DNA of 63,084 bases, counting the filler, from Octopus bimaculoides (Eukaryota), in NCBI RefSeq assembly GCF_001194135.2. It is 4 parts of 3 records of this genome, joined end to end, with 100 filler letters (N's around TTAATTAATTAA, not from the genome) between each part and the next. Parts side by side here need not be neighbours in the genome. Positions count along the whole stretch, not along the records: positions 48,269 to 63,084 come from NC_068982.1; 3 more parts are not named here. One strand, given 5' to 3'. A model generated the notes under the pieces. It did no database searches. It saw nothing but the letters and a program-made list of their open reading frames with translations, and was not told the origin of the DNA. The position numbers and the translations under genes were made by a program. Each line of letters starts with the position of its first letter. Positions within the stretch are counted from its first letter, which is position 1. Positions 1 through 63,084 of the stretch are shown piece by piece.

Positions 1-996
1 GGTATGAATTGATCGGCATGTACCGCATCGGCTATCATTGCATTTGGATACAGTGAATGCTTGATTTTTGTTGCTGAGGTCAAACCTATCTGTGTGTATG
101 TACGTTTGAATGTGTTTGTGTGTGTGGGTGGGGGGGGGGTGTATGTGTGGTTTAAACATCATACGTCTGGCATACGACTGGAATCATGAAGTCCATTACA
201 CATTTTCCACCGAAAAACATTACTCAAAGAAGCAGCTGCGAAAGGTCTGTGGCCGTAGCCAAGACAGTAGAACCTCTAGTTGTTCAGGGAACCTTAGTCG
301 TAATGCACTGGAGAAGATAAACTGCAGTAACTACGTTGGTTCAATTATATCCTGAGTTCAAACTCCAGGTTACTTTCTCCATGACATGTTTAAGATGAAC
401 ACCACTGAATACCACTGCCTAATTAATCATATATGGAATATTAATATATTACTAAAAAAAAAACTAGAAATATATCATAAAACCATCCGCTGTATTCACG
501 TATTTAGAAATGAAATACTGAAACATACGCATATAAATGTATATATAAATATGCAAATTATAAATCATGCACTGAAATTCTATTATTATTATTATGTCAT
601 AATTCAAATTATTTAAATTTTAGATGGATCAATTTCTTATCCGACATATTTATGAAGTGAGAATGACAAAGTCTGTAGGGAAGGAAATTAATCTGAAGGA
701 GAAAATATAGGCCACCTGAAAGTTTGTATAAATGTTTGGGATAACAAAACAGAAAGAATGGTTAATGGAAGCTATGTAGGAAGCTGCTTAACAGAGAGAA
801 ACAAGGAGGTGGAGAGAAGAGTAATAGTATGAAATATGTAGAGAAATCAAGAGGAAATAATAAAACTGAGGGTTAGAAGCAACAGAAAACGTCATGCATA
901 CATCACTTTTAGCGGAAAGTAGAAGCAATTTTATTTTAATCTCCATTAACATCTGTTTATTTGGTGACAACGATCTAGCAAAGAAGAGCAAGATAT

Positions 997-1029
<33 letters not shown>

Positions 1030-2400
1030 NNNNNNNNNNNNNNNNNNNNNNNNNNNNNNNNNNNNNNNNNNNNNNNNNNNNNNNNNNNNNNNNNNNNNNN
1101 NNNNNNNNNNNNNNNNNNNNNNNNNNNNNNNNNNNNNNNNNNNNNNNNNNNNNNNNNNNNNNNNNNNNNNNNNNNNNNNNNNNNNNNNNNNNNNNNNNNN
1201 NNNNNNNNNNNNNNNNNNNNNNNNNNNNNNNNNNNNNNNNNNNNNNNNNNNNNNNNNNNNNNNNNNNNNNNNNNNNNNNNNNNNNNNNNNNNNNNNNNNN
1301 NNNNNNNNNNNNNNNNNNNNNNNNNNNNNNNNNNNNNNNNNNNNNNNNNNNNNNNNNNNNNNNNNNNNNNNNNNNNNNNNNNNNNNNNNNNTATATATAT
1401 ATATATATTAAAAAAACTATAAAGAGAAAATTACAGGATATTGAGGTCAAATTGAAGAAAGAAATGTTCGTTGTAATATATCTAAAATGGTGTAGAATTG
1501 CTCTGAAAATGAAATCAAACGAAAATATTTCAAAGGCATCAAAATAATTTCTCAGGCACGGCAGATATTCAATGGAGCATGAAAGGAATTTTTAAAAATG
1601 CGTTTGATAAAAACTCACAACCCAGTTTTCTTATTAATAAGAAATACTGGAATACATAAAATATGAGATTAAAGAAACAAATATGTGGGATAATGGAAAG
1701 TCCTACTTAACTAGTTCCACTGAATACTGATTGGTGCTGAGTTCAAATCTAAACCTAATATATAGTTGCGCCCCACAGCAACGTACTTACTTCTACATTA
1801 TCTAACTTCACATAACTAGTAATAGTTGAGACTAAGCATTTCTGAGAGGGTAACCCGCAAAACATTTGTGTTTCACCCAGCGGCACTTGTTACATCTGAA
1901 TTAAACCTTATGAATTCAGATAGGTGGAATTAATTATTACAGCAATCAGATCTATTTTTTCACTCTATAGATCTTTGTTATTCTTCAAAAGATAAATGTG
2001 TTTCAAACGATATCTATTACGTTTGGTAATTCTAGGTCCTGTCCAATAAAATTTTCAATTATTTCAGATTCAGTCCAACTTAAATGAAGATATATGCTGA
2101 TATAGCAGCAGCAGCAGTGTAGTATACATGGGTATAATAGTAGCAGGAGCAAAATTGTAGTTGAGTGCAGGCCTGATGTTTGGAAAGTTCGGAAATAGAT
2201 CTACCCTTACTGTTTTTGTGGGAAAGGGAAAAACCTACTGTATGCAATAATTGTTTTGCATTCAAGAAATGTTCCTTGGTTTAATCGGATTACCTTAAAA
2301 TAGTTATGTATACGTGTATAAATACATTTTATATGCACGTATGTATGTATGTATGTATGTATGTATGTATGTATGTATATATATATATATATATATATAT

Positions 2401-2743
2401 AGGCGCAATGGCCCAGTGGTTAGGGCAGCGGACACGCGGTCATAGGATCACGGTTTCGATTCCCAGACCGGGCGTTCAGAGTGTTTATTGAGCGAAAACA
2501 CCTAAAGCTCCACGAGGCTCCGGCAGGGGATGGTGGTGAACCCTGCTGTACTCTTCCACCACAACTCTCTCTCACTCTTACTTCCTGTTTCTGTTGTGCC
2601 TGTAATTCAAAGGGTCAGCCTTGTCACACTGTGTCTGTGGAGTGCTCAGCCACTTGCACGTTAATTTCACGAGCAGGCTGTTCCGTTGATCGGATCAACT
2701 GGAACCCTCGACGTCGTAAGCAACGGAGTGCCAACAACAACAA
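2401..2743 (+). mobile_element. tRNA-derived SINE, family A (internal deletion relative to other copies)
   Basis: Head GGCGCAATGGCCCAGTGGTTAGGGCAGCGG (A-box-like) and GGTTTCGATTCCC (B-box-like); tail GGAGTGCCAACAACAAC; near-identical copies at 19854, 23894, 28853, 40589. Confidence 0.9.
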
Positions 2744-3169
2744 TATATAGGCGCATAGTAAAACCACTGGAAGTGAGGGGGCCCTATATATAGCCACAGC
2801 ATACCTCTAGGAAAGGGACACACTGATGCAAAACCTACCGGTTTCACATGATTGCTAGTCATCTTGCTATGGCCTGTCAGGCAGCAATAATAAATAACGT
2901 GGACGCAGAAAGTGGCTCTTGTTTTGCACAAGCGTTTATCACTATGATCCAGTAATGTAAGATGTTTCTTCGTGATGACCTTATTTGCCATTCCACCTAT
3001 TCAAACTCCTATCGAGATGGAAAAGTTGCGACATGCGCAGACTTTACCAGTTAGAAGCGCACAGTAAGTTACAAGTTTCGTCTGTAATCTATACTAAAGA
3101 CCATGCAAATTTGCAGCGAGCCTCAATAGTTATTTCAGATATCATGGCCACATAGTCAGCAATGCTAGT

Positions 3170-3224
<55 letters not shown>

Positions 3225-3960
3225 GTAGAAATAGATGGAGAAGTAGATAGATAGAGAGACAGAGAAGTATATACATTTATATATAACTCATGTACCTAAC
3301 CATGTGATTTTCTCATTACATTCTGTTCCTATTTCCATTTCCTTTTTCCTTCCATTCCCTGATTTTCTTCTACATATCCGACGGAGGGCTATGCTCAAAA
3401 CGTCACACCTTAAATTTTAACTCTCCGCTTAACTCTGTCTTCCAGGTTATAATACTCAATGTGAACGTCCTTCTGTGTTTGTTTTTGAATTCATCGTTCG
3501 TTATTGATTTGCCTACACACACACACACGCAACACACTCACAAATGCACAAACACAAATGCACACACACAAACAAACACACACATATGCACACAGGCACT
3601 ATCACACACACACGCGCATATATATAATTTGTGTGTAAGTGTGTGAATGTATTTGTTTATGTGACGTCTATATATATGTTCAAGCATATTAGTAAGGTAG
3701 AGCACATAGAAATGTTTCGTATGTATGTATTTATGTAGATGTGTAATATATTAATTACTGGGCATTATAAATTACTGTTTAGATGTTGCATTGATAACGT
3801 TGTCGAGAAGGAGAGAGTAAGTGGAGATTTCTCTCCTAATGAAAGATTAGTAAAAGTTTTAATTCAATGTGTGTCATTATCATTTTTTTTTTCTGTCGGT
3901 AATAGATAGAGAGAAAATCAATACACTAGAGTTATTTTATACATTAGAAGGAATAAACCG

Positions 3961-4190
3961 GGACACGTTGATGATGATGATGATAATGATGATGATACTG
4001 ATGATACTGATGATGATGATGACGACGACGATGATGACGATGACTGTATTCGTGATGCTTCTGATGATCAAGATGATGATAACAACAAAATTCACGATAA
4101 TGATGATAATGAAGATGTGTTTGGTAATGATGATGATGAAGGTGTGTTTGGGGATGATGATGATGAGGAGGAGGAGGAGGAGGAGGATAA
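3961..4190. repeat. compound (ATG)n/(GAG)n trinucleotide microsatellite
   Basis: Direct reading; produces the poly-Met and poly-Ile pseudo-ORFs. Confidence 0.95.
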
Positions 4191-4804
4191 AAGAATTAGT
4201 GACAACAAGTAAGGGGAATAAATGAGATTCACCGTCTTTGTGTATCACTAATGTTAATTAGCAAATAGTGAAATATCAATAAACTAAGGGATAGTATTAT
4301 GAAGAAAGATAAAACCGAAATTATAAAGCAAGTCATGTTCAGTTAAGGTTTTTTACTAAGTTCTACATGAACGTCTTTTTTAGACATATTTACCGATGTA
4401 AAAAAAAAAAAAAAAATTGGTTCGAAATCGAGTCGCCGTTTTCTATGGTCAGACGATTATTTTTTATTAGTTAGCTTCTGAAAGACTCGCAGTCCTCAAA
4501 GACTTGCAATTGTCAAAGACTTTACAGTCCCTCCAAGAATGGTGAAATCAGGAATGTTCATGTTGGTCTAAAATCTCCACAGATGTATGTGGAATATAAA
4601 GGAATAGTGGATGTTGCATATTAATGAATTCCTAGAGAGGAGAAAAGGGGCGTTTTGTTTAGCACGGTGTATCAGATTGAGATATAAGGAGGATGGGGGT
4701 GTAAGGAACGATGCATTGAATGAATTTATATGGGAACAGTAGTAAACTGTAGTACATAGTTGATAAATTCGCGGAACAGACACCGTAGAATTCTTGTTCT
4801 GGAA

Positions 4805-4968
4805 AAGATGGCGAGCTGGCAGAAACATTAGCACGTCAAGGAAAATGCTTTGCGGGATTTGGTCTGTCATTACGTTCTGATTTCAAATTCCGTGGAGGTC
4901 GAGTCCAAATCCTGCCAAGATAAACTTTGCCTTTCATCCTTTCGAGCGTGCTAAAATATAGTGCCAGT
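4805..4968 (+). mobile_element. tRNA-derived SINE, family C (diverged)
   Basis: GGCGAGCTGGCAGAAACATTAGCACG ... TTCAAATTCCGTGGAGGTCGA ... CTTTGCCTTTCATCCTTTCG; matches reverse-strand copies at 31110 and 43480. Confidence 0.8.
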
Positions 4969-6127
4969 AATAGGATGGGGTAAATGCCATTAATAGGATG
5001 TGGGTAAGTGCTATGAGGTAAGTGCTATTAGGTAAGTGTCATTAATAGGTAAGTGCCATTAATAGGATGGAGTAATTTACTAGGGTAAATTTCGATTACA
5101 TTTAGTCCAGTAAATGTAATCGGCTTACGACTCCCATACTATTTGTTGGCTAAAATTAGAATGATATTTATTATTATTGGTTGTAGTAATGATAGTAGTA
5201 TATGAAGAATTATATATAGAGTAATAAGGTACCATCAGTGGGATAATGGTTATAGAATGTTGATGATGTGAATATTTTCGTACATACGATCCAGAACATA
5301 TATGCCGAGGGTACAATGCCTTCTATGCGAACGTATTCTTTTATGGAATTCACTTATGCTTTTATGCAAAAGCATTTTGTAATTTCACGGAAATTTCTTC
5401 AATAGGTGCTTTGTCTTACAATTGTAAGAGTAAGTAAATGAGATTCTAATACGTTCATGTCTTTCTACCGTTGGGAATTAAAATTGGATAATAAAATAAA
5501 ATTTACAGCTTCATGATAATAATACAAATATGATTGTGATTTATCCTCTTTCCATGGCCCTTACTTTTTGTTCGATCTAGAGCGTTGAAAAAGAAAATCT
5601 GAGGAATTTGAAATTAATGTGAGCATATTCAAGAATAAATATTGTACACTAGTTTTGTCATGGTGCTTCCAATTTTATCAATTCATAGTCTCTGTTTCTA
5701 TTGACTAGCAAAGTGATTGGGGATTCAATAATAAATAATGTGAAAAAAATCCTCTATGTCATTTTTTCGTTTCCCCAAGTATAAGGAATTTCAGTGTAGT
5801 GAATCAGATAGTGAAAGTTTAAATCATTTCATTACAATCTAAAGTGGGGAGATTAAGTGGAAAATTCTTTTACGAATGGAAAAACTCAATAAGAAAAAGT
5901 AAAACATAAGCGTTAGCTATTACTCGCATTATAACGATTACTACATTACTATATTACGGAAGAAAGTTTCGAAGCGTTATTGCAGTAGGTCCCATCTATA
6001 CTTTATGTTTATTTTTCTGAATACCTTTCATCTGCGCTCTAATTTCATAAAGTGCTCATATATTATCATATTCAACTTTTTGATCGAATTTTAAGCACAC
6101 GCACACACACACGCACACACATACACC

Positions 6128-6178
<51 letters not shown>

Positions 6179-6221
6179 TAAACCGCTGTCATTCGAAATA
6201 AATATGATGCAAATCTCTCTC

Positions 6222-6259
<38 letters not shown>

Positions 6260-7429
6260 CGAAGTTTAACAAATGCTATATATGGAGTGTGTATTGATTA
6301 TGCGTATTTTTTTCTAATTGTTTATATTCACTCAATCCTACCAAATATTTTGCTTTCTTTTATAAGTAAAGCAGGTGAAGGCATAGTATCGGCAAGTGAG
6401 ACTCAAATGTATTTTGATATCTCTTTTAGGATGGTATCTAGAAAAGCATTACTGCCTTTTTTAAAATGATGCAACCATTTTTTAATAAATATTATGATGT
6501 GGGAAACAGAGAAACTCATTCTGAATTTCCCAAAATAATGACTCTATCTGTCAAAGTGTTGCTTACAAACGCTATAATCTATTTTTCTCTTCAGTATTTT
6601 ATTTCTTTACTAGAATAGTCTATGATGCTCTATGAATGATTGTATACATACTCACTGTCCACCGATTCATTTTTCTTCTGCCATCTTCCTTGTATTAATT
6701 CACGATGTTGTGAGATGTTTTCTGTGTTGAACTCATCTCTATAATTACCAATGTGAAAGATTTCAAACTAAACCATACTAATATTACCATGCATTTCAGC
6801 ATTTAAATATTATGTTGACAATAATAAATTATATTTCTAAAAAGAATATGTATTATTGCACGAAATATTCTAAAACTGTGTGTGTTATGCAAATAATTTA
6901 GTGATCATATTTCTAACTTAGTTAATTTGCATCGAAGCACAATCATGATTTGGCACAAATTTAGAAATGAAGGATTCTACTGAGTTCAATGTGTTGCAAT
7001 GCATAGATACCTGTAGCAGATGATAAAGTATTGGATAAACTGAAGGTAATAATTTGCTGTAATATTGTACGGCTGCAACAGCCATATTGATGTCATTAAG
7101 AGTTATTCTAGCTTCTGTGCAGATAAATCATTACAAATATGTTTATAGCTAGTATAGTTATATACAGTTTTGAAAAAAAAAAGAACTCAAAATATAGGTT
7201 TAAAAACGATTCAATTTCTTCTGACATTCACAAACGCAGGTACATACACACCAACAGCTTTGCTAAGGCAACTATTTTGCATCCCACCCAAACTATATAC
7301 ATTGACAATTTACAAGATGGGAATTACAAGATCAGTTTAGAATTTATGACTGTTTCCTGTTATGTGCTTTATTACGTACGCGATTTTATAGATAGAAAAT
7401 TAGATGCGCTACTTTGATATGCATGCTGT

Positions 7430-7960
7430 AATATCATATTATTAAAGGCTACAATGGTACAGGTTTGTTAGAAATACTTCTGAATAGTAAATACCCATAA
7501 CCCCTTTATTAGAACAGTGTGTGAGAATACTGTAATTTTCTGACAATTTATTCATTGATGGGAAGAGGAATCAATCAAAGCAGATAAGTATCGCCTTATA
7601 TTGTTGATACCTTCACGAAACAAATAGCAATGTGCCTTGATTGGACATAACATTTTGTCCCTGTAAATTAAATTCATGAATCGGCCATTAAATATTATTA
7701 GCTGATAGCTGGGACTCCATTTTAGTATATAATTTATAATAGCAATTTTCAGAACCTATATGGTCGATTGACTTTTCATCTACCAGCCAAGGATTGATTT
7801 GTTTGCTTCGCAAACTGAATGTTATCTCGAGTCACTGACAGCAACATTTCGATCTAAGTCGTCCAGTCTCCTTTGCTGTAAGCTGCAGTGGTGATTCTAA
7901 ATCTTTCCATCAGTATGGAAGAGACGAAAAACTTCTTCAATGTTACCTTTATTATAATCA
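7430..7960 (-). mobile_element. possible highly decayed RTE-clade LINE RT fragment
   Basis: Broken frames give FRLFHTDGK...NHH.SLQ and KGVMGIYYSEVFLTNLYHC, loosely like the RTE motifs RTDGKLFN..RLQ and TK..VY.A.VL.TLLYGC; many stops. Confidence 0.3.
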
Positions 7961-9007
7961 TTATAGGAAGATGAAGTTTTCAGTAGTGACCCCACGCCAT
8001 CCCATTAGAAAAACGTAGTTAGAAAATATATATTGCTTCTGTTTTGAGTGCGTAGCTTGTTAATTATGAAGCGGGAGTATAGTGAAATATATTGTAGATT
8101 TAACAGCTCCTAGAATTTTACTTGTTTGTTTGATTTCCTTTATCTCAAAATTCTGAAAATGGACATGCTTAAACCCTTAATAGGATATTGTAACACCATT
8201 GATTAGTTTTTCGTCATTCAATATTCCAAGATCAAGTTAACATTGTACAATTTCGTTTAAATTCTCTCCAATGTAATCACAACTTGAAATCGCCCTTTCA
8301 GAGGAGTAAGACAAATACAATGGTTCAAACCGAAGCTGAACGTGCCTCAAGACATGGATTGTTGGAAGCCCTTCACACTTCTACGAGTGATAATTTGAAT
8401 TGAAATCATTCAAATTACAAAATACAAATTTAAGGGAAGCATGTACATCAAGACCAAGACCAATTGGATATGAGATGGGAACATTTCCTGGTTGCAGCAA
8501 GCAGAAATTGATAAACTCAATCAACAATAATTCTCCACTACAAATATTGACACAGTGGCGGATCAAGACAATACATAATAGGAATCTCAAAGGAAAGTGG
8601 ATTGAAAGAAGGGATCGAACATCAGGCTACAGCAGTTAGTTTTAGATTCCTTTTTCCATTATCACTTTTAAAACCATGTAGGTCTAACATTTATCTTTTT
8701 TGACTAGGAACAACGGCAATTTTAAGCTCAATGTTTTTAACTCTGACACACATACACATACACACTAGTGAGCACATAAATACAAAGCAAGGTGGAAAAA
8801 TATTACTCGAATACCAAAGGTGGAGTAATATACTTTTTATTAAAGCTGTGAAATTATCACTAAACCGTTACTCAGAGGTTCACGTTCTCGTTCGTCGGAC
8901 AGTTCCGATGAAACTGTCCGTCGAACGGAAACGTGCACGCTTCTGTTTCATCTCTGAGTAACAGCTCTGCCATAATTTTTCAGCCTTTATATATATACAT
9001 ACACACA

Positions 9008-9053
<46 letters not shown>

Positions 9054-9672
9054 NNNNNNNNNNNNNNNNNNNNNNNNNNNNNNNNNNNNNNNNNNNNNNN
9101 NNNNNNNNNNNNNNNNNNNNNNNNNNNNNNNNNNNNNNNNNNNNNNNNNNNNNNNNNNNNNNNNNNNNNNNNNNNNNNNNNNNNNNNNNNNNNNNNNNNN
9201 NNNNNNNNNNNNNNNNNNNNNNNNNNNNTATATATATATATATATGTGTGTGTGTATATGTATGTATACATATATATATGTTTCAAATTTATACTCACTT
9301 TTGTATAACCAATTTATAAATGCTTCGAAACCATTAATAACCGTCTATCCATGTTTTGAATAATTTTACTTTTATTAGCCCAATCAGTATATTGCCAGTG
9401 ACGAAATCGTGTTCGCCTGGATTCCATATCTCATTCTTTCAGGTTGAATGTCGGTAATTGGGCCGATTTAACCAGTTATTTCATGCACCCATTATACGCA
9501 TTTTGACGTATTTATACGCATTTTGGCGTATTCATACCAGGTTGAGACAACTGATTTTTAGCAACATATATCTCTATATTATATAATTAATATGATATAA
9601 CTTGTTCTCCAATTCTTGTTGAATTCTTTGTTCAAACATTAATTGTTTATTCTTGATCTTATATAGCTTTTA

Positions 9673-10082
9673 ATGAGTGGTGAAAAGATTGCAGTTAGAG
9701 CCAGTTTGAGCTACCTGTGGGAAAAAAGTACCGAGTGCAACGACAGCGGTGAAAGAAATTAATATGTAAGGCCTAGAAAATGTCAACGAACGTGTGGTAC
9801 AAAACTGGTTCTAACGTTTCAAGGAAGATGATACCACCCTCAGTGAGATCCGTCTGTAATGGAAGTTGAAGCCTTTCTTGAAATTTCTGAACAACAGCCA
9901 AACACAAACACTTGTATATTGTCGGCAAAACTGAGCTTGGCCTTTTTAAAAGACGCTGTCGAGGAGTCTCTCATAAACTAACCAATGACAAGGTTAAAAA
10001 ACGAGTGAAAATTTGCCAACGTCTACTGGTGGAAATTTCAAGATTCTCGTTTCTGGTGTCGAATTGTAACTGGGGAAGAAAA
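9673..10082 (+). mobile_element. mariner transposase remnant (N-terminal half, deleted and frameshifted)
   Basis: Pieces read NERVVQNWF*RFKEDDTTL, HKLTND..KRVKICQRLL and (S)RIVTGEE: HTH, WVPHxL-linker and first catalytic-Asp regions of mariner transposases. Confidence 0.7.
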
Positions 10083-10351
10083 TGTATATATATATATACT
10101 TACACATAAATACAAACATACATACACGCATACAAACACTCACGCCTATACATGTATTGAAGTTAATACAGTTTACGAACTGTTTCTGCGAGTTTAACTA
10201 ATTATCGGTTCCTTAAAACTCGGACCATGACTTAATGAAGTTTACAGTTTGAAAAGAAATCACTATTTTTCTCCACCTTTGCTTTCCATTGGTATTTCCT
10301 TTTCTCCTCCTTGTTTTGCACCTACGTTATCATTCCGGTTTCTCTCTCCCT

Positions 10352-10391
<40 letters not shown>

Positions 10392-11401
10392 ATATATATA
10401 TATATTGTATACTGTATATGCTTGCAAAAATGAATAGAAATGGCTCTTCTGAAAAGCCATTTCTATTAATTTTTTTCAAATATACTGCATCAAGGTTCTA
10501 TTCCGCTATATATAATATTCTATCAACTATATACTTACTTCATGCTATTTAGCTCAAGGCAAAATGACGAAAAGAAACGCAAATAATAAAATTGACTTAC
10601 TCTTCTACTATATTAACGACTAGATATAAAATCAGATTATTTAAGGCAGTGTAATGAAAATAGGAAAATCACCTATAGTACGATTTGAACTTGTTGCGTG
10701 GTGGCGAAGGATAGCTAAATATTGTAATGTATTTATTTCGCACTGTAACACCTTGTCCATCACCATCACTACTAACGTTATTAATATATATTAATGATTT
10801 CTTTATTAAATAAGATGATGTCTCTTAATTTACGCATGAATGCGTATCTCTCAGATACAATCAACAAATAACCAACTAGCAACTGACATCTGAATGTCTT
10901 TATTCATTTCTATAACTCTCCCAGGCATTTTTTGCACTGGGCGGAGTTGGGAAATAGACTAATAGAATACAGTAAAGTCCTGACATCTATTTTCCAATGA
11001 CTTCCAATAATTTGGGGCATACTCAAAATATCTTATATTGCTATTTGAAACTTTATGGCTGGAGACACTTTTCTTTATATGATTTATGTTATTTTTGTAG
11101 CATTTTTATCTATTTTGCATTTTTTATAGAGTCGGATAATGGTAATAGCCGAGACAATAATAATTTCGGTTGGTTTATCTAATGTGTTTTTCTAACGAAA
11201 TAAAGTACTTGAGATATTAATTAAAAGTCAGTCTATCTTTAATTAAACGAAACATGGCAATCTCTATTAAATAGGTAAAGATACCTAACCTGCAGATGCG
11301 AACATGGATTGTTATATATATTTTCCCAAATCAAAGTAAAATGAGATGTTTAAAACATGCATTGAAATGGTTTTGTAGACACTGTTCACGATGAAGTTTA
11401 C

Positions 11402-11474
<73 letters not shown>

Positions 11475-11703
11475 TTTCTCCAGTACACGACAAAATTAAG
11501 TGAAGTAAAATATTATAGTATACGTTATTAAAATACCACTCGCTCCTTTTTTACTATCAGTACAAGTGCAATTTAAACTCTATTTCTCACCGTAAACGAA
11601 CTATTGTTTTTATATTTTGTCATATATTTCACTTATTTTAGACCTTGGACTACACACAATCTTTGAATATTTAGTCAAATAAACCCACTTATTTTGGCGC
11701 GCG

Positions 11704-11770
<67 letters not shown>

Positions 11771-11808
11771 GCTTTGATCAACTCGTGAATATATCAGAAG
11801 AAACTTGC

Positions 11809-11942
11809 CCTTGGGCAAGTGTCTTCTACTATAGCCTCAGGCCAACCAAAGCCTTGTAAGTGTATTTGTAGACGGAAACTGAAAGAGGCCCGTCGTATAT
11901 GTGAGTGTGTGTGTATATGTTTATGTGTCTGTGTTTGTTCCA
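11809..11942 (+). mobile_element. SINE family B fragment (CORE-like central part)
   Basis: CCTTGGGCAAGTGTCTTCTACTATAGCCTCAGGCCAACCAAAGCCTTG...GACGGAAACTGAAAGAGGCCCGTCG, shared with 32788, 35533, 36622. Confidence 0.8.
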
Positions 11943-13469
11943 NNNNNNNNNNNNNNNNNNNNNNNNNNNNNNNNNNNNNNNNNNNNNNNNNNNNNNNNNN
12001 NNNNNNNNNNNNNNNNNNNNNNNNNNNNNNNNNNNNNNNNNNNNNNNNNNNNNNNNNNNNNNNNNNNNNNNNNNNNNNNNNNNNNNNNNNNNNNNNNNNN
12101 NNNNNNNNNNNNNNNNNNNNNNNNNNNNNNNNNNNNNNNNNNNNNNNNNNNNNNNNATATATATATATATATATATATATATAGGGGGTGTGATGCGTTT
12201 GTGTGTGTGTGCACGCGTGTATATGTTTGTGCCTGTGTCTATCTTAACTAAGGAAAAGCCACATTATTGTGGAAGATTCCTATCACTAGTGTTCGTATGT
12301 AGAACGATACACGGAATACACATAGCAAAATAGAAGGAGCTATTGTTAAAAAAGTATCTAGTTACGCCTTCTTGCATGTATTTCATTAATTACAATATAT
12401 ATTATATAAAGGAGACCTTATAATAAGTTTTCATTATGAAATCTTCAGAGCTTGCATAGCTTAGGTGAACAATCTTTAAGAACTATGATGGATATCGGAC
12501 AGTGTCATGTTAAGTACAGTGTCAAATGTGTGAAAGAATTTACACCGACCAGTACACACATAATCGCATTCATACACACTTTATGTTCATATATATATAT
12601 GCACCTACTTATATGCACCCATGCATACCATACACACATGCACACACATACTCACACACACAGACACACACAGATACACGCACACACACATGCACATGCA
12701 CGCACACACAGAAATATATATAGAGAGAGATTGACATACATAAATACATTGTATATGTACATACATGTGTGTGTGTGTCTTTATACGCATGCAATGTCTT
12801 ATATTGACACACGCACGCCAAACTCACATTCCTGCGCCACACACACGCAAACTCGATTGAAATCAGAAGGACAATCGATTCGTTTATTTTTCAGTCCATT
12901 TCTTTCTGTTGGTCTGTAGAAACAAATTTTCTTGGATTTTTTTGTTTAGCTACATAGTATAAGATGGCCGAAAGTACTAAAAATAGTGAACATATGCTTA
13001 ATATTTTACACTTCTTTTCCACCGATAAATATATTCTATGTACGAAAAATTAATTACCGTCTGGAGCAATTTTAATTAGATTTTTATTTTAATATTTATC
13101 ACTATAGATTGTGTAGTTTCCTAGTGTATGTGAATTTATGAACTGGATACACATTCAAACACACACACACGCACATACACGCTGCGCGGGTACACACACA
13201 TGCATACACATACCCCTATTAGGCATAGGAAAGCTTTTCTATTACCACGTAGTTAGTAATACAGAAATCAATACTTTTGGCAGCGTAAATATTTGATAAC
13301 TATGATTAGAGTTCCAGCATAGAGCAATTCTAGTATTGAAAGATTCACGTCCCTGTCTCAAGTCAGCTTCGTGAACAGGATATATCAGGCAGTCAAGAAA
13401 ACATCATTCAATATTTTGTTGATTTGCAGTTTGTTTTGAGTACTGGATAAAGGCCTGTGAAGTTTCGGA

Positions 13470-13860
13470 TATTCGGGTGTCGCATTTAAGCTGGTTGAAT
13501 ACTCATTTAAGATGATTCCCGGTAACTAGAAGTTAAAGTTTTCTGCTGTTGCGATAACGATGAAATTCATTTTTAGCATGCAGAGTCCACCGTAATATTT
13601 GTAAGGAGTGTACTTGTCGCTGGACCAAAATATTGTTTAGGTGATGCTAAATTCGGTAATGTCTGATACAAACAAGTCCGATATATGTGTGATTCAGGAT
13701 GTTGTATGTTTTCTCGGACCGACAATGTATTTCTCCTTTGTTTTTGGCAGCAGAAGTTGTTTAATTTTACTTGGTTGTCGAGACAATTCGCATAAGTTGT
13801 CCAAGAATTTTATGTCTGGTTTCTTGAGAAAGAATGCATTGTCACGCTAATCAGTACACG
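13470..13860 (-). mobile_element. decayed Penelope-like element, GIY-YIG endonuclease region
   Basis: Frameshifted pieces RQPSKIKQLLL, TYIGL...R...HH and IILNEYSTSLNA resemble the PLE linker (RQPxNLKxLL), YIG motif and terminal FI...PxLN motif. Confidence 0.5.
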
Positions 13861-14182
13861 TCCAACTTCATTATTATTATTATGATCATTATTATTATTA
13901 TTGAGTGAGAGAGCAGTGCATGCCATCAAAGTGACACTGGGGTAAAATATACGAAGCCCATTATACCCATCATGCCTACCCGTCTGATAAGGGTACACCA
14001 GGCACATGCATCACAACCATATGTGCGCGACATGGTGATCTCATATTATCTCCACATTTATCCCCACATTTCATATTATTATTATTATTATTATTCGAAA
14101 ATATAAGGACACGGATCGTGTGTCGTATAGCCAGCTGGAAACGATTTCTCCTGTGGCTAAACAACAGAAGCATTCGCTACTG

Positions 14183-14245
14183 GGGCCTGCCACATCATGG
14201 GACTGCCACATTATGGGACTGCCACCAATTGGACTGCCACATTAG
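14183..14245. repeat. short minisatellite, about 4 x 15-16 bp (GGACTGCCACATTAT)
   Basis: ggcctgccacatcat-gggactgccacattat-gggactgccaccaat-tggactgccacatta. Confidence 0.85.
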
Positions 14246-14264
14246 GTTGGAAAAAAGTCGTCAC

Positions 14265-14267
<3 letters not shown>

Positions 14268-14319
<52 letters not shown>
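14268..14319. repeat. (ATT)n microsatellite
   Basis: Direct reading. Confidence 0.95.
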
Positions 14320-14320
<1 letters not shown>

Positions 14321-14642
14321 TAGCTGGACCCGTAAAAACTTTACGGAAAATATAAAAAATGTAAGCATCTGTAAATTGTGTGCTGGTGCCATGAGAAATG
14401 TTTCTATATTGTGAGACTTACAGTAATATCCAATATTGGCTGAGGACCCAGTATATAAAATACTGTAATTGATTATATTGTAGGAAAGTAAAAGTAACAT
14501 CCAATATTTTTTGTGGTTATGTATCAGTCTACTCTGAAAATACTGATAAACATTTAAAAACACAAACAAACGCCACTTTCCTTTCAGTCACCACACCCTT
14601 TCTGTCTCACTCCTCTTACTCCCCCTCTCTCTCGCTTTACCG

Positions 14643-14742
14643 NNNNNNNNNNNNNNNNNNNNNNNNNNNNNNNNNNNNNNNNNNNNTTAATTAATTAANN
14701 NNNNNNNNNNNNNNNNNNNNNNNNNNNNNNNNNNNNNNNNNN
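14643..14742. other. synthetic 100-bp assembly spacer (N44-TTAATTAATTAA-N44)
   Basis: Exactly 44 N on each side of a palindromic 12-mer with stops in all six frames; identical blocks at 32200 and 48169. Confidence 0.95.
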
Positions 14743-15344
14743 ATATATATATGTGTGTGTGTGTATGTATGTATGTATGTATGTATGTATGTATGTATGT
14801 ATATGCCACTATCTCTGATTGTCTTAAGAGTCGTGTGGTATGACACAGTTGTTATGATGGTACCTCTGCAAAACAGCAACTATTCAGAGGTGTATGGCGA
14901 TGGTGCGTACGTATGCGTATTTCCATGTACGTGTGTGAATTGATATGCTGCATGAATGTTTTGGGGCCGAACTGTCCTTGATTTTGTTGTACAAACGACC
15001 TTGCTTTCAAGTAGCTAAAGATGTACTGAATGACGTATGCAAAAACACTCCCAATAAGCTGAAAATTACTTAAGTTAGAAAATGAAAAGAAAGGCACAAT
15101 AACACTTATCAACGTCTTTCAAATAAAAAGGATGTAAATTTCAAGATATGAATTGTTTTCTCGGAAAATTGAATGTTCCTGATATCTCCATTTTCAATTT
15201 TATTTCTCATGAAACAGTTTGAACGAGGCAAATGAGGCAAATGAATTATCTGTTTTCATATGTTAATTATGTTGGTTATGATATTAACCGTCGAAACAGA
15301 TGTAGAAATTAAATGAAATAATAGAACTTTTTCTATATGTGTGT

Positions 15345-15400
<56 letters not shown>

Positions 15401-15940
15401 NNNNNNNNNNNNNNNNNNNNNNNNNNNNNNNNNNNNNNNNNNNNNNNNNNNNNNNNNNNNNNNNNNNNNNNNNNNNNNNNNNNNNNNNNNNNNNNNNNNN
15501 NNNNNNNNNNNNNNNNNNNNNNNNNNNNNNNNNNNNNNNNNNNNNNNNNNNNNNNNNNNNNNNNNNNNNNNNNNNNNNNNNNNNNNNNNNNNNNNNNNNN
15601 NNNNNNNNNNNNNNNNNNNNNNNNNNNNNNNNNNNNNNNNNNNNNNNNNNNNNNNNNNNNNNNNNNNNNNNNNNNNNNNNNNNNNNNNNNNNNNNNNNNN
15701 NNNNNNNNNNNNNNNNNNNNNNNNNNNNNNNNNNNNNNNNNNNNNNNNNNNNNNNNNNNNNNNNNNNNNNNNNNNNNNNTGGTGGTGGTGGTGGTGGTGG
15801 TGGTGGTAGTAGTAGATAATTGGGTGTAGGCGTAGATGTGGATATGAATATTATAGTTATCATCTTTCTTTCACCATATTATATTTCCTTTCTGGCATCT
15901 AATGCGTACATATGTGTTTTTATGATCAGTCTGTGTGCAT

Positions 15941-15948
15941 GTATCTAT

Positions 15949-16036
<88 letters not shown>

Positions 16037-16262
16037 TTGTCTGTATGTATGTATGTTTGTATGACTGTCTGTCTGTTTGTCCCTACCTATCTATAGATCT
16101 GCTTGTCATACAGTCTGCTTGTCCGTCAGTATTTCTGTCTCTCTGCCTACCTTCTAACCTACCTACCTACCTACCTACCTACCTACCTACCTACCTACCT
16201 ACATATATACCTTCATACATACATACATACCTACATTACTACCTACCTACCTACCTATCTAC
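15941..16262. repeat. compound tetranucleotide microsatellite (TATC/TGTC/TACC/TACA)n
   Basis: Direct reading. Confidence 0.95.
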
Positions 16263-16985
16263 CTATTCAATCATGTCTGTCTACATGACTAACCATTTAA
16301 ATGCTTATTACTTGTTTATTAAACTTGTAAATATTAAAGAGCGTGTTATATCATACTGCACATGTGAGTGTGAGTGTGTGTTTATTTGTATACATGTGTG
16401 CGTGCGTGTGTATGTGTGTGTGTGTACATGCATACATATATACTTATATGCATGTATAAATACATAAATAGAAACGTATGTAATAAAGAAAAAATATTGA
16501 ACGCTTTAAATATTATAACCTTCTTATATCATTATGTAAACATGTGTATCAAAACACTAAACAGTCAACACATTTACACAAGTAGCTGAAACACGTACAA
16601 ACACAAGTAATTGTGACTATTTAACATGCACAGATACATCAGATCCCATGCACCTACAAAGTTGATAGAAATAATCAGAGAGGAATGAATAAGCAGGAAA
16701 TAATGGATAACTCTGAAGTGTGATATTTTGTCTTAACGCGGGATTAAAAACATTGTTTACGATGATCAACGGCTCATATTTTGCAAATTTAGTGGCATAA
16801 ATACATTTTTAGTAGTAGGTAACCTTTCCAAAATATCTTCGTTTAGTCTATATGTACCAAATTTATTTTCAGAGTTGCTTTATTTTTTTCCGATAATTAA
16901 TTTTATATTAAATTCAAATTACGATTAACGTAAACGAACAAACGAAGTTTGCTTTTAGAAGCGTTAAGATGTCTTAGAAAGTTAA

Positions 16986-17110
16986 AGAAGTGATTTTAAA
17001 TTCTCAAACGTGTGGCCGCCCACACTTTTTTCTGCAAAATAGGGGTAGTTTATCCTGTTCAGGCTATATTATTAGCATTATCCTGCGTTTGAGAATTTAA
17101 AATCACTTCT
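16986..17110. mobile_element. 125-bp MITE with TTAA target duplication (Kolobok-like)
   Basis: Perfect 25-bp TIR AGAAGTGATTTTAAATTCTCAAACG at both ends, TTAA at 16982-16985 and 17111-17114; 5'-AG terminus. Confidence 0.75.
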
Positions 17111-19853
17111 TTAAATTAATTTTATGTTTACCAAAACTTTAGGAGGTGATCGCTGATTTAGGACATCACTTTCACGTTTGTCATTTTGTCGATCATTTTG
17201 TTTGGCAACCAACTAAGGATTGCTGAATTTAATATTGCTGTAACAATATCGCTTGATTTATTAAAAATTATCGTTGTCACAGCATGATTTACACTATTGA
17301 ATGAATTACATTATTAAGCTTCTTTAACAGCTAGTTGTACGGACAGGCTATCAGCAACTAAACTGGTTCGTCCATCAAACTTACCTGGTGAGGAGAGCTT
17401 CTAGAGACCCAGCAAAACAACAACAAAAAATTATCTGTCAACCGAACGGATTAACCTGGTGAAGTGTTAACAGCCATCTCACAATTGCACTGGTGAGCCA
17501 GAGCACCGCAAGAACGGACATCTAGCTCTTGTGATAACATATGTCTAGGAGGAAGTTACACCGCTGGAAGGCTGGAGGATTGTTCAGTTTCTGGTCACTC
17601 CAGCTAACGCTGAATTCTATAGGAAAACAATGTGTTTGTCTATGTACACTTCATTCACTATATTCAATTTTACTCTCAGGAACTTCTTGGAAAACATGCT
17701 ATGGATTTCTCACAAAATATTGCAGCAATTACGTACATTGGAACGTTATTATATACATATTATTATATGAATATTCTATAAATATGATCCAGCAGAAGCT
17801 GTATTCTCGCACGTCATCAGGTGAGTAGCTTAGAGAGTAATGCTGCGTCACCTACAGCATCCCATTATTTTCTACCTTCTATTCTATTTTTAGCATTCCT
17901 TTGATAAAGAGCAACACGTAAATTCAGACAGCAGTCGTAAAAAATACCGAATAATTTTTTTAGATATGAAAAGCAAAAAATGTAAATTATAAAATAAACA
18001 TGTATGATACATATATATGGATGTGTATATATATGTGTGTGCATGTGTGTGTGTGTATGTGTGCGTGTGTGTGTGTGAATGTGTATGTGTGTGTGCGTGT
18101 GTATGTGAATCTTTGTGTGTGTGTGTGGGAGCTGTTCAAATCGTTTGTCATTCATTACACTCGTATTTTTAAAGTTTCTTACTACTTGTGATGAAGAATT
18201 AACATCCGAAACTTTTAAAACATACTAATGCATTTGTTATAANNNNNNNNNNATATATATATATATATATATATATGTAAATATATGTATGTATATATGT
18301 ATGTATATATATATATGTATATATATATATATTCACACACAGACATAATACATACATACATACATACATACATACTCCACCTTTAATATTTCCTTTAAAC
18401 AGCAAATGTAAGATTTCTTCCCTAAAGCCGGTGGCTCGTCTCATCCTATGATAGAATCAATCTACAAACATTATTTTGGACCGCCGAGACCCCAGAAACA
18501 GCTGTTGGGTTTGTAACACTTTTCTTCTACCCCATTAACCCTCTATATCATTTGTACTCTGGGTAAGTAGGACCTTTTTGTATGCAAACATATATACATT
18601 TTTGTATTTCACGTATTAATATAATAAAACTTTATATATTGATCTGTATAACTTGCTTATCCCTACATTTATTTCTATACCCGCTCAAGCTTAATTCCCT
18701 TGAACATTACTAAGTGTATTCTATACGGAGAATATCTGATTCTCATCTATGAACTATTTACATACATACATACATACATACATATACACATACACACATA
18801 CATACATACATACATACATACATACATACATACATACATACGTACGTACATACATACGTGTACATACGCGTACGCACCTACCCCACCCCCACCACACACA
18901 TGGTGGGACGCAGCATTGNNNNNNNNNNNNNNNNNNNNNNNNNNNNNNNNNNNNNNNNNNNNNNNNNNNNNNNNNNNNNNNNNNNNNNNNNNNNNNNNNN
19001 NNNNNNNNNNNNNNNNNNNNNNNNNNNNNNNNNNNNNNNNNNNNNNNNNNNNNNNNNNNNNNNNNNNNNNNNNNNNNNNNNNNNNNNNNNNNNNNNNNNN
19101 NNNNNNNNNNNNNNNNNNNNNNNNNNNNNNNNNNNNNNNNNNNNNNNNNNNNNNNNNNNNNNNNNNNNNNNNNNNNNNNNNNNNNNNNNNNNNNNNNNNN
19201 NNNNNNNNNNNNNNNNNNNNNNNNNNNNNNNNNNNNNNNNNNNNNNNNNNNNNNNNNNNNNNNNNNNNNNNNNNNNNNNNNNNNNNNNNNNNNNNNNNNN
19301 NNNNNNNNNNNNNNNNNNNNNNNNNNNNNNNNNNNNNNNNNNNNNNNNNNNNNNNNNNNNNNNNNNNNNNNNNNNNNNNNNNNNNNNNNNNNNNNNNNNN
19401 NNNNNNNNNNNNNNNNNNNNNNNNNNNNNNNNNNNNNNNNNNNNNNNNNNNNNNNNNNNNNNNNNNNNNNNNNNNNNNNNNNNNNNNNNNNNNNNNNNNN
19501 NNNNNNNNNNNNNNNNNNNNNNNNNNNNNNNNNNNNNNNNNNNNNNNNNNNNNNNNNNNNNNNNNNNNNNNNNNNNNNNNNNNNNNNNNNNNNNNNNNNN
19601 NNNNNNNNNNNNNNNNNNNNNNNNNNNNNNNNNNNNNNNNNNNNNNNNNNNNNNNNNNNNNNNNNNNNNNNNNNNNNNNNNNNNNNNNNNNNNNNNNNNN
19701 NNNNNNNNNNNNNNNNNNNNNNNNNNNNNNNNNNNNNNNNNNNNNNNNNNNNNNNNNNNNNNNNNNNNNNNNNNNNNNNNNNNNNNNNNNNNNNNNNNNN
19801 NNNNNNNNNNNNNNNNNNNNNNNNNNNNNNNNNNNNNNNNNNNNNNNNNNNNN

Positions 19854-21368
19854 GCGGTTGTAGAATCGCGGTTTCAATTCCCAGACCGGGCGTTTATTGA
19901 GCGTTTATTGAGTATTTATTGAGCGAAAATGCCTAAATTTCCACGAGGCTCCGGCAGGGATGGAGGGGAACCCTTCTGTACCCTTTCACCACAACTTTCT
20001 CTCACTCTGTCTTCCTGTTTCTCTTGTACCTGTATTTCAAAGGGCCAGTCCTGTCACACTCTGTGTCACGCTGAATCTCCTCGAGAATTACGTTAAGGGT
20101 ACACGTGTCTGTGGAGTGCTCAGCCACTTGTTCGTTAATTTCACGAGCAGGCTGTACCGTTGATCGGATCATCTGAAACCCACGTCATCGCAACCGGATC
20201 ATTGGGTTTGACGGCCAACATTTTTTATGTAGTGTTTTTGGTACCGAAACACTTTCAAACTTCGTATACTTGTATATTTTGTGGTATAGAACAGATAAAA
20301 AATTTTGTATTCGAAGTTATTTCACGTTAAAAATTGTCTTATTTCGATAATTTCAACTAATCACTGACGTCTATTCAGTTGAATACAGTTAGCGCTGTAA
20401 CGGTGTATATGGTATTAATCCCCGTTAGTTCTGACATTTCCGATTAACTAGACTGTTCGTAAACAAAGGGGAAAAAGCCATCAAAATACTTGAATATTGC
20501 CTGCACTTGTTATTGGAGCTNNNNNNNNNNNNNNNNNNNNNNNNNNNNNNNNNNNNNNNNNNNNNNNNNNNNNNNNNNNNNNNNNNNNNNNNNNNNNNNN
20601 NNNNNNNNNNNNNNNNNNNNNNNNNNNNNNNNNNNNNNNNNNNNNNNNNNNNNNNNNNNNNNNNNNNNNNNNNNNNNNNNNNNNNNNNNNNNNNNNNNNN
20701 NNNNNNNNNNNNNNNNNNNNNNNNNNNNNNNNNNNNNNNNNNNNNNNNNNNNNNNNNNNNNNNNNNNNNNNNNNNNNNNNNNNNNNNNNNNNNNNNNNNN
20801 NNNNNNNNNNNNNNNNNNNNNNNNNNNNNNNNNNNNNNNNNNNNNNNNNNNNNNNNNNNNNNNNNNNNNNNNNNNNNNNNNNNNNNNNNNNNNNNNNNNN
20901 NNNNNNNNNNNNNNNNNNNNNNNNNNNNNNNNNNNNNNNNNNNNNNNNNNNNNNNNNNNNNNNNNNNNNNNNNNNNTAACCCTAAAACTAACCCTAACTC
21001 TAGAATCCGAACTCTAAAATTGTTACACACACAGATACGCACAGCGTAATTTATTATATAAACAATATATGCGTATAAATTACGATTAAACCGGATGAAA
21101 TATGTCACAGGGAATAACATTTTTATGACCGGTCAGCGGTAACTGTATTCAGCTGAATAGACGTCAGTGGTTGGTTGAAATTACAGACATACGACAACTT
21201 TAACATGAAATAACTTGCGATGTACAAAATTTTGTTAAGAAGGTTAAGAGAAGAAGTTGTTTTATATGACACATTCTATCAGTGTCCCAAGTTTGAAAGT
21301 GTTTCGTTAAGAAAACAAATGTTGCCCGTCAAACCCCAAAGATCCTCGCAACCGACTGAGTGCCACGA
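19854..21368 (+). mobile_element. SINE family A copy, tail split by the foldback element at 20196-21345
   Basis: Body 19854-20195 matches family A; the remaining tail ...GACTGAGTGCCA resumes after 21346. Confidence 0.85.
20196..21345. mobile_element. non-autonomous foldback DNA element with ~200-bp imperfect TIRs and 8-bp TSD (Mutator-like)
   Basis: Ends GGATCATTGGGTTTGACGGCCAAC / GTTGCCCGTCAAACCCCAAAGATCC; inner TIR block CACTGACGTCTATTCAG.TGAATACAGTTA on both arms; TSD TCGCAACC at 20188-20195 and 21346-21353; centre partly in a gap, with TAACCCTA-like repeats. Confidence 0.8.
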
Positions 21369-21760
21369 ATGTCAATGATCACTTAACAAATGTTTGCTTC
21401 TATTTTTAAACATATTTTCATATATACATTTCCAAAATTCCCTGTAATGCATGGGAGGCTTGCCTGCCACAACTAGCTGTCACGCTACTTAAGCTCTGAT
21501 TTACCACCTACTTCCTAAAATTATATTAGGAATGCCACGACAGACGAAAAAGTACAGAATGCCAGAAACTGAGACGGCCTACATGGTAGCTTTGTATATT
21601 GAGAGTACAGCGTAGAGAGGTTTGTTGAGCATCTCTTGGGGAAGCCGTAATTTTTCTGAATAAGCTGTTTTTAAACGATAAATGCGTAATCAACGATATT
21701 AAAATAAATTATATTATATATGCACAGGCACATACATTCATAAACATGCTTACATATACA

Positions 21761-21820
21761 CGCGAGCCTGTACACACACACGCGAGCCTGTATACACACA
21801 CGCGAGCCTGTACACACACA
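21761..21820. repeat. minisatellite 3 x 20 bp (CGCGAGCCTGTACACACACA)
   Basis: Three tandem units, one mismatch. Confidence 0.95.
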
Positions 21821-23893
21821 CGCACACACATATCAGTGTGTATGTCTATATAATGCGTGTGTGAGAAAGTATGTTTCTGTAAATGTTCGCTTGTGTGTGT
21901 ATTAAGGTTTCCTTAAGCCGCTGTCTCTATATTTTCCCCTCCACTCTGTTTTTTATGTAAGTAGGTCCGTATGAACGAATATGTATGCACATACATACAT
22001 ACATATATATAACACACACACACACTCACATACAAACATGGACGCACACAAATATACACAACATATATACACAACCCCATTTATTCCTATAGCTATACAC
22101 ATGTGCACTCATAAGCGTCCACGCTATTTTCAATAGCCGTGAAAGCAATGTGTCGGCGAGCTCTGTACTCGTTGTCTAATATGTACGAAGTATGATTGAA
22201 TTTCACACAGTCTTGGAATAGAATCCACCCACTTTCTCTTTGTTTCGTTTGAATGAACGTTTGCTCTCATATTCATTCATATGTGTGTATGTGTGTGTGA
22301 GTGCGTGCGTGTCTGTGTATATGTGTATGCTTGTGTGTGTGTGTGTGTGTGTATGCATCACACACACACATATGTACACATACGTGCGCACGCACACACA
22401 CACACATACATATCTATGTATCAATCGTTTGAAATTTAATGCTACGTTAAATGTCTAGGTGGACACCCATGATTAAATGTTTGTCTATAGAAAAGGTGTT
22501 TCCTCGTCTGTTAGTCTGATATTTGAAACCGAAATTTTAGTCATTGATAAAAGTAAGAAAAAAGAACATTGATACTTAGTAGATAATCCTCGTGAAACTC
22601 ACAGTGTACGTACAGTTGTAACAAAAAAGCCGTTTGTATCTTTAGTAATATCTGTTTGAAGATATCAGGCAACGGTAGGCGGATCCAGTGTTTTACGTTT
22701 CATATATTGTGTGTAGTCTTGCTGCTTGTTTTGTCAATAAAAGTGTCTGTATGAAGGGCTGGATCTAGACATGGTGAGTTCCTAAGCTATGGGATCCTGA
22801 AGAAGCATGATCATCGTGGAATAGCGAGTCGTGGTAGACCGCAATGGGTAGCCGTTTTATATATTTTAAATAATAATGTGCCAGAAGAAATTACTCAGAG
22901 TGGCCAGTGACAACATACACCGATACAGGTATATTAAATACCATACGACATGAATTCTTCATTCATTAAAATTACCTACGCTTCTAGATGTCATAATTAC
23001 CAAACGGCAATTAAGACTAGTTTCACTTGAGAAGGGGTAATAATTTCAAGAATCAAGATCCTCCAAAGTTGACATACCATTAATGAAAAAGATAGGCTTA
23101 TTGTCTGGTGATAAGAAGACAGCCGCGACATGTGTTTCTAGCTGAATAACCGTCATCAGTTCAACAATTGTCCAACCTTATCTCCTATCACCAAGAGATT
23201 AAGACTTGTACATAAAAGAGTATAACACATTTATGGCCTTGATAATTTGCTTATTTTAAGCAAACATTAGCTGAGAGGAATAACTCAGAGTGGCCAGTGG
23301 CAACGTGTCTTTGCTGAAACCGAAGATACTCTACGTTTAAAGAAGTGGGCAACCAATTTGACTACCTCACAGCGGGGTGGCCAAAACTCACGATATGCCA
23401 TTGTGGGAAAATATTAGATTTTATCACCACGATACATTGTCGGAAAACTTATCCCTAACTGTCAACTTAAGTTTGTTTTTCTGTAAATTATTCATTCGTC
23501 AATGATTAAGAGAAAATGCCATAAAGATGCCAAAACATTCTTCCATATTTCAAATTCAGTGGGAGGAGGGATTTTCTCTTGACAGTTTATTTATTGCATT
23601 TTTACTCCTTGTGACGAATAAATAGTTTTTAAATGCTGATTGTCAGATATGGGAGAGGGAGCAGTATCATGAGGCCGACTTTACTTCCATTCTCTCGAGC
23701 CGAGGTTCGATTTACTTCTCTTCTTTGTAGAAGTGCAGCCTGATGGGTATGACAAATGTCACTGTGGATGTCATTGGGAAAGCAGTATTTGGCAGATTCG
23801 ATAGGAGAACTGAAGTTGGTTATGATCCGTCCTGTTCTATGTTCTAATCCCACCGAAATTTTACTTTTTATCATTTCAATGTGTCTGCAAAAT

Positions 23894-24256
23894 TTGTTGG
23901 CACTCCGTCGCTTACGACGTTGAGGGTTCTAGTTGATCCGATCAATGGAACAGCCTGCTTGTGAAATTAACGTGCAAGTGGCTGAGCACTCCACAGACAC
24001 GTGTACCCTTAACGTAGTTCTCAGGGATATTCAGCGTGACAGTGTGACAAGTCTCACTCTTTGAATTATAGGCACAACAGAAACAGGAAGTAAGAGTAAG
24101 AGAAAGTTGTGGTGAAAGAGTACAGCAGGGTTCGCCACCATCCCCTGCTGGAGCCTCGTGGAGTTTTAGGTGTTTTCGCTCAATAAACACTCACAACGAA
24201 ACCGCGATCCTATGACCGCGAGTCCGCTGCCCTAACCACTGGGCCATTGCACCTCC
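23894..24256 (-). mobile_element. tRNA-derived SINE, family A
   Basis: Reverse complement of the 2401/40589 copies, head to tail. Confidence 0.92.
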
Positions 24257-24539
24257 ACGTCTGAAAAATAAACACCAGTCAATTACTGGCATCACTTAAT
24301 TGACCTTCTTTCTATGTGTGTGTGTGTGTGTGTGTGTGCATATATATAGCTAAGTGAGATTCGAGTAAACATTTTGTATAATGCTGTGTAAAGCTCGCCC
24401 ATAGTTATTGGTTATCTGATGTCATTATAAAGTAGAAATGCACATGCAACAGGATATACATCAGGAATTCCACAGTATCCGTAGAATTTATATAAACAGA
24501 TAAACAACAGAAAACGGAATTACCGATCTCCTTTATTTA

Positions 24540-24650
24540 AAATTAATACAATTGTTTCGACGCATTCCCGCACCTGTAGTTCATAGATGAGGTGTTGTGC
24601 AGTCACTTATCCTATATCTCTGGCGTAGAATGCTCCTCTTCAGGTCATAT
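24540..24650 (-). ncRNA. type-I hammerhead ribozyme motif with extended helix II; helix I degraded
   Basis: Minus strand: CTGAAGA (24643-24637), helix II GGAGCATTC.ACGC / GCGGGAATGCGTC, GAAA (24558-24555), CAATTG palindrome, then TA giving a GUA triplet; helix I pairs at only about 4 of 7 positions. Confidence 0.55.
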
Positions 24651-24888
24651 AAACTTTAAGCTTATAAATATTATTATTATCTATATAACTGTCACTCGTC
24701 ACCGCTTCTCAATTGATCGCAAAAAACGTACGTTTCTTTAAAAATGTTTCTCGTTAGATACTCTCGTCATTTCACTCAATTTGATAATGTATACTCATAT
24801 CGATGTTTTCATTGTAGCAGTTCACAGCCAGTTAACTTACTAACCCATGGTTTCTTATGTAGAACTAAAACATATATTCTGTGATATA

Positions 24889-25105
24889 CGAGAGGACGCT
24901 GAAAAGTTCCTGGCTTTGGGTAAAAGAAAATACAGGAGAATCAATTGATTATGATTTTATTCAACATATTCTCCTCTCAGATTCACGCACTTATTGCAGC
25001 GGTCCTTCAGTTTTTCTAAGCCCCGTAAAAGAACTCGGAAGGTTGGACCTCCAGCCAGGCCTTTCGCGAAACCCCTGAAGTTAGAAACTTTCCAGCACTT
25101 CCTTG
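24889..25105. mobile_element. mariner-type MITE (TA TSD, degenerate TIRs)
   Basis: TA-CGAGAGGACGCTGAAAAGTTCCT ... AGAAACTTTCCAGCACTTCCTTG-TA; ends about 17/25 complementary; same left end at 30894. Confidence 0.6.
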
Positions 25106-27608
25106 TATTGCATATTTTTTCTCGAACACTTATTGACAAGTCTATGCATCCATAAGAGTTACTCAATATACGGACTGATATACAAAGTGTTGGTCTCAGG
25201 CAGCATGCAAGGTTTTGATGGCTCAGAAACTGAATAAGGGAGTTCATATCTAAAATATCCTTTTGAAGGAAGTTTACCCAAATATTCTTATACAGAATAA
25301 ATTCCTATATCATTCACTGTATAATGTGATTTCCCACCACAGCTCTGGTGGAGCACGTTATTGCGAGTTAAATGTATTACTGACATAGTGTTGTTAACAG
25401 GATGCAAATCACTAGCCCTTCATGGAGTTACCTAATCCGCAATCACTCTGGATAACTGCGGCCCTTCATTGACAATATATTTCCGCAAATCAAACTAAAT
25501 AATCGCTAATCCTCAAATCTGATTTTTAAATCTACAAGGTTAAAAACATGAACCCCTTAATTACCTTAAGCAGAAACCTTTCTGTTGTAAGTATTCAGAA
25601 AATGAAGTCTGCAGTTTGAGAATAATTTAGTACCTTGATGCTTCCTACTGCAGAATCCTATGCGATGTGGTTTCTTCTTCATTTTCTTTTCCACTTGTAT
25701 CTGAAGCAGGGTGAGCTGAAGGTACCGGCTGATCTGGGAGTCAATCGCCCGAGACACCACATGCTTAGGAGTAGTCGTGTCTTAAGGCGTGGGCACACTG
25801 GACAGTTACCTGGGAATTCCTTCGAGTGTCGGGATCTTATGCTAATCTTTGTAACAAAACTGCCATATACTACAAGCCCCTAAACAAGTACTATCCTTAC
25901 TAGAATTAAAATCTCAATGAAGAACAATCACGCAGTTTTAATGTGTGGTGTGATATATGCATCAAAACCACGATACACCGAAAAACTAAGGAGCCCCAAA
26001 AAAGTTTAACTCAGCAAGAACTAGAATTTCAATGAAAAGACAACATACAAAATGTTCGCTGTCAACAGCGGGCTGGCGTATACATCTAATTTTCAGCTAC
26101 CTAACGGATATCATTATGGTTTCAACATCTGAACAGCACCATTCGATTCGGCGGTGTCAACAGCGTTAAAAACATAAATACTGTGGTTTTCTGCGAAACA
26201 AATGATTGTATAGCGCATTGCTTAGCTTGGAGACCAATACTGCTTTATATGACGACCCTGTTTGAGAGTGTCCCGTTAAGTATTGAGATTTTCCAATAAT
26301 ACAAAGGTGGTAAGGGAAGATAGTAAATAGATAAATTAATTAATAAATTACACCCTATTCCTACATTTTAATAAATTTGCATTAAATTCTTTATTTCTAC
26401 ATTTGAAGATTTTACTCTTTATGAAGTTTATTAAAGCATTTAACCTTAGAGAAGCCTCAAAATGTAGCTTGAACGAAGTGCCAGCAACTCTAAAGCCCAC
26501 TCTGCTGGGTGGTCTAGCAAAAAATAATGATAGATGTTACCCTTGCTCCTCTGAGAAAGCTATTAAAAACCGTTAAAAGATAATTAACAAGAACATAAGT
26601 GATTGTAACACAGGATCCTCCTCTTCAGACTTAAACCAACTGTGTTTCTTTTCTTTTTTTGCCAACCGACGAAAACTCAGTGGTGNNNNNNNNNNNNNNN
26701 NNNNNNNNNNNNNNNNNNNNNNNNNNNNNNNNNNNNNNNNNNNNNNNNNNNNNNNNNNNNNNNNNNNNNNNNNNNNNNNNNNNNNNNNNNNNNNNNNNNN
26801 NNNNNNNNNNNNNNNNNNNNNNNNNNNNNNNNNNNNNNNNNNNNNNNNNNNNNNNNNNNNNNNNNNNNNNNNNNNNNNNNNNNNNNNNNNNNNNNNNNNN
26901 NNNNNNNNNNNNNNNNNNNNNNNNNNNNNNNNNNNNNNNNNNNNNNNNNNNNNNNNNNNNNNNNNNNNNNNNNNNNNNNNNNNNNNNNNNNNNNNNNNNN
27001 NNNNNNNNNNNNNNNNNNNNNNNNNNNNNNNNNNNNNNNNNNNNNNNNNNNNNNNNNNNNNNNNNNNNNNNNNNNNNNNNNNNNNNNNNNNNNNNNNNNN
27101 NNNNNNNNNNNNNNNNNNNNNNNNNNNNNNNNNNNNNNNNNNNNNNNNNNNNNNNNNNNNNNNNNNNNNNNNNNNNNNNNNNNNNNNNNNNNNNNNNNNN
27201 NNNNNNNNNNNNNNNNNNNNNNNNNNNNNNNNNNNNNNNNNNNNNNNNNNNNNNNNNNNNNNNNNNNNNNNNNNNNNNNNNNNNNNNNNNNNNNNNNNNN
27301 NNNNNNNNNNNNNNNNNNNNNNNNNNNNNNNNNNNNNNNNNNNNNNNNNNNNNNNNNNNNNNNNNNNNNNNNNNNNNNNNNNNNNNNNNNNNNNNNNNNN
27401 NNNNNNNNNNNNNNNNNNNNNNNNNNNNNNNNNNNNNNNNNNNNNNNNNNNNNNNNNNNNNAGAAGAAGAAAATTTTATATGGCCTTTCCAGGAAATTCC
27501 AAACACGGTGAATTAATGGCTCTCAGTGCTCCAACATGACCGCAGTCCAATAATTGAAATGAGTGAAAAAGAAAAGGTAGTCATTGATCAATCTTTCCTA
27601 TAACATTT

Positions 27609-27647
<39 letters not shown>

Positions 27648-28852
27648 GATTTGTAGATTAGCACACTCGTTAGAGGGTCGAACAAAATTCTTTACGGCGT
27701 TTTCTTAAAATCTTTTCCATTTTGATTTCAAATCTCTCTGTGAGTGACTTGTTTTGAGTTTTTTTTTTCATTCCGATGGTTGATAAAATACAGTACCAGT
27801 CGAGTATTATAGTCGATATAAATGACTGCTGGGTGATATAAACTGCACGTATATGGTGCGGTAGTACAGTGGCCCGCGCGACTGTTCGGTGATGAGCAAT
27901 TAAAAAGTGCAGAGGGTTATCAAAATCGTACGCGAAATGATCTACAATGATCCCTCGTTGGCAATGTGAGCTCAAAAAATAAGACAGTAAGCTGACAGAA
28001 TCGTCTGGACGCATGGAAAATGCTTTGCGGCATTTCTTCCAGTTTGATTCCATAGATATTCCTTATATCATACTCTCTCGTCACATTAAATATTGTGGCC
28101 ATGGATAAACAAAAAGACGAGATGGCCATAGTTGGAATATCTTTGATCGCAAGTTGTATTCAAATAGACTGAACAGATTCGAGTTTAACTCTTCTAAGAG
28201 CTTCCGGTTTAAGGTGCTAGATCATGCTACATCAATGTGGGTTTTCCCTCGGGACACAGGGCAAGGTGACACAACCTCGATCGGGACTAATGCGGCACGG
28301 AAGTGAACGACAAGCGCAATATCAAAACTAGTTTTCGGCATACCCTTCTGAGAGGTGTCACATACTTGGCTGGACGGGCTGGGGAGCCATAAAAGCCCTT
28401 AGGAGAAGAAAACTCCGATTTCAAATCTCGGACAGATGGAATTCGTGAGCGTAGGCAGCACTGCAATCGTCTAAAGAGTTGGTGCAGGACCCGAAGGAGG
28501 AAACAAAACAGGTGACGTTGGGTGGGGAGGTCGGTATATCGGGAGATATGCCACTAGTTAACCCTGAGGAGCAAAGGCCGTTGTAGTAGCGGTAGAAAAG
28601 TAAGAGTGAAAAGACACCTCAATACAAATATATTTTGATATTCCATAACCAGATATGTTTCGATATTAAAGTTTTAAAATAATTATACTAATTCGTTTTC
28701 CAGAAACTGATCAATCATACCTCTGTACTATTTCACAGAATCTTCAAATCCATATTTCTAAATAAAATATTGACAATTCTTGCTCTTATTTATGAAATAG
28801 AAGAGGAGATAAGTGTGTTGGCACTGTGTGTGTGTTGGCACTGTGTGTGTGT

Positions 28853-29223
28853 TGGCACTCCGTCGTTTACAACGTCGAGGGTTCAAGTTGATCCGATCAA
28901 CGGAACAGCCTGCTCGTGAAATTAACGTGCAAGTAGCTAAGCACTCCACAGACACGTGTACCCTTAACGTAGTTCTCGGGGATATTCAGCGTGACACAGC
29001 GTGACAAGGCTGGCACTTTGAAATACAGGTACAAGAGAAACAGGAAGAAAGAGTGAGAGAAAGTTGTGGTGAAGGAGTACAGCAGGGGTCGCCACCACCC
29101 CCTGTCGGAGCCTTGTGGAGCTTTGGGTGTTTTCGCTCAATAAACACTCACAGCGCCCGGTCTGGGAATCAAAACTATGACCGCGAGTCCGCTGCCCTAA
29201 CCACTGGGCCATTGCACCTCCAC
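28853..29223 (-). mobile_element. tRNA-derived SINE, family A, with reiterated 3' end
   Basis: Reverse-complement copy with part of the head deleted; terminal GTGTGTTGGCACT present three times at 28812-28860. Confidence 0.92.
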
Positions 29224-29556
29224 CGAAGATAAGTAAAGATGAAAAACAAGTTGGTGATGATATTCTATGATTACCGGAAACTGACAAATACTGCGGTGGT
29301 TTGTAAAGTTGAAATATCATCTTACACGAGAAGCAATTCCATCTAGTCGCAATTTCAGAAGAGCGATCACTCCTTGACAAGTGATATTTTCTGAGTATTA
29401 CAAATGTCTTTCTTACTGTACTTCAACCTGTTTATGATGCTGTATATTTGAAGTTACCCATGTTCATAGCATTAGGTGTTACACAAGTAGACGCAACCAC
29501 AGCTAAATAATTATGATGTTTTCAACATAGGTGTGTATTTGTTATCTGTTTTATCT

Positions 29557-29838
29557 GTTACTTGTTCCAGTCATTGGACAGCTGCCAAGCTGGGGTACAG
29601 CCTTGAAAAGTTTAGTCGAACAAATCTATTCCAGTACTTACTTTTAAGTGTGATATTCAGTTCATTTGTCTGCAGGGACGTAAACAAACCAACATCGGTT
29701 TGTCGAGTTCTGTAGGTGGTGGTGGACGAGCACAAAGACATACAAGCGCATATATGCATATACATATATATACACGACGGGATTCCACACAGTTTCTGTC
29801 TACCATATTCACTCACAAGGTATTAGTCAGACCGAGAC
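29557..29838 (-). mobile_element. SINE family B, diverged 3' half
   Basis: GGGACGTAAACAAACCAACATCGGTTTGTCGAG and a degenerate tail, complementary to the family B second half. Confidence 0.65.
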
Positions 29839-30893
29839 CATTGCCCAACTCCTAGCTTCAGTTTTGAAAAAAAAAAAAAATTACTCTGGGGCCAAGAGAC
29901 ATAACTCCTGATAAAATACTTGTTCAGTTCGCCTCACATAGTTTCGTTTCGTCTTTTTTCACAGCATCTAGAAGCCGGGTGTGGTAATTTTCTCTTCCAT
30001 TAACGGAGAGCAGTTGCCACTTTTTTTTCATTTCTGTCAACTCTGAAAAACACGCGGTACTTTTTAACCATGATATAACATCCGGTTTTAGTACTTAATG
30101 TGAAATTGATTCGTAGGACCCGCTGTAATGGATCTATAATACTGTATACGTTGATAAATATAACCACTCTATTGACATATATACGACCGCATCCTCTTTC
30201 TGATTTATAGATTTTTAGACAACACTATATATAAACCCACAGTTACAGACACACACACGTATTTATGTATGTTAGTACGAACAGACGTATGTACAGGACG
30301 CACGAGTGTGTATATGTGTGCAGATTTGTATGTATATACTGACCTTATTGTTTAAGCAGAGTTTTCTTTTTATCTTTTTTTTTAATCAAATGACGAATGT
30401 TGTGCTACTTAGTTACCAATAGTTACCAATGGCTTAACTTCTATCTTGAAAAGGTTTTCTCTCTTTTGTTTCTCACACACTGTTGAAATCTATTATAAAT
30501 TTTGCTCTCTGAGAACAATTAGAGTTTTCAGACAATCAGCATTCAAAAATGTCCTCGAGATAACGAAATTCTCTGAATATTTCACATATCTCGCCAACCA
30601 AATGGCCAGCCAAATCTCAAACACTAAATGTATCGTGCACAATTAAGCTACACAGTTGTACTTTATGTAAATAAATTAGAAAAAAATCCATTATGCATAA
30701 TTGATACTTCTTTTTTCGTCAAAGATTTGTCATTGTTTCGACACTCCTTAGTAGTTGGTAACTTCTACGACCCCTCTCCACCTCTCTGTCATACATACAT
30801 ACATACATATATATATAGAGAGAGAGAGGGGGGGAGAAAGAGAGATCAATAGTAGTTACATACATATATTTATAAGTGTATTTGTATAGATAA

Positions 30894-30950
30894 CGAGGGG
30901 GTGCTGAAAAATTCCTGGCTTTGAGTAAAAGGAACTACGGAAGGATCAGT
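30894..30950 (+). mobile_element. truncated left end of the same mariner-type MITE as 24889
   Basis: CGAGGGGGTGCTGAAAAATTCCTGGCTTTGAGTAAAAG vs CGAGAGGACGCTGAAAAGTTCCTGGCTTTGGGTAAAAG. Confidence 0.6.
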
Positions 30951-31109
30951 TAATACACTGCTCAACAAAATTCGAACTTTTTGCGGACCCATGAACTAAC
31001 GAAAGTGATCTCTAAAGTACTTTTAACGTAGATTTCGAATTTTCTTTTTTTATCAGGCATGGTCTTTATGTAACAGAGTGACTAAACTATACAATAAATG
31101 TACTATATT

Positions 31110-31326
31110 TGTTTCTACTCTAGACACAAGACCCGAAGTTTTGGGGGAGGGGACCAGTCGATTAGACCGACCCCAGGACGCAACTGATACATAATTTATC
31201 GACCCCGAAAGGATGAAAGGCAGATTCGACCGCGGCGGAATTTGAACTCAGAACGTAAAGACAGACAAAATACCGTTAAGCATTTCGCCCGGCGTGCTAA
31301 CATTTCTACCAGCTCGCCGCCTTAGG
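31110..31326 (-). mobile_element. SINE family C, full copy with 15-bp TSD
   Basis: TAAATGTACTATATT at 31095-31109 and 31327-31341; tRNA-like head AGGCGGCGAGCTGGTAGAAATGTTAGCACG and B-box-like GAGTTCAAATTCC on the minus strand. Confidence 0.92.
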
Positions 31327-31367
31327 TAAATGTACTATATTAATGCAGAAATAACACTGACAATTAT

Positions 31368-32199
31368 AATTGGTCAACAGAATTAATGAAAAATTCTGTC
31401 CCACAAACAAAAATAGGCGAACTTAACAGCATTTTATTTGCAGATTTGGACTGTGTTTTCAGATTTTTTTTCTAAAAGTTATAGGTTTTCTGTGATTGCA
31501 TGTGTAAATTGTTAAACAGTTGTATTTCATGAATTCAAAAATCAGGCTGATATTACATGGAAACTTACCTTTAAAACGTAGAGACTTATGATTTTCGACT
31601 GTATTTAGCTTCGGGCCAACATAGAAGAGTTCCACTTTCCTTGGTACCGGGCTTCCATGTTCAGAATGTCCTGGTGAAACCTCTCACCGTGCTTGTCACT
31701 GACATCCCCAAGATCTTCAGAGAAAAAGTCCAAGTAAGAGTTCAAGAAGTGGATTTTAGACTCATATTGCATCCCAAGTCCTTGTATGGTGTCAGTAGCT
31801 CTTTCACAATGTCAGAATAGTTCTCTGCTCTGTGATTCCCCCCAAACTCTCTGCAAACTTTCTTAAATGACAGCTACGTAACTTTTTCAGCATCACTGAG
31901 CTCATCATCAAACCTTTGGTCTCTCATCCTCTCCCTAATCTGTGGCCCAACACAAATACCTTCCTTGATTTTTGCGTCACTTATTCTTGGAAATTTAGTT
32001 TTCAAATATGTGAATCCCTTGCTAGTTCTATCCTTACCTTTGATAGAAGTTCAGCTTGCTTTTTCGATAAGTTTAAATCCCACTCAAAATCATTCAGATC
32101 TCCTTGACTCAACAAATGTAGTTCACTTGAAGAACAGTTAGGCTCAAAGTCCATGTCTTCAGTTTCTTTCTCCACATCTTCATCACTTGACACGTCGTC
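31368..32199 (-). mobile_element. internally deleted Chapaev3-like (CMC) DNA transposon remnant
   Basis: Minus-strand pieces LHLLSQGDLND..DLNLSKKQAELL and YKDLGCNMSLK.HFLNSYLDFFSEDLGDVSDKHGERFHQDILNMEARYQGKWNSSMLA; end ...CTGTTGACCAAT near 31368. Transposase origin is clear; the family name is from recall of these motifs. Confidence 0.7.
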
Positions 32200-32299
32200 N
32201 NNNNNNNNNNNNNNNNNNNNNNNNNNNNNNNNNNNNNNNNNNNTTAATTAATTAANNNNNNNNNNNNNNNNNNNNNNNNNNNNNNNNNNNNNNNNNNNN
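32200..32299. other. synthetic 100-bp assembly spacer (N44-TTAATTAATTAA-N44)
   Basis: 12-mer at 32244-32255 with 44 N on each side. Confidence 0.95.
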
Positions 32300-32654
32300 T
32301 ATATATATAAATATATATATATATATATTTATAGTTCGATAGATAGATAGATAGATGTTATGTGCTCAGTACTAGATAAAATATTATACCTACATACTGT
32401 AAATGCAAGGTACCCCACCACACACATACGCATACATACACACAGACATACATGCACATATATATATATGTATATACGGGTTAGTTGAACGAAACAAAAA
32501 GGCATTCAACATATCTAGAAGGAGTCACACATTATTACTTAAAACGGTTCGAGTAAACTCCCTGTGGTTACAGTATCCGAGCCTGAACGAGCAAGGTTTC
32601 TATAAGAAGCCTGCGAAAATTTAAGTTACATGGAGCCGAATCAAACTGTTTTAG

Positions 32655-32655
<1 letters not shown>

Positions 32656-32743
<88 letters not shown>

Positions 32744-32765
32744 GATAATAATGTTGATGATAATA
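32656..32765. repeat. (AAT)n/(GAT)n microsatellite
   Basis: Direct reading. Confidence 0.95.
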
Positions 32766-32787
32766 ATTAGTAAATAAATATATATAT

Positions 32788-33138
32788 AGGCGCAGGAGTG
32801 GCTGTGGGATAAGTAGCTTGCTTACCAACCACATGATTCCGGATTCAGTCCCACTGCGTGGCACCTTGAGCAAGTGTCTTCCACTATAGCATCGGGCCGA
32901 CCAAAGTTTTGTGAGTGGATTTGGTAGACGGAAACTGAAAGAAGCCCGGTCGCACACACACACACACACACACATGTTTGCGTTTTTCCACCCATAAGCG
33001 ATGTTGGTGTCTTTACGTCCCCGTGATTTAGCGGTTTGGCAAAAGAAGCCGATAGAATAAGTGCTAGGATTACAAAGAATAAGTCCTGGGGTTGATTTGT
33101 TCGACTAAAGGTGAGGCTGCAGCATCGGTGCAGTCAAA
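32788..33138 (+). mobile_element. tRNA-derived SINE family B, bipartite with internal (CA)n
   Basis: Head AGGCGCAGGAGTGGCTGTGGGATAAGTAGCTTGC, B-box-like GGATTCAGTCCC, CORE-like CACCTTGAGCAAG, internal microsatellite, 3' half ending GCAGCATCGGTGCAGTCAAA. Confidence 0.9.
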
Positions 33139-33314
33139 TATATATATACATATATATATAAGGCGTGGCTGTGTGCTAAGAAGCTTGCTTCCCAACAACA
33201 TGGTTCGGTTCCAATGCGTGGCACCTTGGACAAGTGTCTTCTACTGTAATCTCATGCCGACCAAAACCTTCTGAGTGGATCTGATTGACGGAAACTGAAA
33301 GAAGTCGTATATAT

Positions 33315-34549
33315 AATGCGGTTTTTTAATTGCATGTACTAGAAGACGAAAAGGTCCAGGATAAACTACCTGCACCAACTTGCTATAAAAGCAGGTAGAG
33401 GGATTACCTTGGGCTTATTCTTAATACAAGTGTTGAAGAGTGCAGTTCGATTTTAACAGTTATTTTTAAAACTATAATGGAAGTGACAAAGGAGCATATT
33501 CGGCATATTTTGCTTTGGGAATTCAATAAAGTTAACAACTCAACGGAAAGTGCGAGGAATATTGATGCAGTATATGGGGATCGGATAATAAGCGTAAGCC
33601 AGTGTCAACGGTGGTTCCAGAAATTCCGAGCTGGAAACTACAGCCTAGAAGATGAGCTTCGTCATGGAAGAACTGTAGAGCTCGACGAGAACGTCCTGCA
33701 AACCCCGGTGGAACAGAATCCTATCGTAACTGTTGAGGAACTGGCTGAGAAGCTTGGATTTGCTCATTCAACCATTCATCAACACCTGCATGCCATCGGA
33801 AAATTCAGCAAATTGGGTCAACGATTTCCTCATAAACTTTCGAAGTCTAATCGCACGCAGAGAGTGAATATGTGTTCTTCTTTGCTGTCACGTCTCAGGA
33901 ATGGACCTTCTATGGACCGAATAGTGACTGGTGACGAGAAATGGGTTCTCTATAAAGCGCGGAAGACAGTGGGTAGGGAAAGGAGAAACTCAAGGCTAAA
34001 GGTCTTCACCCACGTAACGTGTCGTTATCTGTTTGGTGGGATATGAAAGGTTTATTCCACTTTGAACTTTTAAACCAAAACCAAACGATATCAAAGGAGA
34101 TCTGCAAGCAGCTTGAGCGGCTTAATTCAGCACTAGAAGAAAAATGACCTTCTTTGGTTTGAAGACGAAAGGTGTTTTGCCGTCAGGATAATGCTCGGCC
34201 ACATACAGCGAGGATGACATTTCAAAGGCTGGAGCAGTTTGAATGGGAAACGATGCCCCACCCACCATGTTCGTCGGATATTACCCCATCTATTTATCAT
34301 TTATTCCGCAGTCTTCAAAATCATTTGGACGGAAAAAATATGAATTCTGTAGACGAGCTCAGAACAGTACAGGAGGAGTATTTTTCGTCACGGACAAGTG
34401 AATTTTAGAAGAGGGGCCTTACAAGTCTACCAAATAGATGGGAGAGCATGAAAGAGAGTATATGGTAGATTTAAAAAGTAGTTCGTTTATCTTAATTTTG
34501 AAAAATAAAAGCAGTATTAAAAAACCACATTGTTTTTGGGATGACCCAA
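33315..34549 (+). mobile_element. near full-length mariner (D,D34D-type) transposon, inactive
   Basis: Right TIR ...AAAAAACCACATTGTTTTTGGGATGACCCAA-TA; left TIR keeps only the inner AATGCGGTTTTTTAAT; transposase inside. Confidence 0.95.
33477..34408 (+). pseudogene. mariner transposase pseudogene
   Basis: N-terminal HTH (CQRWFQKFRAGNYSLEDE..GR), FPHKLS linker, IVTGDEKW, DNARPH, HPPCSSDITPSIYHLFRSLQNHL; deletion/frameshifts near 33960-34170 and premature stops; the third catalytic Asp of the SPDLAPSD motif reads Ile. Confidence 0.93.
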
Positions 34550-35532
34550 TATATATATATATACATATATANNNNNNNNNNNNNNNNNNNNNNNNNNNNN
34601 NNNNNNNNNNNNNNNNNNNNNNNNNNNNNNNNNNNNNNNGTGTGTGTGTGTGTGTGTGTGTGTGCCTGTGCTTGTCTCTCCACCATCACTCGACAACCGA
34701 AGTTGGTGTGTATTTATATCCCTGTAACTTAGCGGTTCGGCAAAAGTGACCGATAGATTAAGAACTCGGCTTACAGAATATAAGTCTCGGGGTTGATTTT
34801 TTTTTACTAAAACCCTTAAAGTGATGCTTCAGCATGGCTGCAATCAAATGACTGAAACATGTAAAAAAAATATATGTGTATGTGTGTGTATAATATACAT
34901 ATATATATATTATACTGTATATATATATACAGTATAATACATATAATATATATATTATACACACACACAGACACACACGCACACACATATAGCTATATAG
35001 CATGGCTGCAAGATACCATATACGATCAAATGACGCTTGGTTGTATTACTGAACTATTGTGTTAAGTCGGGGAGCTGGCAGATCTGTTAACGCGTTGAAC
35101 AAAAAGCTTGGCGCCATTTCTTCCGGTGCTTTTCGTTGTGAGTTCACGCTCCACCAAGGTAGACTTTGCTTTTCGTTCCTTCAGAATCGCTCAAATAAGC
35201 TCAAGTTGAACTCCGATGTTGATCTAATCAACTTATCCTCTCCCTTTAAACTGTTGGCATCGTATCAAAATTTGAAACCAATAAACTATCGTTGTATGAA
35301 ATTTAGTAATTAAACTATCATTATCTGAAATATAATGACTAGCAACGGTGAGTGTTGAGGTTATTAAACTGTTAATACATTTCAGTCAAATTGCCAAAAT
35401 GACGAGGCTTCTACGTGCTGAGTAGGGCTTGTTAGAAATAATAGCTAGAGTTACCTTTAAATCACACATTCTTGTCAAAGAAATACGCATTGACTTTTGT
35501 AAACTTGGTAGGTGATGACTGAAAAGAAAAGA

Positions 35533-35699
35533 TAGGGTGGCAAATAGTTTGCTTCCCAATCGCATGGTTTCGAGCCAAGTCCCACTGCATAACACCTTGG
35601 GCAAGTATCTTGTACTATAGCCTCGGGTCGGTCAAAGACTTGTGAGTGCATTTGGTAGACGGAAATTGAAAGAAGCACGTGCGTGCGTGTAAGTGTGTC

Positions 35700-35730
<31 letters not shown>

Positions 35731-35935
35731 TAGCGCATGTGTGTGTGTGTGTGTTAATGTCTGTGTTTGTTCCCCAGCCGGTGCTGGTGTGTTTACGTTC
35801 CCGTAAGCTAGCAGTTCAACAGAAGAGACGATAGAATAAGTACCAGGCTTTAAAATGCCTTGGGGTCGATTTATTCGGCTAAATCACTTTAAGGCCATTC
35901 TCCAGTATGACCGCAGTCAAATGACTGAAATAAGT
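35533..35935 (+). mobile_element. SINE family B
   Basis: CACCTTGGGCAAG core, internal (GT)n, tail CTCCAGTATGACCGCAGTCAAATGACTGAAA. Confidence 0.85.
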
Positions 35936-36271
35936 TAACAGAGAGGGTTACGCATTACATCATAGATGTGCTAGATTTCAACTGGTTTCGTGTTTAACAA
36001 ATTTGTACAGCCTTACACATAACAAGAACAAAAAAAAAATGTTTCTGCTCATCTTTTTCCCGTGTGAAGGACGGAACTCGGCGTTGGGCGAAGTTCAGAC
36101 AAACACATTTCTAGATTAACCTCTATGAATTACGCGCACAAACCAACACGGATGCATATGTGTGTACGTGTGTCGGTACGTGTGTATTTGTGCGTGTGTG
36201 TGTGTGTGTGGCTGTATTTATGCATGTAAATACTTATATGCGAAAATACGGACATATTTGTATGTATATGT

Positions 36272-36550
36272 AAAGGCGCGTGGGTTAGTGGTTAAGATAT
36301 TCTGCGGACAGTCGTAGGGTTCGATTCCCAGTGAAGAGTTGTGTTCTTGAACAAGACACTTTACTTCAGGTTGCTCCAGTTCACTCAGCTGGCACAAATG
36401 AATAGTACTAGTATTTGAAAGGACCAGCGTTGTCACATTCTGTGCCAAGCTGAATCTCTCTCGGGACTACGTTAAGGGTACACGTATCTGTGGAGCGCTC
36501 AGTCACTTGCACGTTAATTTCACGAGCAGACCCTCCCGTTAATCGGATCA
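36272..36550 (+). mobile_element. SINE with family A tail but a CORE-like centre
   Basis: tRNA-like head, GTTGTGTTCTTGAACAAGACACTTTAC..GTTGCTCCAGTTCACTCAGCTG centre, then the family A tail CTACGTTAAGGGTACACG...CACTTGCACGTTAATTTCACGAGCAG. Confidence 0.75.
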
Positions 36551-36621
36551 ATTTTAACTTTCTTCGTTGATATATATATTTATATTTATATATAGTCATT
36601 TTTTCTTTTTCATTCTGTTAA

Positions 36622-36867
36622 CTTATTTCAGTCATTTGAGTGTGGCCATGCTAGAGCACCGCCGTAAAGGTTGTTAGTCGAAGGAATCGACTTCAGGACT
36701 TATTCTTTGTACACCTATTACTCGGGTCTTTTGCTGAACCGCTAGGTCACGGGCACATAAACACACCAGCACCGGTTGTCAAGCGACGGTGAGGTGAGGA
36801 CACGAACACAAACGCACAAATATCTAGAAGCCTTGTGAGTCGATGGAAACTGGGAAGAAGCCCGTCG

Positions 36868-36899
<32 letters not shown>

Positions 36900-37056
36900 C
36901 GACGAGCTCCTTTCAGTTTCCATCTACCAAATCAACTCACAAGACTTTGGTCGGCCCGAGGCAACAGTAGAAGATACTTGCCAAAGGTGTCACGCAGTGG
37001 GAATGAACCTGGAACCATGTGATTGGGAAGAAAGCTTCTTACCACACAGCCACACC
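36622..37056 (-). mobile_element. SINE family B
   Basis: Full reverse-complement copy with internal (TA)n; tail GGCGGTGCTCTAGCATGGCCACAC. Confidence 0.88.
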
Positions 37057-37071
37057 TATATATACACACGC

Positions 37072-37224
37072 AAGCGTGGTTGTGTGTTAAGAAGTTTGCT
37101 TCCGAAACACATGGTTCCAAGTTCAGTCTCTGCACCTTGTGTAAGTGTCATTTTCTATAGCCCCAGCCCGACCAAAACCTTGTGAGTGAATACGCTCGGC
37201 AGCAACTGAAAGAAGTTCGTCGCA
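37072..37224 (+). mobile_element. SINE family B 5' half, head-to-head with the 36622 copy
   Basis: GCGTGGTTGTGTGTTAAGAAGTTTGCTTCC...CCGACCAAAACCTTGTGAGTG...AACTGAAAGAAG. Confidence 0.8.
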
Positions 37225-37229
37225 GATAT

Positions 37230-37286
<57 letters not shown>

Positions 37287-37714
37287 NNNNNNNNNNNNNN
37301 NNNNNNNNNNNNNNNNNNNNNNNNNNNNNNNNNNNNNNNNNNNNNNNNNNNNNNNNNNNNNNNNNNNNNNNNNNNNNNNNNNNNNNNNNNNNNNNNNNNN
37401 NNNNNNNNNNNNNNNNNNNNNNNNNNNNNNNNNNNNNNNNNNNNNNNNNNNNNNNNNNNNNNNNNNNNNNNNNNNNNNNNNNNNNNNNNNNNNNNNNNNN
37501 NNNNNNNNNNNNNNNNNNNNNNNNNNNNNNNNNNNNNNNNNNNNNNNNNNNNNNNNNNNNNNNNNNNNNNNNNNNNNNNNNNNNNNNNNNNNNNNNNNNN
37601 NNNNNNNNNNNNNNNNNNNNNNNNNNNNNNNNNNNNNNNNNNNNNNNNNNNNNNNNNNNNNNNNNNNNNNNNNNNNNNNNNNNNNNNNNNNNNNNNNNNN
37701 NNNNNNNNNNNNNN

Positions 37715-37761
<47 letters not shown>

Positions 37762-38480
37762 GTATATATATATAGATATATGTATACACACACACAAAAT
37801 ATATATGTAAACACACACACGCATACATATATAATAGCAGACAAAGTCGGCTACTTCAGTACTTTAAAGTTCCATGGGAGCGAGTCAAATCTAAATCTTC
37901 AGATATACGGAGACTCCGAAAATCTGAAAATGTAAATGCTCCGCGTTCTGTTAATCAAATACAAACAATTCCAACTGGCCTACATAGACCTACGGAAGTA
38001 GTGCAATATTCTGGAATAGATTGGTGATTCGGCTCTTACAACATATATCCTCAAACACGTGACCCGACATCGGCAGATCATACCTAAGCAAATGTCCAAA
38101 TTTTACTGACTCTACAGATCATCTATTTTCAATGAGCGCCATCTAGAAGCTTTCTAAATAACCCCTACGACGTTCTTGGCACTTCTTCTAGTGATTCCTA
38201 TAAAAGATAGAGCCGAATGGCCCTTACTAAGAGTATGACATGCGAACGCTCCACTGCCAACCCCTACTGGCAAGAACCTGGTCTCCTACTTTCTTTGATA
38301 AACAGTCCTTCAACAAATATTGTTACTCAGTGCACGTTCTCTCCTGAGTCTCCTCTGTCACTAAAGGCCCTGAGTACTATTTTCCTTTGACAATTTGAGT
38401 ACGATTTGCCTTCCCAAAGGTGCTCTGCAGTTGGATTGAACCTGGTTAGGAAGTGAACTGCTTGCTACACAGCCATTGAT

Positions 38481-38482
38481 AA

Positions 38483-38541
<59 letters not shown>

Positions 38542-38546
38542 GTATA

Positions 38547-38577
<31 letters not shown>

Positions 38578-38631
38578 TTATCTATATATCTATCTATCTA
38601 TCTATCCATCCATCTATCCATCTATCTATCA

Positions 38632-38680
<49 letters not shown>
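38481..38680. repeat. (TATC)n microsatellite
   Basis: Direct reading. Confidence 0.95.
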
Positions 38681-39565
38681 AATAAATAAATATTTGTGTG
38701 TGTGCACGTGTATATNNNNNNNNNNNNNNNNNNNNNNNNNNNNNNNNNNNNNNNNNNNNNNNNNNNNNNNNNNNNNNNNNNNNNNNNNNNNNNNNNNNNN
38801 NNNNNNNNNNNNNNNNNNNNNNNNNNNNNNNNNNNNNNNNNNNNNNNNNNNNNNNNNNNNNNNNNNNNNNNNNNNNNNNNNNNNNNNNNNNNNNNNNNNN
38901 NNNNNNNNNNNNNNNNNNNNNNNNNNNNNNNNNNNNNNNNNNNNNNNNNNNNNNNNNNNNNNNNNNNNNNNNNNNNNNNNNNNNNNNNNNNNNNNNNNNN
39001 NNNNNNNNNNNNNNNNNNNNNNNNNNNNNNNNNNNNNNNNNNNNNNNNNNNNNNNNNNNNNNNNNNNNNNNNNNNNNNNNNNNNNNNNNNNNNNNNNNNN
39101 NNNNNNNNNNNNNNNNNNNNNNNNNNNNNNNNNNNNNNNNNNNNNNNNNNNNNNNNNNNNNNNNNNNNNNNNNNNNNNNNNNNNNNNNNNNNNNNNNNNN
39201 NNNNNNNNNNNNNNNNNNNNNNNNNNNNNNNNNNNNNNNNNNNNNNNNNNNNNNNNNNNNNNNNNNNNNNNNNNNNNNNNNNNNNNNNNNNNNNNNNNNN
39301 NNNNNNNNNNNNNNNNNNNNNNNNNNNNNNNNNNNNNNNNNNNNNNNNNNNNNNNNNNNNNNNNNNNNNNNNNNNNNNNNNNNNNNNNNNNNNNNNNNNN
39401 NNNNNNNNNNNNNNNNNNNNNNNNNNNNNNNNNNNNNNNNNNNNNNNNNNNNNNNNNNNNNNNNNNNNNNNNNNNNNNNNNNNNNNNNNNNNNNNNNNNN
39501 NNNNNNNNNNNNNNNNNNNNNNNNNNNNNNNNNNNNNNNNNNNNNNNNNNNNNNNNNNNNNNNNN

Positions 39566-39618
<53 letters not shown>

Positions 39619-39913
39619 CATATACATACATATATATATATATACATACATACATATATATGTATATGTATATGCATACATATATGCATACGTATATGCA
39701 CGCGCATTGGCACGCCCACACATACACACACTCACACAAATACGCCCATATACAAGCGCATACACCTATGTGCATATACACTCGTTTTTCTCTACATATA
39801 CACACACACGCATGCATACACATGAAATCATAAACAGGTAACCGCGGACACGTATGCGTATTCATCTACACATACATATTGTGTGCGTATATGCGTGTAT
39901 GTGTGTGTGTGTG

Positions 39914-39962
<49 letters not shown>

Positions 39963-40484
39963 ACGTACAAATAGAAGGGACGTGCATAACTTTGATCACA
40001 GGGCTGTCTGCTCGATTACTGCCAACTAAGATTGAGCATCATTACAAGAAGCAGTAGCAGCAGCAGCAGCTGCAACAACAACAACAACCGCAGCAAAAAC
40101 AACGACCCCAACAACCGTAGCAACAACCAGAGTAGCTACAACAGCAATAACCAGTTTAACATTATGCACCTTGTGCAGAAGCTAAACCAGAAGCCTCTAC
40201 ATGAGACATGGAACTTTCTCGAGAAGCGGGTCGCATGAAATATTTCTGTCAGGTGGAGCACTCTACTAAAAAAAAAAAAAAAAAGCTGAAGTTAGTTTTT
40301 CCGTTAGTTTGCCATTCAGAATGCGCAGCATACCACATTTCGCCTAGGACTCCTCTTCACGATCCCTCGGCTCGCTAGAAATAGCAGCAAAAAATAATTA
40401 AGATCAAGCAACTTATTCTACCTCAATCATAACCTATCGTACAGGGTGGTCACAGTGGGAATGTCTTACATGATGGATCTACAG

Positions 40485-41057
40485 CAATGTCTCTCAACCA
40501 CAATATCTTATATGAACCCCATAAGGGTCCATATGAGAATTTGTTGTTACCATTTTTGTGCGATAAATTAGTTATACTTCTTACATTAGGTGGAAGCGCA
40601 ATGGCCCAGTGGTTAGGGCAGCGGACTCGCGGTCATAGGATCACGGTTTCGATTACCAGACCAGACGTTGTGAGTTTTTATTGAGCGAAAACACCTAAAG
40701 CTCCACGAGGCTCCGACAGCAGATGGTGGCGAATCCTGCTGTACTCTTTCACCATAACTTTCTCTCACTCTTACTTCCTGTTTCTGCTGTGCCTGTAATT
40801 CAAAGGGTCGGCCTTGTCACACTGTCACGCTGAATATCCCCGAGAACTACATTAAGGGTACACGTGTCTGTGGAGTGCTCAGCCACTTGCACGGTAATTT
40901 CACGAGTAGGCTATTCCGTTGATCGGATCAACTGGAACCCTCGACGTCGTAAGCGACGGAGTGCCAACAACAACTTCTTACATCAGCACAAAATATTTTA
41001 ACAATTTCTTTTATACAATTCCTAGTGGTATTTAATTACAAAAATATAATAGAAATG
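40485..41057 (+). mobile_element. hAT-type MITE, truncated copy carrying the 40589 SINE
   Basis: Starts CAATGTCTCTCAACCACAATATCTTATATG, like the 41079 copy; after removing the SINE it aligns with 41079-41245 (TATTTTAACAATTTCTTTTATACAATTCCTA). Confidence 0.6.
40589..40974 (+). mobile_element. tRNA-derived SINE family A, full length, 11-bp TSD
   Basis: TSD ACTTCTTACAT at 40576-40586 and 40973-40983. Confidence 0.95.
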
Positions 41058-41078
41058 TTTTCTATCAGAAGTCTACAA

Positions 41079-41596
41079 CAGTGTTTCTCAACCACAAAAT
41101 CTTATATGATTCCTTGTAGGGTTCACATAAGATTTCATTGAGAAAGTTTATGTGCCAGAAATAAGTTGTACTTCTACAATACACAAAGTATTTTAACAAT
41201 TTCTTTTATACAATTCCTAATAATATTCAATTACAAAAATATAAAAGGGTAAAATACCCCGCTTCGATCATGAATGACCATGGGATTACAACTACAAAAT
41301 TCCTCTCCCAGGCATAAGTCTGGACAAGGTCGTTTTTGTGGAAGGCCAGCAGACGCCCATATATACCACTCTCCACGCCACTATTGTCAACCAAAGGAAA
41401 GGCAAAGGCCGATACAGCTTGACACCAGTGATGTCGCAACTCACTTCTACATCTCAGTGAACTGGATCAATGTGTAAAAAAATACGGTATAAAAATATAC
41501 TAGGATTTGATTTAAACATCAACTGGTTATGAGGGTTCAGTAGCGCAAAATAGAAATCAAAGGGAACCACAGGTAAGAAATGATTGAGAAACATTG
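41079..41596. mobile_element. hAT (Charlie-like) MITE
   Basis: TIR CAGTGTTTCTCAACC ... GATTGAGAAACATTG; flanks GTCTACAA / GTCTACGC (6/8), close to the NTCTAGAN Charlie target. Confidence 0.7.
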
Positions 41597-41629
41597 GTCT
41601 ACGCAATCAGCGTAGAGTTGGGTCCAAAC

Positions 41630-41983
41630 CAATGTTTTCCAACCTATTTTCGCCCAGGCCCACTATAACTTGCCCCATATATGTCCCACCGGTGGTTGGA
41701 AAAAAAAACCCAACTTTATCTGTAATATTTCATAATTATTCCTTCTAGAAATATTCACACTAGGGCATTAATATACAGTAGCAAACAGTCTTCACTCAGT
41801 ATACTTGGCTGGAAGGATTGGTTTGGCTAGGCTGAGTTTAGGTGTTGTATGTTTGCTGTGAAGTAAAGATTTTTCACAATTCCATGTCCTACTAAAAAAA
41901 AAAAATTAAAAAAAAATTTATATCTCAAGCCCCACCACAATTTTCCCAGTCATCACCAGTATGCCCCACGTTTGGAATCACAG
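41630..41983. mobile_element. older hAT-type MITE (tentative)
   Basis: CAATGTTTTCCAACC ... GTTTGGAATCACAG; flanks GTCCAAAC / TTATAAAC (5/8). Confidence 0.4.
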
Positions 41984-42119
41984 TTATAAACAATAGCAAA
42001 TCACGGGTATAAACAATAGCACCAACGTAGTAGTTTTATAAGTATTTCTGTTGCGCCAAGAGTTCATACGTGTAATACGCGCTTACCGGATTTTCGTTTT
42101 CACGCAAGATGACCAAATA

Positions 42120-42496
42120 CCTCGAAAAGAAATTATAAACTGATACCTCATCACTAGTGATCATAGTCTTCATAAATCTGGATCGTGGTTTCCCACAGTC
42201 CAGCATATCCTAAGCGATTTCCATGCGGAGTTGTTTCTGTTGCTCTGACGATACAAATTTCGCCGACACTCTCTGCTTGACAAATCCTTCGTTAAAATGG
42301 AATGCACTGATCCTGTGCTTATTCCCACTACATGAGCAATTTTCTGCATTATTACACGACGATCTTCCATGATTATTTGCTGAACCTTTTCAATCGGCTT
42401 CTTGTTTCGGCTTGTGAATGGTCTTCCCGATCGTGCCTTGCTCTCCACTGTAGTGTGGCCATGTTTGAAGCAGTTGTACTACCCTTCGATCTGAGT
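42120..42496 (-). mobile_element. mariner transposase remnant
   Basis: ESKARSGRPFTSRN..IEKVQQIIMEDRR...IAHVVGISTGSVHSILTKDL (second HTH) and ITSDEVSVYNF (first catalytic Asp region); 5' part runs into a gap. Confidence 0.85.
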
Positions 42497-43065
42497 NNNN
42501 NNNNNNNNNNNNNNNNNNNNNNNNNNNNNNNNNNNNNNNNNNNNNNNNNNNNNNNNNNNNNNNNNNNNNNNNNNNNNNNNNNNNNNNNNNNNNNNNNNNN
42601 NNNNNNNNNNNNNNNNNNNNNNNNNNNNNNNNNNNNNNNNNNNNNNNNNNNNNNNNNNNNNNNNNNNNNNNNNNNNNNNNNNNNNNNNNNNNNNNNNNNN
42701 NNNNNNNNNNNNNNNNNNNNNNNNNNNNNNNNNNNNNNNNNNNNNNNNNNNNNNNNNNNNNNNNNNNNNNNNNNNNNNNNNNNNNNNNNNNNNNNNNNNN
42801 NNNNNNNNNNNNNNNNNNNNNNNNNNNNNNNNNNNNNNNNNNNNNNNNNNNNNNNNNNNNNNNNNNNNNNNNNNNNNNNNNNNNNNNNNNNNNNNNNNNN
42901 NNNNNNNNNNNNNNNNNNNNNNNNNNNNNNNNNNNNNNNNNNNNNNNNNNNNNNNNNNNNNNNNNNNNNNNNNNNNNNNNNNNNNNNNNNNNNNNNNNNN
43001 NNNNNNNNNNNNNNNNNNNNNNNNNNNNNNNNNNNNNNNNNNNNNNNNNNNNNNNNNNNNNNNNN

Positions 43066-43105
<40 letters not shown>

Positions 43106-43479
43106 GTTGTGTTTGTCTCCCACCACCGCTTTGTTTGTTTACGGTTCTGGTTTGTTGGTTTGTTTACGGTTCTGTAACTTTGCCGGACGTTAATAAACCC
43201 ACACCTGTTGTCAAAATGTGATGAGACAAACACGAAGACACGCACGCACAAATAAACTGTTATGATAAGAAAATAAAGGATAAATGTTTCAAATTTGGGT
43301 ACGCGACCTTCAATTTTAGAGTGAGGGATTTAGTCGATTATTTCGATCCCTGTACTACACAAGGATGGTGGATTTTACCTCAGTATGAATTTAATTCAGA
43401 ACACAATGAGCAGCGAAACATCATTTAACATTTTATTTGACGTTCTAACGTTTATGCCAGATTGCTGCTTCAAGATAAT

Positions 43480-43885
43480 TCTTTCTTCTATAGCCATGAT
43501 GCTTCAAATTTCGGAAGAAGGAGTAAGTCGATTATATGGGCCCAGTGTTCAACCAACACTTACTTTATCGAGTCCGAAGGATAAAAAGCAAAGTCGATCT
43601 CGGTGGAATCTGAACTCAGAATGTAAAGCAGGAAGGAATACCACCCAGCATTTTCCCGTCGTGCTAATAGTTCTTTTCTACTTTAGGCACAAGGTCCGAA
43701 ACATTGGGCGAGGAGGCCAGTCGATTAGATCGACCCCAGTACACAACTAGTACTAAATTTATCGACCTCGAGAGGATGAAAGGCAAAGTCGACCTCGGTG
43801 GAATTTGAACTCAGAACGTAAAAACAGACGAAATACTGCTAAGCATTTCGCCCGGCGTGCTAACGTATGTGCCAGCTCGCCGCTC
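43480..43885 (-). mobile_element. two tandem SINE family C copies
   Basis: Two repeats of GGCAAAGTCGAC/TCTCGGTGGAAT.TGAACTCAGAA.GTAAA; the second keeps the full head GGCGAGCTGGCAC...TTAGCACGCCGGGCGAAATGCTTAG. Confidence 0.85.
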
Positions 43886-43919
43886 TAAGATGATAAAAAC
43901 AGTTTTTTTTTTAAAGTTC

Positions 43920-44170
43920 CTTCTATCACTGGACTTGCAACCATGTAGAGACGTCACCTTGGAGGGTTTAGTCACACAAACCAACCCTAGTAGTTGTTAA
44001 GTCTGGCACTTATTCTACGGTCGCGTTTGACGAACCGGTAAGCTACAGGGACGTAAACAATCCAGCATTGGTTCTCCGGCGGGTATAGTAGAAATCACTT
44101 GCTTAAGTGACGGCGTGGAACCGAAGCCGAAACCAATTGGTCACAAGTCGAGCCTCTTATCCTTACAGCC
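43920..44170 (-). mobile_element. SINE family B, diverged
   Basis: GAACCGGTAAGCTACAGGGACGTAAAC and CTTACAGCCGTGCCT match the reverse complement of family B. Confidence 0.65.
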
Positions 44171-44222
44171 GTGCCTGTATATGTATATATTTAGTTTTGT
44201 TAATTGTAAGTTTCATAATATT

Positions 44223-44700
44223 ATTAAAGCTAACAGAACTGTTAGAAAATCGTATGTTCTGAGTTCAAATTCTGCCGTTGTGGACATTGTTTTTATCTTT
44301 TCGGGGTCGATAATATGATTACCAACTAAACAATATGAGTCAATGTCATCAGTATTATTAAAGCTTACAGGACTGTTAGAAAGTCGTATGTTGTGAGTTC
44401 AGATTCCGCCGTGGTCTACTTTGCCTTTCATCTTTCGGAGTCGATAAAATAAGTACCAGTTGTAATCGACTTATCCCTTCCTCCAAACTTTCTGGACTTC
44501 CTCCAAACTTTCTGGACTTCCTCCAAACTTTCTGGACTTCCTCCAAACGTTCTGGACTTCCTCCAAACTTTCTGAAACCAATATAATTAAAGCTACCAAA
44601 ACTGTTAGAAAATGGTATATTCTGAGTTCAAATCCAGCTGGTGCCAACTTTGTCCTTTCTTCCCTTGAAGATTAATGAAATAAAATACCAACCAAGTACT
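44223..44700 (+). mobile_element. three tandem shortened SINE family C units
   Basis: Units at 44223, 44357 and 44585 each start ATTAAAGCT..CAG.ACTGTTAGAAA.T.GTAT.TT.TGAGTTCA.AT.C. Confidence 0.7.
44477..44574. repeat. minisatellite 5 x 20 bp (CTTCCTCCAAACTTTCTGGA)
   Basis: Five tandem units with 1-2 mismatches, inside a SINE tail. Confidence 0.97.
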
Positions 44701-44960
44701 GATGTCCAATGCATTCACTAACTTCCCCCAACCCGACCAAAATTACTGCCTATGCTGTTAACTAAGAAAACAATATTACTTAAAAGTAATTACTGTAGAA
44801 ATAAATATAAAACCATGCGATCAATATTTGAACTCTCTATCCATTCCATCTAAAAGTCAATCAGGCTATCTATCTATCTATCTATCTTTCTATCTATCTA
44901 TNNNNNNNNNNNNNNNNNNNNNNNNNNNNNNNNNNNNNNNNNNNNNNNNNNNNNNNNNNN

Positions 44961-45017
<57 letters not shown>

Positions 45018-45276
45018 CGAAAGAGGGAGAAGTGCGCGTGTGAAAGAGAGAAAGAATAGAAATGCAATATTTTAAATGCATGGTGATCGCGTATAGGTAT
45101 ATATGTGCAAGCATCTATATCTATATCTATTTATCGCACACATATCATCGACTGTATATACACACGCACGTGTATGTATATGCACGTGCGCTTGTGTGCA
45201 TGTGTGCGTGTGTGTATTTGCTTGTAGATATATGCACGTACATAATACACAAATTAAACGAAATAGACACAAACAG

Positions 45277-45313
<37 letters not shown>

Positions 45314-46153
45314 AATGAGTGTGTGCATGTGTGTGTGTCTGTGCATTTATACACATGCACACGCACGAATACATGCACGCAATCATATATTACACACATA
45401 TCTAATTATATACACAGAGTATTTAATATCTTTGTCTTTGTGTACGCGTGTGTGTGTATGTGTGCATCTGTGTATATACATGTGTGTCTGTGTGTGTGTA
45501 TGTGTATTTATATACCTACACCCGCACGAATACATACACACACTCATATATTACACACATATCTAATTATACACACAGAGTATTAAATCTCTTTGTCTTT
45601 GTGTACGCGCGTGTGTGTGTGTGTATGTGTGCATCTGTATATATACACGTATGTCTGTGTGTACGTGTGCGTGTGTGTGCGTTTGTGTATATGCACTTAC
45701 ATGCACAAGCACACACGTTTAACATACACACCCAACCTGCGTATAGCATGCCAAGTGAAAATTAAAAGATAAGACTAGATATTCCTACCTAGATAAGCAA
45801 AGCAAACAAAATTTCAATGTTAAAGATTTTCACTTTTATCATTTTCATTAATTATATTCCTGTTAATTAGTTTTACTTTATGCGTAAAGGTGCATGCGTT
45901 TGCATCCGTCTATATGTATGTGACCGCGTATGCGTGTATATACGCGCGCGTCATGTTCGCGATTGTGTCTACGTGGAAGTTAGTGTATGCGTGCAATATG
46001 TATGTTTGAGCAAGTGTGTGTGTGTATAAGTATAAGTGTCTATGTGTGTAAGTGCGTGTATAGAAGTTTGTGTTAATGTGTGCGTGTATGTTTATATACA
46101 TACATGTATATATTCAATTTTTTTTCTCCGTGTTTTTCTCCTTGTCTTCGTAT

Positions 46154-46190
46154 TCTTTCTGTTGAAGAGCGTAGCTCGAAACGTCAAAGA
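46154..46190 (+). ncRNA. minimal type-I hammerhead-like motif (core variant CUGUUGA)
   Basis: TCTTT-CTGTTGA-A-GAGC(GTA)GCTC-GAAA-CG-TC-AAAGA: 5-bp helix I, 4-bp helix II, palindromic ACGT in place of helix III, GUC triplet; the normally conserved A6 is U. Confidence 0.5.
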
Positions 46191-46656
46191 CTTTCCGTAT
46201 TCCCGAGCGTCATACTAATATATACTTTTGTTATTTACACCACCTGTCCTCGTCTGTTGTTATTATNNNNNNNNNNNNNNNNNNNNNNNNNNNNNNNNNN
46301 NNNNNNNNNNNNNNNNNNNNNNNNNNNNNNNNNNNNNNNNNNNNNNNNNNNNNNNNNNNNNNNNNNNNNNNNNNNNNNNNNNNNNNNNNNNNNNNNNNNN
46401 NNNNNNNNNNNNNNNNNNNNNNNNNNNNNNNNNNNNNNNNNNNNNNNNNNNNNNNNNNNNNNNNNNNNNNNNNNNNNNNNNNNNNNNNNNNNNNNNNNNN
46501 NNNNNNNNNNNNNNNNNNNNNNNNNNNNNNNNNNNNNNNNNNNNNNNNNNNNNNNNNNNNNNNNNNNNNNNNNNNNNNNNNNNNNNNNNNNNNNNNNNNN
46601 NNNNNNNNNNNNNNNNNNNNNNNNNNNNNNNNNNNNNNNNNNNNNNNNNNNNNNNN

Positions 46657-46700
<44 letters not shown>

Positions 46701-47784
46701 CATGTATGTATGTATACACACACATATACACACACCTGAAATACATGTTTATCTGCATATCTGTATACACTATGCGGAGGGGAGAGAGGGAGTGAGAGGG
46801 GAGAGTGCGTCAGGCCAAAGCATTAACCATTTAAAATGCTCTTACGTGTGTGTGTGCATGCGAGTGCGCGCGTGTGTATTTGCATGCGCGAGTGCATGTG
46901 TGTGTGTCTGTAATTGCGTACGAATGAATGAGTACGTTTTCTTGCGTATGCAATATGGAGCTGTGTAATCATATATATGTATACTTACACAAATTGACTG
47001 TTTATACCATTGTAAGTGTTTAGTGCGCGGATGTTTGTGAGTAGGCATGCATATGTGCGTGTGCGCGTGTTTGTGTGTGCGTGTTACCTACACATACATA
47101 TATACATATACACATATACATATACACTATTATTGTTGCTATTCTATATATATATATATATATATATATAGACATTCATATATGCACATATATATATATG
47201 AATGTATATAAGTATATGTATACACGACACATTAATAAATGTCAATATCGATCTATATCTATTGCAATCTCTCTTTATCTCCCTATATGGTACATACGTA
47301 AATACATGTGCATGCATACATACACACATATATATATGTATATACATTTATATATATATATATANNNNNNNNNNNNNNNNNNNNNNNNNNNNNNNNNNNN
47401 NNNNNNNNNNNNNNNNNNNNNNNNNNNNNNNNNNNNNNNNNNNNNNNNNNNNNNNNNNNNNNNNNNNNNNNNNNNNNNNNNNNNNNNNNNNNNNNNNNNN
47501 NNNNNNNNNNNNNNNNNNNNNNNNNNNNNNNNNNNNNNNNNNNNNNNNNNNNNNNNNNNNNNNNNNNNNNNNNNNNNNNNNNNNNNNNNNNNNNNNNNNN
47601 NNNNNNNNNNNNNNNNNNNNNNNNNNNNNNNNNNNNNNNNNNNNNNNNNNNNNNNNNAGATAGATAGATAGATAGATAGGCAGATAAATAGATACATACA
47701 AACATACATACATACATACATACATACATACATACGTACATACAAACATAAATAAGTACATACATACATACATACAAACATACA

Positions 47785-47816
<32 letters not shown>

Positions 47817-47913
47817 CATGTATGTATGTGTTTTGTTGGGGTTCGATATTTTCATAATTATAGACTACATTCAGTTAATGATTATCGATAATTTCTTTTC
47901 TGTGTAAAGAAAG

Positions 47914-47950
<37 letters not shown>

Positions 47951-48168
47951 TATGCGTGTGTGTGAATGTGCGTATAGGCAGGTACAATTGCTGGCGTTTG
48001 TATGAATATAAGTATAAATATAGTTATATACTTATACATATACATGCACATACACATAAGCATCATATAAAATGATATGATATAAACACACATATATATG
48101 TTCTGAGTGAAAGAAGCTTGCTTCCGAGCCACACGTTTCCGTGTTCAATCCTACTGCATGGTATCTCA

Positions 48169-48268
48169 NNNNNNNNNNNNNNNNNNNNNNNNNNNNNNNN
48201 NNNNNNNNNNNNTTAATTAATTAANNNNNNNNNNNNNNNNNNNNNNNNNNNNNNNNNNNNNNNNNNNN
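48169..48268. other. synthetic 100-bp assembly spacer (N44-TTAATTAATTAA-N44)
   Basis: 12-mer at 48213-48224 with 44 N on each side. Confidence 0.95.
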
Positions 48269-48334
<66 letters not shown>

Positions 48335-48514
48335 AAAATTAAAGTATACCCAGAAATGTTGGGAAACAGTATTTCAAGCTCGGATACATTTTGAGAGTTT
48401 AAAAGCTACACTTTCTACCTGATTATTACCTGAAATGTCGCCTTTCAGGTAATAATCTGAAAACTATAAGCACCATGCGCACATACATACATACATACAT
48501 GCATACATACATAC

Positions 48515-48545
<31 letters not shown>

Positions 48546-48899
48546 CTCATATATACAGTATATATTTAATAATAAATGTCATTCTAGGGTGTTAGGAAAA
48601 TTGCAGCAAGAATGTGAGAGAGAAAATTCAGTGATGTGCTCCGGAAATTACTCCGTTAAATGCCCGGATCTCATTTATTTTTCATATATTCAAAGGATTT
48701 TAAAAATGGGACAGCTTTATGCTGCATAGATATATACACCTTATGGTGCATAAATATATGGTGCATATGGTGCACCATATAGTGCATAAATATATGGACA
48801 GAGAGTATCTATGATTTGTTTACCACAAGAAGAATGTCTTACATCAAGTTCAGAATAATGTGGCTGATGCAAATGAGGTTGCGTTAAAGATGTGTTTTA

Positions 48900-49200
48900 G
48901 TTGTTTTGTGTGCCACAGAGAATATTTATCTAACGGGACTGATAGAGTTAGAAGAGCAAACTGAGAACACATGTGAGAATAAAGAAATTCCAACAAATAC
49001 ACTAATGTTTACTACAAAGAATATTGCTAATAGTGTTGGCAATTAGATAAAGGTCTGCAAGTTCTTGCTGATAACAACCCTAACGATGGAACTTAACAGA
49101 AAAATTACAAGACTAGTTAGCAATAATTTTTTTCCTACATTAGCTGTACAAATAAATGGTGTATCAAAGACATCAAGCAATTTTGGATGTTCTTAACTCC
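48900..49200 (+). mobile_element. Tigger/pogo-like transposase C-terminal remnant
   Basis: LIELEEQ...EIP...FTTKNIAN, frameshift, LDKGLQVLADNNPN; resembles the TIGD1-type tail (ELMELE...KFTTK.LA...GL..LE..DPN). Confidence 0.55.
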
Positions 49201-49724
49201 TCAAATATGTATTAATGACGGACTGTAATAAAGAAGATAGTGCAACTCATCTTCCAAGTGACTCTCAGTCCGCCCTTCACACAGTCGTCAACATTTTTCT
49301 TAGCAAGTACACGGCTTACTACGATCTTCCGACTATCTGTCCTCTGACGTTTTTCACTTTTTGAATTTCTCATTACGACATTGCTATACTTGTTATATAA
49401 ACTGGAAATACGAGGGATTCTAATTAAAATTCATAATACTAGAATGTAAGTAAAACTCTAAAAACTCGATACTAAGCAATTACTCGCAAGAACCATGTAC
49501 AAAAGTTTACATATTCCACTTGATATTCCTAAGTAAACACTAAAAGACATCTAGGAGGATTTTTTTACCATTTCCTTCGCATCCGAGGTTTAAATATACT
49601 TCCAAATTTCTGTTTCGTGACTTCTTCCAAAAGTCTGAAGTAGTCAGTCACTCATTAGTAAATTATTTAAATCAACTGATTTCTTAATTTGGCACATTGT
49701 TCTACATTTTTTGAGAGTTATACA

Positions 49725-49730
49725 TTTATT
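49725..49730 (-). promoter_or_regulatory. candidate polyadenylation signal for the octapeptide-repeat gene
   Basis: First minus-strand AATAAA I found downstream of the TAG at 50234; common hexamer in AT-rich DNA. Confidence 0.25.
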
Positions 49731-50233
49731 GAGTAATCTGTCATCAAATGAAGTTTGCTACCGAATCTTACAGTTTCTCTGACTGCACTAAAGCTGACGT
49801 GTACCAATTATTGACACCAAAACCTTTTGATGTTTAAACACTCGTAGTTTATGTAGCTATCAAGTAAAACATGCCTTCGCAAAACCTAACAGATCATCAA
49901 CTAAATCGACCTCAGCTGGTCATTTATATAAAAATTGGGTCCCATTGAACAGAACAGCTTTGGGTATAGAAACAAACATTGAGTAGCAATAACTCTGATG
50001 CCTTTTGTCTGATCTTGAGTTAAGCAGCAACAGCAAGGACAACAACAAGAATTATCATTCATCAATTTCTAGTGTCGAGTATGGAAATGAAGCCATAGAT
50101 ACATAAGCATGAAGCATATGAAGATACAAAACTATATACACTGCAAAGAATAAAAGTTTGTGCGCTACTGAGTTGAGTATGAATTGCATGGATGTGTTAG
50201 AATATAAAGTTAATAAAATGCTTACATGGAAGT

Positions 50234-52783
50234 CTATTCGTTAACATATTGATTGGCAATAAGTCTGTAGAACCACATTTTGTCGAACATATTGTCAATA
50301 TATTTGGCAATGTCGTAAGTGTTGACTACAGCAACGCTTTCAATTACGTCTATGAGAGTGAGGTCGAAGATTGACATGGCAACAGCTTCAGTGATCTCAA
50401 CAGAAACAGTATCTGTAATACCTCGTATGATATTATCACAAATTCTTAGAGCTGTTTTTTCCGTAGGTTCCATAGCAACCACTTTACCAATTTCTTTCGT
50501 GACCGCAGTGCTTATCTCCATAATAACAGCTGTGCTAATTTGCAGTGATACTACTTTGCTGACTTCCAATGTGACAGATTTACATATTCCTATCGTAACG
50601 GCTCTACTGATTTCTTTAGCAACCGCTCTACTAATCTCCATTATTACGGCATTACTAATCAATAATGACACAGACCTAGTCATATCCACGATTTTGCGTC
50701 TCTCTGCATCACAGCTTTGAATAAAATTCTGTCCTACGGCTTTGCTGATCTCTGCTGTAACCGATAAACTGACTTGCATTGCAATATCTTTACTGATCTT
50801 GTTAGTTACTGCTTCGCTTATCTCTGAGGTAATGGCTTTACTAATGCCCTGTATGACGGCCTTAGCTATATCGATGGCAATGGCTTCACTGATCTCTTTG
50901 GTGACCATTTGACAGATTTCAAATGTCACACTTTTGCTTATGTTCTTGCAAAATGTTCTGTTGGACTCTTTGGAAACCGATTTCTTGATATTTGAACACA
51001 CCTGCCTGCAGATTTCTATAGGCACTACTTTGTTAATTTCTGAGGAAATAGCATTAATAATCTCACTCGTTGCCGCCTCTGTGATATCCATGTTAATTTC
51101 TTTATTCAATTCCAGTAACACACACTCTTCAAATCCCCTTAATACTGCGCTTCTGATTGTCATAATAATTTTATTGTTTAATACCCTATCCACGACTGAA
51201 GTGCTTTGGATATCAACGTTCTCAATTCGCTTAGTAATCACGTTGCTAATATTCAGGCTGATGGTGTTGCTGAGGTTCTTCAAAACTTCCAAACTAATAT
51301 CAATGGAGATTTCCTTCTTAATATCCATGGTAATGCTTTTGCTAATAACTTTGGACACACCTTTCCCAATGCGCGCTGTAACCTCCTTGCTAATAGTCAT
51401 TGAGAGGCGTTTGTCGCTCTCGATGGTAATTCCGTCTTTGATTCTTTCGGCTACGATGGTACCAGTGTCTTGCAATTCATCAAACTTGCTGAAGGCCATA
51501 GAAACAGCATTTTTAACTTCTCTCTCAACATCACTGCTAAAATCTAGTGATATAGTTTTACTAACGATGTCTGTTATAATGCCACTACTAATTACTTGTG
51601 TCAGGTCATTGCAGATGTCAATCACTAAATTCTCGCTCACACCCTTGGAAACTGCATTATTGATTTCTTGGTGAATGGTCCCATCTATCTCCATAGTTAC
51701 AGCTTTCATAATATGTTTGCTAACATAGTCGCTAATAATGTTATCAACTTCTATGTAGTAATTCTTGTCAGGACCGGGATTCTTGCTGATCTCCAAAGTC
51801 ACTGCTTTGTTCACTTCATCGGACATAGCCTGACTGATTTCTATAGTAACAGCGTCTATTATTTCTTTGTCAATAACCTCGCTGATATCAGCGGAAGCCT
51901 TTTTGCTAATTTTACTAATAACGTCTTTTGTGATCACCCGGGTCACAGTTTGACTGATATGCCTAGTTACTGCCATACCGATTTCGCTAGTAATAGCGTT
52001 GTTAATCTCTAAGGCAACAGCCTTGCTAATTTCCCGTGTGACCGCTTTGCAAACCTCTTTGATAACACTCGTAGGAATTTCAATATTCGCTGATTCACCA
52101 ATTTGTACTTCCATAGCTTTCCACATATTCTCTGATACAAGTTTGTTAATCTCCGTACCAATACATTTGCATATATAAACCATAACGGATTTGCTTATCC
52201 CACTGGTCACGGCTTTGCTAATCTGCATCGTAACTGCTTTATCAATCTCATTGGTTATGATGTTGCATACTTCTGTTGTAACAGCTTCACCAATTTTCAA
52301 AGCAACAACTTTACCAATCCCCATGGTAACGCATTTGCTTATCTCCAAAATCGCAGCATTTTTCAAATCGTGTGAGATCGGATAAATGTTCTTTCTTTTC
52401 ATAGCTTCGCTAATCTCAGTAGTAACAGCTGTGGTAATTTTTGATTTAATAGCTTCGTTAATGTCAATAGTTACAGATTTACGAATCTCTTTGGCGACGC
52501 TTTTACTGATCTGCAAAGTAAGAGATTTGTTAATCGCCAAAGCGATGAAATTTTGAATTTCTGTTGTAACAGATTTGCTAATCTTCGTGGAAACAGCTTT
52601 AGAAATGTTAAAACTGACAGCTTTGCTGTCAACCTCGAACTGTACAGCTTTTCTAACCTTCCTAGCAACAGCCTTACATATTTCCGTAGTAACAATTCTA
52701 CTGATTTCCATAGCAACAGTTCCACTGATATCCATGGTAACAGCTTTGCTGATCTGGATATTCTCAGCGTTACGGGTTTTCAT
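50234..52783 (-). CDS. uncharacterised 849-aa protein of about 100 degenerate octapeptide repeats (I-S-K-A-V-T-x-E)
   Basis: 2550 bp with no stop in AT-rich DNA; units ISKAVTMD/ISGTVAME/ISRIVTTE/ICKAVARK... keep Ile/Val at positions 1 and 5 while synonymous codons vary; no transposon motif; splice acceptor 160 nt upstream. Confidence 0.75.
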   Translation of the reverse strand: MKTRNAENIQISKAVTMDISGTVAMEISRIVTTEICKAVARKVRKAVQFEVDSKAVSFNISKAVSTKISKSVTTEIQNFIALAINKSLTLQISKSVAKEIRKSVTIDINEAIKSKITTAVTTEISEAMKRKNIYPISHDLKNAAILEISKCVTMGIGKVVALKIGEAVTTEVCNIITNEIDKAVTMQISKAVTSGISKSVMVYICKCIGTEINKLVSENMWKAMEVQIGESANIEIPTSVIKEVCKAVTREISKAVALEINNAITSEIGMAVTRHISQTVTRVITKDVISKISKKASADISEVIDKEIIDAVTIEISQAMSDEVNKAVTLEISKNPGPDKNYYIEVDNIISDYVSKHIMKAVTMEIDGTIHQEINNAVSKGVSENLVIDICNDLTQVISSGIITDIVSKTISLDFSSDVEREVKNAVSMAFSKFDELQDTGTIVAERIKDGITIESDKRLSMTISKEVTARIGKGVSKVISKSITMDIKKEISIDISLEVLKNLSNTISLNISNVITKRIENVDIQSTSVVDRVLNNKIIMTIRSAVLRGFEECVLLELNKEINMDITEAATSEIINAISSEINKVVPIEICRQVCSNIKKSVSKESNRTFCKNISKSVTFEICQMVTKEISEAIAIDIAKAVIQGISKAITSEISEAVTNKISKDIAMQVSLSVTAEISKAVGQNFIQSCDAERRKIVDMTRSVSLLISNAVIMEISRAVAKEISRAVTIGICKSVTLEVSKVVSLQISTAVIMEISTAVTKEIGKVVAMEPTEKTALRICDNIIRGITDTVSVEITEAVAMSIFDLTLIDVIESVAVVNTYDIAKYIDNMFDKMWFYRLIANQYVNE

Positions 52784-52943
52784 AGCTTAGCAGTTTTACT
52801 GCCCTTAAAAAGACAAAGATGACTTTCGCCGACGCTGTTCTTTTCCGCAGCTTCGCTGCAATCTATACAGTGAGACTTGGAAAACTTCAAAGCTCACCAT
52901 AGTAACGGCTTGCTTCGTTGCTATGACAATAGCATGGGGATTC

Positions 52944-52985
52944 CTTTAAACGTCAGAATAGAAAATAAAAGGACAAAAGCAAGAT
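52944..52985 (-). promoter_or_regulatory. candidate 3' splice site upstream of the octapeptide-repeat ORF
   Basis: Minus strand CTTGCTTTTGTCCTTTTATTTTCTATTCTGACGTTTAAAG|GAATCC: long pyrimidine tract ending in AG. Confidence 0.5.
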
Positions 52986-52997
52986 TACAAAATTTAA

Positions 52998-53035
<38 letters not shown>

Positions 53036-53462
53036 TACATACAAACATATTTACATACATACATACATACATANNNNNNNNNNNNNNNNNNNNNNNNNNN
53101 NNNNNNNNNNNNNNNNNNNNNNNNNNNNNNNNNNNNNNNNNNNNNNNNNNNNNNNNNNNNNNNNNNNNNNNNNNNNNNNNNNNNNNNNNNNNNNNNNNNN
53201 NNNNNNNNNNNNNNNNNNNNNNNNNNNNNNNNNNNNNNNNNNNNNNNNNNNNNNNNNNNNNNNNNNNNNNNNNNNNNNNNNNNNNNNNNNNNNNNNNNNN
53301 NNNNNNNNNNNNNNNNNNNNNNNNNNNNNNNNNNNNNNNNNNNNNNNNNNNNNNNNNNNNNNNNNNNNNNNNNNNNNNNNNNNNNNNNNNNNNNNNNNNN
53401 NNNNNNTTGTATACATACATACATGCATATATATAAATTTATCTCTGTAGTTTAAGCGCAGA

Positions 53463-55200
53463 GCTGTGGCCATGCTGGGGCACCGCCATTTATGATTTTG
53501 CTGATGTGTGAAGTCAGAAAGATAAGCCTATCATTTTTGGCATCTGCTCTGCTTCCTCCTTTATCGATTGGACATATTATTCCCTACTTCAGTTTGCTTG
53601 GCAACCTACCATTTGCGAGAAATCCCTGCAAGAGAATCTGTAGAGGTTTCTCCAGAGCACGATTACACGGTTTGAGGAGGATTGCTGGGAGACCATTCAC
53701 GGCCAGCAGTTGAGTTTTCCTCCACCTCATCTATGGCTAGGAGTAGATCTTCTTCGCTAATGTCGATGTAATCCATCGTAATTGCCTCACTGAGTATAGG
53801 TGAGTCGGCAAACAAAACCAACTGGTTCGTTCACTTTTGAACTGGTCATTTATTACCTCACTGATCCTGGCTGGACTATCTGTGACGGAGCCATCCTTTT
53901 GGAAGAGGGGTCCCATTTTGCAGCGTACTAAGGCTGTTTCTTTGGCATAATGAAAGAAGGCTATTGGCTTTTACTTAATGATTTTTTTGTTTTTTTTTTA
54001 ATAACCAAGGCTTCTTTGTCTGCTTTCTCCCTCAGATCGGATTCTTGCAGGCTTTTTTCAATCTCCATCAGTGTTGATTTTAGGCGGAACCATTCACTAC
54101 TTTTGGTTGGAGCGATTAGCAACCTTCGTCCTCGTCTCATGAGGACCTTCCTCTCCCTTGGAATCTTGTTCCTTTTTGTGTAGGCCTTGTGCTCTGGGAC
54201 ATATTTCTGGCATATGGTTTGCATAACAGACATGAAATATTCTAGTTTCATGCCAATGTCTGGTGTGGAGAGATATTTCGGCCAGTCTTGTATGAGGATC
54301 TCTTTTTGGATCAATTTCCAGTCTGCTTTGTAGAAGTTCACATTGGAAAGTTTCTGGGTGCTGCCTTTAGGCTGTATGCCACTGGCTACTTTTGATCCAT
54401 ACATAGATAGCTCTATTATGTTATGATCCGAAACTAATGTCGGTGTCACTTTCACATCATGAACGATGTCCATATAGTTTGTGAGGCAGAGATCCAAAAT
54501 GTTATTCGCCCTAGTTGGTCTGAGTACAACTTGCTCCATGAATAAGGCATTGGTGAGGTTGAGCAGGGACTCCACCTGTGCTTGTTTGCAATGAGCCATT
54601 CCTGAGAGCACGAGGCCTTCGGGCTATTTGACATTGGGGAAGTAGAAATCACCCATAAGAAATACGCTCACGTGGTGTTACCGTTTTATGAGGATTTCTT
54701 TAGTTCTTATGAGGCAGTCTTCAAACTTGCTTATGTGGTTTGGAACATCCGGTGGGCGATGTGTATTGCATATGACTATATTGTGTTGTCCTATGCATAC
54801 AATTATAGTGTCACATACTGAATTTGAGTATGACAGTAAGACCTGGAGTGTAAGGTCTTCACGGATGAATACAGCAACTCCACCATGGCTCCTTTCCCTT
54901 CTGTCTGTACGCAGTATGGTATTTTGGTACGTGTACTTCTGCATCCTCTATATCAGGGCTCAGATGAGTTTCCTCGATTTCTATGAAAAGGGATTAATTG
55001 CATGCAGCAATGTCTCTCGGGAAAAAAGTTTTGCTTTTATTGTTGTGATGCAACAGGCCCCCAACATTTAGTTAAAATATTGGCGTGATGACTGTGCAGG
55101 CGTTAGGGGAGACCATCCCAATTCTGTTGATTGTGCTGGTCTTGTGCAGTGGTAGGCAAGGTTCCTTATTTGAGCTTGATGTTTGCGCTTGGTTACACCT
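53463..55200 (-). mobile_element. CR1/L2-type LINE copy 1: endonuclease and linker, RT deleted, 3' tail kept
   Basis: RTDRRERSHGGVAVFI, HRPPD, DF.FPN, PTRANNILDLCLTN, SDHNIIE (APE endonuclease); ends at GIICPIDKGGSRADAKN.RLI.LTSHISK, then directly GGCGGTGCCCCAGCATGGCCACAG. Confidence 0.88.
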
Positions 55201-55339
55201 TTTTCTCTGACGAGTGGACGTATTACCTAATAATGATTATCAATTTTAGATTTTATTTAGAAAGGGAATACATTCATGAAACGATCCTAAGATATTTCAA
55301 GTTTTTAAATAATCATACTTTATATATTTATATATTTAT

Positions 55340-56960
55340 CTATTGGTACAATATTATTTTGGACGTATATCTTGTGTGCCTGAAATTTCATAGCATTGAA
55401 CTGCATGTTATTTTTTGTTAGCCCATTTGTATATTCCATTCAGATCTTTCTGTAGTTTTACTATATCTTCTGGGTTCCTAACTGCCTGCGATACTTTTGT
55501 GTCATCAGCATAACTGGTCAGATTGGATGACGATACCGCAGAGGGCATGTCTGAGAGGGTCACCACAAATAGTAGTGGTCGCATTACAGTTCCCTGTGGG
55601 ACTCCGCTGAGAACTTGTCTCTTTTGAGTGAGCACCATTGGCTACAACTGTCTGAATCCTGTCCTTCAGAAAGTCATGCAGCCAATCTCCCAGTTTCCCA
55701 GTAATACCAAGGTTTCGCAGCTTGTTACATATCGTGTGATGATCAACCTTGTCGAAGGCCTGGGCAAAGTCGAGGTATATTACATCTACAATTGAATGGT
55801 TTAGCTGTTGTTCCTCTATCAAGTGGGATTTCACACTGAAATTGAGGTGTTTGTTTAAACGATTCGAGATATTTATTCTCCGCTGCATGAGTATTCTCCT
55901 GTTTCGGGAATGATGTTTTTGTGTGTATTAGCTCTCTTCTCTGGGGCATATTTACATGATATGAATTTATTGGAGTATCTCTTTTTCAAGTGACTTTCAG
56001 TCGGCCTTCTAGAAATTTAGGTAGGATAAGTTTTGAGTGCCACCTGTGCGGGGGTTATCTTTAGTTAATTCCGGATCATACATTGTCAGTTCTATAATGT
56101 TATGGTCTGAGAATATTGTCGGTGATATATTTACGTAATGGATAATTCCCACTTTGTTTGTAAAACACAGGTCCAGGATATTTTTGTACCTGACTAGAGA
56201 GAGTATGATCTGCTCTATGAATAGTATTTTCGTAAGATCAAGTAGAGATTCTGCTTGATTTCGCTCCTTGTGCGTCATTCCTGAGGTTATGTTGCCCCCA
56301 GACCACCTGATTGTGGGGACGTTGAAGTCACTCATCAGGAATATAGTAGTACGTTGATCCAACTGTGTTAGTACTTCCTTTATCGCAGTGAGGCTTTCCT
56401 CAAGTTTTCCATCAGGATTTGAGGCATCAGGCGGGCGATATAGTGTGAATATCACTATATCAACTTGTTTTAGATGTACTATGAGTGTGTCACACACCGA
56501 GTTCGAGTTCGATAACAGGGTTAATGCTGTGACATCTTCTCAGATGTACATTGCAACTCCACCATGACTTCTTTATCTTCTGTCAGTACGGAAGATAGTA
56601 TACATTGGTATGTGCATCTCCGCATCATGTATGTCTGCAGATAGGTGTATTTCTGTAAGAGCAATGCATGCAGAAAGATTCTTCAGGTGAACAATTTTGA
56701 ATTTCCTGTTGTTCTGTAGCAGACCTCTTACATTTATTAGTAGAAATGGCATTGGTGTTAGTGTGCTGGGTGGCTTGGTGGCAGTGGTGGCCAACCGGAG
56801 TACATCAATTGTGGTGGTGCGTGGGTACATAGATCAGCTTTGTTTGTAGCCAAGATTACCGTTGCACTATTTCCTGTGCCATACTTAAAAAATGTCGTTG
56901 CTCAACCGTTGCAGCTTGTACTGCATCTGCATATGACTTCTGCCTGGCCTTCATATATAT
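55340..56960 (-). mobile_element. CR1/L2-type LINE copy 2: ORF1 end, endonuclease, partial RT (internally deleted, 3'-truncated)
   Basis: IALTEIHL, FRTDRR, LYRPPD, SDFNVP, NILDLCFTN, SDHNIIE; YLDFAQAFDKVDH, SGVPQGTVMRPLLF, SYADDTK, NMQFNAMKFQ; multiple frameshifts. Confidence 0.92.
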
Positions 56961-57084
56961 ATATAAAGTAACAAACTGAGCAACAGAAATACTTCAAAGG
57001 GGTGCGTTATATATACAGTTCACTGGTATGTCAGTTGAATACCATATAAATATTCGTATAATGCAATAGTAAACTTAAATTAGA

Positions 57085-58033
57085 AAGATACTACCGACAA
57101 TCCAATAAAACAAGATGACGTCACAAGCTTACAGCGGGACCTGAATTCAACATACAAGCGGGCCGAAATAAATAACATGGAGTTTAATGCTGGAAAATTT
57201 CAAGCACTGTACTATCAACACACGAATACTGTACAGGCTGCATATACAGGACCCGAAGGCATTACAATCCCAGAGTCACAGACACTGAAAGACTTGGGGA
57301 TCAGTATGTGCAATGGTGGTCATTTTTTTATGCACATTAGCAAGATGGCAGCAAAGTGAAGACAAAAGGCAGGACAAGAGACGAAGAAACTTTGGTGAAT
57401 ATGTGGAGAACCTTTGTTCTCAGCCGCCTGGACTACTGCTCCCAGTTATGGGCACCGCATAGTGCCAAACTAACAGCAGAGCTTGAAGCAGTTCAACGCC
57501 ACTACACTAAAAAGCTTGAAACAGTGCAGCGGATGAGCTACAGAGATAGGTTGAGAAAACAATTGCTTTACTCCCTGGAGCGAAGGTGTGACAGATGTGC
57601 AATAATACATATATGGAAATTCCTAGAAGGGCTAATACCTAACTTCGGCATTGAGTGTTATACAAATGTCAGAACTGGCCGCCATTGTATTATAACAAAG
57701 GTACTATCTGCTCAATCTACATTCAGGACCATGTACTGCAATAGTCTAGGGTTTAAAAGCCCACAGCTCTTCAATGCTCTGCCACAAAAATTAAGAAATC
57801 TGCATAACGCGGAAGTAGATGTCGTCAAAAAGGAACTAGACACCTTCCCCTCCACAATACCGGATGAACTAACAGCCCCACATGAGGTGCAGACGGAGGC
57901 AGCGGAAGCAAACTCCCTTATACTCAATATGGACCAACAGCTGAGACAAAGGCACACACAGGATTAGTGATGCGAACCTCGGCAGAACTTAGGAAATCAG
58001 AAAGACCATGGTGGTGCTCCAGCATGATCACAG
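57085..58033 (+). mobile_element. CR1/L2-type LINE copy 3: 5'-truncated 3' end with tail
   Basis: LQRDLN..NNMEFNAGKFQ, FVLSRLDYCSQLWAP, LEAVQR.YTK, LYSLERR, PQLFNALPQKLRN, K.ELDTF...IPDE; ends GGTGGTGCTCCAGCATGATCACAG then microsatellite. Confidence 0.92.
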
Positions 58034-58044
58034 TGTGTGCGTAC

Positions 58045-58092
<48 letters not shown>

Positions 58093-58785
58093 NNNNNNNN
58101 NNNNNNNNNNNNNNNNNNNNNNNNNNNNNNNNNNNNNNNNNNNNNNNNNNNNNNNNNNNNNNNNNNNNNNNNNNNNNNNNNNNNNNNNNNNNNNNNNNNN
58201 NNNNNNNNNNNNNNNNNNNNNNNNNNNNNNNNNNNNNNNNNNNNNNNNNNNNNNNNNNNNNNNNNNNNNNNNNNNNNNNNNNNNNNNNNNNNNNNNNNNN
58301 NNNNNNNNNNNNNNNNNNNNNNNNNNNNNNNNNNNNNNNNNNNNNNNNNNNNNNNNNNNNNNNNNNNNNNNNNNNNNNNNNNNNNNNNNNNNNNNNNNNN
58401 NNNNNNNNNNNNNNNNNNNNNNNNNNNNNNNNNNNNNNNNNNNNNNNNNNNNNNNNNNNNNNNNNNNNNNNNNNNNNNNNNNNNNNNNNNNNNNNNNNNN
58501 NNNNNNNNNNNNNNNNNNNNNNNNNNNNNNNNNNNNNNNNNNNNNNNNNNNNNNNNNNNNNNNNNNNNNNNNNNNNNNNNNNNNNNNNNNNNNNNNNNNN
58601 NNNNNNNNNNNNNNNNNNNNNNNNNNNNNNNNNNNNNNNNNNNNNNNNNNNNNNNNNNNNNNNNNNNNNNNNNNNNNNNNNNNNNNNNNNNNNNNNNNNN
58701 NNNNNNNNGACTATGTTATTTTGCCAACATGGTTTACATATAGAAGTACAAAGTACATAAGGAATTAGAGGATGAACAGAAGTTT

Positions 58786-58914
58786 AATCTTACAGCTGTT
58801 TCGGCCTAGTTTTAGCAAGCCCCATTCTATCCGAATATTCCTTTCCGGAGTGATTATCGGATGACATTTTGAAATGGGGTTACATGCCCGAACCTCTAGG
58901 CCTCTTCAGAGATT
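58786..58914 (-). ncRNA. type-I hammerhead ribozyme with long structured helix-II extension
   Basis: Minus strand: AATCT-CTGAAGA-GGCCTAG-[86 nt]-CTAGGCC-GAAA-CAGCTG-TA-AGATT. Canonical core, 5-bp helix I, 7-bp helix II, palindromic helix III, GUA cleavage triplet; insert folds further (CCCCATT/AATGGGG, ATCCGA/TCGGAT). Confidence 0.75.
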
Positions 58915-59089
58915 CACAAAGGGTTACATATAAATGTAGAGCAAGAGGTAAAAACAGAGGTGTGGTAGAGACCAGAAGAAAAATAACAGCAAAAATAAGA
59001 TAGAAATAAAAATAAAAAAATAAAAAATAAAATTGAAATCAAAATATAAATAAAAATAAAAATAAAAATAAGGGTACAGCAGGAAAAAA

Positions 59090-59123
<34 letters not shown>

Positions 59124-60044
59124 GAATATATAAATGAAGGTATAGCATGTGGGACATGCAAAAATATAGAAAAGATATGTGTCAAAAACCCTTAAAAATA
59201 CAAGGCACCCAAAAAGCCTACAAACATCATAGATAGGTCGCTATAGGCACTCCAATGCACATCTATATGTGTGGGTTCGTGTGCACAGTCTTACTCGGAT
59301 GTCCCCTTACTCTCATGTGTGCATATACAAGTTTTTATAAGCAAACATTCCACCACATACGTTGTTTGTGGTATCAGCTCTATTAGCCGTATCTAGGAAG
59401 CTGTAAGTGTTTTTTAGAAAGGAAGTTTTGTTGAGTGTGTGTGTTATTTCTGTATATATTGGAAGGTTCTATGTAGAAGTTCATTTTATACAAGTTATTA
59501 ATGTTCTAGTAGCAATAACAGTGATAGTGACGATGATGGTGACAACAACAACNNNNNNNNNNNNNNNNNNNNNNNNNNNNNNNNNNNNNNNNNNNNNNNN
59601 NNNNNNNNNNNNNNNNNNNNNNNNNNNNNNNNNNNNNNNNNNNNNNNNNNNNNNNNCCCCCCCCCCCCTACACACATACATATATATTTGTTGTTTGTAT
59701 TTGTAATTGTGTACAATGTTCTTCATTTTTCGTCTTTTTCTGTACCATGTTCTCCGTTTATTTGCGTTTGTTGCCGTACACATTCGCTAGCTTTAAAACG
59801 AAGGGTTCTAATATTCTTAGCTTAAACCTTTTTTTTTTTTTGTGTGGTGGGGGACACCAGATTGAACCCTCTCAAGTGTAACTGCCCGAAACGGTCATGA
59901 CCTCTGGGACTTGACTGAGGAACGAAGGCCACGAATGACCCCTCTGTTTTTTTACTGTCTTTCTAATTGTTGTTTCTCTTGTCCACCTTGTATCATCTAT
60001 CTGTCCGAATGCATTATTGTACTCTATTGCGTTTTGTTGCATAT

Positions 60045-60090
60045 ATATAGAGAGAGAGAGAGAGAGTGAGAGAGAGGAGAGATAGGTAGG

Positions 60091-60156
<66 letters not shown>

Positions 60157-60168
60157 TAGATAGATAGT

Positions 60169-60220
<52 letters not shown>

Positions 60221-60240
60221 GAAGATGGATAGTTAGATAG
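60045..60240. repeat. compound (GA)n/(GATA)n microsatellite
   Basis: Direct reading. Confidence 0.95.
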
Positions 60241-61157
60241 ATGCAGATACAAAACATGCATAAATACATGTGTATGAGTGTGTACATGTGCCGTTCATAA
60301 AGATCTTTCTATCTGTTCACGGCCAGCCCACGTGTGTTACCAATATTAGATACAAGACTTTTTAAGTGGACAAGTAAAGGAGTTTCTGAAATTATAGGTT
60401 TCTTCGTGCTTTGTGTTCGCGGTCATAATGAGCGACCTAGGAGAATATATAAGTGTGTGTGCGCTTGTGTTCGTGAGTGTGTGTCTGTCTGCACGTGCGT
60501 GCGTGTGTCTGTCACTGCACGTGCGTGCATGTGTTTGTGTGCGCGCAAGTATGTATAAATATATGCAAATTCATACACATATGAAGCCATATATGCGTGC
60601 ACACACATATAGGTGCATAAACGAGTTGATGCACGGCCATTTACCCATAACACACACATGCACATACACACACACACACACATACGCACACACAGATACA
60701 GACACACACACATACATGGACATACACATGTCTTGCCTTTATTTCCCAGAATTGCAAATGTGTTTTATACAAAATAGGAAACTTCAAATATAATTCGGAA
60801 AATTCGGAAAATGTTAGAGGTTAATGGAATTTTTCAACTGGAATGGCATTTCTGTCTTATGGACTGAAATTAAAGTTTGAAATCAAACGATAAATAAAAG
60901 ATAAAACATCTTGTGGATATTGCACAGAAAATTATATATTTTTTGTTTTTTACATTTTGGCAAAGTTAAAGTAAAGAGAGGCATCACATAAGTTATCAAT
61001 ATATATTTTAGTCCTCTCCCCGCTTTATTCCTTTTCTCGTATCTCGATAGTATCTTTACATGATACTGCATGGACAGCTAAAACAATCAGTGAGAAGCCG
61101 TAGTAAATGGTACTGCATTACACTCGTTTGTCTATATGTTATACCAAATCATCCAAG

Positions 61158-61190
<33 letters not shown>

Positions 61191-63005
61191 NNNNNNNNNN
61201 NNNNNNNNNNNNNNNNNNNNNNNNNNNNNNNNNNNNNNNNNNNNNNNNNNNNNNNNNNNNNNNNNNNNNNNNNNNNNNNNNNNNNNNNNNNNNNNNNNNN
61301 NNNNNNNNNNNNNNNNNNNNNNNNNNNNNNNNNNNNNNNNNNNNNNNNNNNNNNNNNNNNNNNNNNNNNNNNNNNNNNNNNNNNNNNNNNNNNNNNNNNN
61401 NNNNNNNNNNNATATATATATATATATATATATATATAGTTGAGATTTTATCAAGTAGCAGCTGTAATAAAAGCCATATAAGTAACAGTTAATACAAATA
61501 TATAATTATGTTAATATAATTATAATAAGGGTACTAGTAAGTAGCACCACATGCTAGAAATAGACGCTAAATGGCTCTGAAAACTACATTACGTACTCCA
61601 TTAGCGTGGGTTGAAAGCGTGGAAAGTGAACACAGATTTTGTTGAAAAAAGGGTTGACTATAGATCGATTTCTACCTTAGAGATATAATATCCCTTTGCT
61701 GTCATGAGTATAGCATAACACATTCTACATAAATGCTAATATTTATACATACCCATACGGATTACACGTATCCTGAGTCTGACCCTTTGAACATTGAAAT
61801 CTTATAAAATTCGGCAGTTCCATTCCAGCACATGTTACTTGCCCACCTTACATAACAGACTTTTATATTTTTTTGTGAACAAATGTTTATGTACCGGCAT
61901 TATTCTGCATAATGATACTCCATTTTGTCTAAAGCAATTTTCCACAAATTTTGTGAAATGCAAACGAAGCGAATGCTCTGAGTACGTGTGTTGTTGCATT
62001 TTTTTATAGACTTCATTTCGAATCAGTAAATATCATCTACCTCCTTAGTGCATTTAGCAGATTCTACCCTGTTGCATGATAATTAGAACTAGATTTCCGA
62101 CCTTTAGGTAACCTTTTCCTTTCTTTCGCCTATGAGGTCAAACCTCAGCGCTTCCTCCTGTAACTAGCCCATAAAATAAACTAAATTTTATTAAAATAGT
62201 AAAATTTAAAATAAAATGAAATTATTGTGCTGTACCGATTCCTTCCATGATCATTAGGAATATCAAATTCACAGTATGGCGCCTATTGAAAAGTGGTGGT
62301 TAATGCGGAAGCCATAGAATATTTCTTATGAAAGGTAAAACTGGCGGAACTAAAACACTTACCATTACATATTCCATAGTAGATCACATTTTAATTAGAC
62401 ATGCACACACTATCACACACACATACACACAGAGGCACACACACGCGCGCAGATATAAAGAACAGGTAACAAAGTTAAGTTGAACTAGTTGTACGTATTG
62501 ACAGTGACAGGAAATTAAGCCATTTGAGAAAGTATTTTCGAAGTCGTCTTCTTGAAGAAATAATACAAACTACAGACATCGCAATTTGCGATCCGATTAC
62601 CCTTTCACCAGGCACAAAATATTTCGAATATCATCACGTTGTAAGCAATGAGTGTCGGTTCTATGTATACGTAACTAAGTGAGTGTATGTTTGAGGAAGT
62701 AAACCGATGTGTAACTTCAACAATCAAAACTTTAAAGTACAAAATATCATAGAAGAATATTCAATTCATCTTGAAGCTAATAACGTGCGAATGCCTCAAA
62801 AACCGATTCATTACCTAAATTATAAGTCTTTTCATGTCTTGTCCAAAGACATAGTTAACGCATGTGCTGCAAAACTAATATGTGCGCTAGTAAACTCTTC
62901 ATCTAACCCCCTCCTCCTGTCTCTCTCCCCCACCCTCCCTCCTACCACCCATCTCTCTCCCTTCCCCACCTCCCCTCCTGCTCCGACTCCTACTTCTTTG
63001 TACGT

Positions 63006-63084
63006 CTCTTCACCTCTCTTCACTCCTACTTCTATTCACTTCTCTTCATTCCTACTTCTCTTCACTCCTACTTCTCTTCACTCC
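63006..63084. repeat. pyrimidine-rich ~16-bp minisatellite (CTCTTCACTCCTACTT), runs off the window end
   Basis: About 5 degenerate units. Confidence 0.85.

What the first reader, a model, noticed from the sequence alone, without database searches (positions are those of the whole stretch)
50234..52783. Unrecognised 849-aa protein built from about 100 octapeptide repeats
Seen: the only long clean ORF in the window; nearly all of it parses into 8-residue units (ISKAVTMD, ISRIVTTE, IDKAVTMQ, ISEAVTNK...) with a beta-branched hydrophobe every fourth residue, small residues at position 4, scattered Cys and a short non-repeat tail (MFDKMWFYRLIANQYVNE). Units differ greatly in DNA and use varied synonymous codons yet keep phase with rare 7/9-residue slips. 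No signal peptide, TM helix or enzyme motif is evident. Established: heptad (3-4) periodicity gives left-handed coiled coils and 11/15-residue periodicities give straight or right-handed ones; 8-residue units also build beta-solenoids such as ice-nucleation proteins. It does not match reflectin, suckerin or collagen composition. Inference: selection at protein level on a lineage-specific fibrous or solenoid protein, either a strongly right-handed helical bundle or a beta-solenoid.
Basis: partly seen in the sequence, partly recalled or inferred. Interest (0 to 1): 0.87.

Follow-up and report, generated by a model that had tools for sequence, protein, structure and literature searches.

The report
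Orphan octopus protein of octapeptide repeats
An intact, intronless 849-codon gene in the Octopus bimaculoides genome encodes a protein made almost entirely of 8-residue repeats (consensus ISKAVTME). The repeats have been kept by selection on the protein, it has no recognisable relatives, and it is most likely a long alpha-helical rod whose hydrophobic spacing (exactly every 4th residue) lies outside the range of known coiled coils.

Summary
The ORF at 50234-52783 (- strand, 849 aa) lies on Octopus bimaculoides chromosome CM046602.1. It holds 94 in-phase octads (88.6% of the protein), consensus I-S-K-A-V-T-M-E, in seven runs separated by six phase breaks.

Codon evidence shows selection on the protein:
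- Identity between units is 0.53/0.61/0.34 at codon positions 1/2/3.
- pS is 0.74 (saturated) against pN 0.44.
- Ser at position 2 is AGY in 38 of 39 cases.
- Adjacent units are no more alike than distant ones, so the array is old.

Pfam, PDB sequences and an exhaustive HMMER search of 1.84 billion cluster representatives gave no true relative. They found only unrelated proteins with convergent 4- or 8-residue arrays.

AlphaFold2 on one 96-residue block, aligned with its sister blocks, gives a single continuous helix at pLDDT above 90. Gly+Pro is 3.3%, and there is no 16- or 48-residue super-period. This favours long alpha-helices over a beta-solenoid.

The hydrophobic period is 3.95-4.0 residues, beyond the about 3.9 limit estimated for coiled coils. 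A canonical coiled coil is therefore not supported, and the assembly mode is unknown.

Transcription and orthologues in other cephalopod genomes could not be tested.

The parts
50234..52783 (-). Complete CDS of 849 codons plus TAG stop (stop codon at 50234-50236). It is single-exon as far as the sequence shows.
   Evidence: (a gene called at this position in GCA_001194135.2)
52787..52789 (-). In-frame TAA two codons upstream of the ATG (52781-52783). The N-terminus therefore cannot extend upstream within this exon.
   Evidence: read directly
52804..52822 (-). Polypyrimidine tract followed by AG (tcatctttgtctttttaag), 21 nt upstream of the ATG. This is a possible 3' splice site for a 5'-UTR intron; it is inferred and untested.
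   Evidence: inference
52754..52783 (-). Non-repeat N-terminus MKTRNAENIQ (residues 1-10).
52634..52753 (-). Octad run A, residues 11-50 (5 units).
51791..52630 (-). Octad run B, residues 52-331 (35 units with no phase break). Residues 52-147 were modelled as one continuous helix, interrupted at the Pro-containing unit NIYPISHD.
51569..51736 (-). Octad run C, residues 350-405 (7 units). It is preceded by an 18-residue irregular insert containing PGP.
51494..51565 (-). Octad run D, residues 407-430 (3 units).
51227..51442 (-). Octad run E, residues 448-519 (9 units; more degenerate).
50678..51181 (-). Octad run F, residues 535-702 (21 units).
50324..50659 (-). Octad run G, residues 709-820 (14 units).
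50237..50323 (-). Non-repeat aromatic-rich C-terminal tail NTYDIAKYIDNMFDKMWFYRLIANQYVNE (residues 821-849).
   Evidence: no protein in the collection shares words with it
49725..49730 (-). AATAAA 504 nt downstream of the stop codon; a candidate polyadenylation signal (inferred).

Best explanation
This is a real, intact protein-coding gene of Octopus bimaculoides with no recognisable family. It arose by amplification of a 24-nt unit (ATH AGY AAA GCN GTN ACN ATG GAR). The array has since been held by purifying selection on the peptide pattern I-S-K-A-V-T-M-E while synonymous sites randomised.

The product is most likely a set of long, nearly Gly/Pro-free alpha-helical rods of up to about 280 residues, interrupted at six irregular or Pro-containing inserts, with a short aromatic C-terminal tail.

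On such a helix the beta-branched I/V residues (positions 1 and 5) form one narrow hydrophobic seam. The seam is flanked by a Ser/Thr stripe (positions 2 and 6) and an Ala/Glu stripe (positions 4 and 8), with a Lys/Met-type stripe (positions 3 and 7) opposite. Because the spacing is 4.0 rather than 3.6 residues, the seam winds right-handedly around the helix about once every 36-39 residues.

The inferred mechanism is self-association through this seam into a fibrous or scaffold assembly inside the cell, since there is no signal peptide. Shown here: the ORF, the repeat anatomy, the protein-level selection and the lack of relatives. Predicted: the helical secondary structure. Inferred only: oligomerisation, cellular location and function.
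For: The ORF and its periodicity are confirmed. The locus lies in GCA_001194135.2, chromosome CM046602.1, between octopus LINE debris and microsatellites, and its GC content matches the flanks.

Evidence for selection on the protein:
- Identity between units is 0.53/0.61/0.34 at codon positions 1/2/3, and the minimum moves with the frame when the frame is shifted.
- pS is 0.742 against pN 0.443.
- All synonymous codons of I, V, A, T and E are used at the conserved columns. Ser at position 2 is AGY in 38 of 39 cases, whereas Ser at position 6 is TCN in 15 of 18, one step from Thr ACN.
- There is no similarity gradient with distance between units, so there has been no recent homogenisation.
- P(open by chance) is about 4e-29.

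Evidence for a helix:
- AF2 on residues 52-147, with an alignment of 9 in-phase blocks, gives one helix over block residues 2-79 with pLDDT 90-95; all five models have a mean of 78.6-86.9.
- Pro is 0.7% and Gly 2.6%.
- Position 7 is occupied by M, K, L, I and R, all long helix-favouring residues.
- The hydrophobic moment peaks at 90 degrees per residue.
- No 16-residue or 48-residue super-period is seen.
Against: - There is no evidence of transcription or translation.
- No orthologue or paralogue was found, which is odd for an array old enough to be saturated at synonymous sites.
- AF2 on the whole protein without an alignment is uninformative (pLDDT 34.5).
- The confident model rests on a shallow pseudo-alignment of internal repeats and on a monomer.
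- I+V+T make up 34% of residues, and these are beta-formers.
- Aliphatic residues also alternate with period 2 (power 16.5 against 8.9 at period 4 in run B), which also fits amphipathic beta-strands.
- A 4.0 periodicity is stated to be outside the range accessible to coiled coils (PMC4786415), so no known assembly geometry fits the seam.
- Charge-pair covariation at i+4 is not significant (z = 1.2).
Confidence: 0.5

Rival explanations
1. Beta-solenoid or cross-beta fibre. Each octad would be a 5-residue strand (V-T-M-E-I, with V, M and I facing inwards and T and E outwards) plus a 3-residue arc (S-K-A). Two octads would form each coil, as in the 16-residue coils of ice-nucleation proteins or the 2 x 9-residue coils of RTX beta-rolls.
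For: Aliphatic residues occupy odd positions 1, 5 and 7 (94/93/48%) against 4-16% at even positions, which gives a strong period-2 signal. I+V+T make up 34% of residues. Position 2 is S/N/G/T/D/C, all typical arc residues.
Against: AF2 gives a continuous helix at pLDDT >90 and no strands for the block. Gly is 2.6% and Pro 0.7%, with no conserved Gly or Asn turn column. The would-be core position 7 is K or R in 22% and S or T in 16% of units. Similarity at lag 16 is no higher than at lags 8 or 24, so there is no two-unit coil signature. There is no Pfam hit to ice-nucleation, RTX or other solenoid repeats.
Confidence: 0.15
2. Not a functioning gene. The ORF would be a relic, either a former gene no longer expressed or an ORF carried by an uncharacterised mobile element, that merely remains open.
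For: No annotated homologue was found, although Octopus vulgaris proteins are in the collection. The exact protein is absent from the 15-billion-protein collection. The ORF is intronless and sits directly downstream of decayed LINE fragments and next to assembly gaps. No expression data are available.
Against: 849 codons are open with P about 4e-29, while the other frames carry 14-131 stops. There is strong codon-position asymmetry, pN < pS, and conservative one-step replacements. No second copy lies within +/-10 kb. The ORF shows no similarity to any TE protein family in Pfam.
Confidence: 0.12
3. A flexible low-complexity spacer or disordered region of the same general kind as the Pro-containing 4- or 8-residue arrays found in many uncharacterised invertebrate, viral and bacterial proteins, with no defined fold.
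For: The best database hits are such arrays: IAEPVAEE in a Diploptera protein, ISTDINPS, VSKPVPVD, VTPEVTSE and others.
Against: The octopus units lack Pro (6 in 849 residues) and are 26% I+V with mean KD +0.17, which is far too hydrophobic and too poor in Gly and Pro for a disordered chain. AF2 is confident about a helix. Similarity to the hits is confined to the arrays.
Confidence: 0.08

Closest known systems
Right-handed alpha-helical coiled coils (hendecad 11/3 such as tetrabrachion RHCC, pentadecad 15/4, YadA 19/5 segment)
   Same: Long Gly/Pro-poor helices with a regular aliphatic seam whose periodicity exceeds 3.63, so the seam winds right-handedly. Beta-branched residues fill the seam.
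   Different: Periodicity here is 3.95-4.0. Only one residue per turn lies in the seam (a single row), rather than the a/d-type double row. By my own calculation (inference), matching the seam would need about 39 residues per supercoil turn, a pitch near 58 A.
Ice-nucleation protein repeats (8/16/48-residue hierarchy, beta-solenoid)
   Same: A very long array (tens of units) of 8-residue repeats rich in Ser, Thr and Ala.
   Different: There is no Gly/Tyr consensus (AGYGSTxT), no 16- or 48-residue super-period and no Pfam match. The predicted structure is helical, and the host is eukaryotic.
Small-xxx-small (GxxxG / GASright) helix-helix packing motifs, e.g. glycophorin A LIxxGVxxGVxxT
   Same: A four-residue spacing of a small residue immediately followed by a beta-branched residue (A4-V5 ... 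E8-I1; S2 ... T6). This favours close, right-handed helix crossing (knowledge from memory, not tested).
   Different: Those motifs span 2-3 turns in membrane helices. Here the pattern continues for hundreds of residues in a soluble, charged protein.
Uncharacterised proteins with near-identical octads found here: P0025 (ISKAVSRN, unnamed eukaryote-like ENA contig), P0010 (IRESVTAE, with ankyrin repeats), P0037 (ISQAIDAK)
   Same: They share the template aliphatic-x-polar-[A/S]-aliphatic-[T/S/D]-x-polar, without Pro.
   Different: Their arrays are short (about 10-25 units) and embedded in unrelated domain contexts and genomes. Similarity does not extend beyond the array, so this is convergence or undetectable homology, not orthology.

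Membership tests
Canonical alpha-helical coiled coil (heptad/hendecad/pentadecad) | Hydrophobic core periodicity between about 3.5 and 3.8 residues per turn | tested here: not met
   The Fourier peak of hydropathy is at 3.95 (power 207 against a shuffle maximum of 131). In run B, power at periods 3.5-3.9 is 0.03-0.36 against 8.9 at 4.0. Lag-7 and lag-11 identity is at or below background.
Canonical alpha-helical coiled coil (heptad/hendecad/pentadecad) | Long uninterrupted alpha-helices | tested here: inconclusive
   AF2 with a 9-row internal alignment gives a helix over block residues 2-79 at pLDDT >90, but the whole-protein single-sequence model has pLDDT 34.5. There are no experimental data.
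Canonical alpha-helical coiled coil (heptad/hendecad/pentadecad) | Oligomeric knobs-into-holes packing | not testable with these tools
   Only monomer prediction was available.
Ice-nucleation-protein-type beta-solenoid | 16-residue coil built from two different octads, with a 48-residue higher-order period | tested here: not met
   Identity at lags 8, 16, 24, 32 and 40 is 0.241, 0.240, 0.219, 0.218 and 0.195, a monotonic decline with no 16- or 48-residue enhancement. Unit-to-unit DNA identity is flat across lags.
Ice-nucleation-protein-type beta-solenoid | Gly/Ser/Thr/Tyr-rich consensus (AGYGSTxT) and a Pfam Ice_nucleation match | tested here: not met
   The consensus is ISKAVTME, with Gly 2.6% and Tyr 1.1%. 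No Pfam hit has an E-value better than 0.46.
RTX beta-roll / pentapeptide / hexapeptide solenoid repeats | Repeat length of 9, 5 or 6 with conserved Gly/Asp or [LIV]-[GAED]-x2-[STAV]-x motifs | tested here: not met
   The period is 8 and there are no Pfam matches.
Charged single alpha-helix (SAH) | E/K/R-dominated composition with i/i+4 opposite-charge pattern | tested here: not met
   K+R+D+E make up 24.7% and I+V 26%. The i+4 opposite-charge excess is not significant (z = 1.2).
11-mer amphipathic repeat proteins (apolipoprotein/perilipin/LEA/synuclein type) | 11-residue (11/3) periodicity | tested here: not met
   Lag-11 identity is 0.055, which is background.
Cephalopod structural repeat proteins (reflectin, suckerin) and collagen | Reflectin motifs rich in Met/Tyr/Arg/Asp; Gly/Ala/His-rich suckerin modules; Gly-X-Y triplets | tested here: not met
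   Composition is I 15%, S 11%, V 11%, K 9%, Gly 2.6%, His 0.5% and Tyr 1.1%. There is no Pfam match and no period 3.
Transposable-element ORF (LINE ORF1/ORF2 or other) | Similarity to TE proteins, multiple copies, element termini | tested here: inconclusive
   There is no TE domain in the ORF, no inverted or long direct repeats within it other than the octads, and no second copy in +/-10 kb. Genome-wide copy number could not be measured because no cephalopod genome was searchable.

The most novel reading that the evidence does not exclude
Octopus makes a natural protein whose several-hundred-residue alpha-helices carry a hydrophobic seam with an exact 4.0-residue period. They would assemble into a helical superstructure not in the coiled-coil catalogue. 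Candidates are an extremely right-handed supercoil (pitch about 55-60 A), helices with regularly spaced pi-bulges, or a lattice in which the I/V seam of one helix packs against the K/M stripe on the back of its neighbour. This would be a lineage-specific new fibre type.
Probability: 0.12. Interest if true: 0.75.

Novelty: new variant of a known kind. Interest (0 to 1): 0.45.

Why it matters
If the gene is expressed, it would be a taxonomically restricted octopus protein made of one of the longest and most regular octad arrays known. Its hydrophobic periodicity (4.0) is one that structural theory places just outside what alpha-helical coiled coils can accommodate. Solving the structure of one repeat block would either extend the known limits of helical supercoiling or reveal a different packing solution. 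Its tissue of expression could point to a cephalopod-specific material or cytoskeletal element. The session also shows that near-identical octads (ISKAVSRN, IRESVTAE, ISQAIDAK) recur in unrelated uncharacterised proteins, which suggests a general but undescribed repeat motif. If the gene is not expressed, it is simply an unannotated relic ORF of modest interest.

Tried and rejected
- **Pfam scan of the protein:** only noise, best E-value 0.46.
- **PDB sequence searches:** phmmer with the protein and hmmsearch with the repeat-block profile gave nothing significant.
- **The search for homologous proteins with the full protein:** the list of 8000 word-sharing candidates saturated and nothing scored E <= 0.001. 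With the 78-residue C-terminal region, no candidate was found at all.
- **Exhaustive phmmer against 1.84 billion representatives:** 46 hits at E < 1e-3. All that I inspected are unrelated proteins with 4- or 8-residue arrays from an insect, a crayfish, an abalone, bacteria and virus-like contigs. BLASTP against the most similar one, P0025, shows similarity only within the arrays. I rejected these as orthologues.
- **Exact look-ups:** the sequence is absent from the protein collection. A guessed C-terminal fragment starting at Met771 is not on record, so no transcript-derived fragment was found this way.
- **AF2 on the whole protein without an alignment:** pLDDT 34.5, unusable.
- **Charge-pair covariation as a helix-versus-strand discriminator:** no significant signal at any spacing.
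- **tblastn of the protein against the +/-10 kb locus L001:** no neighbouring paralogue, though about a third of that locus is N.
- **Rfam and tRNA scans of the piece:** nothing.
- **Literature searches** for octad repeats and for cephalopod orphan repeat proteins: no description of this protein.
- **Decayed non-coding satellite:** rejected because conservation follows codon positions.
- **LINE ORF1:** rejected because the ORF lies 3' of the endonuclease/RT fragments and has no TE domain.
Full report
**Provenance and observation.** An exact-product look-up places the ORF in Octopus bimaculoides assembly GCA_001194135.2, chromosome CM046602.1, around 171.45 Mb. This is the chromosome-scale assembly described in PMC9068888. 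In the piece 48269-63084, the ORF at 50234..52783 (- strand, 849 aa, ATG start) is the only long N-free ORF. GC content is 37-40% in the ORF and 33-43% in the flanks.

**Repeat anatomy.**
- Amino-acid identity at lag 8 is 0.241, against 0.082 +/- 0.009 in shuffles (z = 17.6). It stays at 0.24-0.20 for lags 16-40, and lags 7 and 11 are at background.
- A profile parse gives 83 clean octads. Counting every in-phase 8-mer gives 94 octads, 88.6% of the protein.
- These lie in seven runs: residues 11-50, 52-331, 350-405, 407-430, 448-519, 535-702 and 709-820. The runs are separated by inserts of 1, 18, 1, 17, 15 and 6 residues.
- The consensus is I-S-K-A-V-T-M-E. Aliphatic residues fill 94%, 93% and 48% of positions 1, 5 and 7, and at most 16% elsewhere.

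**Is it coding?**
- From base composition, the probability of 849 stop-free codons is about 4e-29. The other five frames contain 14-131 stops.
- Among the 83 aligned units, nucleotide identity is 0.53, 0.61 and 0.34 at codon positions 1, 2 and 3. The minimum moves with the frame when the frame is shifted.
- Nei-Gojobori-type counts give pS = 0.742, which is saturated, and pN = 0.443.
- At conserved columns, all synonymous codons are in use: Ile ATT/ATC/ATA 36/23/11, Val GTN 31/10/7/9, Ala GCN 20/6/7/4, Glu GAA/GAG 20/20.
- Ser at position 2 is AGY in 38 of 39 units. Its replacements (Cys TGY, Asn AAY, Gly GGY, Thr ACN, Ile ATH) are one-step neighbours of AGY. Ser at position 6 is TCN in 15 of 18 units, one step from Thr ACN.
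- This is the signature of an ancestral 24-nt unit diverging by point mutation under selection on the peptide.
- Adjacent units are no more similar in DNA than units 40 apart (0.49-0.52 at all lags). TRF sees almost no DNA tandem repeat. The array is therefore old and not homogenised.

**Gene structure.** An in-frame TAA lies two codons upstream of the ATG, so translation must start here. A polypyrimidine tract plus AG 21 nt upstream could be the acceptor of a 5'-UTR intron (inference). An AATAAA lies 504 nt after the stop (inference).

**Relatives.**
- Pfam gave nothing below E = 0.46. PDB sequences gave nothing with either the protein or a repeat-block profile.
- The word-indexed search of 5.8 billion clusters saturated with the full-length query and found no candidate for the non-repeat C-terminus.
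- The exhaustive HMMER search of 1.84 billion 50%-identity representatives returned 46 hits at E < 1e-3.
- Inspection shows these are unrelated proteins carrying arrays with an aliphatic residue every fourth position. Examples are IAEPVAEE (Diploptera), TSDVVQQV (Cherax), VAQEVTQD (Haliotis), ISTDINPS and VAEAVDKA.
- Three hits have strikingly similar Pro-free octads: P0025 ISKAVSRN, P0010 IRESVTAE and P0037 ISQAIDAK. They sit in unrelated architectures and genomic contexts, and similarity stops at the array. I treat them as convergent.
- As a positive control I searched with the neighbouring LINE RT fragment. This retrieved 'Hypothetical predicted protein [Octopus vulgaris]' entries, so annotated cephalopod proteins are in the collection.
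- The octad protein therefore has no annotated counterpart there. Raw cephalopod genomes could not be searched, so unannotated orthologues remain possible. No paralogue lies within +/-10 kb.

**Structure.**
- AF2 on the full protein without an alignment is uninformative (pLDDT 34.5).
- I aligned nine non-overlapping in-phase blocks of the protein with each other; all MAFFT gaps came out as multiples of 8. AF2 then folded residues 52-147 with this alignment.
- The result is one continuous helix over block residues 2-79 with pLDDT 90-95, broken only at the Pro-containing unit NIYPISHD. The five models have mean pLDDT 78.6-86.9.
- Independent features agree with long helices: Pro 0.7% and Gly 2.6%; position 7 filled by M/K/L/I/R; position 4 by Ala; and no 16- or 48-residue super-period of the kind that marks two-octad solenoid coils.
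- In favour of beta-structure, I+V+T make up 34% of residues, and aliphatic residues alternate with period 2 (power 16.5 at period 2.0 against 8.9 at 4.0 in run B).
- Against a beta core, position 7 is K/R in 22% and S/T in 16% of units.
- A charge-pair covariation test did not discriminate.
- I therefore favour helix over solenoid at roughly 4:1.

**What kind of helix?**
- The hydropathy spectrum peaks at 3.95 residues and the hydrophobic moment at 90 degrees per residue. There is no power at periods 3.5-3.9.
- On an ideal helix this gives four stripes: I/V (positions 1 and 5), S/T (2 and 6), K/M-type (3 and 7) and A/E (4 and 8). Each stripe winds right-handedly once per about 36-39 residues (my calculation; inference).
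- Hartmann et al. 2016 (PMC4786415) state that coiled-coil periodicities are limited by helix strain. They give a lower limit of 3.33, an expected upper limit of about 3.9 and a most extreme known value of 3.8 (YadA 19/5). [quoted passage not shown]
- The protein therefore fails the defining periodicity test for canonical or known right-handed coiled coils. It still most plausibly works like a fibrous helical protein that buries its I/V seam by self-association.
- How it does this is unknown. The options are an extreme supercoil, periodic local distortion, or seam-to-back lattice packing.

**Surroundings.**
- Upstream on the same strand lie decayed LINE fragments. These include two diverged copies of an endonuclease domain, 52% identical over 91 aa, with a Pfam Exo_endo_phos_2 match in the copy at 56009-56497, and an RVT_1 fragment.
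- A 203-aa RT C-terminal ORF lies on the opposite strand.
- Microsatellites and N gaps make up much of the rest.
- No RNA families or tRNAs were found.
- Nothing links the octad ORF mechanistically to these elements.

**Verdict.** This is a new, family-less variant of the tandem-repeat fibrous-protein theme. Interest is moderate, limited by the absence of expression and orthologue evidence and by the abundance of orphan repeat ORFs in large invertebrate genomes. It is raised by the unusually clean 4.0 periodicity and the strong internal evidence of selection.

Noticed in passing
window 53961-57967: A cluster of decayed LINE fragments lies immediately upstream of the octad gene. Two diverged copies of an apurinic-type endonuclease domain on the - strand (53961-54611 and 56009-56497) are 52% identical over 91 aa; the copy at 56009-56497 matches Pfam Exo_endo_phos_2. 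An RVT_1 fragment sits at 55505-55888 (-). An intact 203-aa RT C-terminal ORF at 57356-57967 (+) has its best named relatives in 'Hypothetical predicted protein [Octopus vulgaris]'.
   Followed up: partly
window 50319-52012 (+ strand): Three antisense ORFs of 133, 246 and 114 aa (50319-50720, 50934-51674 and 51668-52012) run opposite the octad CDS and encode Leu/Ile/Ser-rich hydrophobic sequence. They are most simply a by-product of the repeat's codon pattern, since the antisense frames still carry 14-22 stops overall.
   Followed up: partly
P0025 (L002 5001-7682), P0010 (L003 5001-6902), P0037: Unrelated, unnamed proteins from other sources carry Pro-free octads almost identical in template to the octopus unit (ISKAVSRN, IRESVTAE, ISQAIDAK). 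P0010 combines them with ankyrin repeats on a contig that also encodes ribonucleotide reductase and PARG-like genes. This suggests a recurrent, undescribed octad motif across distant lineages.
   Followed up: partly
window 53004-53433, 58040-58700, 59550-59650, 61190-61410; L001 14516-19386 and 20211-21629: Assembly gaps (runs of N) are consistently bordered by (TA)n, (ATAC)n and (GT)n microsatellites. About a third of the +/-10 kb locus is unsequenced, so nearby exons or paralogues could be hidden.
   Followed up: no
window 59872-60261 (-) and 60413-60793 (+): These are simple-sequence regions. They translate as SLSLSL/IYLSIYLS and as Cys/Val/His/Thr-rich repeats (CA/TG- and TCTA-type microsatellites), giving spurious ORFs of 126-129 aa.
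   Followed up: no
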